Source: Ylistrum balloti (Eukaryota). From it: a stretch of DNA of 64,000 nt. Positions 1 through 64,000 of this stretch are shown piece by piece (the stretch's first letter is position 1; each line of letters opens with the position of its first letter). Made by a program: the position numbers and the translations under genes. A model generated the notes under the pieces. It was not told the origin of the DNA. It saw only the letters and a program-made list of their open reading frames with translations, and made no database searches. The stretch lies in NCBI RefSeq assembly GCF_031769215.1, contig NW_026782072.1, forward strand, positions 744,001-808,000. Reading direction: 5' to 3'.

Positions 1-145
1 CAAGACATTTTGTGTACACATATGTATAAAAATGCCATGTTCTGAGACTTTGTATGTCATTATACTCAAAAACTGAACACAAATGTCCTTCCCTGAGACT
101 TTGTGTTTACACACATTATACTGTGAGACTAAGTGTGTACATTTA

Positions 146-655
146 ATGAGCTTTTGTGTATATAAATGCCATACTATGAGCTTTTGTGTATATAAATGCC
201 ATACTATGAGCTTTTGTGTATATAAATGCCATACTATGAGCTTTTGTGTATATAAATGACATACTATGAGCTTTTGTGTATATAAATGCCATACTATGAG
301 CTTTTGTGTATATAAATGACATACTATGAGCTTTTGTGTATATAAATGCCATACTATGAGCTTTTGTGTATATAAATGCCATACTATGAGCTTTTGTGTA
401 TATAAATGCCATACTATGAGCTTTTGAGCTTTTGTGTATATAAATGCCATACTATGAGCTTTTGTGTATATAAATGCCATACTATGAGCTTTTGTGTATA
501 TAAATGCCATACTATGAGCTTTTGTGTATATAAATGCCATACTATGAGCTTTTGTGTATATAAATGCCATACTATGAGCTTTTGTGTATATAAATGCCAT
601 ACTATGAGCTTTTGTGTATATAAATGCCATACTATGAGCTTTTGTGTGTATGTAA
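146..655. repeat. 30-bp minisatellite (atgagcttttgtgtatataaatgccatact), about 17 copies, in an androglobin intron
   Basis: Near-identical 30-bp units read directly; one short stutter at ~421; degenerate copies at 1-140. Explains ORFs 143..412, 406..735 and 414..749. Confidence 0.97.
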
Positions 656-2183
656 ATGTCAGCTCTGATATTTTATACATAAGGGTCATAATCTCATTAT
701 TATTTCCATTCCTTGTAGTTTGTAAAACTATTTGATATATAATGCTCATGTAATGTTTTAGACATCTAATTTAATTAGAAAACACTGTTTTAGTTCAAAC
801 TTTCAGTTTCGCATCTTTTTAGCAAATATCAATAATTTCTCACACACTTTCCTAGTCATATAAAAGTTTATATTCACATGAGTCATGCTTCAGGCTATTT
901 GATGATAATTTCTCTGTCAGTTTTCTTTGAAGAAAAATAAATACTTGCATGCATCTTCAATAAAACTTAGATTATATTTGTTTTTTATCAGTAAGCTTCA
1001 AACCACCTCCAAATGAAGACAGTAAGTGACTGTACATATAGTGATCGTACTAGGTGTTTTGTAGTCTTATATGAAGGTAAAAAAAGACCTTTAACTCAAT
1101 ATTGGTGAGCACAGTGCAATGGGGATTTATCTTAAGGTAGCAGAAGATGTTATATTTCTGTATACCCCATATTATGTATTATACTACTAAATATTAATTT
1201 TATATTATTTAGAATACAAGTGTTTTTAGATTTGTATTTTTAATTTTTTTACAAGGTATTAGAATTAATTAGCTGATGTACATGTATTCATATACCTAGA
1301 TACACAAGTATATATTTATCAATTTGTTTAGTGTATCAACATTTAACTTGGGAAGAAGGATTATCTTTAAGCTTGAGGTTATGGTGCATGCTTTACAAGT
1401 AAAATCACACATCCAGTATGATCACTGTCTGTGTATGTGTGATCAATCGAGCAACACTTCCACAGATGTGATTGGCTAGTAAGACTGGCCAATGGGTGCC
1501 CACGACACGCTTAAGTGTTGCACAACTTGACTGGACTATGTAATCTGACATGTTGGTACCCTATCACAATGCACTCAACACAATTTATCACCACAGCATG
1601 TATCACTCAGACATAAGTTTCTGACTTACATATCCAGTTCAGTTCATAATCGTTTTTATATTTGTGTGTGTAAAAACAAATTTCTGTAGAAATATGTTTT
1701 CAATTTTTTTTCAGTTGCATTTTAATTGCAAATAACTGTTTAAGTTTACCTAAAATATCTGTTTATTTTGGGGAGGATTAAAACTCTGTAAGCAGATATT
1801 TTTGATGGCTTGGTTGAAAGTTTTATTTTTCATTTACTTTTATATTTGATATGAATTTTGCACACGATATAGTTTATCTTATTTCAGATTGTCTTGTGGT
1901 TTTTCGTAGAACTTGAGAACTTTATCTTTTTGTATCAAGTTGGTGATATCTTCTTGTATTGATCATGATTTTACTTTTGTAACATAATCTTACTATTTGT
2001 CCCTTTGATATTAATGATAAGTAACTAGTTGAATCCAGCTGTTTAGTTTTTTTTGCACTTTCTTATATGTGCTTCCATCCAAAAATATACATTTTAGGTA
2101 AACTTTCCATGTATAACTGTTTTTGAAGATAACGATGATCAGGTGTTACTTGTGTAACTAATAAACCAGTACTTTATCTCCAG

Positions 2184-2398
2184 TTGCCAATAAAGACAGG
2201 CCACCATCTCCCCCCAAACAGGAGAAGGCTCCTGCGACATCTAGTAGCTCCCAGAAGGGAGGGAAAGGTGGAAAGACAGACAAGAAAGGAGGGAAGGACA
2301 AAGATAAGGATCAGAAGGGATCAAGACCTCCATCTCAAGCATTTGACATGACCAAGCCCCACTGGACACTACGAGTGGTCAGCGATGCCAGCTCTTTT
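2184..2398 (+). CDS. ADGB: Androglobin C-terminal region, internal exon (ANKDRPPSPPKQEK...FDMTKPHWTLRVVSDASSF)
   Basis: ctccag acceptor, gtaagt donor, ends in phase 0. KPHWTLRVVS resembles the KPYWILRLV motif that precedes KKDTERADEIRAMK in vertebrate androglobin. Confidence 0.85.
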
Positions 2399-2479
2399 GT
2401 AAGTATAGGACATACAGTGTGGTATTTTATCTGAATGCAGACTTATTTTATGGGTAATTAGTTCCTATACATGGTATAG

Positions 2480-3592
2480 CCATGTAATCAGGCAGATAGG
2501 ATGGTACAAAACTATTTAATGAGGAAGATGGTACATAAACCATGTAATCAGGCAGATAGGATGGTACAAAACTATTTAATGAGGTAGATGGTACATAAAC
2601 CATGTAATCAGGCAGATAGGATGGTACAAAACTATTTAATGAGGTAGATGGTACATAAACCATGTGACCAGGCAGATGGGATGGTACAAAACTATTTAAT
2701 GAGGTAAATGGTACACCAACCATGTAATCAGGCAGACGGAATGGTACAAAACTATTTAATGAGGTAGATGGTACACCAACCATGTAATCAGGCAGACGGA
2801 ATGGTACAAAACTATTTAATGAGGTAAATGGTACACCAACCATGTAATCAGGCAGACGGAATGGTACAAAACTATTTAATGAGGTAGATGGTACACCAAC
2901 CATGTAATCAGGCAGACGGAATGGTACAAAACTATTTAATGAGGTAGATGGTACATAAACCATGTGATCAGGCAGACGGAATGGTACAAAACTATTTAAT
3001 GAGGTAAATGGTACACCAACCATGTAATCAGGCAGACGGAATGGTACAAAACTATTTAATGAGGTAGATGGTACATAAACCATGTGACCAGGCAGATGGG
3101 ATGGTACAAAACTATTTAATGAGGTAAATGGTACACCAACCATGTAATCAGGCAGACGGAATGGTACAAAACTATTTAATGAGGTAGATGGTACACCAAC
3201 CATGTAATCAGGCAGACGGAATGGTACAAAACTATTTAATGAGGTAAATGGTACACCAACCATGTAATCAGGCAGACGGAATGGTACAAAACTATTTAAT
3301 GAGGTAGATGGTACACCAACCATGTAATCAGGCAGACGGAATGGTACAAAACTGTTTAATGAGGTAAATGGTACACCAACCATGTAATCAGGCAGACGGA
3401 ATGGTACAAAACTATTTAATGAGGTAAATGGTACACCAACCATGTAATCAGGCAGACGGAATGGTACAAAACTATTTAATGAGGTAAATGGTACACCAAC
3501 CGTGTAATCAGGCAGACGGAATGGTACAAAACTATTTAATGAGGTAAATGGTACACCAACCATGTAATCAGGCAGACGGAATGGTACAAAAC
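2480..3592. repeat. 60-bp minisatellite, about 19 copies, intronic
   Basis: Unit ccatgtaatcaggcagacggaatggtacaaaactatttaatgaggtagatggtacaccaa repeats in register with the 60-nt lines. The 371-aa minus-strand ORF is its read-through. Confidence 0.98.
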
Positions 3593-3792
3593 CATGTACC
3601 TGACATGCAATTGTGTTTTAGACAAACCATATAAAGTATTTGTATCAAGGATAGGAGCAGGTGTACCTTGACAATTCATAACCAGAAAAATTATACAACT
3701 AGCCAATATATACTACAACCAGGTTCAGAGTTTACTTAACTTAAAATATACATACCAACTGATCTCAGTAATGTTTGGATTTGTGTTACCAG

Positions 3793-3888
3793 GAGGACAT
3801 TGAGGTGAAAAAGGACACAGAGCGTGCTGATGAGATACGAGCCATGAAGAAAGCATGGGAGAATGCTGAGCCAGGCCGAGCTGCCAAG
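3793..3888 (+). CDS. ADGB: Androglobin exon (EDIEVKKDTERADEIRAMKKAWENAEPGRAAK)
   Basis: AG/GT boundaries, phase 0/0. KKDTERADEIRAMKxAWExxEPGRA is the conserved androglobin C-terminal motif as recalled from the vertebrate protein. Confidence 0.93.
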
Positions 3889-4042
3889 GTATGGATTGAT
3901 TTTTGTTGGGCTGTTCTGTAATAACTGAGTTTACAAAAAATAAAGATTGAAATTGTATAGAAATGCATCTTAGAAGAAAATGGAAAGCATGTAAATTGTA
4001 GATTTAAAGCAGAATTACATATGCTCCCATTGACCATTTCAG

Positions 4043-4278
4043 GCTCTCCAGTCTCGCCTCAAGTACCTAAACACTCACCTGATCAAACTTCACCCAGACA
4101 AGGATGAAGAAGAGGTGAAGGAAGGTGAAGAAAAACCCGAGTCAGAGGCAGAGATCCCACCCCCTCAGACCCCTCTCTCTATGCATGAAGACAAGGAGGA
4201 GATTCTCACCCTGGAGCCACCACCACCACCCACACCCAAAGAGATCCTTCCTCCTTTGGATATCACTCCCTTCCTCAG
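4043..4278 (+). CDS. ADGB: Androglobin exon (ALQSRLKYLNTHLIK...LPPLDITPFLR)
   Basis: catttcag acceptor, gtcagt donor, phase 0/2; frame continuous with both neighbours. Confidence 0.88.
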
Positions 4279-4520
4279 GTCAGTTTATACCTGGGTAACC
4301 TTCCCCTATACCCAAACAAACCCAAACAGACATTCCTTCTGTGGGATGTCACTCAATTCCTCAGGTCAGTATGTACCTGGGTAATCTTCCCCTATACCCA
4401 AACAAACCCCGAACAGACATTCCTTCCCTGTTCCTCAGAACGATGTACGCTATAATATTCTCAGGAAGATTTAGTGTCATTATGGCAACAAGTTTCTAAA
4501 CAGAAGAAAATATTTTACAG

Positions 4521-4704
4521 GAAGGCGAATGGAGAGCCACGATACCTGGATGAAGATGAGATCCAGCGGCGAGAGGAAGAGAACAAACGACAGGTGGAAG
4601 AGTACAAGGCCTTCAGGGAACAAGTGAAGAATTGGAGGGAACAAGATAAACTGATGAGGAACAACATCAAGATCAAACAGCTGGAGCAGTGTGAGGACCT
4701 ACAG
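4521..4704 (+). CDS. ADGB: Androglobin exon, coiled-coil (KANGEPRYLDEDEIQRREEENK...LEQCEDLQ)
   Basis: ttttacag acceptor, gtgggt donor, phase 2/0; the split codon AG+G gives Arg. Confidence 0.9.
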
Positions 4705-5349
4705 GTGGGTGTGGTCGTTATAACATGTCTACTAGGTGTTCTTTATTCTCCACACAATCCTTGATCCTCTAGACTTTTATCTTCTCATGAAATACCCTTA
4801 ATAACAATCACTTGAGTTTTAAAGCTAGGTACACTGCCTGTTTGCTGTGAGAGGAACAACTTATTTATTTAATAGCTAGAAATAGTTCTTTTTTGCCATG
4901 ATATCGTGTATTTTATTCTTTAATTTGCTGTTTTTATATATGTGTCCTATAATTCTGGTTATTAATCTACAGCTTGCAGATTTATTTTCAGACAAGAAAT
5001 GTTTCTAGTGCAAAATATAAAATCACTGAAGTTAATTGTGCTGATTATTCATCCTAGTAAATAGTTTATGTAGTTAGATTAGGCCTTGGATGTGTGGATT
5101 TCTAGCTAGTGACTTACTAAAGTCAAGAGATCGGTCTTGTTTCTGTATACATGGAAAAGTATGCATGTGGAAAATTTACACTAAATACACAAAAGTCATT
5201 CGGCTGAATAAATTTTACCCACATGCATTAATTTGTGACGCATTATGTACATATACCGGTAGGTCCACTGATTGTATAAATAACCCCCACCTATGTATGC
5301 CTGTCTAAATTGCAAAAATTGAGCCCCTTAAGAAACAACCATATTCACA

Positions 5350-5600
5350 GTAGTTAGGATTTCTAGCTTGTGACTTACAAAAGTCACAGGATAGAGTCTT
5401 GTTGATTTGGGTTTCTAGCTAGTGACTAAAAGAAGTTGAGGGATGGAGTCACGTTAGTTTGGAGTTCTAGCGAGTGACTTTAAATAATTCAGAGGATGGA
5501 GTCACGTTAGTTTGGATTTCTAGCCAATGACTTAAAAGAATTCAAAGGATGGAGTCACGTTAGTTTGGGTTCCTAGCCAGTGACTTAAAGAAGTCGAGGG
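5350..5600. repeat. Degenerate 53-bp tandem repeat (ggatggagtcacgttagtttgg..ctagc..gtgactt)
   Basis: Core recurs at 5441, 5494 and 5547; a related copy lies near 5090-5140. Confidence 0.8.
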
Positions 5601-6087
5601 AGAACACAGGCTTACACAGCTGTCAAATAAGAACACTTGTTTTGTACACTACTTTTTACAATTCACTTAGATCTGGATCGACTCTTTAACTGTAGTCTGT
5701 CAGGGTCACTGTAAACATAGCAGTAAGTTATCTTAATCTAAAGTCTTTTTTTATTGTTACTTGCTTATCAATATTTCAAACATGTATATCAGTGCTATTT
5801 CTGTGAATATATCTAACCACAATCATGGTTAGAAAAATTTGTGTCTATAATGATAAAGAAATGTTTACTGCAAATATACTTTGGAATGTTGAATCTAAAA
5901 CAGATTGGTAGAAACACTATTATGCAGATATTTATCTCAGGTCTTGGGTTTGGTAATTGAAAACTTTGTTTTGTCATTAGAAATTTTTCATGATAGCAGG
6001 AACTTGCTTTAGTTCTGTTTAGATTCTGTGTGCTGTGCTTTTCTTCAAATAATCTCTTCCTTGTTTTTTACTCCTTTTCCATTCTAG

Positions 6088-6189
6088 GAATGTCTTGACG
6101 ATGAAAGAGATGCCTTTCAACTTGCTCGTGAACAATATCGACAGAAATTTATTATACAGAGAAAACGCAGCAAATTGTCTGCCAAGTAG
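6088..6189 (+). CDS. ADGB: Putative alternative terminal exon of androglobin (ECLDDERDAFQLAREQYRQKFIIQRKRSKLSAK*)
   Basis: Long pyrimidine tract ending ttctag; phase 0 matches the 4704 donor; 10 of 27 ungapped identities to the start of the 7496 exon; AATAAA at 6873. Confidence 0.7.
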   Translation, partial: ECLDDERDAFQLAREQYRQKFIIQRKRSKLSAK

Positions 6190-7495
6190 AAATTGTTAGT
6201 TTGTGTATGATATTATAGCGGACATGAAACCAGGTCTAACAGAGATAATCTTAAGTATCTCTCATCAGACTTAGTGTAGTTTGCTTGTAGATTTAGATAT
6301 GGTGAGAGTTTGTGTGAATTCAAATTTCGGGCGTTTTGAGACTGGATAGTTTTCATTTTTGGTGGATGTGTTAATCATGTTTTAATTTGGGCATTGGAAA
6401 GTTATTTTACATTTCAGTGTTTGATGTTTTTTATTTTTTTGTTTTTTTTTTAATTACATGATTTACTGGTGAATATGGTATAACAACATGATAATATGTA
6501 CATATTCATGTTTTTTTATCACATCAAAAGAAAGTATAACCAGGTTATAAAGTTACCATTAGGATTCTGATAAATTGTGTCCTTGGTCTGTTTGAGTGCC
6601 TCCCCTTTAACAACTCCTTCACGTTTTACTAACATCTTTTTATGTTTTGTTTTACAGATTCACATGCCACTGTATTTACATGAGTAGATATACAGCATGT
6701 TTCACATTTTGTCTAGCAGGCTTCTGTTATTGTAATGTACACATGTTGATAACAGTTATACTTTTGTTACTCTGGGCTTCTGTACTTCACAGTAGCGTAG
6801 CAGCATGTGTACATTCATTAATGTTAATACATATGTACAATGTGTTCCTCTGAGAATCATTTTAATGTATCAAATAAATTTAAAGAACTTTATCATAAAG
6901 AGACAGCATGCATTTTTTTCTGAAAAGAAAATTGTTTTATTGTTAAGATAAAAGTCGTGCTGAAATAATTCCTTAGTCAAGCTATATCTCAATGGAGCTC
7001 ATTGTTAATGTATTTCATTGTTCTTCAAAGCCATGACGATATAGTTTCAGTTTATGCTGATCCTGAACACAGAATTGAAATATGAAATATTGGATATGTA
7101 ACACACTTTAAAGAGGAACTTCTGAAAAATTACTTTATATACAATAGACAACAGGTGTTTATGGAAAAATAAATCAAAATATAAATTTGAATGAATGTTG
7201 TATTAAACAAACAGAATACAGAAAGACATGCAGTATCTATAATGTATAATTTTACCTTTAATATACTTACAAAGGAAAAAATGAAAAACCATGTTTATTT
7301 TTCCATTTTTTCCCTTCAGTTTTCCAGATAAAGAAAACAGCTTATATTTGCCTGTAAATTACTACATAAAAAGTACTACAAAGAAATGTTGATACTGACA
7401 ATATATTTATTATCATCAGGTCTAACGTTGTATACTATCTGTGTAGGCTGTCATTGTGTTTCATACTAGGACACACTTATTTCTCTGTTGTACAG

Positions 7496-7702
7496 GCCAT
7501 GTTGGACTCTGCCAGGGAAGGAATAAATAAACCTAGAGAGGCTTTCCGACAAAAGTTCCTTGATGAAGAACGCAGGAAACAGGAAGCTGAGGCTGAGAAG
7601 GAGGCTGCAATGGCAGCAGAGGTCACCTCAAAATCACCAAAGGGTAGAAACAAGAGTGCAAAAGGAGCAAAAAGTCCAGGGGGTGGTAAAAAGAAGAAAT
7701 GA
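7496..7702 (+). CDS. ADGB: Androglobin terminal exon (AMLDSAREGINKPREAFRQKF...GGGKKKK*)
   Basis: tacag acceptor, phase 0, TGA at 7700-7702. The LDxAR...REx(F/Y)RxK segment and lysine-rich end match the androglobin C-terminus. Confidence 0.92.
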   Translation, partial: AMLDSAREGINKPREAFRQKFLDEERRKQEAEAEKEAAMAAEVTSKSPKGRNKSAKGAKSPGGGKKKK

Positions 7703-7857
7703 TGAGGACATCAAAATAGGATAAACAAATGTACTATGAGGTCTTTCATTTCAAGTAGCATTTGAAAATGTTGCTATCTTAACTAACTTATCAAAGAAAA
7801 AGGGATTTCATTCAGCTGTTGTGTGTCTTTCTTTATTGATCTTTCAATCAGATTATA

Positions 7858-8296
7858 TTGTGTACACTGACTGTACATCTCTCTGTGGACATTAATAGTA
7901 CATCTTGTTGTACTTTGTACACTGACTGTACATCTCGCTGCGTACACTGACTGTACATCTCTCTGCGTACACAGACTGTAAATCTCACTGTGTACACTGA
8001 CTGTAAATTTCTCTGTGTACATTTACTGTACATCTCGCTGTGTACACTGACTGTACATCTCACTGTGTATACTGACTGTACATTTCTCTGTGTACATTTA
8101 CTGTACATCTCGCTGTGTACATTGACTGTACATCTCTCTGTGTACACAGACTGTACATTTCTCTGTGTACATTACTGTACATCTCTGTGTACACAGACTG
8201 TACATTTCCCTGTGTACACAGACTGTACATCTCACTGTGTACACTGACTGTACATCTCTCTGTGTACACTGACTGTACATCTCTCTGTGCACACTG
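7858..8296. repeat. 25-bp minisatellite (tgtacactgactgtacatctctctg) just after the androglobin stop codon
   Basis: Tandem units with small variants; explains ORFs between 7783 and 8297. Confidence 0.93.
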
Positions 8297-9769
8297 AGCC
8301 TACATCTACCTGTATATGCTGATTGACAACTTTTGGGTAGTGTTACCCTATACCTTAGATAAGAAACTGCAGCAGTTGTTTGAAAACAAATGATATTTAA
8401 ATATATGTATTATATGCATATCTGTGATAAACGCACAAAGTGCAGTTTAATAAATTCACTGTACATATGAATGTTTAATATATTAAAGAAATGTTTTGTT
8501 CACTTGACCAAATCAAGCATGAAAATGCCCTACCAATAAAAAACATATCAGTTGTATCATACAACAGTGAATTCTAGCCCAGGTGTAGATTGTGTCCTAT
8601 AGCTGATAAACTGACTGTTGTGAGGCTTTTGGTAATTCTATTGACTTCACCTTCATATGGCTTATGTATAAACAATCCTTTTGACTGCTATTGTAGATAT
8701 GGCTTATGTATCAACATTCCTTTTTACTGCTATTTAAGATATGCATAAATATGTATTATATAGAATAAATGCATATTACAAGTGCTGTGTTATTTTTACA
8801 CCTCAAGTGTTACTTCTTCTTTTAGCTGACTGACATAATAATTACTTTTATTCATTTTACATTTTAAATTATATATTGATGATGATATAATCCGTGGAAT
8901 ATATTTAAGGCATTGAATACTTCTTTTAACTAAATGTATTGCTGGAAATCTGTTCTTTACATTTTAGATATAATAGATATCAAAATGGTTTGTTGACCAT
9001 AATTAAAAACGTCTCAGTTTTTATTCCAATGTATATCCAAAGTTGATGATACACAGTTAATTGTCCGAGATCAATCCGTCCTTCCACTGGTTCAAACCGA
9101 TCACAAGTGGCCCTTACGTAATGTCCGTCCTGCCCCGTATACATGTCTCGTCACTGTTGTCACCTACATGTTGTCAATGTATCTTTATGTGGAAGAAGAT
9201 TTTTGCATCGTCAAATTATATTTTTGTAGGATGTTCAATTTCATTCCACCTTCTACTCAAATAAATAATCTTTTTTATATCTTTCTTTTTGTTGTATTAC
9301 AGAAATGGGATGCAAGCTTCTAGTACAAAACTATTTTCCACTTTGTGAAATTGATAATAATTTATACAAAAAAAAGCTTCTGGTTTTCTCTGTTTGTTTA
9401 TTACTTAACACATTTTGAATATGTTTAACATTAATGAGTTTACTGTTTTTAGAAATAGGGATATCTTCATATTGTCACAGATGTTGTAGAAACATTTCTA
9501 TATAAAATCTACACACAGGTTTACACTGCATCAGGTCAAAACCTCTGTCTCTATGCCACAACAAAGTTTTATTATATTTGTAAAAAAAAATATTCATATA
9601 TCTGTTGACAGCAATGTACCATAAAAAGTCTACAATAAATTATTAAATGTGTCAAAACATTATCTTTGTTTTTATTCAAGTACTTTTACTTGATATTGTT
9701 GGTTTCAAATTACAGTTAATTAACCGTTATTGACAAGATAAGGCTAAATACACATTATATCATGCCATT

Positions 9770-10210
9770 GACATGGTCTTTCTTGACATATCAGACACAA
9801 CATTGACAAAGTCTTGCTTGACATGATTGACACACACCATTGACAGGATCTTATTTGACACATTGGACACAATCATTGACAAGGTCATTCTGGAATGTTT
9901 GGTACAAACCAATGAAAAAATATTCCTTGACATATTTGATGCTTACCATTGTAAAAACATTCTTTATTTGACACACATCACTGACAAGGTCTTGTTTACA
10001 TATTAACACACACTATTGACAAGGTCTTGTTTGACATTTGACAAACACCATTGACAATGACTTGATATTTTTGATACACACCATTGAGAAGATATTCCTT
10101 GTCATATTTAACACGCATCTTTGACAAAATTTGGACGGACGTCTTTGATACACCTAGTGACAAGAACTTGTGTGACTTATTTGATAATACTGGCAATGTC
10201 TTGCTTGGCA
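9770..10210. repeat. Old degenerate ~33-bp tandem repeat (ttgacaaggtcttgtttgacac..)
   Basis: Recurrent ttgaca...ttgaca cores with heavy divergence. Confidence 0.65.
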
Positions 10211-10619
10211 TGCAATACATGGAATTGAAAATTCATGACAAGAGAAATGAAAATAGGGACATCTGCTATTATGTTACAATTAGTTATATCATAAGTAAAG
10301 TTTTATTGAAGCAAGCGACTGGCTTCAAGTTATGTTCATACAATGACATTGTAGATTTTCTTGAAAATTCAATGTAAAATGGAAGATTTTGTCTGGTTCG
10401 GTCCTTGCATGAAAACAGTCTGCCTATGGGTAGACAGACATATACTAATCATTTTTTTTTCTTCTATCAAACTCAAAAGTATGGATGCTCCTGGATCTTC
10501 TAACATTGGAACATATGGGAGGAAGGGTAGACATAAGATTAGCAATAATATTGACGATCTCAATCGATCTGAACTCCCCCAACATGAAAGTATAGGGGAA
10601 AAAAGAGGTCACTTATAGA

Positions 10620-11460
10620 ACAACACGAAACAGGTTAATGCCAGTCCAAGTATAGAGCAACATGGGGCCGGGTATAGAGCTACCGGAGGACAGGTACAGG
10701 GCAACAAGGAACAAGGTATACGATAATGACAGGCCAAGTATAGTGAAACAGGGTGCCGGGTACAGGGCAACAAGGAACAAGGTATACGATAATGACAGGC
10801 CAAGTATAGTGAAACAGGGTGCCGGGTACAGGGCAACAAGGAACAAGGTATACGATAATGACAGGCCAAGTATAGTGAAACAGGGTGCCGGGTACAGGGC
10901 AACATGAAGACAGGTACAGGGCAACAAGGAACAAGGTATACGATAATGACAGGCCAAGTATAGTGAAACAGGGTGCCGGGTACAGGGCAACAAGGAACAA
11001 GGTATACGATAATGACAGGCCAAGTATAGTGAAACAGGGTGCCGGGTACAGGGCAACAAGAGGAGATGTACAGGGCAACAATAAACAAGGTACAAGGTAA
11101 TTACAAACCAAATACAGTCCAACAAGGGGCCGGGTAAAAGGTAACAATAGGGCACATACGGGGCAACAAGATACCAGGTATACGGTCATGACTGGCCAAA
11201 TATAGTGCAACAAAGTGCTTGGTATAGGGTTACAGGCGGACAAGTATACGGCAACACGAAACAGGGTATACAATAATGACAGGACAAATATAGTACAACA
11301 AGATGCCGGGTATACAGTAATGACTGGCCAAATATAGTGCAACAAAGTGCTTGGTATAGAGCAATAAGAAGTCAATTATACGGCAACAAGGGTCTGGATA
11401 TACAGTTGTAACACACCAAATGTAGTGCAACAAGGCGCCAGGTAAAGGGCAACAACGCGA
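10620..11460. repeat. 66-bp minisatellite with degenerate flanks
   Basis: Core period 66 bp (22-aa repeat RATRNKVYDNDRPSIVKQGAGY in the ORF track); homogeneous at 10690-11060, decaying outward. Confidence 0.92.
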
Positions 11461-11650
11461 TAGATATAAGCCAAGGACACTAAAATAAGCTCTTTAGACA
11501 CATTTCAACGAACGCCTACGGTCATTGGGTAAACCATGTAAAACCTCCCACGGGAAGTAGTGTCATTGCTTATTTTATTAACGACTTCTCATTGGTGAAT
11601 GTGGCCCTTCTTACTTAGATTGGCCAATATTTACATAGAGATTGTCATCA

Positions 11651-11696
11651 ATGAAGCAGACGACACTAACCCTTCCGGAACATCTGGTATCATTCT
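11651..11696 (+). repeat. Short dispersed-repeat fragment, shared with 21068-21112
   Basis: atgaagcagacgacactaacccttccggaacatctggtatcattct aligns by eye with atgaagcagaagatgctgctcttccagaacacctggtcttattct; probably the end of a common interspersed element. Confidence 0.5.
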
Positions 11697-13261
11697 CCTG
11701 TACTTAAAAAATCCTTAGCTTTACTTAACACACATTTACCATTTTTTGTATACTAAAGACAGGAAGTATATTTTTCTAGATTCTGAAGCATTTCCCAAAG
11801 AGTTACGTCCCTATGAATTCTGTATTCCTTATTCTCTTGGTTTACTGTATATCCAGGGAAATTTGTCATATTTGAACTTTGTCGGGTACATTCGACGCTT
11901 CTATTCCTCTCCATGTATCGGACGAGATAGGTAAATCTTCCGTCAAACCAACGGTAAAGTTAACACTCTATCTCGATAATCTGCATAAGATTCCGTTACA
12001 GAATGCATGAGACTACAACCGGTTCAGAATGATTGGAAGCACCTGCTCATAAGTGAAGTATCTCTTGGGAAAAGACGGGAAGTCTAAAGCAGGACACCGA
12101 CAACGGCTTTTATGGCAATAAATCATGTTAAGTTAATTGAATTTCCATTTAACTTTTTGTTCAAAAGAATGATTGTCTGACGTTGGGTTTACATCCCGTG
12201 GACATACATGGCTGCAGCGTCTTGAGTCAATGATTTCTTGTAGTACCTGGTAAGTAAATTACTGAAGAACAATATACGGGAGGTCCGTGGCATGCAACCC
12301 ATAGCAACGAAGGAGGAATTCTTGTTTAGAAACAAAACCACGTCAGCACAGACTGGTTCGTTTCTCAGCTTCCCAAGAAACACAAACCGCCACAAACGTG
12401 GTACCACGCACAACTTGCTGGTCGTCGGCTGGTGTGAAGTAGTCACAACCCTCTTCGTTCAAAAGACCTTGATCTTACCATCACAATAGTTAAAAAATAA
12501 ACTATTTGATTTAATTCATATTCGAATATTTATAAAGTATTGTATAGAGAAATAGAAAGTTTTGCATGTCGTTCGCAGGCTCATTGAAGCATTAATTAAT
12601 GCTGTGATGAATTGATCATACAAACGCACATATTGTGTGAAATTATTATTATCACATCTGAGAGCTCCTGTTAAACTTCAACGCAGTTTAATCATCTACC
12701 ATACACCGATAACAAAATATTAGAAAGGGGGATCGGGGGTTGGGTTATAATACGCCGCCAGATCACCGACGGCCTTCTGAAAAGGACACCTATCGACAGG
12801 AAGTGTCAGGGAGACTGTAGCCAAATGCAACCAACAATCAACCGACCATTTACCTTTCATAGTGTCATTTGTGTGTGTGACACGTTTCATATGTTAGGGT
12901 ATTAGAGTAGATCACGTATGTCAATCGATTTGATCATTTGACCACGTGAAGGATGACTAATTCCCTATCTTAGTTACATATTCTCGCGTTGACAACAGTT
13001 TAAATCGTTTTGCCGAACTGGGTTTGTATCGGTTTTAATTGTTTCCAGACTATTTCTATGAGCAACACCTGTAAAATATTTTAACATTACTTTGTCACCT
13101 TCTCTAAGTAACTGTAATATACCTGGTCATCTATATAAGTTCAGTGATGTATGGCATGGACTTAGAAAATCAAGTCCGTGATAGCCGCATTCTAAAGTCA
13201 TTTTAATATTAGTCTTCGTCGTATTACAATAGCTATAATTATTTAATAACTAATAATGACA

Positions 13262-13490
13262 GAATTCTTGTCAAATACTTGTCAAATACTAGTCAAATAC
13301 TTGTCAAATACTTGTCAAATACCTGTCAAATACTAGTCAAATTCTTGTCAAATACTAGTCAAATACCTGTCAAATACTAGTCAAATACTTGTCAAATACT
13401 TGTCAAATACCTGTCAAATTCTTGTCAAATACCTGTCAAATACTTGTCAAAAACTTTTCAAATACTTGTGAAATTCATGTCAAATACTTA
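13262..13490. repeat. 10-bp tandem repeat (gtcaaatact/acct variants)
   Basis: More than 20 consecutive 10-bp units. Confidence 0.95.
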
Positions 13491-14306
13491 GTGTAATTAA
13501 AAACTGCAATAATATGTAACAGATGATTTGGAAATTACATATATGACATTATTTCGTGGTCGGTTATGACTAAAGATGTTGAATGTAAAAGGTGTTTAGG
13601 ACTTGTTCAATAACACCATGTTTATAAGTCTGTTGAATGAAATAAGGCCCTTTAGAAACTAAATGCTATGCATGAGAACGTACCCAAGGACATATATAGA
13701 AGGTGTAATGTCTCCAGGTAGCAAAGCCCTCTTGGGTAAATCAATTATTTTATTTGTAAATCCCAACTGGCCGGTTTTGTTTCTGGCTCTGATATGTAAC
13801 CCTTCGGGGTTTTTTTAAGTCTCGTGACCGACAGGTACCATGCCTTTTTATTAAAACTTGCCAGCTCGTAAGCTTTAACTTACAAATTCTACTCAGAGGT
13901 CGAACTATAAAGCCTGCATTGGTCGCACATTTGTCTTGTATAGAAACCTATAGTATAACGCATGATATGTGAGCAATTACAGCCAAAAGTAAGTGAATGT
14001 TAAAAACGTTTTTATCATTGTTATAGATAACAAGACGTTTTCCCTTTTTCCTTTATCTTTCCGGGTTTGTTTTAAAGTGTTTAATTTCAAGACTGTATCC
14101 CAGCATATACCAAGGACTTGGATATATCTAAGTTCGTGGTATATACTAAATGATGTATATGTTTTGATATTCTGTTCTCTAATTATTCAACTAGAAACTG
14201 GAAAAATATACTAGGCCTACTTTCTTCGCAATATGTGATAAATGTGAGGATTTTAATAAAACTTTACCGACCAAACCTTAACTGTACTTGTAATGAATGT
14301 CGATAG

Positions 14307-14665
14307 CATCCTGGATACTCCCGTGAGGGGTTACGGTCACTTTTGCTCTCTGTACCGCTGGAACACTCGGCGTCATAGCAAAATTGAAGGTTCCATGTGC
14401 GACATCTTGTGGACAAGTCGAAAACGCTAGTTTGATCCTTTGATGTACATCGAGCGAATCTCGAGTTTGCATAACGGTTTATTGTAATGACTTTGAAGTT
14501 GGGTGTCGCTACTTTGTAATGTTCAAAAGGAGCGTATCAACCTGTGATTGGTAAGTTTTTTTTTCTCCTGAAAGCAGTTATTCCACTTATGCCTGAAATT
14601 TGGCCGCGACATGTTCCAGAGGCACATGAGCGAAAGTGATCGTAACCCCTGGAGTATCGAGGATG
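14307..14665. mobile_element. MITE-like segment bounded by ~35-bp imperfect inverted repeats
   Basis: 14307-14343 matches the reverse complement of 14633-14665 with 2 mismatches and a 4-bp indel; no TSD identified. Confidence 0.5.
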
Positions 14666-15240
14666 GTAAACTATACATAGATGATGTTACTGATATCATG
14701 TGAGTGTTTATTTCTATGCACAGATATAGATATATATGAGGAAAAACATCTTCAAAAAGATAGCATTTAAAAAGTTGAGTGATTTTCCAATAAACTCAAT
14801 TTTCAGTCATTTTTAATAAGTAACGTTAATTTATTAATGTCATTTTTGTTAGGAAAACAACATTCACATCTCACTTGCCAAAAAGGGCTATGGTTAGGCT
14901 GGTCATTGCTCACTGTTTTTGTATTAAGTCAAGATGATTTATCTTACATTTTCATCTGATAAAGTACATCGTAAGTGGAACAGGCACACGTTTTACGGAA
15001 ACACACGAATTCTACCGGAAAATTACGAGAATCCCAATCGGTGCGGTTACGATATTTCTCAAATGTAATTGACTGAAATTAAACATCAAATGTATCCCTT
15101 GTTAAAATGGTGATAATTATATCGTGTTATTTCTCAAATACATTATAGTGCGAAGTTACTATTCCAACAAAGTACACAGAACTTTTATTAAGTCTGTAGA
15201 CTAATTATATTATCGTCGAATCAGATCCCACGATATATTC

Positions 15241-15280
15241 CATTTCCTGTAATGGCGGCATCCTTGTTATCACGGTAAGC
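15241..15280 (+). promoter_or_regulatory. Candidate TSS and non-coding first exon of the EEP-nuclease gene
   Basis: CpG-richer patch with an ETS-like core (atttcctg), a YY1-like motif (aatggcgg) and a donor cacg|gtaagc. The first coding exon (25241) starts at an acceptor upstream of the ATG, so an upstream exon must exist. Confidence 0.35.
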
Positions 15281-16110
15281 GCGTATGGATCGAGGAATTT
15301 TACGTCAATGTTATATTATCTAAGGATAATCTCACTTTTTGAAGTTTCACATGCTTTAATTATGCGAAGATGCAGCATTTTTGATGAATTATGTAATACG
15401 ATGCTTCCTGTCATTACATGTAAAATTGCTAAAACATTCTGATTGCGTTGGAAATTCGCCGGTGCATTGTTTATTGCAGCATGTCTGTCTAAATGTCGGT
15501 TTGTTTCTGAATATATTATAAATATATTCTATTTTAATATATCACGAGTGCAGTTTAAGCATTGTAAGTGATTTTCTCAAATAAAACACTTTTCATCCTG
15601 TACTCGGCCATCTACTGAAATCTGTGAACTGTTGTATAATGATCAGTCAAAACCACTGGTACCAAAAGATATAAAAGTTCACGTAAATCACAGGCTTTTA
15701 TCTCATATGGTGTCTGTGCGTAAATCATTGAAAGTACAGTACCTGTGTTTTGCAACATTTTTTCAAATATGAAATTATGATTGTTGTTTGATCACGTAAG
15801 TATTGAAATGATTTAATATGACATGTAAAGGGAAATCAGTCAGAGCTACAATATTACTGCTGTTGACAGCAGATTATTTTGTGATATAGTAGTTTAACAG
15901 CTGTTTCTACATACTTGTCAAGTCATTGATTTGTGTGGGTCACACTAAGAAAATTACCATTTTGTAGTAAATCACCTGTTTGAAGATGATGACTTGAGCG
16001 GGACCAACTTTTCACAAATTCTTCTGTTCACATTTGTAACAAATAAAATCCATGACCCCTGCCTTAGTAGCATGATGCTCCACTGATCTAGCTAAAGTAA
16101 GGTTATCTCT

Positions 16111-16269
16111 CAGGGCTCTCGATTTGCCAGATTTTGGGCCGAATACGCAATGCAAAATAGTATCTTTTTTTCCTAATTTAGACCCCAAGTTTTCCCAATT
16201 CTAAGGAAAATGCCCCAATTTTTCCCAATTCTAAGGGCCCCAGTCCCAAAATGGGGTGTGAGAGCCCTG
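16111..16269. mobile_element. 159-bp MITE, 10-bp TIR cagggctctc, 5-bp TSD tctct
   Basis: Perfect TIRs at 16111-16120 and 16260-16269; tctct at 16106-16110 and 16270-16274. Confidence 0.8.
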
Positions 16270-16281
16270 TCTCTAGTCAAA

Positions 16282-16825
16282 TGGTATATTGCAGTTAATA
16301 TTTTACCAGGATTACATACTCCGCCTCCAGGATACAACTTATCCTCGACCTTTCAGGGATTACAATAATGTTTGTAAAAGTAATGCTAAGTATTATTCCA
16401 GCATTACTACATTGGCACCAATGCAATAAAGGTCATTATTTATTTCAATGCCTGCGGTAAGATTTGAACATTGGACCCCTGATTTACTAGTCTGATGCTC
16501 AACTGATTGAGGTAAAGAGAAATTATAACTAGTCTAGTAGTATATTGCGATTAGTATTTTACCAGGGTTACATACTCCCCCTCCAGGATATAACTTATCC
16601 TTGAGCTTTCAGGAAGTTCAGTAACATTTCTGAAAGTAATGCTAAATATTATTCCAGCATTCCTACATTGGTACCAATGCAATAGAGGTCATTATTTATT
16701 TCAATGCCTCTGATAGGATTGAATCTAGGACCCCTGCCTTACTTGTCTGACACTCAACTGATTGAGGTAAAGAGAAATTATATCTCACACAGCAGTGTAT
16801 TGTGGTTAGTATTTTACCAGGGTTA
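16282..16825 (-). mobile_element. About 2.1 tandem copies of a ~255-bp unit with a decayed tRNA-like head (SINE-like)
   Basis: Units start at ~16282, 16538 and 16793. The minus strand shows decayed A-box (tacctcaatcagttgag) and B-box (agattcaatcc) motifs at tRNA-like spacing. Confidence 0.55.
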
Positions 16826-18815
16826 CATCTGTGACAGTGAAAAATTCTCATAATATGCTAATGATTCACCAATTAAGTGATGGCCAGCCTTCCTCACCCA
16901 GACACTGGGGCAATCTACACACAGGATGTGTGAACCACCTGTAAATCAGCATAACCACATAGGACACAAGGCCCTGTGTGGCATATGGCCATGGAGTACC
17001 CAGGTCTGGTGATTCATTTATATAGTTATCACTAACATGTGATTATAATAAGAATATATCACTTTTAAAACAAGCACTGGTTATAGCTGTCATGTGTTTG
17101 CTTACATGAAGAAGAAGCCTATCTGTAGATATCATAGCTAGCACTGTCAGTATAAACTGACTGTCATGTAAATGAGGTAATAAAGGAGCCAGAAAGTTGA
17201 ATTAAAAATTCAGATTTCAGCATATAAAATGAATAATGTTAAGAACAACTTCCTAAATATGCCATAATAATACTGATAAATCATCACCAATTGATCTTTA
17301 TAAAAGAATGTCATCTTAAACTAACAATTCTAACTAAGTTTAAACTATATCTGAAAGAAAATAAAAATGCTCAAAAAATGTCATTTTCTTATATAAACTG
17401 TGCGGCAGTAGATTTTTCTACTTTCCAAGAAGGAAATATCAGATTCTGGTATCAAGAAATTTACAATTTTGGTACAGCACCTTGAGACACTAATCCATAA
17501 AGAGAATGGTCCGACCTTATTGGTGTATTGAGAAGATTTTTGGCTCTGCCCACCAGCTCCTAGGTGTCAGCCAGGGTCAATATGTGTATATCATCAAACT
17601 GTCATCCTACATAACAATTTTAACAAGGTCAGAACTATCTCTTATAGAAAATAAACAAATTCTCTTTAAAAAGGAGATTTTCTGATATAAAATATATATT
17701 TAACTTTATCTCCTCCTGAGGAGAAACGTGATACTTTTGCCCTTTTTGGCCTCGCCTCTCTGGCTCCAGGGGAAGGGAACCATAATTACAATTATGGTAC
17801 CCCTTTTGCCATGGAAGGTTTCTGCAAAAATACATTGAAATCTGCTAGAGAGTTTGGGATTGACCTTCAAACTTGTCATCACCGGTTTGGTCACCATATA
17901 CCTTTGACAGGTATGGCCTGATAATCAAAAATGATTAAGGGAATGAAACCATTGATGGCAATTAATTGATAACCGCATTGCAGAGTCAAGTAATCTTCTG
18001 ATATAAAGTAAAGTTTTATTATACTATAAGATATTATAGAATAAAATGAGGTAGTGTAGTTTTTATAAATGTCTGCCAGGATGCTGTTTACCAATGCAAG
18101 GTTTTATAGTTTAGTACAAATAGGAATTAACATTCTTTGTCTGTATCTACCCATCTTTTGATGGGAATTGAGGACATGAATTCAACCATGTGACTTAACA
18201 AGATCTTGTGATATCCAGGATATTTCCTTATTGTTATGACATACATAATATTTTTACAGCAATTAACCAGACTGAAATAAATACTGTATATATTATTAGT
18301 TTATTTCCAAAAAAACTATTAAAAAGGCCATTAGAACATAGAAACTGATTTTTTTTTTCAAATTATGTTCTTATATAATATATTTTATTGATGATACTTC
18401 TTAGTAACAAATTCATTACCTTTAAGATAAATGTTTATTTTCCAATGAGTGGTTGAAGAACGAGATTGGCCAAGTATTGACCAAGTGATGATCTGACTAA
18501 TTTTGAAATATGCTGGTATGCAGAAATGGCTAGGTATATTTCATCTGGTTGAAACATTTTGTCTCTAATTTTGTATAATGAGCATCTGGATAAGGAGATT
18601 TGAAATAAAAATATCTGGATAATCAATGGTTTTCTTCATTAGTGATTAATAATGTCACCAAAATGTACATCTTCTACAGTATTTTGTAACAATTCTTACA
18701 GAAGTTCATTTCACCAGTAAATACAGCTTTTATTAAAACTTTCATAATATGTCAGTACTTGGCCCATCTTGTTCATCAAAAGCTCACTAAAAAGGTAAAG
18801 ATAAAGCATTTCTCT

Positions 18816-19053
18816 AAAGGGTTTATTTATGTGTTTCTAAGAACTACGGCCCTTAGAATATCAAAGGGTTTATTTATGTGTTTCTAAGAACTACGGCCCT
18901 TAGAATATCAAAGGGTTTATTTATGTGTTTCTAAGAACTACGGCCCTTAGAATATCAAAGGGTTTATTTATGTGTTTCTAAGAACTACGGCCCATAGAAT
19001 ATCAAAGGGTTTATTTACGTGTTTCTAAGAACTACGGCCCTTAGAATATCAAA
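18816..19053. repeat. 47-bp minisatellite, 5 copies
   Basis: aaagggtttatttatgtgtttctaagaactacggcccttagaatatc starts at 18816, 18863, 18910, 18957 and 19004. Confidence 0.96.
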
Positions 19054-22000
19054 GACAATAGTTTGAAAAGATGTGTTCAATTTTCCCTTCCCTGGAGTTA
19101 CAAGCCTTGTCACAAATAACACATATATATACTTATATGCTTCTGTTTACTGGGATGAGGGAATTAGTGTTTATAACTACATGCATGATGGCGGATGATT
19201 TTGTAGAAGAAATTAAGTCATGCTTTGTCCTGTGTGTAATATGCTAGTTACAGGGCCAGCTTGTGTTGTATTGTGCTGCTCTTCAGTGTATTTTTTCTTC
19301 CTTGGTTAATGTCCAATTTGGAGGGCAGTATTATAATTGGTATGACAGTGGCTTTACGTGTGTTCATTGATGTGTAGTGAGTTAACGTTTAGGTTGTGTC
19401 TTGAGAAGGCCTAAGGATTTGTTTGCATTTGCATCAGAAAAGCAGAGATCAGTTGGTTTCTGATGTAGTTTTTCATTTAGAGATGATTTTTAACTTGCAC
19501 ATTTTAAATGGCTGTTATCTGTGGTATTTAATAAGTAGAAATACACTCCAACTGGCTACTCCTTTCCACTATTGCCTATTCCACTGTCTATATAGCTATT
19601 TATCTGTATTACATACGCCAGTTGGATTGATAGTGTTTATTATTTTGTTCATCCTATGCCATTTTCACCAATCCAAACCATGATGTGAGGGTCCTGTTTT
19701 GAATGTCACTTCATAGATCTGTATTATAATATCGCTGCCAGTGTAATTTGTTTCCAAACAAAGCATACGATGCATGTGTGTAAACAAAAAAGTAGTCCCG
19801 GACGTAATTCCAGTTTAAAAGGTTAGCACATGTAATCTGTCTTACCCCAGTCAGGGCTTTTTTCCACTCATTTGAGAAACAGCCCATTTTGTTTAGAGGA
19901 GAAAATTGATAAATTGGGAAGGAAATCTTATGGAGTTAACTATGTATTTTCGAGTTTCAGGATTGGCCATATTATGAAATGAATCCAATTGGAAGTAGGG
20001 CTTGTATTTAACCCCAAAGAGTCCTATAGAAAAAGGTCTGCTAGGGGTTGACAGAATAAAATGATCTGTAACAGGAGACAAGTTGGTGAATGGAGGTAGA
20101 AAATATGTTGTAGCTTTACAATCACCTGCTTCAGTGCTGTAATTATATATTATCGCCTTATATTCTAGGCTACTCAGTCCTTCAAGCTGTAAAAATTGGT
20201 AAACTATAGATAGTATGAAAGGTTTGTTTTTCGCAATATGTCATGCGTTTGTGAAACATAAACCTGTGCAAAAGACAATGGGACAGGTTTTGCATGAAGT
20301 TGAATGCCATTTAATTACTGCAGTACATATATAGTAACTATAAAAGCAGGACTATTATCTTACTGTCACAATGGCTTCAAATTATACTACCATATATATA
20401 GCATGATAAGCATGACATCCTTGTCTGAATTTTAGACTGTTGAACAATCTGAATTATTTAAGTGTCAGATTAAATCTATGATGTTATGATTATCTTTTCT
20501 AATTATGTCAATGGCAGTTTAATACTAATAATAAACCATCAAACAACAGAACAATCTATCATTGTCCTTAGTTTCAATGTGGAACGGTTAGAGACATTCA
20601 TTTTATTTACAGTATGTAGTGGTGTTGGTGAACTTGTACTGACTTTTCTACAGCCGAATACCTCAATCTTTTTTTACAATGAATTAACGACAACTTTCAA
20701 CCAAGATGTATGCAAAGTTCAAGGATTTCAATTTCCCTTTTGTGAATTTTCCATTTCTGGATAGTCACATAAGTGCACATACCAAACCTAAAGTGTTTAC
20801 ATTTTGCAGTTGATTCAGTATTCCATGGCTTGTTGACAACTGACAAATAAACTCACAACAAAGGGTTTTGAGAAATACAGGTTGATAAATAATAGGGGGA
20901 AGTTTTAAGGTTGTCATCTAGAAATATTCTATTTCTTTGTGCAATATGAAGCTGAATGTCATTGATGCCCGTTAGTTTGTCTTTGGCTCAGTTGTTGTTT
21001 ACCTTATTTTCATCTGGAATCATGGCACTTATTATTTTGACACAGATTTCCATGGTGGGTGTTGTCTATGAAGCAGAAGATGCTGCTCTTCCAGAACACC
21101 TGGTCTTATTCTTATTGTACATTTTCTGAAGTCTCATTGTAAATCAGACTTTTGTCCATATTTTGCACCAGTTTCAGTGAGTTTGGATCCATTAAATTTG
21201 TGAACATGGCAGTATTTTCTTCATTTTGCTATGAACAAAGCTACTTTACAGACTCGCCTACTATTTTGTTCTAATTAATGCCACTAAATCCTTAAAATTA
21301 AGTTGTGATGTGAAGTTGTGATAGCTACAGACCTCTGAATTTTACCCCTTTCACCCATCAGAATTAACCGTGGGATTCACAACTTCCAAAACACCCAACA
21401 TAAAACCATACTTTAGTAGGGTTTTTTGTGTTTGTAGTATTAAGTCCCAATTCATTAATGTAATCCCACCCCTTGTGTGGGACTTCTGGGCTCACTGTTG
21501 GCTGACTACGGTAATAAAACAGAAATGTTATCATATGTTGGTAGCTGTGATCAGGTGTATTGCATGTCAGCCACCTGCTTTTTCATCTAAGTATTTCTGA
21601 TTAATTATGTAATATTGTGGAACATTGATTGAACACATGCACAAAGAACTTATACATTACATCCTGACTCGATATTGTATATGTTATGAAAGTTTCTGTA
21701 AGGTCATGGATATTTTGTTTTGTGACAAAACACCACAAATGTTTGAGTGTCACTTCTACTGCCTTATAAAAGTTGTTGATCGGTTAAGATGACAATTGAT
21801 ACTGATATAGTTAACATGTATATCTACAAACAAGCTACAAACTCTAGATGACTGCAATATGCTTGCTTCATTGCTTCATTTATGTACAATCAAAACATTT
21901 GTAAGCATATTGTACATGTATTTATTCAGAGGTGTTTCCGATAGGCTGAAGTCTTCGCTACTCAAACAAGAATATTCAGATGGTTATCTTCACAAAGTTA

Positions 22001-25000
22001 TATATGATTTATATTAAAACAAATTATAGATCATCAGAGTAAAATAATTTATTCACTTTGTCTGTAGTTTTCAGCGGAAATGTTAGCTATCAAAAATAAG
22101 TATTTATTGTCATGGTTACTGTGCAATGTTAGGTTTCACTTTGTTTATATATGTATCATGCAGTGGAAATGTTACATATATACAAAATTTTAGTATTTAT
22201 TGTCATGATGGAGTGCAGTGCTGGGTTTCTCATTGTCTAGGGTTATCAGTGGATATGTAAGATCTATACAAAATTTCAGTATTTATTGTCATGGTTACTG
22301 TTTATGGAGTGCAATGTTAGGTGTAGTGTCGCTACTTTATCAGATGCAATTCACTTAAATACAGCGTTCAAAAAAACTTGACATCACATTGATAAGATAT
22401 TTTGATTGAAATGTACTCGTTGTAAACTACGGGAGATGTACCTTGTTGCCATCAACTGATGTAAGCTGTTGCACTTTCTTCAATTAACTTGATCAGCACA
22501 CAGACCTGGTCTCACGATGGTGTCAGGTTCAGCACATTAACTCACCTGTTTTGCTAGGATTGTAGCGACATGCTATTAACACTGCCAATGTCGTCGCATG
22601 TTTACCAAGTAGCTGTGGGATAAAATTGCATCCATTATCTGACAGACATTTGCAGGAGAAAAAAATTTAATTATGTAAGCTGACTTCAGCTTAATGCTTG
22701 GAATGAAAAAGATGATGCTACTCTGATTTAAAATTTAGAAATCACTTGTATTTATATCTAGTTTACTGCATCAGTACTAGCTGAACTTTTGAAATTATAT
22801 AGCATAAGTATTCTCCTTTCTTGCAAGTTGATGTTTAATCTGAATCATCATATGATTTTATCTTCATTTGAAAAAAAAAACAACAACAAAAGTGAGGAAA
22901 AGAAATTCTAACTTGATATCTGCAGTTCTGTGTCGTGGAAAGTTGGACATTTCTACCTCATTAATAATGTAATAAAATAGTTCAATGTCGGGCAATGTTG
23001 AGTATATTTGTTGTTACACATTATAAATGTGCTTGTAAATCTCAACATAAATCAAAATTTCATCAACTATTTACATGTACATCTATATATATATATATAC
23101 ACCAGTATTCTGTAGATATTGAACTAGTGTTTTAGTATTACAGTTATATAAGCAGAGAGTTTGTTATATATTAATTTGCAAATGACATGTATTCATTATC
23201 TAATTAATCTACATGTATACTGAAATCAGTTGCCCCCTAGAAATGTGTATTTGCAGCACCAGATGACATGCAGAGATTGATAAAGCTAAATATCCTGGAG
23301 GACACTTGGTAGTTATTGGATTGAAAATTTATCCAGGGTTTGGAATTTGTGTTCATTCATAAACATACAAACACTCATTGAACGTATTATTCAAATGAAA
23401 ATAGTGAGATGTTCAGTAAGTTTGTACTCATTTTTTATATGAAAATGCATTTTCACATGCTGATCACTTTCAAAAAAGCTTGTCGACATGCAGTTTTCCC
23501 AATGTTCCACTTGACTAGTTCTACCTGATCGTTGAGTCATAGTGCATCCTAAATTTGCAGGGAGCATATATGTTTTTAGCTGTTTACACCTGTCTGGAGT
23601 AAGTTTTTCTCACCCTGGGAAGCGCTACAGGACAAATAGCTGTTTTTCCTACTTTTATAAAGCACTGCATTTTTATGTAATTCTTCCAAGATTTACATAC
23701 AAGGCTAGAGTTTCCTGCACGAATGAATATAGGTCATGTGATACTGGCTTGCAGGCAGCTGAGTTTGAAACTTATTCCGGTATATCCATCACTCGAGAAG
23801 CATTAAGATTGGATCAGGGTCGGATGGTACAGCAGCCTAATATTTACTAGTAAATGTCATCGATTGGAAGAGGATTATGGGAGTTGGAAAGCGTTGTGTC
23901 TTTGTTAGTACAATGATTTTGAAGCATTGCTATTTGCTTCATTAAATTGGGATATTATTCTTTGTACAGCAGAACTTTTTAAGGACGGACTGTGGTTTGT
24001 CATTGACGCCAATGTCTCACCGCATATGCATTTTTTTAGAAATATATTTTTAATCACTTCATTTCGCTATAAATCACTTGAGTATGTTATGGAAGCGTGA
24101 TTCTCAGAGACTGCGAAGGATGGGTTCTATACTTTCACGTGAGTGTCATACAAATATGTATCCAAATGATTATTTTTTCTTGGCATGAATTAAGATGTTG
24201 TGGGATAAAATGGAAAATTGTCTGCCTAGTGTACCTGTTGGAATATGATTTACGTGGTGTTTGATTTGTAGATAGATTACTACCCAATTATTCAACTTAC
24301 TGAAGATACAATCATTTGAGATTCTTCTTTCAAAAATTGGAAATATTTCTTTAAAATCTTAATTGATTTTAAATATTTACAAGTTGAAGTTGAGACATCC
24401 CTTTTGGAAATTGGAATTTTTCTGTGATAACCACTGCACAAATGTAGATGATGTAACTATTTTGTGGGATATGCCAGGTTTTGAAGACGAAAAAAAATAA
24501 TAAAATTTTTCAGTTGTCCTCTGGCACATAAGATCAATTGATGAGTACTTCTGCGAAGACTTATTGTGAATAGCAAGCTTGTATATTGGCTTGTTGAAAC
24601 AGGATTTGTCAACACAAACTTCCTTACTCAATATTTGTGGGATGAATTTGCTTTTTAATTGTTGGTAATTCTTTTAAATAAAAAGAGATTTTCTTGGTCT
24701 TATTACCAGACATTGCTTATTTCTAATGCAGACATAAACTTTGAGGGACATTTGAAATGTTTGTTATACACATCTACCAAATTAATAAGGTTGATAATTA
24801 GTTATAAAAATCTATTTAATATCACACGTGACTTATTTATTCTATTACATACAATTAAATACATATGGCTGAAATATAGTTTAAAATTTTAGTCCAGGAC
24901 TTGTTCTAATTCTGCTTATTTTAAAGTCATATAAGACATTACCTCGTTAGGGTCATTTAGTATCAATGTTGCTTTAGATTAAAGGGCAAGGATGTAATGG

Positions 25001-25263
25001 TAATTCTAGTGGAAGTTTGATGAGTTGAAATAATTTTTCAGATTAAATAGATTATATCTATGAAATCATTTGAGGTTGAGAAATCAACTTGTCATAAAAG
25101 TAGAAGTTACCATGAAACTTATTAAAGTTGTTTCATCAAGGACGCCTAGTGATTATCATGTCCAGTTGTAACAACTTCACTATTACTAGATTTGTTTTAG
25201 CTGACCACCAGGCCTTACATGTTGTGTTATTCTGTTGTAGGTAGTAAAGATAAAACCAAAACA

Positions 25264-25424
25264 ATGCCCAGAAGTAGGAGAAGCACAGGCAAGAGCCCTG
25301 CACCTGTTGTGAAGGAGGAAGCTCCCACCACTCGGAAGACAAGAGGGTCTAGCGCCCCAGCTGTAGAAACACCCTCACCCAAAAAGTCCAGGAAAAGGAG
25401 CCCCAGTCCTTCACCTGCCCCAAG
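25264..25424 (+). CDS. CCR4/nocturnin/Angel/PDE12-family EEP nuclease with long disordered N-terminus, coding exon 1 (MPRSRRSTGKSPAP...)
   Basis: Acceptor ttgtag at 25240, ATG at 25264 (aaaacaATGc), donor gtagag, phase 2. Confidence 0.82.
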
Positions 25425-26178
25425 GTAGAGTTGTATAATCACTTCATGTAAGATTACATGCTGTAATTTCCATGAAATAAATGAATTGGCATTATTAAGC
25501 TATTTACATCTGTGCTAATGACTGAAGGCAGTATATATGTGACACCTAGTCTATATTTTATTGCTTTTTTTTTTGTGCGAGGTTTGGTTCTAGATTGTGG
25601 ACTCAAGTACCAACACTCAAATAAGGTGTTTCTTTGAGTGGTAATTGTTAAATTTAAAGGACATGTCATAAGGTATCTGATATTTGTAAAGTTTGAAATG
25701 ATTTGTAAGTATGATACAGAACATTTTTTTTTTTAATTGATGAAATAAAAAGACTTTTTACTATAAAATATTTTATATTAACATTATGGCACATTAAACC
25801 TATGATTCAGTATATCCATCTGGTATTGTTCATGACCACTGTGTAATCCTATATGACACAGCTCATGTAATTAAGGCAAAGTCTGCCTGATTCTGTGCAT
25901 GCACACATGTTGACTGTCATAAATGCCAGATCGATGGTTTTTGATTTCAATATAGTCCTCGAGTTAATTCTCAAATGTCACGTGTAAAGGAAGGGACAAA
26001 TGAAAAAATAAATACAAAGAAGATTTATATTTTTAAATTCAAGAAAGCCTTATTGTATTCTGAAATTATAATCCTTAATAATATTGTATTTGGGAATTCA
26101 CAAATCCTTCAAAAAAAATTAAAGATTAATACCATTACATGACAGTTCTGATGTAGTTATATTCTGTTCTGATTACAG

Positions 26179-26231
26179 GGGTAGGAGCAGAGGAAGAGGA
26201 GCAAAGGATACAAAACAAGAGAAGGGACAAG
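26179..26231 (+). CDS. EEP nuclease coding exon 2 (GRSRGRGAKDTKQEKGQ)
   Basis: gattacag acceptor, gtgtgc donor; phases 2/1 link exon 1 to exon 3 in frame. Confidence 0.75.
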
Positions 26232-26422
26232 GTGTGCTACTGTTTCTTAAATCAATTAATTTCAATATGTATAAGTAATTTTTTATATTGACATATATAA
26301 ACATTATTGTTAATTAAGTATCGCAAAGTGATCATAGAGTAACAGTGCTGTTGTGAGTAGAGAAATAGGAATGCTGACATCCTTAATTTAACTTTTTTGA
26401 GTAAATTTTTTTTATTTACCAG

Positions 26423-28553
26423 GTGATGATGAAGAGATGCCAAGTCCAAAGAAGGGGCGAGTCACTCGAGCTGTTGTGCAACAGGAGGAGGCACCATCTC
26501 GTGGGAGGGCAGGTAGTCGCAAAGCTGCAGAACAAAAAAAACCTGCCCCTTCACCAACTCAGAAAAGTCGTTCTAGCTCTCGTCAAAAAACTGCTCCTAC
26601 ACCAACCAAGACAGAGCAACCAAAGGCAGAAACTTCAAGGTCACGTAGTAGGTCTAAGGCAGCAAAACCTGAACCCAAAACACCAGAGCCCAAACCAGCC
26701 AAGTCTAAAAGCCAACCCAAGAGCCAAACCAAAAAAACACCAGCTAAAAAAGCAACGCCTGTAACTGTAGCCAAACCTAATTCTTCACCAAAGTCTACTG
26801 GTACAAGAAGCAGTAGCAGGGGCAAGAAGGAGGAAAAGGCAAGTGACATGCCATCTGCACAAATTATTCTCACCAAGATTGATAGTCCTAGCAAATCTAA
26901 CAATACAAAGTTAAAAGAAGTAACATCACCCTCTGCAAGTAGAGGTCGTTCATCTGCAAAATCCTCACCTCAAAAGGCCAGTCCAAAAGCATCTAGAAGA
27001 TCAAAATCCACTGAGAAATCTACTCCTCCAGCTCGACGTGGTAGAAAGTCTGCTGAGGCAGAAGAGAAAGTTGAAGATGCTGAAAAAGATGAAGGCAAAG
27101 AAGTCATTACAGAAAATGAAAAAGTAGAGACGACCAAGGATGAAGAAACTGTAGAAGAATCAGCTGTGTCTGAGGAGGCAACTAAAGATGAAGGTATGGA
27201 TACAGAAGATGATACAGCAGAAGTAGAGGATAAGGTAGAGGAGAAAGAAAGCAATGATGTAAATGAAAAAGAAAATGAAATTGAGAAGGAAAATGAAGTA
27301 GAAGAAGAGGAGGAAGAAATGAAGGATGAGGAAATGAAGGATGAAGAAGTAAAGGACAAAGAGTCGAAAGAAGAAGTTAAAGATGAAATGGAGGGAGAAA
27401 CTGAAGTAAATAAAGAAGAAAACGAAGTGAAAAATGAAGAAAATGAATCTTGCACTAAACCAGAGGAAAGTGTTGAGGAAGAAATGGAAAAGGAGGAAGT
27501 GGATAAGAAGGAGCCTTGTGAACCAGAAAAGGAGGAACCTTCAGTAGAAACCATACCACCTTCGGGACCTTCACCAGTAAAACAGTCAGCATCTCCAGCA
27601 ACGCAAGAATCTAAACCACCTGAAATTGAAGCAATATCTGATGATGAAGATGCGATAGAAGAGCAAAAGGATGAACCAATGGAAGAAGGTGGTGGTGAAG
27701 AACAGAAAGAAGAACAAGCAGAAGTTACACCAGCTGCTGAAGAATCAGAGGCAGCTAAAGTGGAGGCACCCCAGGAAGTTTCAGAACCTGCAACAACGGA
27801 CAGAGAGCAGCAAAACGGATCCTCAGATGATCCGCTTTCTTCTCCAACCCGCAAACGCAAGTGGGGTGAACTGGATGACAAAGAAGAGGACCTATCACCT
27901 AAAAAGGTGCGTCGGTCTATTGATATGGCTGATGTCACAAGTGAAGGAGTAGTAACGACAAATGGGGAAGATCAGGTTTCAAATCAAGAAGCAGAAGAGG
28001 AATCAATGGAAACAAATGTAGACCAGAAGGCCCTGGAATCACAAGTAGTACAAACTTCCACAGACACAGGAAATCAAGATATTGTACAGGATTATGTTGT
28101 CGTGAATATGGATGAAATACCAGCAGCTAATAGCACAGAAGTCTTACAGTGCTTACCTACAGCGAAAGAGGAGGCAACCACTGTTACAACAGCAGAACAA
28201 AGTCAGTCAGAAGTTCCTGCAGCAGAAGTGGTTTCAGATATTAATCAGGATCAAACAACAGCATCATCTCCAGTGTCGGAGGTCAATCCAGTGCTGTCCA
28301 GGAAATTTATTCCTAATCCAGCTTATCAGTCAGGGGACACTAACAAACAATTCTCGGTGGTTAGTTACAACATTTTAGCTCAGTGTCACTTAGAGAGAAA
28401 TGACTATACATTTACAGAGTCTCAGTATTTAACAGAAAGTTATCGTCATCAAAACCTTGTGAAAGAAATAGAATACCTTGGTGCAGATTTAGTGTGTATG
28501 CAGGAAGTGGGACCTCTATACTTTGAGTCCTTACTCAAACCAGCAATGTCAAA
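26423..28553 (+). CDS. EEP nuclease coding exon 3 (2131 bp): basic S/P/K/R-rich then acidic E-rich region, start of EEP domain (SYNILAQ, LVCMQEV)
   Basis: 706-aa ORF; ttaccag acceptor, aa|gtaagt donor, phase 1/2; catalytic Asn and Glu motifs present. Confidence 0.95.
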
Positions 28554-30274
28554 GTAAGTTGAATTTGTGTAAGTTCTAGGGTAGCTTTATATTGAAACAG
28601 TGACAGCTTCAAACCTTTGAATACTTCCACTGTTTTGCCACTGTGTGTCAATGTATTTTATAGCAGTTTCACAATTACATGTATATCAGTAAGCATTTAG
28701 TATTGATCAAAGTTCTGTGGCACTTGTTTGCTAAGTATTTGTTTTCAATACATATGTCTACATATGTATTATTATTCTCAAACAAGATACAAATAGATGT
28801 CAGCTTACACTATCAATTCTTAAGCTCAGAAGCAGCGTCCATTAAATACTTCAGAGACTTGATGAAAATAAGTAACCCCATTTTTTTTTTTTTTTTTGAC
28901 TATATCGTAAGGGATGACTACTAAAAGTGAAAATCCCCATAAGATTTGGGATAGCCTTAATGCTATCAAAATGGGGACACGAAAACAACCAAAATAAAAC
29001 TATTGTGCCTGACACAACCTTTGTTATCATTAATTTTCTCATTTTTTAATCCTAATTTTTATTAGCCGATCAAAAAATACTGACTTGACTTAAAGTATGG
29101 TGTTGTCATTTTTTATCTGGAGATCTCCCAGATTTTTCTACCTCTATTTTTCAACGTTGGTATGCTTAATAGCCTTGACATGAAGTTGTGTTATTTGATT
29201 CAATTGTATTTTATAAGTTACTGCCCCTTGTTTTCTTATTTTGTAATCTTATCTGGAGATCTTTCTCTTGTTTTTTCAGTTGTCTTTTTTTTTTCAAATA
29301 AGGTATGCTTAATCACATGACATGAAGTTGTTTTCCTACACAGCAGTTTGATTCAGCAATGGTTGAAGGTGTTAATTGCTCTTTGCTTTTTTAGCATTTT
29401 AATTTTGTATTGATATCTTTTCCAATCTTTCACAAATTTCTCTCAAAATTGGTAGGTTTTATACTATTTCACGAGATGGTGTTCTTATGAACAGTATTTT
29501 GATTCAATGATATTTCAAAAAGTTATTGCCCTTTAATTTTTTTTGAAGCATTGAAATCTTGTCAAAATAATAATTCTTCATCCTTTTTATTAAAACTTGT
29601 ATTTTTGATGTATCATTCTTTGGCATGGGACGGGATGGGTGTATACTGTTCCATCTCACAGTACATTGTACTTGTGTAATGCTGTACTTGATATAGTGAA
29701 ACTCTGATTTTCATACACTCATCAAAAATTTTGACAGGATGTATTATGGTATGGTGTGTCAATTCATTATCTCTCGGTCATAAACTTTCATTTGTCTGTA
29801 GATCTTTCAACTGCTTGTTTTCCCTCTTGACATTTTAACTTACTATTGCCATCCCCATATTTGTGATTTTCATTACAACAAATCCTGAATATTTCTTTGA
29901 TATGGGATGAGTCTGTACTGTTCCGCCATGCAGTAATCTTGTCCTTAGTGATTATACTGTGTCTGCTCAAGTGAGGGCGGTTTTGATTTTTTATCAGTAT
30001 TCTTTGACTGTATCTGTCTACCATGCCTGGATTATGATGTTTTATAGTGTTACAGGACATATAGCAGCCTCTGAGTGGTACTGTTATTTGTGAACACCAT
30101 ATCTTATATTGTCTTGTTTGAGGGAACTCAACATTTTCCTGTATACAGTTATAATAGTAATTGGTAGTTTGTTAACATATAGTGTAATGTAAGAACGCCC
30201 TATCACTATTCACAAATCTTGTATATATGTTGTCTATCAAAATGATATTTGCAATTTGTTGATTTTGTGAACAG

Positions 30275-30407
30275 ATTGGGGTATGAGGGTGTTATGAAGA
30301 AGAGAACACAGGAATACTTCAATGAAGGAGAAGCCACGTTTTACAAGACAAGCAGATTTTCTGTCATAGAGTCTCAGACATACTCCTTAGCAGATTTAGC
30401 AGAAAAG
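30275..30407 (+). CDS. EEP nuclease coding exon 4 (LGYEGVMKKRTQEYFNEGEATFYKTSRF...)
   Basis: acag/gtaatc boundaries, phase 2/0; GxATFYK motif typical of CCR4-type domains. Confidence 0.93.
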
Positions 30408-30594
30408 GTAATCACTAACAAAACGTTACCTGGTTCCTTTTCAGTCCTTATCCAGTGTAGGACTGGGAGCAATCCTATGTAAGAAAATTGATGTCCATCC
30501 ATTGGTTGTCTTGTGCATAAAACTATGGTAGAAAAAATATTGAAATATAGGTGTTTGTTTTAATTGAATGTTTCTTTATATGGTGATTTACCTA

Positions 30595-30985
30595 TTAGTA
30601 CAATCATTTCATGTACAGACTTCAATTCCCAATGTCATGATTGTTTTACCTGCTAGTACAATCACATCATCTACAGTCTACAAGTCCTCTGTTAGTACAA
30701 TCACATCATCTACAGTCTACAAGTCATCACTGTCATGATTGTTTTACCTGTTAGTACAATCACATCATCTACAGTCTACAAGTCCTCTGTTAGTACAATC
30801 ACATCATCTACAGTCTACAAGTCATCACTGTCATGATTGTTTTACCTGTTAGTACAATCACATCATGTACAGTCTACAAGTCCTCTGTTAGTACAATCAC
30901 ATCATGTACAGTCTACAAGTCCTCTGTTAGTACAATCACATCATCTACAGTCTACAAGTCCACAATGTTATGATTGTTTTACCTG
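30595..30985. repeat. Intronic minisatellite with alternating 39-bp and 59-bp units
   Basis: gttagtacaatcacatc cores at 30652, 30691, 30750, 30789, 30848, 30887 and 30926. Confidence 0.92.
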
Positions 30986-31212
30986 TATCAGGCTGTGACT
31001 CATTTTATTATTTTCTTTAGAGCTAAGCTATGCTGAACTATGCCAATGCTCTAAATATGAATAATGGCTGACTTGTCATTAATACAGTAATCAATAAAAC
31101 TGGTCAATCTGTATTAGTTCTGAGTAAATTATAATGTAATGTAGGATTATTATGTAGGATAAGAATAGAAAATATGAGTGTGTGTGTATGAATGACAATA
31201 TATTTTTTACAG

Positions 31213-31392
31213 GAATTAGAAGATGGTGGCGTAAGTGAGGATGTTAAAGTGTCCATCAGGAAATACCTGGACCTGCCTGACGTTCTGGTGCTGACAAAGC
31301 TACGTTGTAAAGTCACTGACAATGTACTGTGTGTCGGTAACATTCATGTCCAGTGGGGCAAGATGGAAATCCCCGATGCTCAGTGTATACAG
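31213..31392 (+). CDS. EEP nuclease coding exon 5 (ELEDGG...LCVGNIHVQW...QCIQ)
   Basis: ttacag/gtaagt boundaries, 180 bp, phase 0/0; NIHV corresponds to the NTHL motif. Confidence 0.93.
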
Positions 31393-32018
31393 GTAAGTCG
31401 TTGATAGAGCTGGTCATCTCAATTGTACTGTAGAATTTACTGGACAGCTTGACTGAATGTCTGCATAGGCAACCTCCCACCCCATGGAAAGTAACACTGA
31501 TTACACAAGTCTCCAGCATCAGCTTTTCATTTAAATGCCTGGTCTAGAGCTGAATTTTGACAGCAGTTAACTGGAAGTAAGGGTGAAATGGCCACCTGGT
31601 TGAGTCTAGACAGTAGGTAAATTTACCAGGTTAGAAGTCTTATCTGGACAACATTCACCAAACATTTACTATTATAATTTTATAGAATTGAGATAGTCTT
31701 ATGAAATTTTGTCCTTGTGCTCACAATTTGTTCAAGGGTTCCTTATATACATATGCTTGTTGATTGCTGAAAGTTAAAAAAATTAGACGTCAAGGTCATG
31801 GATATTTTTTATCATATGTAGCAAAATATTGGTGGCGTTTGTGTAACATACATTGTAACTTACTCAATATCTTCATTCACAATTTTTATGAAGGGGCAGA
31901 TTTGATATTAGACTAGCTTTAGGGTCATTAAGTGAAAATTTTTGTTTTCAGCTGGTACTTTCATAGTCTCAAGTCTCTTCATGTTTATGTATCATACTGT
32001 TTGTTTTCAGCTCGTACT

Positions 32019-32544
32019 CAGGGCTAGAAAAAAATATTTTCAGCTACTTGTCTGTGAATTTCAAGTTTCACTTGCCCGAATCCAATATTCACTCACCCAA
32101 AGAAAAAAGGCAACAAAACATAATTTAAGGAACACAAATTTTATTATCAATTTCTATATCAAATGTTTGAACTGAACACTTGCTTTTGTTGTTTTAATTC
32201 ACTGTTAACACTAGCGAGAACATCAACTTTTTGACAGTAACTACGTACACAAAACAACCTTGTTTACAACATTTGTGGTGACGTAATAGGTTTTCGCGTA
32301 GTCTGGATCAGCCGGAGTCTTGGTGCAAACAAGGATACTACATTGATGTATTTGATCGACTATCAGTGGATTTAAATTAGTTTTAAGAGTGTTTTAGTTG
32401 ATAAATGTCATTTATTATGGAATATTCAATAGTCAGAACTACAAATTTCACTTGCCCACCGGACAAGTAGCTGAAACAAATCACTCACCCGCAAGTAGCT
32501 TTGATTCGTCTAGACGAGCGGATGAGTGGATTTTTCTAACCCTG
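32019..32544. mobile_element. 526-bp non-autonomous DNA transposon with CAGGG TIRs and 5-bp TSD gtact
   Basis: cagggctagaaaaa...tttttctaaccctg; gtact at 32014-32018 and 32545-32549; subterminal inverted motif tttcagctacttgtc / gacaagtagctgaaa. Confidence 0.8.
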
Positions 32545-32728
32545 GTACTTTCATAGTCTCAAGTCTCTTGATGTTTATGCATCAGAATGAAAATCTTTAA
32601 ACTAAGTTGATTGTATCTGTCAAGATTGCTCCAAAGTAGCTTGTCAAAATACCAGGTCATATTATATACCAATTCTAAGTCACTGAACCAGTACCATTTC
32701 AACACAATTTGGGAAATTTATCTTTCAG

Positions 32729-32914
32729 ATTGTATGTGCCATAAAAGAATTAGCAAAGCAGGGTGGAAGTGATTGTCATGCCCAGATCCTGTGTGGAGAT
32801 TTCAATTCAGAAGTGACTAGTCCTGGGTACAAACTAGCCATGGAGGGTTATATCACTGATGAAGTTCTCAGGCAGCTACAGGCACTAGAGAATCTAGAGA
32901 TGCCCGACTCAAAT
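32729..32914 (+). CDS. EEP nuclease coding exon 6 (IVCAIKELAK...ILCGDFNS...MPDSN)
   Basis: tttcag/gtaagt boundaries, 186 bp, phase 0/0; catalytic GDFNS motif. Confidence 0.95.
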
Positions 32915-33505
32915 GTAAGTCACATCAGATTTCAGAGATTAATATGAGTTTGAGGAATGTGGGGTATTCGATTAATAATGGTTCGAGAAATCCAAGGTTA
33001 AGTAACTTGAAATATGCAAGGAAATGGTCAGGACCAACTGGCCAGTTGGATGAATAGGGAGTATTCAAGGAATATGGGTTAGAGTAAGTGGGATTTTACT
33101 GTATGTGTGTAACTGATGGTGAATCATATTCTTTTTGTGGTCTAAAATAGATGCCTTAGCTTCAGACTGGCTTACTTAGTTATATTATCATAAAATGCAG
33201 TCCACGTAAAGATGTTATCATCCTGGTCATACATTATAGAAGAAATTCACAAAATGGATATAATCTCTGCAAAGTTGTATCCATGGTGTGGTTAAAATTG
33301 ATTAAAACATTTTTATGTTGGAAAAGAAAGTCAAATATTACTATAAATAGGCTAAAGACCATTTGGTTAGAAAACTCTAATTGATCTGTTAGACAAATAT
33401 GTGCTATTTTGTGCACTGTAATTAATGATAAGATGAGAATGCAAGTATTTATGTATATTGAAATATGTTTACTGTGTATAATGTCAATTGTATGTTATGT
33501 TACAG

Positions 33506-33583
33506 AAGGCAGCACTTGTAAACCATCTTTGGAGAGCATTCCAACACACATCAAACCTTAAGAGTGCTTACCAGTCGGCACAG
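33506..33583 (+). CDS. EEP nuclease coding exon 7 (KAALVNHLWRAFQHTSNLKSAY QSAQ)
   Basis: ttacag/gtaagt boundaries, 78 bp, phase 0/0; HxxxLKSAY motif. Confidence 0.92.
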
Positions 33584-34286
33584 GTAAGTACTCCCGTCTA
33601 GTATGTGGTCTCAATTTAAGGCTACTGATCAAATTAAAGGGAAAATGAATGTTATTTTAGTTTCTCCCCAAGGAAGGAGCAAAAGCAAGACTTTCGTGTT
33701 ACCTCTGTCAGTGTTGGTGTCACTCCAGTCAGTGTTGGTGTCCACAGGTTGATAGAAAACAAAATACTACAACAACAGAATTTTATTTTCTACATTTTAT
33801 AAACATACTGTACATATAAGTAGTTAGACCTAACGAGAGTGCTAAAAGTCAGGACAAAAATAGCAATAGTCCATTCTTTGTATAAAAATTGTTTTATTTT
33901 AAAAGATGTTGAGAATTGTCATTCCCTTTAAAAAGTAATGAAATGGACTTAAAATTTAGTACAGACCTCTCATAAACAGGAGGGAGAGGGGGATTGTGGG
34001 AGTTTAAATTTCATTAAATTCTTGACTTTTTCCATGTCATTGTTTGTAAACCTTTACATTGGTTTGCCTTATTTTATTTAATGATTGAAAGTTGCAATAC
34101 TCTAAGATTTATGATAAATTAGAGGAACATTTAGATGTCAGCTTATTACTGTTTTTTGTGTCCAGACTATTATGTTGTTTTTATTGGCAGGTGGGGGTGA
34201 TGGAAGCATGTTTTTCATGTGTAATATTTTATTGTTTCTTTGATGTTCTGAAATATGACAATGGCACCCACTATGCTGTTTTCCAG

Positions 34287-34487
34287 GGACAAGAACCTGT
34301 GGTGACTTCCTACAACAGGGTGATGCTGGCAGCAGTTGACTATATCTTCTATTGTGGCGGCAGTCTGCACAATGTTGGGGTATTAGAGACAGCCCATGAG
34401 GACAGCATCAAAGCAACAGGCGGTATCCCTGACCAACATTTCCCATCAGATCATGTCTCCATAAAAGCAGTCTTCGCATTCTCATAA
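34287..34487 (+). CDS. EEP nuclease terminal coding exon (GQEPVVTSYN...VDYIFY...FPSDHVSIKAVFAFS*)
   Basis: ttccag acceptor, TAA at 34485-34487; DYIFY and PSDH catalytic motifs. The eight exons sum to 3123 nt (1040 aa). Confidence 0.95.
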   Translation, partial: GQEPVVTSYNRVMLAAVDYIFYCGGSLHNVGVLETAHEDSIKATGGIPDQHFPSDHVSIKAVFAFS

Positions 34488-37400
34488 TCACCACATCAGG
34501 TACCAAACATGCTATCTGCTTTATAGATTAATCCATAAGTTTTTGCTTTCCAAATGTCATGTGTTGCTGATATTTATTGAAAAAGAAAAAGTAACTGAGA
34601 GAGTCTAGTGTAAAATTGAAATAGCTTGTCAAAAAAAGTTCAAATTTAGATATATGGAAATTGATTTTCATCCATATACATTAGCAATGTACCACCTGAA
34701 ATTTTAAGTAGTTTTTGCACAAAGTTGCTTGTGCATCATGTGATGTGTAAAGCTGTATATAATTTGCAGCATATTTGGTTTTTCTTTTTTACAGATGAGA
34801 TTGTATATATTTGGAAATTAATGTTTTTTATTTTTAGATGCTCTGAACTCATTTCATCTTATCCATTGACCACGACAAGGAATACAAGTGTGGATACAAC
34901 TCCTTTAGTTTGGACGTATTTCACTGAGGCATGACAGCATACTCAACTCCAGTAATGATGCATTTACACATTTCTCATTCATTCTCCTTGTCGTCAAACA
35001 GATCTTCCAGCACAGTGTCAAGTTTTGCCGTATTCCTCAAAACATCAAGAAGTTTTATAGCAAATAGACATTGTGCAAAATTGATATATATAAGTCAGAT
35101 CTACTATCTAAACTAAAACTTGTTTATGTTTACATGAAAATTGAAGAACCAATGATTTATACATAATTGTTCTGTAAAAGCTATTTTAATCCTTGTTCAA
35201 ATTACTAACGGAATAAATTTTTAAACCAGTTGATACACTTTTGTTTTAAATTCTCAGTTCCAATTTTGAGAATTAATCAGTTGATCATTCGGTAGTTGGA
35301 TTGATATTGAAATGATTTATTTTTAAATTCATAGAAAGCTTAAATTTGTTTAAGATACAATTTACACCCAAAATTTGTTTCTAGTCATTAGAATGTTGCA
35401 ACATACCTGACAATTTCTTGTTCTTATTACAAGTAACTGTATTTGTTGTTATGGTTACTGGTAAAGCATGACTTTTGTAAATTATATATTTAGAGTAAAT
35501 TCTTGTAGGATTGTTCAACACATCATGTCCCAGTTTCTGAACATTCCTTAACTTAAAAAGCAATCTTTATAATTCTGTAGGCAAACATTTAATACAAGAG
35601 TGAAGAAATTAGCCCTTGACAGATGTTCATCCACATCAAGTTCAAACAGATAACATGGATGTAAGAAATTCTGTAAAGGATTGAGGAATGTTCATGAAAC
35701 TGAACTAGATCTTCCTTCTGAAGGAAGAGATTTTTCCCAATTTTATTGATTTGTCAAATGTATTTTTCTGATGGTTTTCATCTCAGTTTCAGTCTGTAAG
35801 TCCATGAAAATGACATAAAGGGTGTTGTAATAGGATATAAAATAATACTGTAACAATCAATATGTATTCTTATATATTGGAATCTTTTTATCAAGATCAG
35901 TCATTGTAATTAAATAATAGATGAAGGAATAAAACTGGATTTTATGTGATCAGCTCCAGTTTGTATATATATAGAACAACTCAGTCTTGAATAAGGTTTA
36001 AGTAGAAGTATACTAGGGATATGAAAGAGATGTAGATTTGTTTATACCAATTAATCTACCAGTGCTTAACAATGAGAACATGATCTAATGGTTACAACAG
36101 TGAATTTTTGTACAAGTTAACACGTAATTAAGTTTTGAGAATCCCAGACTAAGTATATGAAATTGTCAGTTTCCATCTGGAGAATCATGTTGTATGTTAG
36201 TGAGAGGATCGCATAAGATTTGAAAATCTGCCTCTCAGAGTGTATGAGGATGTTCATTTCTACTCACTCTAGTCTAAAGAATCTTCTATGAGTGTTTTTG
36301 TGAGAATGTCATGTTCCACTTCCTTTCTGCCATGTGCCATCTTAACGGTTATTCAAGAACAAACCAGAATTTCTTTCATGGTCTCAGTATGTATATATAT
36401 ATGTGTGTGTCCATTATTTTCATTGTACCTCCTAATCACTTGATAAGTAATGAAACTTTCCCCAGCTGGTATCCATTTTGTTTTTGTAGATAGCGGTGTA
36501 TCTTGTATTTGATAATCAGAGTTAGTTGTGTGAGGAGGAGGGACCAAATCAGAATTATTTTGCATATTATAAGAAGGCAACCCATCCTTTAGGTCTTCAT
36601 TTACAGTAATGTTGGACCATATAAAAGTAGTCTGTGCCAGTTTCCATAATATTCATATCTTAAGATGAATCCTACATTGAAATAATTGAAAGAGAAAATG
36701 TTTTCATAAAGTGTCAATATCTTGTCCATTTCTAAAGGCAGTTCAGAGAAAGAAAAAGTTTTACAATTTGAAGACAGCCAAAATTCATTAATGTTACTTG
36801 TTTGGAATTTTACAGAAATAATTTTAGAGATGTGTGCATTATATTGGACACTGACAGAAGTTAACGTGCAGAGATTTTTGTTGGTGCTGTTTCATAGAAA
36901 GAATTAAAGAAGTACTTACGCATATTAAAACGATGGATGCCCCCTGTAGCATTCAGAACTTTCATATTGCATGCGGTATGTGCAGACTAACTTTTACACT
37001 ATGCTGTAATGGTCTGTCACCATACTCTCCTGTTAAACAGGTGCAAAACAAATATGTCGATAATCCTCAGACTTATGTTTATAATGTTACATTTTGTTAC
37101 ACAATATTGCGAGATATCTTGTTCTCTATTCAGTGAAATATTTCTTAAGCTACCAGCAGTATTAGTTCATTTATTGTTTTATTAAAAAGTCTTCACAGTC
37201 AATCTTGAACCAGGAAAGGACTGATTATTTACTCCATTTATATGATACAAAAATATATGAGAAAGAATTAATTTTTTTTAAAATTTTTTTAATGGAGAAA
37301 TTTACAGGTAATTGCAAAAAAAATCTTTCAGCTGCCTTTCTATAATCAGAACAATTGATTATTGAATTTCATTACACTTCAGCGAAAATAAATATTTCAA

Positions 37401-37844
37401 TTGAATTACAATAAATATTTTTATATAGAAAACATGGATGAATTTTGTTCCGATGCACTTTTGATATGCAGTGTTAAATTTTTGATGATTATAGAACAGT
37501 CCCATGGCTATATCATTATTGTGATACTTGTCGTCCTGAACAGTAAAAAATGAAAAAAGATTTTACTGTAAAATAGCCATTATATATTCGAATAAACCAC
37601 CATTACAGCATTTCATTGGTGACACTTTTTGGTGTTCTGAGAACACCATAGAAATATGAATTATAAAACCATTGATCATGGGTTTTGTGCAAAATGAACT
37701 TAACATAATATTTAAATTACTCATTGTTTATTAATTTTAGCTCTTATTAGAATAGATGCTGCATTTAAACATTATTTTGTAATATTTGTTAGCTTCCTTA
37801 ACTACTTGACTTTGACTGTTGTGTACACTTGAGTAATTCCTGGA

Positions 37845-38350
37845 CTCCCTGTGAAGTTTGATATAGGTCCTGTGATCTGGGGTTGGGTCCTGCACTCCCT
37901 GTAAAGTGAGGGTGGATCTTGAACTCAGTGTAAAGACTTTGAGATCAGGAGAGATTTTAAACTCCCTTTGAAATGAGGGTGGGTCCTGAACTCCTGTTAA
38001 GTCAGACTGTGTCCTGAAATCCCTGTGAAGTCAGGGTGTGTCCTGAACTTTCTGCAATAGTTGTGTCCTGGACTCTGTAAAGTCAGAGTTTGATATCTGC
38101 TTCCTGTCCAATTTAGTTAATCATGATTCCTAGATCGAGGCAAAATCAGATAAAATCTTAAACTCCTAGTTAAATTGGGATTGGATGGATTTCCTTTCTA
38201 GTTAGGTAAATACTGTACCAAGACAGCAACAGTTAGAAAAGGTCCTGGATTCCTTGCTCAGTGTAGTGTAAGCTTTATCCCTGTAAAGCTGAGAATAGTT
38301 CCCAGTTTTCTGTCAAGTTAGGGTAGTCCTAGACAGCAGTATGAAGTCAG
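37845..38350. repeat. Highly degenerate tandem repeat (ggtcctgaactccctgtgaagtcagggt-like)
   Basis: Recurrent tcctg(a/g)actcc..gt..agt cores. Confidence 0.55.
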
Positions 38351-38544
38351 GGTATGTCATGAACCACGTCAAACATGTTTATTGATATTTTGTTGCAAAC
38401 TTTTAACATATCAGAAATGAAAAAATTAACACAATAAGAAATTGCATACAGTATACATTTGGCCTTAACACAATATACTGTAATGCATTTAAGTTAAAAA
38501 GCGTGGTTGTTTGATCACTAGATTATATTAGTCATCAATAGTAT

Positions 38545-38930
38545 CTGGTAATCCATTAAACCATCTGTACCACATGTTATTTTTAAGTTGATATTTTTGC
38601 TGTTCTGTCACAAGGGCAGATAATCCATTCAGTCATCTGTACCTCATGTTTTTTCACATTAATATCTTGACTCGCCTTTCAGGTCAAGGGCAGATAATCC
38701 ATTTAAACTTCTGTACCACCTGTTATTTCACTTTAATAACTCGACTGTACTTTCGGCTCAAGGGCAGATTATTCATTCAACCATTATTTCCACATGTTAT
38801 TTCACATCAATATTTTGACTGTCCTGTCAGGACAATGGAAGATCATCAATTCAGCCATCTGTACCACATGTTAGTTCACCGTCCTCTCAGGACAAGAGTA
38901 TGTAGATAATCCATTCAACCAACTGTACCA
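38545..38930. repeat. Degenerate ~75-bp tandem repeat (caagggcagataatccattca..catctgtacc)
   Basis: About five diverged copies visible. Confidence 0.6.
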
Positions 38931-39659
38931 TGTGTGTACAACCAGGTAGCTCTTTTGTATACAGTAAAAACATGTTCAATCATTAACTAGTTTATATTTG
39001 ATTCATGTTATGATTTCAAAGTGTTTAATTTTAAAATAAGAAATTTTGAATACAATAAAAAGAAATGAAATGAAAAAAAAAATGATTTTAAGTGTTGAAA
39101 TAATTTTGTTGTAATTAAATATAAAGATGTATCAATTTTAGTAAATTAGATATTTGAAGTAAATAAAGCAATTTGACTGCATATTGTGTTTGTGTTTAAT
39201 GTTAAGTACACAGGATCAGTACCTGTATCCTGTTGCAATATTTGACTTCTTATGTTACTGTGAGTAGGGATAGTAGATGTGAATATCCATTCTACTTACA
39301 ATACAGCTGTGATATTTTTAGCCCACCATCTACTATTCAAATTGCCCTACGTCCCTCTGTCTGTCTGTTGTCTGAAAGCAATTTTTGTTATCAGTGTAAC
39401 TTGAGAAGTACTTGATGGAGGTGAAAAAATTGTATTGATGTTTCTCAAATTTTATGTATGTGCAATGTATCTATAGTCTATTTGGTACCCTAGTTATTGC
39501 CTTTCAATTTTGAGACAGAAGAAAATTGCTGAGGCTGAAAGGCAGCTGTCTTGAATTTTGTCAGTTAAACAGAGTACTTCTTTTGTTGATAAATGAAGTT
39601 ATATATTTCATCGCAAAGTGAAAGATATTAAAAGTTCCATCACTATGAGAAGAGATCAA

Positions 39660-41095
39660 CTATTCTTCACTTATTGTCCTCTTTCTTTAATATCTGACTT
39701 ATTGGTGTTATTCTTTAATACCTGACTTCTTGTCTTCCTCCTTTAATACCAGACTTCTTGTTGTCTTTCTTTAATACCTGACTTCTTGTCGTCCTCCTTT
39801 ATTATCTGTCTTATTGTCCTCTTTCTTTATTATCTGTCTTATTGTCCTCTTTCTTTATTATCTGTCTTATTGTCACCTTTCTTGATTATCTGTCTTATTG
39901 TCCCCATTCTTGATTATCTGTCTTATTGTCCCCATTCTTTATTATCTGTCTTATTGTCCCCTTTCTTTATTATCTGTCTTATTGTCCCCTTTCTTTATTA
40001 TCTGTCTTATTGTCACCTTTCTTTATTATCTGTCTTATTGTCCCCTTTCTTTATTATCTGTCTTATTGTCCTCTTTCTTTAATATCTGACTTATTGGTGT
40101 CTTTCTTTAATACCTGACTTCTTGTCGTCTTTCTGTATTATCTGTCTTATTGTCCCCTTTCTTTATTATCTGTCTGATTGTCCTCTTTCTTTATTATCTG
40201 TCTTATTGTCCCCTTTCTTTATTATCTGTCTTATTGTCGTCTTTCTTTATTATCTGTCTTATTGTCCTCTTTAATATCTGACGTATTGGTGTCTTTCTTT
40301 AATACCCGACTTCTTGTCCTCTTTCTTTATTATCTGTCTTATTGTCCCCTTTCTTTATTATCTGTCTTATTGTCCCCTTTCTTTATTATCTGTCTTATTG
40401 TCCCCTTTCTTTAATATCTGACTTATTGGTGTCTTTCTTTAATACCTGACTTCTTGTCGTCTTTCTTTATTATCTGACTTCTTGTCCCCTTCCTTTAATA
40501 TCTGACTTATTGGTGTCTTTCTTTAATACCCGACTTCTTGTCCTCTTTCTTTATTATCTGTCTTATTGTCCCCTTTCTTTATTATCTGTCTTATTGTCCC
40601 CTTTCTTTAATATCTGACTTATTGGTGTCTTTCTTTATTATCTGTCTTATTGTCCTCTTTCTTTATTATCTGTCTTATTGTCCCCTTTCTTTATTATCTG
40701 TCTTATTGTCCCCTTTCTTTATTATCTGTCTTATTGTCCCCTTTCTTATTGTCTTATTGTCCTCTTTCTTTAATATCTGACTTATTGGTGTCTTTCTTTA
40801 ATACCTGACTTCTTGTCGTCTTTCTTTATTATCTGACTTCTTGTCCCCTTTCTTTATTATCTGTCTTATTGTCCCCTTTCTTTATTATCTGTCTTATTGT
40901 CCTCTTTCTTTATTATCTGTCTTATTGTCCCCTTTCTTTATTATCTGTCTTATTGTCCTCTTTCTTTAATATCTGACTTATTGGTGTCTTTCTTTAATAC
41001 CTGACTTATTGTCCCCTTTCTTTATTATCTGTCTTATTGTCCCCTTTCTTTATTATCTGTCTTATTGTCCCCTTTCTTGATTGTCCGACTTACTG
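39660..41095. repeat. CT-rich 28-bp minisatellite (ttctttattatctgtcttattgtcccct) with variant units
   Basis: Period 28 read directly; explains the Leu/Ser/Phe-rich ORFs between 39786 and 40780. Confidence 0.96.
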
Positions 41096-41271
41096 TTTCT
41101 CTGATAATTTTTTTTGCCTCTCTAAATAATGGCCTGAAGTTCTATATTTTATAACTGGAAGATTATATTTGTTATATCGTTTCTATCTTCTGTATAAAGA
41201 TTTATTACATGCTGTCATGTGTGTATTAAGGTTTATTATATTTATTCTGTTGTGTCTGTCTTGTATATTAA

Positions 41272-41767
41272 TAGGCGTTTTATACTGTTAATTAATTGAT
41301 GTAGGCTAGGCGTTTTATACTGTTAATTAATTGATGTAGGCTAGGCGTTTTATACTGTTAATTAATTGATGTAGGCTAGGCGTTTTATACTGTAAATTAA
41401 CTGATGTAGGCTAGAGGTTTTAAACTGTTTATATACTGATGTAGGTTAGGCGTTTTATACTGTTTACTTACTGATGTAGGCTAAGTATTTTATACTGTTT
41501 ATTTACTGATGTAGCCAAGGCGTTTTATACTGTTTACTTACTGATGTAGGCTAAGCATTTTAAACTGTTTATATACTGATGTAGGTTAGGTGTTTTATAT
41601 TGTTTACTTACTGGTGTAGGCTAAGCATTTTAAACTGTTTACATACTGATTAAGGCTAGGCGTTTTATACTGTTTACTTACTGATGTAGGCTGGGCGTTT
41701 TATACTGTTTATATACTGATGTAGGCTAGGCGTTTTATACTGTTCATATACTGATGTAGGCTAGGCC
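41272..41767. repeat. 35-bp minisatellite (taggcgttttatactgtt.a.t.a.tgatgtaggc), about 14 copies
   Basis: Period 35 (41272, 41307, ...). Confidence 0.95.
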
Positions 41768-41999
41768 TACTGTCTTGCTGACTTTATCTCCTTATGCTCG
41801 GATTATGTTCACCTCTTCACAACTTTCTGCCCTCTGAGCGATCGCTGATCCATAAATCCACGTGATATTTAATCAATCACTTATTTGTTTTGTTTATTTC
41901 TCAGCAAGTTTCAATCACAGTTTACCCTATAGACCAGCATTTAATCTGTTTATGGAGAATTTTGGAAAACGATAACATGTTTAACAATTTAGATACAAA

Positions 42000-42079
42000 T
42001 TTCTTATGTACTGAAAGAAACTTAACGTATGTACTTTGCAATAAGTACATACGTTAAGTTTCTTTCAGTACATAAGAAA
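42000..42079. other. Perfect inverted repeat, 37-bp arms, 6-nt loop
   Basis: 42000-42036 is the exact reverse complement of 42043-42079; loop tgcaat. Confidence 0.95.
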
Positions 42080-42296
42080 CTTGAAGCAATCATGTTCTTA
42101 ATCAGTCGGGCGCTGATTTACTATCAGCGTTGACAAAATATAATGTGTATATCGGGGATATATCGGACAGCAGCCTCTTTTCTCAGGAAAAACGTGTTTC
42201 CTGAGTCGGTAACGTCAGCATGGCATTTTGTACATGGATATGATTAGATAATAGGCATATGAAAATACCAAGAGCCGAAATAGTTTATCATCCGCC

Positions 42297-43848
42297 TGTC
42301 AGGGTGTGATGGCAGATACCAACGACTCAACAGTCAGGGTGTGATGGCAGATACCAACGACTCAACAGTCAGGGTGTGATGGCAGATACCAACGACTCAA
42401 CAGTCAGGTGTGATGGCAGATACCAACGACTCAACAGTCAGGGTGTGATGGCAGACACCAACGACTCAACAGTCAGGGTGTGATGGGTGTGATGGCAGAT
42501 ACCAACGACTCAACAGTCAGTGTGTGATGGCAGATACCAACGACTCAACAGTCAGTGTGTGGTGGCAGATACCAACGACTCAACAGTCAGGGTGTGATGG
42601 CAGATACCAACGACTCAACAGTCAGTGTGTGATGGCAGATACCAACGACTCAACAGTCAGTGTGTGATGGCAGATACCAACGACTCAACAGTCAGGGTGT
42701 GATGGCAGATACCAACGACTCAACAGTCAGGGTGTGATGGCAGATACCAACGACTCAACAGTCAGGTGTGATGGCAGATACCAACGACTCAACAGTCAGG
42801 GTGTGATGGCAGACACCAACGACTCAACAGTCAGGGTGTGATGGGTGTGATGGCAGATACCAACGACTCAACAGTCAGTGTGTGATGGCAGATACCAACG
42901 ACTCAACAGTCAGTGTGTGGTGGCAGATACCAACGACTCAACAGTCAGTGTGTGATGGCAGATACCAACGACTCAACAGTCAGTGTGTGATGGCAGATAC
43001 CAACGACTCAACAGTCAGTGTGTGATGGCAGATACCAACGACTCAACAGTCAGTGTGTGGTGGCAGATACCAACGACTCAACAGTCAGGGTGTGATGGCA
43101 GATACCAACGACTCAACAGTCAGTGTGTGATGGCAGATACCAACGACTCAACAGTCAGGGTGTGATGGCAGATACCAACGACTCAACAGTCAGGGTGTGA
43201 TGGCAGATACCAACGACTCAACAGTCAGTGTGTGATGGCAGATACCAACGACTCAACAGTCAGGGTGTGATGGCAGATACCAACGACTCAACAGCCAGGG
43301 TGTGATGGCAGATACCAACGACTCAACAGTCAGTGTGTGATGGCATATACCAACGACTCAACAGTCAGGGTGTGATGGCAGATACAAACGACTCAACAGT
43401 CAGTGTGTGATGGCAGATACCAACGACTCAACAGTCAGGGTGTGATGGCAGATACCAACGACTCAACAGTCAGGTGTGATGGCAGATACCAACGACTCAA
43501 CAGTCAGGGTGTGATGGCAGACACCAACGACTCAACAGTCAGGGTGTGATGGGTGTGATGGCAGATACCAACGACTCAACAGTCAGTGTGTGATGGCAGA
43601 TACCAACGACTCAACAGTCAGTGTGTGGTGGCAGATACCAACGACTCAACAGTCAGTGTGTGATGGCAGATACCAACGACTCAACAGTCAGTGTGTGATG
43701 GGTGTGATGGCAGATACCAACGACTCAACAGTCAGTGTGTGATGGCAGATACCAACGACTCAACAGTCAGTGTGTGGTGGCAGATACCAACGACTCAACA
43801 GTCAGGGTGTGATGGCATTTTGATACCAACGACTCAACAGATATATAT
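42297..43848. repeat. 35-bp minisatellite (gtcagggtgtgatggcagataccaacgactcaaca), about 44 copies, running into the assembly gap
   Basis: Period 35, highly homogeneous; the true length may be larger because of the gap. Confidence 0.98.
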
Positions 43849-43861
43849 ATTGAACTATTTG

Positions 43862-44103
43862 NNNNNNNNNNNNNNNNNNNNNNNNNNNNNNNNNNNNNNN
43901 NNNNNNNNNNNNNNNNNNNNNNNNNNNNNNNNNNNNNNNNNNNNNNNNNNNNNNNNNNNNNNNNNNNNNNNNNNNNNNNNNNNNNNNNNNNNNNNNNNNN
44001 NNNNNNNNNNNNNNNNNNNNNNNNNNNNNNNNNNNNNNNNNNNNNNNNNNNNNNNNNNNNNNNNNNNNNNNNNNNNNNNNNNNNNNNNNNNNNNNNNNNN
44101 NNN
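43862..44103. other. Assembly gap (242 N)
   Basis: Run of N. Confidence 1.
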
Positions 44104-44259
44104 ATGAAGCTTCTGGGCTTTGCTTCATTAAGTTCTATTGGTCCGCTTTCACATTCCACGTCTGGTTTTAGAATCCGACGACTTAAATATGTTAAGAGAG
44201 GTTGACAATCCCGGGGGATGGGTAGGTTCTCTGAGACGTGTTGGCGAGTCTCTTTCAAT

Positions 44260-44418
44260 CTACCACAACAAGCCATTTGGCGTACAGAGAGTTTGGCAGT
44301 CTTTGTCGTTGGGCAGACATTCTGAGATTTGTTGGTGAGGGCGGACATTCTCCAGACAGTGTGTGTAGCCTCTTGGTGGACATTGCTGTATCTCCATAAA
44401 CATACATGTCTCGCTTGT
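44260..44418 (-). CDS. Candidate terminal exon of the bHLH gene (TSETCMFMEIQQCPP...TPNGLLW*)
   Basis: tttctattgcag acceptor; phase 0 fits the cag|gtaggt donor at 46068/46067. Another frame here is also open up to the gap, so the assignment is uncertain. Confidence 0.4.
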   Translation of the reverse strand, partial: TSETCMFMEIQQCPPRGYTHCLENVRPHQQISECLPNDKDCQTLCTPNGLLW

Positions 44419-46031
44419 CTGCAATAGAAACCATTGTTAAAGTTACATGAAACGATTAAAAAAATCCTAGCTCATATATATACGTTTAATTAATAATCAC
44501 AATGATTTAAAAGTAACGAATCGATTAGAAATATCTAGCTCGATACCGGACATTGCCATTTCGATACATCTGTATACATTAATGTAGAACTAGGAATACT
44601 ACTTGACTAATGAGTGATTTGTATGGATTATTACACAAATCGACAGGTAAGCTAAACCCTAACTCTGACTCGATATCGACAAAATGGGGGTAAAATACAG
44701 ATTACACTATCCTGCTGTAGGAAATTAGTTCAACCCAAACCATTCCACGTACCCAAAATGAGAATCGAGGTAAAACAACGACATCATATGCAGATCTACA
44801 ACATCTCCCAATAGGATCTGTTTATCCCCCATTGTACTTAATTGACTTGAATCTCTTGAAATTTTTTGTTGTATATGTTTTGTTTACTGTTCATATCTAT
44901 ATAGGGAATCATAATATTGCTATAATTTCCTTGTATCGCAACGGATACCACACGGATCGTATAAAGCTGTGTAATAAAGTACCACCACGGATCGTATAAA
45001 GCTATGTATCGAAGTATCCGCATTTGTAAATTTTTGAAGTGAACGTTTTTTGTTTTGTTTTTTTAAATTAATTTCTCGATCAACTGATTTCGACGCATGA
45101 TGATTATTATAATACGTTACAGTGTAGGAGAGTTATAGCGAAAAACACATTCTGGATCAGGCGCTGACATTTTGTTTTAGGCATGAACGATATTGAAAAA
45201 ATGGGAAACTTAAGTCACGTCGTTTATAACGCATTTGAACACTATTATTAGATGGTGAGTCATTCAAATCACACTATTTCATCCGTACATTGATCTTAAG
45301 TTCTTTAGACCTAAGTATATCTATTCAATGAAAATAAAGATTGATCGGGAAAACAAAATGGCCGACAGGGAGCCATATTGAAGATTGAATTCAAAGTTTG
45401 TTATTGCTGGTTTTGGACGCACAGAAAGGATCTTTCTTAAATGTTATCATTATGTAGGTTCCTTAGAGCGTAGTGGTGTCTGACTAATTATATAACTGTT
45501 CAGGGGAATAAAAGAGAGAGAACTTACAAAGTTTAGGGTTTTCTTTAAATTTTCAACTTTAGACTGATCAGAAAAGCGAAATGGTTTAAAGGCAACCGAG
45601 GATTTTGAAAACTAAACAGAGGACATCCTGTGTATCTTGATAAATCGCGTTATGATTAATCTCGTTGGATGAAAACTTTGATATTTTTGACAAGTGAAAA
45701 ATATCAACGTTTCCACCCCATGATATGAGCAATACAACTGTTGTTCACTCATCGACTTATTAAACTGTTTCTCAAGTGTCTTGCTTATTGCACTGAATCA
45801 GGCGGGGATATTTTGTTTTACGTCGTGAACGATACCGTGAGAACGGGAAACACATATCATAAACTTCTCGGTAAGCTGTCCCATTTACGTGGAATGCTTT
45901 GCTTTATATTATGACATCAGGGAAGGGGAAAGCTTGACGGACGTAACATGAAATGCTCGAACCCGGAAATAAAGTAAAATATGAAAAAAGTTGTTGCATG
46001 CGAAAGCAATCAAAATGAAATACAGCTCGAT

Positions 46032-46523
46032 TTAAAAGTTTGAAGTAACTGTAATTGTTGGACCTACCTGTAACTGAGACTGGCGGAAATTAAAGTCTTC
46101 CTGGTTTCCGGGGACATGGAGTGTGTTGTTAAGGCTATTTTCATACCAGCCACACAAATCTTGACGTTCCGTAAGAATGTTTTCATTGACGTCAGATCGG
46201 AATGAGGTAGTTGGTGACGTCTCGTCCAGTATGTCAGCTAAGACTCTAATGTAGCGTGCCGCGCCGTAAAGAATTCCAACTTTCGATGCACGATCACTAG
46301 TCTCTCCAATGAACGGGACATGTTTCCTTAACAGTTGAAAAGCGTCGTTCATGGCCTCGACTCTCTTGCGTTCCCGTGTGTTCCGGTGAAGAACATACTC
46401 CGGGGATCTCTGCGAGTGAGGAACATGGCGTCTTTTGCGTGTCTTATTTTTCAGTTTAGGAAATGAAAACTGGCATGATCCGAATAGAGAACTATCAAAC
46501 ATATTCTGTAATGTATTGACCAT
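46032..46523 (-). CDS. Group A bHLH transcription factor, achaete-scute-like (divergent)
   Basis: RNTRERKRVEAMNDAFQLLRKHVP...SKVGILYGAARYIRVL. The RNxRERxRV basic region is closest to the ASC family. May splice at 46068 instead of reading to the stop at 46032. Confidence 0.88.
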   Translation of the reverse strand: MVNTLQNMFDSSLFGSCQFSFPKLKNKTRKRRHVPHSQRSPEYVLHRNTRERKRVEAMNDAFQLLRKHVPFIGETSDRASKVGILYGAARYIRVLADILDETSPTTSFRSDVNENILTERQDLCGWYENSLNNTLHVPGNQEDFNFRQSQLQVGPTITVTSNF

Positions 46524-47774
46524 CCTTGAAAGGTAGTTTATACCGGAACAGTTTCAGATAGAAATCTCAGAACATGCTCACAGCTTTATACGATACCACT
46601 AATGTTTCCTCAATAGTTTATTTAAACCATCTTTAAATGTATCATACAAGTACTTCTCAATTTCCCATGCTGTCAAACCCCACTAAAATTGGCATTTTTA
46701 ATCAAACACGCATTTTTGAATGCAAAACGTTCACGAAAAAAATTGACCATTTAATTTTGACATAGGTGAAAGTAAATTGTGCCTAGTAAGAGCTGGTGTG
46801 AAATCCTTAACCTCCTGTGGTCTTCAGTAGAGACACAAGTGATTGTCTTGATAGAAAATTCCCTAATTATTAAATTACCCTATTATTCAGCTTAAATGAT
46901 CTAGCCAATATCGGCTCACAAACAGGTGAGACGGCCATTATTGCGCTGGACAATGCCGGTGTGCCTCCTGGCGACCGGCGAAGTTAAACTGATCAGGAAA
47001 GGTGATGACATGTGATGACCGTACGGACTGTTCACTGACGAACAATACAAGGACAAATATTCTCCCCGAACTGACCACTGAAGGACAACTAGTGGACACC
47101 TATCCCGTGGATGTCTTTGAAAAACCAGGTCAATTTATCGGACGGTCTCAGATTCTATAATTGATTAATTTTCAAACATTAGTTTTGACCACATTGTACA
47201 TGTTGTAGCGTTGATATCATAAATCTTCCCCAGATATTCTCGTGTTCCCAGCTTTATGTACAATGTATATCCGTCAACAGATCAACAATCAAAGACAACC
47301 AACAAATAAGTAAATAAATAGATAGATAATTAAATGAATAAAAAAAAAAAAAAAACAAAATTAGATAAATAAGTTGTACTTTGTTTATTGGCATTTATTA
47401 GTTATCACTGTTATATTTACATTTCGATTTCGACGACCAATATAATGTATGACAGAATTTCGTTGACTGCTCTGACTTACTACCAGTACACCAATGAAAG
47501 GGACTACCCCAACCACACAGTCTAAAGTACACCTAATATATCATTTCGGTGATGTCGTACGGCGATGATACAACCCGTATTTTTATTATTTATGTCTTTA
47601 TTGTAGGACATTTGAACACTGCACTATCAACGTATCATTGTAAACTCGGAAGTTGCGTGCTACATAAGCTTTCTTAAATAGCTTACATTAGTTGTTACTT
47701 TCTGATTTGTCATATTCTGTAATTTCGACAAGCACGTGTACATCAAATAATCCCATTTCAGGACTTAATGAATG

Positions 47775-48325
47775 ACGACATTGTGTAACATTAAAATGTT
47801 TATAAATATCGACATTATGTACAACAGGACTTTGTGTAATATAACAAGACTTGTAAATATCTACATAATATATCATAGGGACTTTGTGTAATGTAACAAG
47901 GCTTGTAAATATCTACATAATATATCATAGGGACTTTGTGTAATGTAACAAGGCTTGTAAATATCTACATAATATATAATAGGGACTTTGTGTAATGTAA
48001 CAAGGCTTGTAAATATCGACATTATATACAACAGGGACTTTGTGTAATGTAACAAGGCTTGTAAATATCGACATTATATACAACAGGGACTTTGTGTAAT
48101 GTAACAAGGCTTGTAAATATCGACATTATATATCATAGGGACTTTGTGTAATGTAACAAGGCTTGTAAATATCGACATTATATACCACAGGACTTTGTGT
48201 AATGTAACAAGGCTTGTAAATATCGACATTATATACCACAGGACTTTGTGTAATGTAACAAGGCTTGTAAATATCGACATTATATACCACAGGACTTTGT
48301 GTAATATGACTTGGTTTGTTTATAC
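47775..48325. repeat. 52-bp minisatellite, about 10 copies, directly after the WSC gene stop codon
   Basis: ggactttgtgtaatgtaacaaggcttgtaaatatcgacattatatacaaca, period 52. Confidence 0.95.
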
Positions 48326-48330
48326 CGACG

Positions 48331-49746
48331 TTAGGTAATATCAGGACTTTCTGTAGTTCTAGCTACACCAAGCTCTGCCCGTATCGCAGCCATGGAGTCA
48401 TAATCACCCATCAGTCTCTGTTCTGTCCGTCTTTGGAGGTCCGTCTGTCCTAAACAGTCGTACGTACCCTCATTCTGTCTACACGTACTGTCATATTGTC
48501 CCTCTTGATCATCTGTTTGGGCGTGTGACACTCCCCCAGAAGCTACACCATCATACACACTACTAACATTTGGTTCATAACGATAATCTTCCCGTGACGT
48601 ACTTTCACGCTGAGGAGGTGGACAGGATACCCCCGAATATGTTCCCGTATGTTTGTCTTGAAGAGAAGTGGATTTCGAGTTGGACGAACACAAGGAACTA
48701 AGACACATACCAACTTTCTTTTTAATATAGTTTTTCTTGTACTTCCAAGCGGCGACAGAAGCAACGATTAATAAAATCGCTATTACACCCACCGTGATCC
48801 CAACTCCAAGTGCGTGTCCGTCTTCTGATGTTTGTCTGTCTCGTCCGACCAGAGATCCATTGTATATACACAAAGCTCTAAGGCTACAATCACAAGGTTT
48901 GCTGGTTAATGTATTCGCAGGTATGTTCGACGCTAAACATATGTTTGTGTTATACGGATGTGTTTTATCCAACTGAACTCCATATAGATATTTTACATTT
49001 TGTCTTCGTGTATATTTTCTAGAAATGTCTACATTGATATATTGCACTCTACCATGACAGGAAAATCCCAGTGACTGGCTCTCACCCTCTCTCCGAAACT
49101 TGGGTCGATATGATTTTGTACAAACCAATCTATCGTCAACGTCACACTTTTCACATTCAATCTCAAAATTATTTCCACAATCTTGACTCCATGAACTTCT
49201 CGAAGAAGGACGAAGATGTAGAGAAATATTTTCGTACTTACACAGACATGCCCGTTCATTAGTTATGGATGTACCACAAAAACCTCCCTTGGTTCCAGGA
49301 CACAATTTCCCCTCACATTTACTTGAAGACAACATAATAACATTGGTGCTATTCCGGCGATCACACATACAGTATACATCTGAGACGTAAAAAGCAGGCG
49401 CGTTCTGTGAACTGCAAATCTTGGAACATTCTAATATGGCGTCACCTGTCGTTGATAATTTGGTTGCTTCTGAAAGGGTCCAATTGCTACCAAAGCAACC
49501 GAAAAAGTCAATCCAATCAACATTGTGAGTGATAGGGGATTCACCTTCAATCCATACGTACGACGATCGAGTTGGTGGACTCGGGTTCCAATGGAGTACC
49601 TCCGAGCGGAGAGCTCTGCTGCCGACCAAATTACACAAACTGTTTGATTCATGCCACGTCTGGAAAGACCAAGACAAGGTCAAATTAACAGCCAGACAGG
49701 TGTTTATGAAAGCTAAGATCATAACTGAAACACTAATCATTTTCAT
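48331..49746 (-). CDS. Intronless type I membrane protein: signal peptide, WSC domain, second Cys-rich module, TM helix, Tyr-motif cytoplasmic tail (471 aa from ATG 49746)
   Basis: Signal-like MKMISVSVMILAFINTCLA; WSC pattern FFGCF..CSKIC..FYV...CMC..C....CPG....CG; TM ALGVGITVGVIAILLIVASVAAW followed by KYKK. The track start at 49806 is a GTG. Confidence 0.85.
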   Translation of the reverse strand: MKMISVSVMILAFINTCLAVNLTLSWSFQTWHESNSLCNLVGSRALRSEVLHWNPSPPTRSSYVWIEGESPITHNVDWIDFFGCFGSNWTLSEATKLSTTGDAILECSKICSSQNAPAFYVSDVYCMCDRRNSTNVIMLSSSKCEGKLCPGTKGGFCGTSITNERACLCKYENISLHLRPSSRSSWSQDCGNNFEIECEKCDVDDRLVCTKSYRPKFRREGESQSLGFSCHGRVQYINVDISRKYTRRQNVKYLYGVQLDKTHPYNTNICLASNIPANTLTSKPCDCSLRALCIYNGSLVGRDRQTSEDGHALGVGITVGVIAILLIVASVAAWKYKKNYIKKKVGMCLSSLCSSNSKSTSLQDKHTGTYSGVSCPPPQRESTSREDYRYEPNVSSVYDGVASGGVSHAQTDDQEGQYDSTCRQNEGTYDCLGQTDLQRRTEQRLMGDYDSMAAIRAELGVARTTESPDIT

Positions 49747-49943
49747 TTTTGGTGTAAATTTTAAGTCAGTTGTATTATAACGCACTATGTACAGGATTAA
49801 ATCCACGAAGTCCTTAACGCTGTGTCCTGTTGAAGTGTGATCAGGTGATTTATTGTATGATCCACTTCACGAAGCACTTCTTCCTATGTTGTTAAGTGTG
49901 TATGCAAATTATAACTATGGAGTCCTAGATGTTTCGGTTTGTC

Positions 49944-50484
49944 AATAAACGGATTACTTCAACTTATTATTTATATACATATAAAAATAAAACACATATT
50001 GTAATATAACAATATAACACCATTGTTAGCTAATTATACGGACAAGATGTCTAAGTTATGTTGTTCCGTATCCGTACAATGAACATGACGTATTTCATTC
50101 CATAACCGGGCAAATTTTGTTTTATGTCCCGTAAGTTCTAGATCGCGTCAGTGACATGATATGATGTCTTGCTATTGAGCTGGGGCACTGGACCGAATAT
50201 GATGTCTCGCTAGTTAATAAACGAATTACTTCAACTTATTATTTATATACATATAAAAATAAAACACATATGGTAATATAACAATATAACACCATTGTTA
50301 GCTAATTATACGGACAAGATGTCTAAGTTATGTTGTTCCGTATCCGTACAATGAACATGACGTATTTCCTTCCATAACCGGGCAAATTTTGTTTTATGTC
50401 CCGTAAGTTCTAGATCGCGTCAGTGACATGATATGATGTCTTGCTATTGAGCTGGGGCACTGGACCGAATATGATGTCTCGCTA
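49944..50484. repeat. Recent 272-bp tandem duplication upstream of the WSC gene
   Basis: 49944-50212 and 50216-50484 are near-identical with a few substitutions. Confidence 0.95.
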
Positions 50485-51063
50485 TTTATCTGGAGTCCTA
50501 TACAGAATACTATGTATCGCTAATTAACATGGAGTAATGACCTTGTTTTAGACTAATTCTTTCAAACTGTCTTATTTTCTGCAAATTTGGAATTGGAATG
50601 GTTTCTACTCTGGCCTTAATGTTATGTTATATCATAAACCTGGCTACCGGAAGGCCCATATTGGCACCAAAGAAATCTGCCTTCAGTCAGACACTACTCA
50701 TTTCCATCAGCCTCAGCTTTCACTTTCGATCCTTGGTAATATATATTTCTGGTCAGTAAATGTCATCGGACAGAAATGAATCGTCCAAAGTTACCTCCCT
50801 TTGGTCCAAAGATACGTGTGGTGTTTGTTATCGCAAATACTGTTTTCGTCATATAAAAATGTTCGATTTTTAAACTTCAAAAAGAGTTTAATACGTTGGC
50901 GTTGATCTTTTTATTCTGATTATCGTCATTTTTCATATAAAATAACTAACATCATGAATCCGTTTTTTGAGTGACGATAAAGTTTTTCCTCTGATCCAAA
51001 ACTTTGTCAGAAAATCTGGTGGAGATAGTAGCCACTGAAATGTCAGAAAGAAATGTCTAAGAA

Positions 51064-52310
51064 TGACAAGAGATCCTCGGAACTGTATGTGTCGCCTGCA
51101 TAAAGTGTCACGGTCACCCAGAAATCGAACTGGATGTGCAACGTTCAACCATAAAGTTGTAATACCAAATTTCATTTCTATAACTCGAAGCATATAGGGA
51201 AAACTGTGCAAAGCAATATTCCTGAGAAATTTTCCAAGTTCAAAGGGACATATCACTGCCAGGAAGGGTTACAGACTGCCAAGAAGCGAACTCGGTGCGT
51301 AACTTTTGACCAAGAACACATATACAAAATTGCATTTTGATAACTCGAAGCATAACCAAGAAAATTCCAGAAAACAATATTCCCAAAGAATTTGAGTTCA
51401 AAGGGGCATAACTCTATCAGGATGAGTCACAGAGAGCTGGGAATTGAACTCGATCTGTAATCTTTCACCAAGAGGCCATTTACAACATTGCATTATGTTA
51501 ACTCAATGCATAATTGAGAAATATCTGGAAAGCAATATACCCAAAGAGTTTTTTTTTAGTTCAAAGGAGTATAACTCTATCAAACAGCTAGGATCACAGA
51601 GAGTCGTGAATCAAAATTCACCTTTTCATTTCAATAACTCAAATACAATTACTATATAATTAATTATTTATTCATTATTACCAGACAAACAAGGCAGGAA
51701 ATCTCAGTTAGGTGAGAGATATCCATATCGGCTTGTGGTGACTATAGTGGGACTCTAGCACTCCGTATGCACACATATTCTCGAAAAATTTTCAACGGGG
51801 CATAGCTCTGCCAAGAAAGCCGTGAATCGAACCTTATATGTAATGTTCGACCATGAAGTCATTTCTCATATTTCATTTCAAAAACTCTAAACATAACCAA
51901 GAAAAGTACAAAAAAATATTTTCTCGAAGAATTTTCGAAGAGGCATAACTCTGCAAAGAAGGGTCACATACTGTCAAGAATCAAAACTCATCTGTACCCT
52001 TCCAATAAGAAGCCATATACCAGATATCATTTCTATAACTCAAAGCATAACCAAAGGAAGCCCAGAAAATAATATTCCCAGAGAATTTTCTAAGTTCAAA
52101 GGGGCATAACTCTGAAAAGATGGGTTACAGACAGCCAGGAATCGAACTTAATCTGTACCCTTCCAACAAAAAGCTATATACCAAATTTCATTTCAATAAC
52201 TCAAAGGATAACCAAAAAAGTCCGGAAAACTTTCGTACGGACGCCGCCAACGCGTGACGACGGAAAAAGTGATCCCTAAGTGTCCGCCAGCTCTGCAGGC
52301 GACACAATAA
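51064..52310 (+). mobile_element. Helentron-type non-autonomous element (HINE / Pearl-CvA-like) with internal ~160-bp tandem repeats
   Basis: 13-bp subterminal inverted repeat tgtgtcgcctgca (51088-51100) / tgcaggcgacaca (52294-52306); 3' hairpin gtgtccgcc..ggcgacac; gacg-rich patch; repeated aaggggcataactct...atttcatttcaata core. Confidence 0.75.
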
Positions 52311-52835
52311 AGGAACACGATTTCTGTGAAACACACCAGGTCTGAGGCGACAATGACAAAGTAACGTTGTCGGCTATGTAATCATCAATAACAATGAAGG
52401 TTAAGGTCACTCTCAAAACGGTCAAGATCGACCGACATTACTCACATCTCATTACCATGATTTGCTAGACATATATAAAAGTCAGAATCAGTCTTATAAT
52501 ATATAACTCCAGAGGAAACATTCATGGTGAAAGGTTTCGTAAACTATCAACTGTACTTTGTCTTCCTGTAGATGAACTTCGTCGGAGTAATTCTTCCGCG
52601 CGGAAATATAGTTCCAAACTTCAATGGATATGCTCGCGACTTTATCAATAAACAACAAATGCAACCGTTTATTTAAAATATTCAAATCATTTTTTTTTTC
52701 AAAAGTAATATTTGAGAAAGTAAAGACGGTAATTTTGTAGAACGTTTTGTTGAACATCATGCAGACTTCATGAGTATGATCAGTAGACTGTCGATATTTT
52801 TCACGTGCATCAGTGAAATGTTATCATAAAATATC

Positions 52836-52878
52836 ACCTCTGGGTTATGGGCCCAGCACGCTTCCACTGTGCCACTCT
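52836..52878 (-). pseudogene. tRNA-iMet 5' fragment (to nt 46) at the array edge
   Basis: acctctgggttatgggcccagcacgcttccactgtgccactct; lacks the T-arm and 3' acceptor strand and has one substitution. Confidence 0.85.
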
Positions 52879-53304
52879 ACATTGAACACAAGTTGTCATA
52901 CTGACGATATTTTGATGTAGTAAAAGTCAGTCAAGTATCCTTTCCGTTATATTCAGGAAGAAATTCGTGTTAGTTCCTTTTGCTGATCGTATCAATAACA
53001 AAATGAGTAAATGTGTGTAGTCTATTTCCCCTGGAAACAATATTCTGTGTTATACAGATAGAAGGCACTGCATGATGTAGATACATATATTGTTCAGTTA
53101 TTCTGTAGGCTTATTTTTCTATAAACCGGATTAAAATGTGTACTTAGGAATAAAATTTATTTCACAATTTCTGTAATGTTATTACTATCATGAATTGATA
53201 TCAATTTCAAACTGTAATTTTGTTACCATATCAACTATTGTGATTGAAAATATTTCACGAATTTAGTGACATTTATTGTATTTTTTGAAGATAAAACAAA
53301 GTGA

Positions 53305-53376
53305 TAGCAGAGCGAGGTTTCGATCCTCGGACCTCTGGGTTATGGGCCCAGCACGCTTCCACTGCGCCACTCTGCT
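53305..53376 (-). tRNA. tRNA-iMet-CAT: Initiator tRNA-Met (CAT)
   Basis: AGCAGAGTGGCGCAGTGGAAGCGTGCTGGGCCCATAACCCAGAGGTCCGAGGATCGAAACCTCGCTCTGCTA: A1:U72 pair, three G:C pairs in the anticodon stem, GATCGAAA T-loop; T-run terminator follows. Confidence 0.97.
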
Positions 53377-53614
53377 TTGTACATAAGTTTTCATACCGGT
53401 AGAAATCCTACTTAAATTATCGATTACATCAGCCAATTTAGTCATATCTATTTATAAGATGTCTACACTTTTGTACCGCTGATATATTTTTTCGCAAGCT
53501 TACTTTGATTCCAGACATACTTAACTTCAAAATAACGATGACAATCGAACCGACATTTAGACATTAATAGACACTTTGATAATACTTGAAAATGCATGAA
53601 AATAACAAATGTGA

Positions 53615-53686
53615 TAGCAGAGCGAGGTTTCGATCCTCGGACCTCTGGGTTATGGGCCCAGCACGCTTCCACTGCGCCACTCTGCT
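53615..53686 (-). tRNA. tRNA-iMet-CAT: Initiator tRNA-Met (CAT)
   Basis: Identical 72-nt sequence. Confidence 0.97.
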
Positions 53687-53955
53687 GATTGAATATTTAA
53701 TTTAGCAATGTATTGCATCAGTCAAATCATTTTCACCATTATTTTTACATCGCCAAACAGATTATTGAAATGTGAAGGCTTATTTTTCTATAAACCGGAT
53801 TAAAAGGTGTACTAAGGAATATGATTTATTTCACAATTTCATGAATTGATATCAATTTCAAACTGTAATTTTGTTACCATATCAACTATTGTGATTGAAA
53901 ATATTTCACGAATTTAGTGACATTTATTGCATTTTTTGAAGATAAAACAAAGTGA

Positions 53956-54009
53956 TAGCAGAGCGAGGTTTCGATCCTCGGACCTCTGGGTTATGGGCCC
54001 AGCACGCTT
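53956..54009 (-). pseudogene. 3' part (nt 19-72) of a LINE-interrupted tRNA-iMet
   Basis: The tRNA sequence stops at agcacgctt and runs into the LINE A-tail. Confidence 0.93.
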
Positions 54010-55873
54010 TTTTAAAATCTTTTATTAAAATCAACTTCACTAATTACATACACACGCTAAACAATTACATTACAGTAAAACATACACAAACCATATATTG
54101 CATAACATTCACCAATGACACATTATACAAAATACGGAGTGAAAAACGTGATAAATCTGATACAATGTAAATAAAGCTTTGATCACCTTTGATTAAGGGA
54201 TTATCCGAAAGGAAATATTTCATAAATAGCTTTCTACGATCTTTACGCTGATAGTAAAATTTTGCATACTCAAAATATCTTGTAATAGTATATTTTACAA
54301 ACTTTAAAATATCAACATTGCGAAGATCATTATTGTATAAATTTCGCCTTTTAAATATGCGAAACCGAACAATGCCGAAAAAGAAATTAATGAAATAACA
54401 ATTACATTTTTAAATTTTTCTAGTAAATCCTAACAATAAAACTGTGTTAACTGATATATCTCTGGTATCTGACGGATAAACACAAGATAATAATTTAACA
54501 AGAACTCCTTCAAGAAAAATAAATAATTCACCAAGGTCTCAACAGTTAAGAAATAAATGCTGAAGCGTTTCAGTATATACATTACACACAGGACAAACAT
54601 CACTTGTAACTTTACCAATTTTCAATAATTTATCCATTGAAAAAATAGAATTATGGGCAACTTTGAAATGCAGTTCTATACAATCTGGTGGGAAGCATGG
54701 CACATACATAATTGAAAAAACGTCTTTTAACGCCACATTGGGGCAAAATTCTGACCAAAATTCTGTTGATGTTGGACACTTAAATTTCGATTTAATAAAA
54801 AGGTTATAAAAGTCTCGAGTATTTACAGGAACAATTTTACGTCTACCACCAGTTTTAGTTGGTATTTCAACAAAGGCTCCGATAGCACTTTGCGCCCTAG
54901 CAGGTGTATAAACATTAGATAAAACAATAACTTTATACTCTCGCGAAATAGCTTTCATAACGAGATTATAACTTAATAGGATTACACGGGTTGATATGTC
55001 AGGATCAATTTCATGAATAATATCTACAATTGCGCGGAAGGGAAGAAAATTAGGCAAGACTTCATATGTCAAATCTTTGATTTTAGTTATTCCAGCCTTA
55101 GCAAATGCAGGAGAAAATACCGTTTTTTCACCATTTGTAATATTGGGATTAAAGAACAATGGCTGCTCATAAACAAATGATGGGCGATTATTATCAAATT
55201 TAACATGATAGCATTTTCGAAATTCTGACCACGCCATCAACATTTCTCGATATACACAAGGTAAGCTTTTCAATTGCTTATTCCTAAAATCACAATATAT
55301 GGTCCCAAAGCCCAAATTCATTCCTTCTATAGAATTGAAAAAATACAAACATGTACTCTTCCATATCGCCTTACATTCCGAGTCAAGCCATCTCATTAAA
55401 AACTTCAACCGAAATGATTGGCGCTTTAAGATAATATCAGGCATATTTAAGCCACCATCTTGTTTTTTACCAATTACCGTGTCATATTTAATCAGATGAG
55501 CACCATTCCATAAAAACTTAACACACATATTTTTAACTTCATTAATAGTATCATCAGGTATAGTCTGGGACATCAATGTATACCAACACCTTGACAGTAA
55601 CAAACTTTCAACAACAGTTGCTCTGCCTTGTATTGTTAACTTTCTTTGTAACCACATATTCAATATAGACTTCATTGACTTTACCTTTACATTCCAATTT
55701 AATTCATTACATAGTTTGTCGTTTTCACCTATATACACACCAAGAACACATATAACTTCTTTGCACAATTTTACCCCTAACTCATTCATTTCGTTTTCAA
55801 AAAAGGAACCAGTTCCACAATATAACAATTCTGATTTTTCCTTATTAATTTTTGCCCCAGATCCATTACTATA
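54010..55873 (-). mobile_element. 5'-truncated non-LTR retrotransposon (L1/Tx1-like), copy 1, inserted in tRNA-iMet
   Basis: ORF 54539..55903 carries the end of RT (SGAKINKEKS), the GGLNMPD motif and a zf-RVT motif (CPVC..ETLQHLFLNC). AATAAA plus short A tail at 54010. 18-bp TSD at 53992-54009 / 55874-55891. Nonsense TGA at 54539. Confidence 0.92.
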
Positions 55874-55909
55874 TATGGGACCAGCACGCTTCCACTGCGC
55901 CATTCTGCT
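55874..55909 (-). pseudogene. 5' part (nt 1-36) of a LINE-interrupted tRNA-iMet
   Basis: tatgggaccagcacgcttccactgcgccattctgct; two substitutions versus the intact genes. Confidence 0.92.
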
Positions 55910-56764
55910 GATTGACTATGAATTAGTTGGAATGTTCAGCTGTTTTAATTTAGCAATGTATTGCATCAGTCAAATCATTTCCACCATTATTTTACATTGC
56001 CAAACGGATTATTGAAATGTTACTAAAATATCACTACTTTTAAATGAAGTGCGGTCAATGACTGCTAACAAGAATTCCGACGTAGAAGATTTTATCAGAC
56101 TCTATACGGAAAATCGACATGGTAACGAAATAAAGTTGTCTAATGAAATAAAAAATTGACAAAACTGCAATGATTTTTAGTAATGATATGTTACACAAAT
56201 TTCTGAGGAAAATTAGAACGTTTCCCTAACAATTGCAATCAAAGAAATATAGAATGACGAAGCATATATATTTAGATCTCTCCAATTTGATTATCAAAAT
56301 AGTTACTGAGAAAATCCAATGTATCCATATTTAATGACCCAATCCGGTACACGATCAAATCACTTATTCTAACCCCTTTTTTACAGGTAATGAATTGAGA
56401 ATCGATATTCTGATGTAGTAAAAGGCAGTCGAGTATTCCTTCCTAATATTTTGAGTGAAGTTCTTGTAAGTTCATTGTCCTTTCCGAATTAGTAACAAAA
56501 TGAGTAAATGTGTGTAGTCTATTCCTCATGGAAACAATATATTTTGATACATTGTTTAGCGATTCTGCAGGCTTATTTGATCTATAAATGGTATCAAAAG
56601 GTGTACTACAGAATATAACTTATTTTACAATGTCTGTAAAATCATTACTATCATTAATTGATTTCAATTTCAAACTGTAATTTTGTTACCATATCAACTA
56701 CTGTGATTGATGACATTTCATGAAGGTGACATTTGTTGTATTTTATGAAAGTAAAACAATGTGA

Positions 56765-56836
56765 TAGCAGAGCGTGGTTTCGATCCTCGGACCTCTGGGT
56801 TATGGGCCCAGCACGCTTCCACTGCGCCACTCTGCT
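56765..56836 (-). tRNA. tRNA-iMet-CAT: Initiator tRNA-Met (CAT), T-stem variant
   Basis: 3' T-stem strand reads CCACG instead of CCTCG, giving an A:A mismatch. Confidence 0.9.
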
Positions 56837-57074
56837 TTGAACAGAAGTTTTCATACCGGTAGAAATCCCACTTAAACTATCGATTACATCAGCCAATTTA
56901 GTCATATCTATTTATAAGATGTCTACACTTTTGTACCGCTGATATATTTTTTCGAAAGCTTACTTTGATTCCAGACATATTTAACTTCAAAATAACGATG
57001 ACAATCGAACCGACATTTAGACATTAATAGATACTTTGGTAATACTTGAAAATGCATGAAAATAACAAATGTGA

Positions 57075-57146
57075 TAGCAGAGCGAGGTTTCGATCCTCGG
57101 ACCTCTGGGTTATGGGCCCAGCACGCTTCCACTGCGCCACTCTGCT
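57075..57146 (-). tRNA. tRNA-iMet-CAT: Initiator tRNA-Met (CAT)
   Basis: Identical 72-nt sequence. Confidence 0.97.
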
Positions 57147-57412
57147 GATTGAATGTGAATCTGTTGGAATGTTCAGCTGTTTTAATTTAGCAATGTATTG
57201 CATCAGTCAAATCATGTCCACCATTATTTTACATTGCCAAACGGATTATTGAAATGTGAATAAAAATATCACGGATTTTTAGTGAAGTGCGGTCAACGCC
57301 TTAGAACAAGAATTGATGTATGAACGTAACATGATGTACCCTGATGTTACAAGTGTCATTGTATTGTTGATTTAGTCGGACGTAGAGGCTTTTATCAGAC
57401 TCTATACGGGAA

Positions 57413-57458
57413 ACCTCTGGGTTATGGGCCCAGCACGCTTCCACTGCGCCACTCTGCT
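57413..57458 (-). pseudogene. tRNA-iMet 5' fragment (nt 1-46) inside a patchwork insertion
   Basis: Absent from the paralogous spacer at ~62330. Confidence 0.85.
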
Positions 57459-58226
57459 TTGAACAGAAGTTTTCATACCTGTATTGCATCAGTCAAAATC
57501 CCACTTAAACTATTGAAATGTTACTAAAATATCGACATGACTACGAAATAAAGGCGTCTATTGTTAAAGGCGTCTATTGTTAACAAATCTGCAGAGACTG
57601 CAGTCTTTTTGAGTGTTGATACGTAACACAAATTTCTGAGGAAACTAAGAATGATTTCTTAGACATTGCAATCAAAGGATAAACAAAGGCAAACAATGTA
57701 TTATATATATATATTTTATATATATATATATATATATAGATCTCTCCCGTTTGACTATGAAATTAGCTATCGAAAATATCCAATATGTCCATATTTAAAT
57801 TTTCAATCCGGTAAACGATCAGATCACTAACTCTAACCTTTTTTCAGTTAATAAATTGAGAATCGATATTTTGATGTAGTAAAAGTCAGTCAAGTATCCT
57901 TTCCGTTATATTCTGGATGAATTTCATGTAAGTTCCTTTTGCTGATCGTATCAATAACAAAATGAGTAAATGTGTGTAGTCTATTCCTCATGGAAACAAT
58001 ATATTTTGATACATTGTTTAGCGATTCTGCAGGCTTATTTGATCTATAAATGGTATCAAAAGGTGTACTACAGAATATAACTTATTTTACAATGTCTGTA
58101 ATATTAAAACAATCATTAATTGATTTCAATTTCAAACTGTAATTTTGTTACCATATCAACTACTGTGATTGATGACATTTCATGAAGGTGACATTTGTTG
58201 TATTTTATGAAAGTAAAACAATGTGA

Positions 58227-58298
58227 TAGCAGAGCGAGGTTTCGATCCTCGGACCTCTGGGTTATGGGCCCAGCACGCTTCCACTGCGCCACTCTGCT
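58227..58298 (-). tRNA. tRNA-iMet-CAT: Initiator tRNA-Met (CAT)
   Basis: Identical 72-nt sequence. Confidence 0.97.
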
Positions 58299-58536
58299 TT
58301 GAACATAAGTTTTCATACCGGTAGAAATCCTACTTAAACTATCGATTACATCAGCCAATTTAGTCATATCTATTTATAAGATGTCTACACTTTTGTACCG
58401 CTGATATATTTTTTCGAAAGCTTACTTTGATTCCAGACATACTTAACTTCAAAATAACGATGACAATCGAACCGACATTTAGACATTAATAGACACTTTG
58501 ATAATACTTGAAAATGCATGAAAATAACAAATGTGA

Positions 58537-58608
58537 TAGCAGAGCGAGGTTTCGATCCTCGGACCTCTGGGTTATGGGCCCAGCACGCTTCCACTGCGCC
58601 ACTCTGCT
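58537..58608 (-). tRNA. tRNA-iMet-CAT: Initiator tRNA-Met (CAT)
   Basis: Identical 72-nt sequence. Confidence 0.97.
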
Positions 58609-58877
58609 GATTGAATATTTAATTTAGCAATGTATTGCATCAGTCAAATCATTTTCACCATTATTTTTACATCGCCAAACAGATTATTGAAATGTGAAGG
58701 CTTATTTTTCTATAAACCGGATTAAAAGGTGTACTAAGGAATATGATTTATTTCACAATTTCATGAATTGATATCAATTTCAAACTGTAATTTTGTTACC
58801 ATATCAACTATTGTGATTGAAAATATTTCACGAATTTAGTGACATTTATTGCATTTTTTGAAGATAAAACAAAGTGA

Positions 58878-58931
58878 TAGCAGAGCGAGGTTTCGATCCT
58901 CGGACCTCTGGGTTATGGGCCCAGCACGCTT
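58878..58931 (-). pseudogene. 3' part (nt 19-72) of the second LINE-interrupted tRNA-iMet
   Basis: Same junction as 53956-54009. Confidence 0.93.
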
Positions 58932-60792
58932 TTTTAAAATCTTTTATTAAAATCAACTTCACTAATTACATACACACGCTAAACAATTACATTACAGTAA
59001 AACATACACAAACCATATATTGCATAACATTCACCAATGACACATTATACAAAATACGGAGTGAAAAACGTGATAAATCTGATACAATGTAAATAAAGCT
59101 TTGATCACCTTTGATTAAGGGATTATCCGAAAGGAAATATTTCATAAATAGCTTTCTACGATCTTTACGCTGATAGTAAAATTTTGCATACTCAAAATAT
59201 CTTGTAATAGTATATTTTACAAACTTTAAAATATCAACATTGCGAAGATCATTATTGTATAAATTTCGCCTTTTAAATATGCGAAACCGAACAATGCCGA
59301 AAAAGAAATTAATGAAATAACAATTACATTTTTAAATTTTTCTAGTAAATCCTAACAATAAAACTGTGTTAACTGATATATCTCTGGTATCTGACGGATA
59401 AACACAAGATAACAATTTAACAAGAACTCCTTCAAGAAAAATAAATAATTCACCAAGGTCTCGACAGTTAAGAAATAAATGCTGAAGCGTTTCAGTATAT
59501 ACATTACACACAGGACAAACATCACTTGTAACTTTACCAATTTTCAATAATTTATCCATTGAAAAAATAGAATTATGGGCAACTTTGAAATGCAGTTCTA
59601 TACAATCTGGTGGGAAGCATGGCACATACATAATTGAAAAAACGTCTTTTAACGCCACATTGGGGCAAAATTCTGACCAAAATTCTGTTGATGTTGGACA
59701 CTTAAATTTCGATTTAATAAAAAGGTTATAAAAGTCTCGAGTATTTACAGGAACAATTTTACGTCTACCACCAGTTTTAGTTGGTATTTCAACAAAGGCT
59801 CCGATAGCACTTTGCGCCCTAGCAGGTGTATAAACATTAGATAAAACAATAACTTTATACTCTCGCGAAATAGCTTTCATAACGAGATTATAATTTAATA
59901 GGATTACACGGGTTGATATGTCAGGATCAATTTCATGAATAATATCTACAATTGCGCGGAAGGGAAGAAAATTAGGCAAGACTTCATATGTCAAATCTTT
60001 GATTTTAGTTATTCCAGCCTTAGCAAATGCAGGAGAAAATACCGTTTTTTCACCATTTGTAATATTGGGATTAAGAACAATGGCTGCTCATAAACAAATG
60101 ATGGGCGATTATTATCAAATTTAACATGATAGCATTTTCGAAATTCTGACCACGCCATCAACATTTCTCGATATACACAAGGTAAGCTTTTCAATTGCTT
60201 ATTCCTAAAATCACAATATATGGTCCCAAAGCCCAAATTCATTCCTTCTATAGAATTGAAAAAATACAAACATGTACTCTTCCATATCGCCTTACATTCC
60301 GAGTCAAGCCATCTCATTAAAAACTTCAACCGAAATGATTGGCGCTTTAAGATAATATCAGGCATATTTAAGCCACCATCTTGTTTTTTACCAATTACCG
60401 TGTCATATTTAATCAGATGAGCACCATTCCATAAAAACTTAACACACATATTTTTAACTTCATTAATAGTATCATCAGGTATAGTCTGGGACATCAATGT
60501 ATACCAACACCTTGACAGTAACAAACTTTCAACAACAGTTGCTCTGCCTTGTATTGTTAACTTTCTTTGTAACCATATTCAATATAGACTTCATTGACTT
60601 TACCTTTACATTCCAATTTAATTCATTACATAGTTTGTCGTTTTCACCTATATACACACCAAGAACACATATAACTTCTTTGCACAATTTTACCCCTAAC
60701 TCATTCATTTCGTTTTCAAAAAAGGAACCAGTTCCACAATATAACAATTCTGATTTTTCCTTATTAATTTTTGCCCCAGATCCATTACTATA
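58932..60792 (-). mobile_element. 5'-truncated L1/Tx1-like LINE, copy 2, inserted in tRNA-iMet
   Basis: Near-identical to copy 1 with the same ends. Private 2-bp (~60575) and 1-bp (~60072) deletions break the ORF into 60529..60822, 60009..60524 and 59332..59994; CGA is retained where copy 1 has TGA. Confidence 0.92.
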
Positions 60793-60828
60793 TATGGGAC
60801 CAGCACGCTTCCACTGCGCCACTCTGCT
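60793..60828 (-). pseudogene. 5' part (nt 1-36) of the second LINE-interrupted tRNA-iMet
   Basis: tatgggaccagcacgcttccactgcgccactctgct; shares the ggga substitution with copy 1. Confidence 0.92.
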
Positions 60829-61682
60829 GATTGACTATGAATAAGTTGGAATGTTCAGCTGTTTTAATTTAGCAACTGTATTGCATCAGTCAAATCATTT
60901 CCATCATTATTTTACATTGCCAAACGGATTATTGAAATGTTACTAAAATATCACTACTTTTAAATGAAGTGCGGTCAATGACTGCTAACAAGAATTCCGA
61001 CGTAGAAGATTTTATCAGACTCTATACGAAAAACCGACATGATAACGAAATAAAGTTGTCTAATGAAAAAAAAAACCAAACTGAAATGATTTTGAGTAAT
61101 GATATGTAACACAAATTTCTGAGGAAAATTAGAAGGATTCCCTAACAATTGCAATCAAAGAAATATAGAATGACGAAGTATATATATTTAGATCTCTCCA
61201 ATTTGATTATCAAAATAGTTACTGAGAAAATCCAATGTATCCATATTTAATGACCCAATCCGGTACACGATCAAATCACTTATTCTAACCCCCTTTTTTT
61301 ACAGGTAATGAATTGAGAATCGATATTTTGATGTAGTGAAAGACAGTCAAGTATTCTTTCCCTTATATTTTGAGTGAAGTTCTTGTAAGTTCATTGTCCT
61401 TTTCGAATTAGTAACAAAATGAGTAAATGTGTGTAGTCTATTCCTCATGGAAACAATATATTTTGATATATTGTTTAGCGATTCTGCAGGCTTATTTATC
61501 TATAAACGGGATTAAAAGGTGTACTACAGAATATAACTTATTTTACAATGTCTGTAATGTTATTACAATCATTAATTGATTTCAATTTCAAACTGTAATT
61601 TTGTTACCATATCAACTACTGTGATTGATGACATTTCATGAAGGTGACATTTGTTGTATTTTATGAAAGTAAAACAATGTGA

Positions 61683-61754
61683 TAGCAGAGCGTGGTTTCG
61701 ATCCTCGGACCTCTGGGTTATGGGCCCAGCACGCTTCCACTGCGCCACTCTGCT
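61683..61754 (-). tRNA. tRNA-iMet-CAT: Initiator tRNA-Met (CAT), T-stem variant
   Basis: Same CCACG variant as 56765. Confidence 0.9.
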
Positions 61755-61992
61755 TTGAACAGAAGTTTTCATACCGGTAGAAATCCCACTTAAACTATCG
61801 ATTACATCAGCCAATTTAGTCATATCTATTTATAAGATGTCTACACTTTTGTACCGCTGATATATTTTTTCGAAAGCTTACTTTGATTCCAGACATATTT
61901 AACTTCAAAATAACGATGACAATCGAACCGACATTTAGACATTAATAGATACTTTGGTAATACTTGAAAATGCATGAAAATAACAAATGTGA

Positions 61993-62064
61993 TAGCAGAG
62001 CGAGGTTTCGATCCTCGGACCTCTGGGTTATGGGCCCAGCACGCTTCCACTGCGCCACTCTGCT
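61993..62064 (-). tRNA. tRNA-iMet-CAT: Initiator tRNA-Met (CAT)
   Basis: Identical 72-nt sequence. Confidence 0.97.
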
Positions 62065-63013
62065 GATTGAATGTGAATCTATTGGAATGTTCAGCTGTTT
62101 TAATTTAGCAATGTATTGCATCAGTCAAATCATGTCCACCATTATTTTACATTGCCAAACGGATTATTGAAATGTGAATAAAAATATCACGGATTTTTAG
62201 TGAAGTGCGGTCAACGCCTTAGAACAAGAATTGATGTATGAACGTAACATGATGTACCCTGATGTTACAAGTGTCATTGTATTGTTGATTTAGTCGGACG
62301 TAGAGGCTTTTATCAGACTCTATACGGGAAATCGACATGACTACGAAATAAAGGCGTCTATTGTTAACAAATCTGCAGAGACTGCAGTCTTTTTGAGTGT
62401 TGATACGTAACACAAATTTCTGAGGAAACTAAGAATGATTTCTTAGACATTGCAATCAAAGGATAAACAAAGGCAAACTATATATATAGATCTCTCCCGT
62501 TTGACTATGAAATTAGCTATCGAAAATATCCAATATGTCCATATTTAAATTTTCAATCCGGTAAACGATCAGATCACTAACTCTAACCTTTTTTCAGTTA
62601 ATAAATTGAGAATCGATATTTTGATGTAGTAAAAGTCAGTCAAGTATCCTTTCCGTTATATTCTGGATGAATTTCATGTAAGTTCCTTTTGCTGATCGTA
62701 TCAATAACAAAATGAGTAAATGTGTGTAGTCTATTTCCCCTGGAAACAATATTCTGTGTTATACAGATAGAAGGCACTGCATGATGTAGATACATATATT
62801 GTTCAGTTATTCTGTAGGCTTATTTTTCTATAAACCGGATTAAAATGTGTACTTAGGAATAAAATTTATTTCACAATTTCTGTAATGTTATTACTATCAT
62901 GAATTGATATCAATTTCAAACTGTAATTTCGTTACCATATCAACTACTGTTATTGATAACATGTCATGAATTTAGTGACATTTATTGTATTTTTTGAAGA
63001 TAAAACAAAGTGA

Positions 63014-63085
63014 TAGCAGAGCGAGGTTTCGATCCTCGGACCTCTGGGTTATGGGCCCAGCACGCTTCCACTGCGCCACTCTGCT
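63014..63085 (-). tRNA. tRNA-iMet-CAT: Initiator tRNA-Met (CAT); uninserted counterpart of the LINE-split copies
   Basis: Intact 72 nt; left flank gaagataaaacaaagtga and right flank gattgactatgaataagttgg match the flanks of the split copies. Confidence 0.97.
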
Positions 63086-63936
63086 GATTGACTATGAATA
63101 AGTTGGAATGTTCAGCTGTTTTAATTTAGCACTGTATTGCATCAGTCAAATCATTTCCATCATTATTTTACATTGCCAAACGGATTATTGAAATGTTACT
63201 AAAATATCACTACTTTTAAATGAAGTGCGGTCAATGACTGCTAACAAGAATTCCGACGTAGAAGATTTTATCAGACTCCATACGAAAAACCGACATGATA
63301 ACGAAATAAAGTTGTCTAATGAAAAAAAACCAAACTGAAATGATTTTGAGTAATGATATGTAACACAAATTTCTGAGGAAAATTAGAAGGATTCCCTAAC
63401 AATTGCAATCAAAGAAATATAGAATGACGAAGTATATATATTTAGATCTCTCCAATTTGATTATCAAAATAGTTACTGAGAAAATCCAATGCATCCATAT
63501 CTAATGACCCAATCCGGTACACGATCAAATCACTTATTCTAACCCCCTTTTTTTACAGGTAATGAATTGAGAATCGATATTTTGATGTAGTGAAAGACAG
63601 TCAAGTATTCTTTCCCTTATATTTTGAGTGAAGTTCTTGTAAGTTCATTGTCCTTTTCGAATTAGTAACAAAATGAGTAAATGTGTGTAGTCTATTCCTC
63701 ATGGAAACAATATATTTTGATATATTGTTTAGCGATTCTGCAGGCTTATTTATCTATAAACGGGATTAAAAGGTGTACTACAGACTATAACTTATTTTAC
63801 AATGTCTGTAATGTTATTACAATCATTAATTGATTTCAATTTCAAACTGTAATTTTGTTACCATATCAACTACTGTGATTGATGACATTTCATGAAGGTG
63901 ACATTTGTTGTATTTTATGAAAGTAAAACAATGTGA

Positions 63937-64000
63937 TAGCAGAGCGTGGTTTCGATCCTCGGACCTCTGGGTTATGGGCCCAGCACGCTTCCACTGCGCC
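63937..64000 (-). tRNA. tRNA-iMet-CAT: Initiator tRNA-Met (CAT), T-stem variant, cut by the window edge
   Basis: 64 of 72 nt visible, CCACG variant. Confidence 0.88.

What the first reader, a model, noticed from the sequence alone, without database searches (positions are those of the whole stretch)
6088..6189. Androglobin appears to have two homologous, mutually exclusive terminal exons
Seen: inside the last intron is a phase-0 exon with a strong pyrimidine tract. It encodes ECLDDERDAFQLAREQYRQKFIIQRKR, which aligns without gaps to AMLDSAREGINKPREAFRQKFLDEERR of the 7496 exon (10/27 identical, plus E/D, I/F, F/Y, L/I, R/K), while the DNA has diverged strongly. Inference: an old exon duplication kept by selection. 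It would give a short isoform ending ...KRSKLSAK and lacking the long basic tail and terminal KKKK. I am not aware of such an isoform for androglobin, a ciliary/spermatogenic calpain-globin chimera.
Basis: partly seen in the sequence, partly recalled or inferred. Interest (0 to 1): 0.7.

Follow-up and report, generated by a model that had tools for sequence, protein, structure and literature searches.

The report
Stop-carrying duplicated cassette exon in androglobin
The scallop androglobin gene has a real extra exon, an old copy of the start of its last exon, which carries a stop codon and gives a shorter protein tail; it is spliced in as an internal cassette rather than used as a second terminal exon, and oyster annotations already show the same isoform.

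Summary
6088-6189 is a phase-0 ORF behind a strong acceptor. Its first 27 residues match the start of the last coding exon (7496) at 10/27 identity and BLOSUM62 score 52; the next best of 26,961 stop-free 27-mers in the window scores 23.

The exon is real and conserved. Oyster loci (L011, Ostrea-like; L014, Crassostrea-like) carry an orthologous exon at the same place. It is 86% identical in DNA inside an intron that is otherwise unalignable (46%).

A full-length androglobin mRNA contig of a related scallop (L018) joins the penultimate exon to this exon, and this exon to the last exon. The junctions correspond to window 4704|6088 and 6194|7496.

So the exon is a 107-nt stop-containing cassette with donor ATT|GTTAGT at 6195. 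It is not an alternative terminal exon with its own poly(A) site. Inclusion replaces the 68-residue tail, including its conserved Lys-rich end, with 33 residues ending KRSKLSAK.

Selection acts on both tails between the two scallops: omega is 0.10 for the cassette and 0.02 for the last exon.

The isoform is already in RefSeq for Ostrea edulis (XP_056013791.1) and Crassostrea virginica (XP_078322765.1). No RNA data exist here for the window species itself. Interest is modest.

The parts
2182..2399 (+). Upstream androglobin coding exon (approximate ends)
   Evidence: Aligns at 88% with L018 mRNA 4610-4827. ORF ...DKKGGKDKDKDQKGSRPPSQAFDMTKPHWTLRVVSDASS.
3793..3888 (+). Androglobin coding exon (EDIEVKKDTERADEIRAMKKAWENAEPGRAAK)
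   Evidence: Acceptor cag|G at 3793 and donor AAG|gtatgg at 3889. 91% identical to L018 4827-4928.
4043..4278 (+). Androglobin coding exon ending ...PKEILPPLDITPFL(R)
   Evidence: Acceptor tttcag|G at 4043 and donor CTCAG|gtcagt at 4279. 86% identical to L018 4921-5159.
4521..4704 (+). Penultimate coding exon (184 nt) encoding part of the long C-terminal helix
   Evidence: Acceptor ttttacag|G and donor CTACAG|gtgggt. 89% identical to L018 5159-5342. 74-77% aa identity to oyster ORFs whose upstream neighbours hit PF22069 and PF22070.
6058..6087 (+). Polypyrimidine tract and AG acceptor of the cassette exon
   Evidence: tccttgttttttactccttttccattctag|. The equivalent 50 nt are 72% conserved between the two oyster loci, against 46% for the rest of the intron.
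6088..6194 (+). Cassette exon, 107 nt: 33 codons (6088-6186), stop TAG 6187-6189, then 5 nt
   Evidence: L018 mRNA 5343-5452 aligns here at 90% and is flanked by the penultimate and last exons. L017 shows the same upstream junction. Reciprocal best match with the oyster exons. Omega 0.10 against L018.
6195..6200 (+). 5' splice donor of the cassette (ATT|GTTAGT)
   Evidence: The L018 junction reads ...TAGAAATT|GCGATGTTGGAC, which equals window 6194|7496. A GT lies exactly 5 nt after the stop in L011 and L014 as well.
7496..7702 (+). Last coding exon: canonical 68-residue tail plus stop; becomes 3'UTR when the cassette is included
   Evidence: Acceptor ttgtacag|G. 86% identical to L018 5453-5681. 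Omega 0.02. The canonical junction is seen in about 100 annotated mollusc androglobins.
7703..8517 (+). 3'UTR of the gene (extent approximate)
   Evidence: L018 aligns to 7703-7724 and again to 8412-8517. AATAAA at 8449 and 8535.

Best explanation
The window holds the 3' end of the androglobin gene of a pectinid scallop. It is not Pecten maximus or Mizuhopecten yessoensis.

The segment 6088-6194 is a 107-nt alternatively spliced cassette exon lying between the penultimate coding exon (4521-4704) and the last coding exon (7496-7702). It arose from an old tandem duplication of the 5' part of the last exon, before scallops and oysters split.

When the cassette is skipped, the protein ends with the canonical 68 residues. 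The first 45 or so continue the long C-terminal helix. The last 23 (SKSPKGRNKSAKGAKSPGGGKKKK) are disordered, strongly basic and conserved across molluscs.

When the cassette is included, translation reads 33 cassette codons and stops at TAG, 5 nt before the last exon junction. The helix is then about 13 residues shorter and of different sequence, the basic tail is missing, and the last exon serves as 3'UTR.

Shown here: the homology of the two exons; conservation of the exon in oysters; both splice junctions in a related scallop's mRNA; purifying selection on both tails.

Inferred: that the window species splices the same way; that both isoforms occur in one animal; and that the switch changes how androglobin docks or is regulated in cilia and sperm flagella by removing the basic tail.
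For: Gene identity:
- Oyster contigs carrying the orthologous penultimate exon have upstream ORFs that hit PF22069 and PF22070.
- L018 encodes a 1773-residue protein with Peptidase_C2 and Androglobin_II, IV and V domains.
- The nearest named proteins are the Pecten maximus and Mizuhopecten yessoensis androglobins.

Homology of the two exons:
- BLOSUM62 score 52 against a next best of 23 in the window.
- Profile-profile P = 3e-5, aligned in register.
- DNA matches fall on codon positions 1 and 2 only.

Conservation:
- The window exon and the L011/L014 exons are reciprocal best matches, each starting right at an AG (scores 31 and 25; next best 7 to 18).
- Between L011 and L014 the first 66 nt of the exon are 86.4% identical without gaps. 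The constitutive exons are 84-85% identical and the intron 46%.

Transcripts:
- L018 (Logan, SRR19746222, 6093 nt) joins penultimate exon, cassette and last exon at the equivalents of 4704|6088 and 6194|7496.
- L017 (ENA ERZ14224630) is 99.5% identical to L018 and shows the same first junction.
- RefSeq XP_056013791.1 (Ostrea edulis) and XP_078322765.1 (Crassostrea virginica) end with the orthologous tail.

Selection, window against L018:
- Cassette: 6 synonymous and 3 non-synonymous differences, omega 0.10.
- Last exon: omega 0.02.

Structure, single-sequence AlphaFold2:
- With the cassette tail, the helix runs through residue 32 of the 34-residue tail, with block-mean pLDDT of 96-97 over most of the tail, falling to 88 and then 62 at its end.
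- With the canonical tail, the helix covers the first 45 residues and the last 23 are disordered.
Against: - There is no RNA evidence for the window species itself. The only run holding the stretch (X1) is genomic DNA with no joints.
- The skipped and included forms were seen in different species: inclusion in the L018 scallop, skipping in the P. maximus and M. yessoensis models. Co-occurrence in one animal is therefore inferred.
- L018 and L017 may derive from related samples.
- In oysters the peptide is weakly constrained (omega 0.5-0.8) while synonymous sites are unusually conserved. There the RNA-level or early-termination role may matter more than the tail sequence.
- Only 15 of the 50 members of the cluster holding the P. 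maximus and M. yessoensis isoforms could be inspected, and all were canonical.
- The functional meaning of the basic tail is unknown.
Confidence: 0.85

Rival explanations
1. Alternative terminal exon. Transcripts spliced 4704 to 6088 run on unspliced and are polyadenylated after the AATAAA at 6873, so the two homologous exons never share a transcript.
For: AATAAA is present at 6873, about 680 nt after the stop. The donor GTTAGT is not perfect. Nothing in the window species' own RNA was available to exclude this. It could coexist with cassette use.
Against: The only full transcript found, L018, splices the exon on to the last exon. L017 ends ...AAATTGCG, which matches that junction and not the window's intron sequence AAATTGTTAG. 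A GT exactly 5 nt after the stop is kept in all three genomic loci (window, L011, L014). The conserved island in oysters ends just after that GT. L011 has no AATAAA or ATTAAA between the exon and the last exon.
Confidence: 0.1
2. Regulatory 'poison-like' exon. Inclusion mainly serves to lower output of the canonical protein or to change the 3'UTR, and the encoded tail has no function of its own.
For: Between Ostrea-like and Crassostrea-like loci the peptide evolves fast (omega 0.5-0.8). Synonymous divergence there is far below that of neighbouring exons (dS 0.25-0.56 against 1.8-2.0). This pattern points to constraint on the RNA. The tails differ in length among species (33, 34, 34 and 38 residues).
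Against: Between the two scallops the tail is under clear purifying selection (omega 0.10; 31 of 33 residues kept with 6 synonymous changes). L3, D4, R7, L12, A13 and R18 are invariant from scallops to oysters. The stop lies only 5 nt before the last junction, a position that in the mammalian EJC model does not trigger decay (general knowledge, not tested here).
Confidence: 0.15
3. Constitutive exon in scallops. All scallop androglobin ends with the short tail, and the old last exon is now only 3'UTR.
For: The one full-length scallop mRNA contig recovered (L018) is the inclusion form.
Against: The last exon's reading frame is kept between the window and L018 at omega 0.02, with dS 0.97. All 14 inspected RefSeq isoforms of P. 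maximus and M. yessoensis join the penultimate exon directly to the last exon.
Confidence: 0.04
4. A chance ORF or decaying duplicate that is never spliced in this species.
For: No RNA data exist for the window species.
Against: The ORF, acceptor and donor are all intact. No differences fall in 6088-6189 in a second individual (X1), although the whole 3.4-kb region shows only 18. The exon is 90% identical to the expressed exon of L018, with mostly synonymous changes.
Confidence: 0.03

Closest known systems
RefSeq androglobin-like isoform X9 of Ostrea edulis (XP_056013791.1) and isoform X11 of Crassostrea virginica (XP_078322765.1)
   Same: Both join the penultimate exon (...CEELQ) to the orthologous exon and end early. 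The tails are DCLDKDRHLISLAYQTIRANHQVNGPPTTQSGVLEQPT and DRLDQHRHLVALAYQSIRAKHLVEGSGLTPSGVP. They share L3, D4, R7, L12, A13 and R18 with the window's tail.
   Different: Only about 24% identical to the scallop tail, and 34-38 residues long instead of 33. These are automatic models. Whether the exon is internal in their mRNAs could not be read here.
Tandem-duplicated mutually exclusive exons
   Same: Two adjacent homologous exons in the same phase, derived from a tandem exon duplication, give alternative versions of one protein segment.
   Different: Here the upstream copy carries a stop and is 107 nt (3n+2). The downstream copy is the last exon. Both are present in the same mRNA (L018). Exclusion happens at translation, not at splicing.
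Alternative last exons with their own poly(A) sites
   Same: The outcome for the protein is the same: two alternative C-termini.
   Different: The exon has a used 5' donor and is followed by the normal last exon and its 3'UTR in the transcript.
Canonical androglobin C-terminus (long conserved helix described in PMC13331133; C-terminal coiled-coil domain deleted in PMC9249397)
   Same: The penultimate exon and both tails are predicted to form one long helix. This fits the 'C-terminal long helix' reported as structurally conserved (PMC13331133).
   Different: The papers found do not describe alternative C-termini. The only mention of isoforms is as possible annotation artefacts.

Membership tests
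Androglobin (ADGB) gene | Orthology to proteins with calpain-like Peptidase_C2 plus Androglobin_II/IV/V domains | tested here: met
   Window exons are 86-91% identical in DNA to L018 mRNA, whose 1773-residue product hits PF00648, PF22068, PF22069 and PF22070. The closest named proteins are the Pecten maximus and Mizuhopecten yessoensis androglobins. The window's own C-terminal exons have no Pfam hit.
Androglobin (ADGB) gene | Permuted globin domain with IQ motif | not testable with these tools
   That part of the gene lies upstream of the window. Orthologues P0118 and P0119 carry PF00042.
Mutually exclusive exon pair from tandem duplication | The two exons are adjacent and homologous | tested here: met
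   10/27 identity, score 52 against a next best of 23. hhalign P = 3e-5, in register.
Mutually exclusive exon pair from tandem duplication | The two exons never occur in the same mature mRNA | tested here: not met
   L018 mRNA contains the cassette followed by the last exon.
Alternative last (terminal) exon | The exon ends at its own poly(A) site and its 3' side is not spliced | tested here: not met
   In the related scallop the exon is spliced at the equivalent of 6194|7496. This could not be tested in the window species itself.
Stop-containing alternative cassette exon (alternative C-terminus) | Bounded by AG and GT and found between the flanking exons in mRNA | tested here: met
   AG at 6086-6087 and GT at 6195-6196. 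Both junctions are present in L018, and the upstream one in L017.
Stop-containing alternative cassette exon (alternative C-terminus) | In-frame stop inside the exon | tested here: met
   TAG at 6187-6189. A stop is present in L018, L011 and L014. No in-frame donor lies before the stop in the window.
Stop-containing alternative cassette exon (alternative C-terminus) | Both inclusion and skipping occur (the exon is truly alternative) | tested here: inconclusive
   Inclusion is seen in L018, L017 and the oyster isoforms X9 and X11. Skipping is seen in all other inspected scallop and oyster isoforms and in Logan oyster mRNAs P0139-P0142. For oysters both forms occur within one species' annotation. 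For the window species there are no data.
Stop-containing alternative cassette exon (alternative C-terminus) | Sensitivity or insensitivity of the inclusion mRNA to nonsense-mediated decay | not testable with these tools
   Only the geometry is known: the stop lies 5 nt upstream of the last junction.

The most novel reading that the evidence does not exclude
An exon duplication older than the scallop-oyster split, hundreds of millions of years by general knowledge, created a stop-carrying cassette. It has been kept ever since as a switch that removes the deeply conserved Lys-rich tail (KSPKG.K.SAKG.KSP...KKKK) and shortens the terminal helix of androglobin. Androglobin is reported in Tetrahymena as a component of the ciliary central-apparatus C1b projection (PMC8175508). 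The two isoforms would then dock or be regulated differently in sperm flagella and in gill or larval cilia.
Probability: 0.35. Interest if true: 0.5.

Novelty: new member of a known kind. Interest (0 to 1): 0.3.

Why it matters
Little is known about how androglobin works beyond its roles in spermatogenesis and in cilia. Its long C-terminal helix is the part conserved even outside animals (PMC13331133).

A naturally occurring, selected pair of C-termini in bivalves marks the last 25-70 residues as a functional module that evolution toggles. That gives a simple handle: compare the localisation and partners of the two tails.

For annotation, the result corrects the model. The exon is an internal, stop-carrying cassette and not a second terminal exon. 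The result also links scattered automatic isoform models in oysters with an unannotated scallop exon as one conserved event.

The mechanism itself, an alternative C-terminus from a duplicated exon, is ordinary.

Tried and rejected
- RNA evidence for the window species. The look-up of sequencing runs returned a single run (X1). When laid on 4400-7800 it proved to be genomic contigs with continuous intron cover and no joints.
- Pfam scan of the six exon peptides found nothing.
- Earlier findings of the scan: nothing near the site, and the word 'androglobin' occurs in no finding.
- blastn of the window's last intron against relatives aligns only the constitutive exons; the cassette is too short and too diverged for DNA search.
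- Heterodont-like clam loci L015 and L016 have complete short last introns (797 and 533 nt) with no match above noise (best scores 8-13). The exon is absent or unrecognisable there.
- Mytilid contigs L019 and L020 stop before the last exon and show no convincing match, so this is inconclusive.
- Genomic DNA of Pecten maximus and Mizuhopecten yessoensis could not be fetched. Two products were not on record, and the gene range of the third (112 kb) was too long.
- An in-frame 66-nt cassette in oysters, using the conserved CAG|GTG, was considered. The RefSeq Ostrea model reads through that site, so it remains only a possibility.
- Literature searches found no description of an alternative androglobin C-terminus in molluscs.

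Full report
**1. The observation**

- A pyrimidine-rich tract ends in AG at 6086-6087.
- From 6088 a phase-0 frame reads ECLDDERDAFQLAREQYRQKFIIQRKRSKLSAK, then TAG at 6187-6189.
- The preceding coding exon ends at 4704 (CTACAG|gtgggt).
- The last coding exon begins at 7496 (AMLDSAREGINKPREAFRQKFLDEERR...GGGKKKK, stop at 7700-7702).

The ungapped 27-residue alignment has 10 identities and a BLOSUM62 score of 52. I scored every stop-free 27-mer in all six frames of the 64-kb window against the start of the last exon. There were 26,961 of them, with mean -27 and sd 11. Apart from the last exon itself, the top hit is 6088, and the next best scores 23.

At the DNA level the two exon starts share 34 of 81 bases. 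Matches fall on codon positions 1 and 2 (12 and 16 of 27) and are at chance level on position 3 (6 of 27). The similarity is real, and it is in register with both acceptors.

**2. The gene and the organism**

The C-terminal exons have no Pfam hit of their own. A word search with the penultimate exon (window 4522-4704) found genomic ORFs 74-77% identical. On their contigs the upstream ORFs hit PF22069 Androglobin_IV and PF22070 Androglobin_V.

A search with the C-terminal region of the scallop protein P0109 named the closest proteins as androglobin of Pecten maximus and Mizuhopecten yessoensis. Next come oysters, mussels, clams and gastropods.

The window's penultimate exon differs by two or three residues from each of the two named scallops. 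The window is therefore from another pectinid. By their peptides:
- L011-L013 are Ostrea-like.
- L001-L010 and L014 are Crassostrea-like (gigas/angulata type).
- L015 and L016 resemble heterodont clams.

**3. The exon is conserved in oysters**

L011 and L014 contain the whole last intron. tblastn with the window's 33-residue peptide hit one place inside each intron:
- L011 1266-1331, DCLDKDRHLISLAYQTIRANHQ
- L014 765-830, DRLDQDRQLIALAYQAIRAKHQ

Each starts directly after a pyrimidine tract and AG.

Scanning every stop-free 22-mer of each intron on both strands shows these are reciprocal best matches with window 6088. Scores are 31 and 25, and the next best are 7 to 18.

A global alignment of the L011 and L014 introns is at the level of unrelated sequence: 46% identity with many gaps. 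The figures for the exon region stand out:

| Segment (L011 vs L014) | DNA identity |
|---|---|
| First 66 nt of the exon | 86.4%, no gap |
| Constitutive exons | 84-85% |
| 50 nt before the exon | 72% |
| 51 nt after the first 66 | 67%, no gap |
| Rest of the intron | 46% |

Both oyster frames run on to a TGA at the same position, giving 38 codons. In all three genomic loci a GT lies exactly 5 nt after the stop:
- window: TAG AAATT GTTAGT
- L011: TGA CCACT GTACAA
- L014: TGA ACATT GTACAT

The two heterodont-like loci have short complete introns with nothing comparable. The mytilid contigs were too short to decide.

**4. Transcripts show what the exon is**

No RNA run holds the window's stretch. 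The single holder, X1, is genomic DNA.

A profile search with the penultimate exon over the representative library found P0009. This 189-residue product has the penultimate exon followed directly by EDLDDERDAFQLAREQYRQKFIIQRKRSKISSAK. Its 644-nt contig L017 (ENA ERZ14224630) is intron-less. It aligns at 86-90% to window exons 3793-3893, 4041-4279, 4518-4705 and 6086-6195.

The same 90% cluster holds P0109, a 1773-residue protein on a 6093-nt Logan contig, L018 (SRR19746222). L018 is a full-length androglobin mRNA. It aligns to the window as follows:

| L018 | Window | Exon |
|---|---|---|
| 5156-5343 | 4518-4705 | penultimate |
| 5341-5453 | 6086-6195 | cassette |
| 5453-5681 | 7496-7724 | last |
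| 5967-6075 | 8412-8517 | 3'UTR |

The junction reads ...GCCAAGTAGAAATT|GCGATGTTGGAC. The exon is therefore an internal cassette. In window terms it is 6088-6194 (107 nt), with donor ATT|GTTAGT at 6195. The canonical last exon follows as untranslated sequence. L017 is 99.5% identical to L018, and its last bases (AAATTGCG) fit the same junction.

In the window no in-frame donor lies before the stop. Any inclusion therefore ends the protein at ...KRSKLSAK.

**5. The isoform is already annotated in oysters**

Among the cluster members I could list, two end with the orthologous tail:
- XP_056013791.1, androglobin-like isoform X9 of Ostrea edulis: ...CEELQ DCLDKDRHLISLAYQTIRANHQVNGPPTTQSGVLEQPT. 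This is exactly the read-through frame of L011.
- XP_078322765.1, isoform X11 of Crassostrea virginica: ...CEELQ DRLDQHRHLVALAYQSIRAKHLVEGSGLTPSGVP.

All other inspected isoforms use the canonical junction. These include 14 from P. maximus and M. yessoensis, 14 from Mytilus, and the Logan oyster mRNAs P0139-P0142.

**6. Selection**

Nei-Gojobori counts:

| Comparison | Exon | Syn / non-syn differences | dS | omega |
|---|---|---|---|---|
| Window vs L018 | penultimate | 16 / 4 | 0.80 | 0.03 |
| Window vs L018 | cassette | 6 / 3 | 0.40 | 0.10 |
| Window vs L018 | last | 23.5 / 3.5 | 0.97 | 0.02 |
| L011 vs L014 | cassette | 8 / 18 | 0.25-0.56 | 0.5-0.8 |
| L011 vs L014 | neighbouring exons | – | 1.8-2.0 | – |

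In scallops both tails are protein-coding under purifying selection, which argues that both isoforms are made. In oysters the cassette shows strong nucleotide-level conservation with a loosely constrained peptide, a pattern common for alternative exons.

Residues L3, D4, R7, L12, A13 and R18 are invariant across the five cassette peptides. L3, D4, R7 and R18 are also invariant in the last exon. The two profiles align in register with P = 3e-5.

The duplication therefore predates the scallop-oyster split.

**7. What the switch does to the protein**

These are single-sequence AlphaFold2 models, so they should be read cautiously. Both show one long helix beginning in the penultimate exon.
- With the cassette, the helix runs to residue 32 of the 34-residue tail. 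Block-mean pLDDT is 96-97 over most of the tail, falling to 88 and then 62 at its end.
- With the canonical tail, the helix covers the first 45 residues. The last 23, SKSPKGRNKSAKGAKSPGGGKKKK (net charge +10), are disordered.

That basic motif is nearly invariant from bivalves to gastropods, a brachiopod and a hemichordate.

Published work reports:
- a structurally conserved long C-terminal helix (PMC13331133);
- a 700-residue C-terminal region of unknown role that binds SEPT10 (PMC9249397);
- an androglobin homologue in the C1b projection of the ciliary central apparatus (PMC8175508).

I infer, without a test, that the cassette toggles a docking or regulatory element at the very end of the protein.

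**8. Novelty**

The papers I could search do not describe alternative androglobin C-termini. Public annotation and transcript assemblies already contain the isoform. The kind of event is ordinary.

New here are three things: the recognition that the exon is a diverged duplicate of the last exon's start, its conservation between scallops and oysters, and the corrected architecture as a cassette rather than a terminal exon.

**9. Limits**

Natural orthologous transcripts were used instead.
- The N run at 43862-44103 was left alone.

Noticed in passing
window 4234-4426: An 86-nt tandem duplication (2.2 copies, 87% match) copies the 3' end of androglobin exon 4043-4278 together with its donor. The sequence CTCAG|GTCAGT occurs at 4279 and again at 4365. 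The related scallop mRNA uses the first. Using the second would add 86 nt and shift the frame.
   Followed up: partly
window 146-651, 2480-3592, 5351-5589, 7859-8297: Minisatellites lie in androglobin introns and after its last exon: 30 nt x16.6, 60 nt x18.5, 53 nt x4.5 and 25 nt x17.5. The last one sits inside the presumed 3'UTR.
   Followed up: no
L011 1332 and L014 831: The oyster cassette has a conserved internal CAG|GTG 66 nt into the exon. Using it would give an in-frame 22-codon insertion before the canonical tail. DNA conservation drops from 86% to 67% exactly there. The RefSeq Ostrea model reads through it.
   Followed up: partly
proteins P0118-P0228: Bivalve androglobin genes carry very many RefSeq isoforms: up to X50 in Mytilus edulis, and clusters of 50-100 members. 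The P. maximus gene spans about 112 kb. Alternative splicing of this gene appears unusually rich in bivalves.
   Followed up: no
window 26437-28557 (+): A 706-residue open frame with long Lys/Ser-rich and Glu-rich low-complexity parts. It ends in a segment (…FSVVSYNILAQCHLERNDYTF…ADLVCMQEV) that from memory resembles the start of an endonuclease/exonuclease/phosphatase domain. Not searched.
   Followed up: no
window 46032-46523 (-): A 163-residue ORF containing RERKRVEAMNDAFQLLRKHVP, which from memory looks like a basic helix-loop-helix motif. Not searched.
   Followed up: no
window 54539-55903 and 59332-60524 (-): Two nearly identical ORF copies sharing long identical peptide stretches. This is probably the 3' part of a repeated retroelement. 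Not searched.
   Followed up: no
L016 3726-4775 (-): A transposase ORF (DDE_3 / Transposase_1 hits) sits inside an androglobin intron of the heterodont-like clam locus.
   Followed up: no
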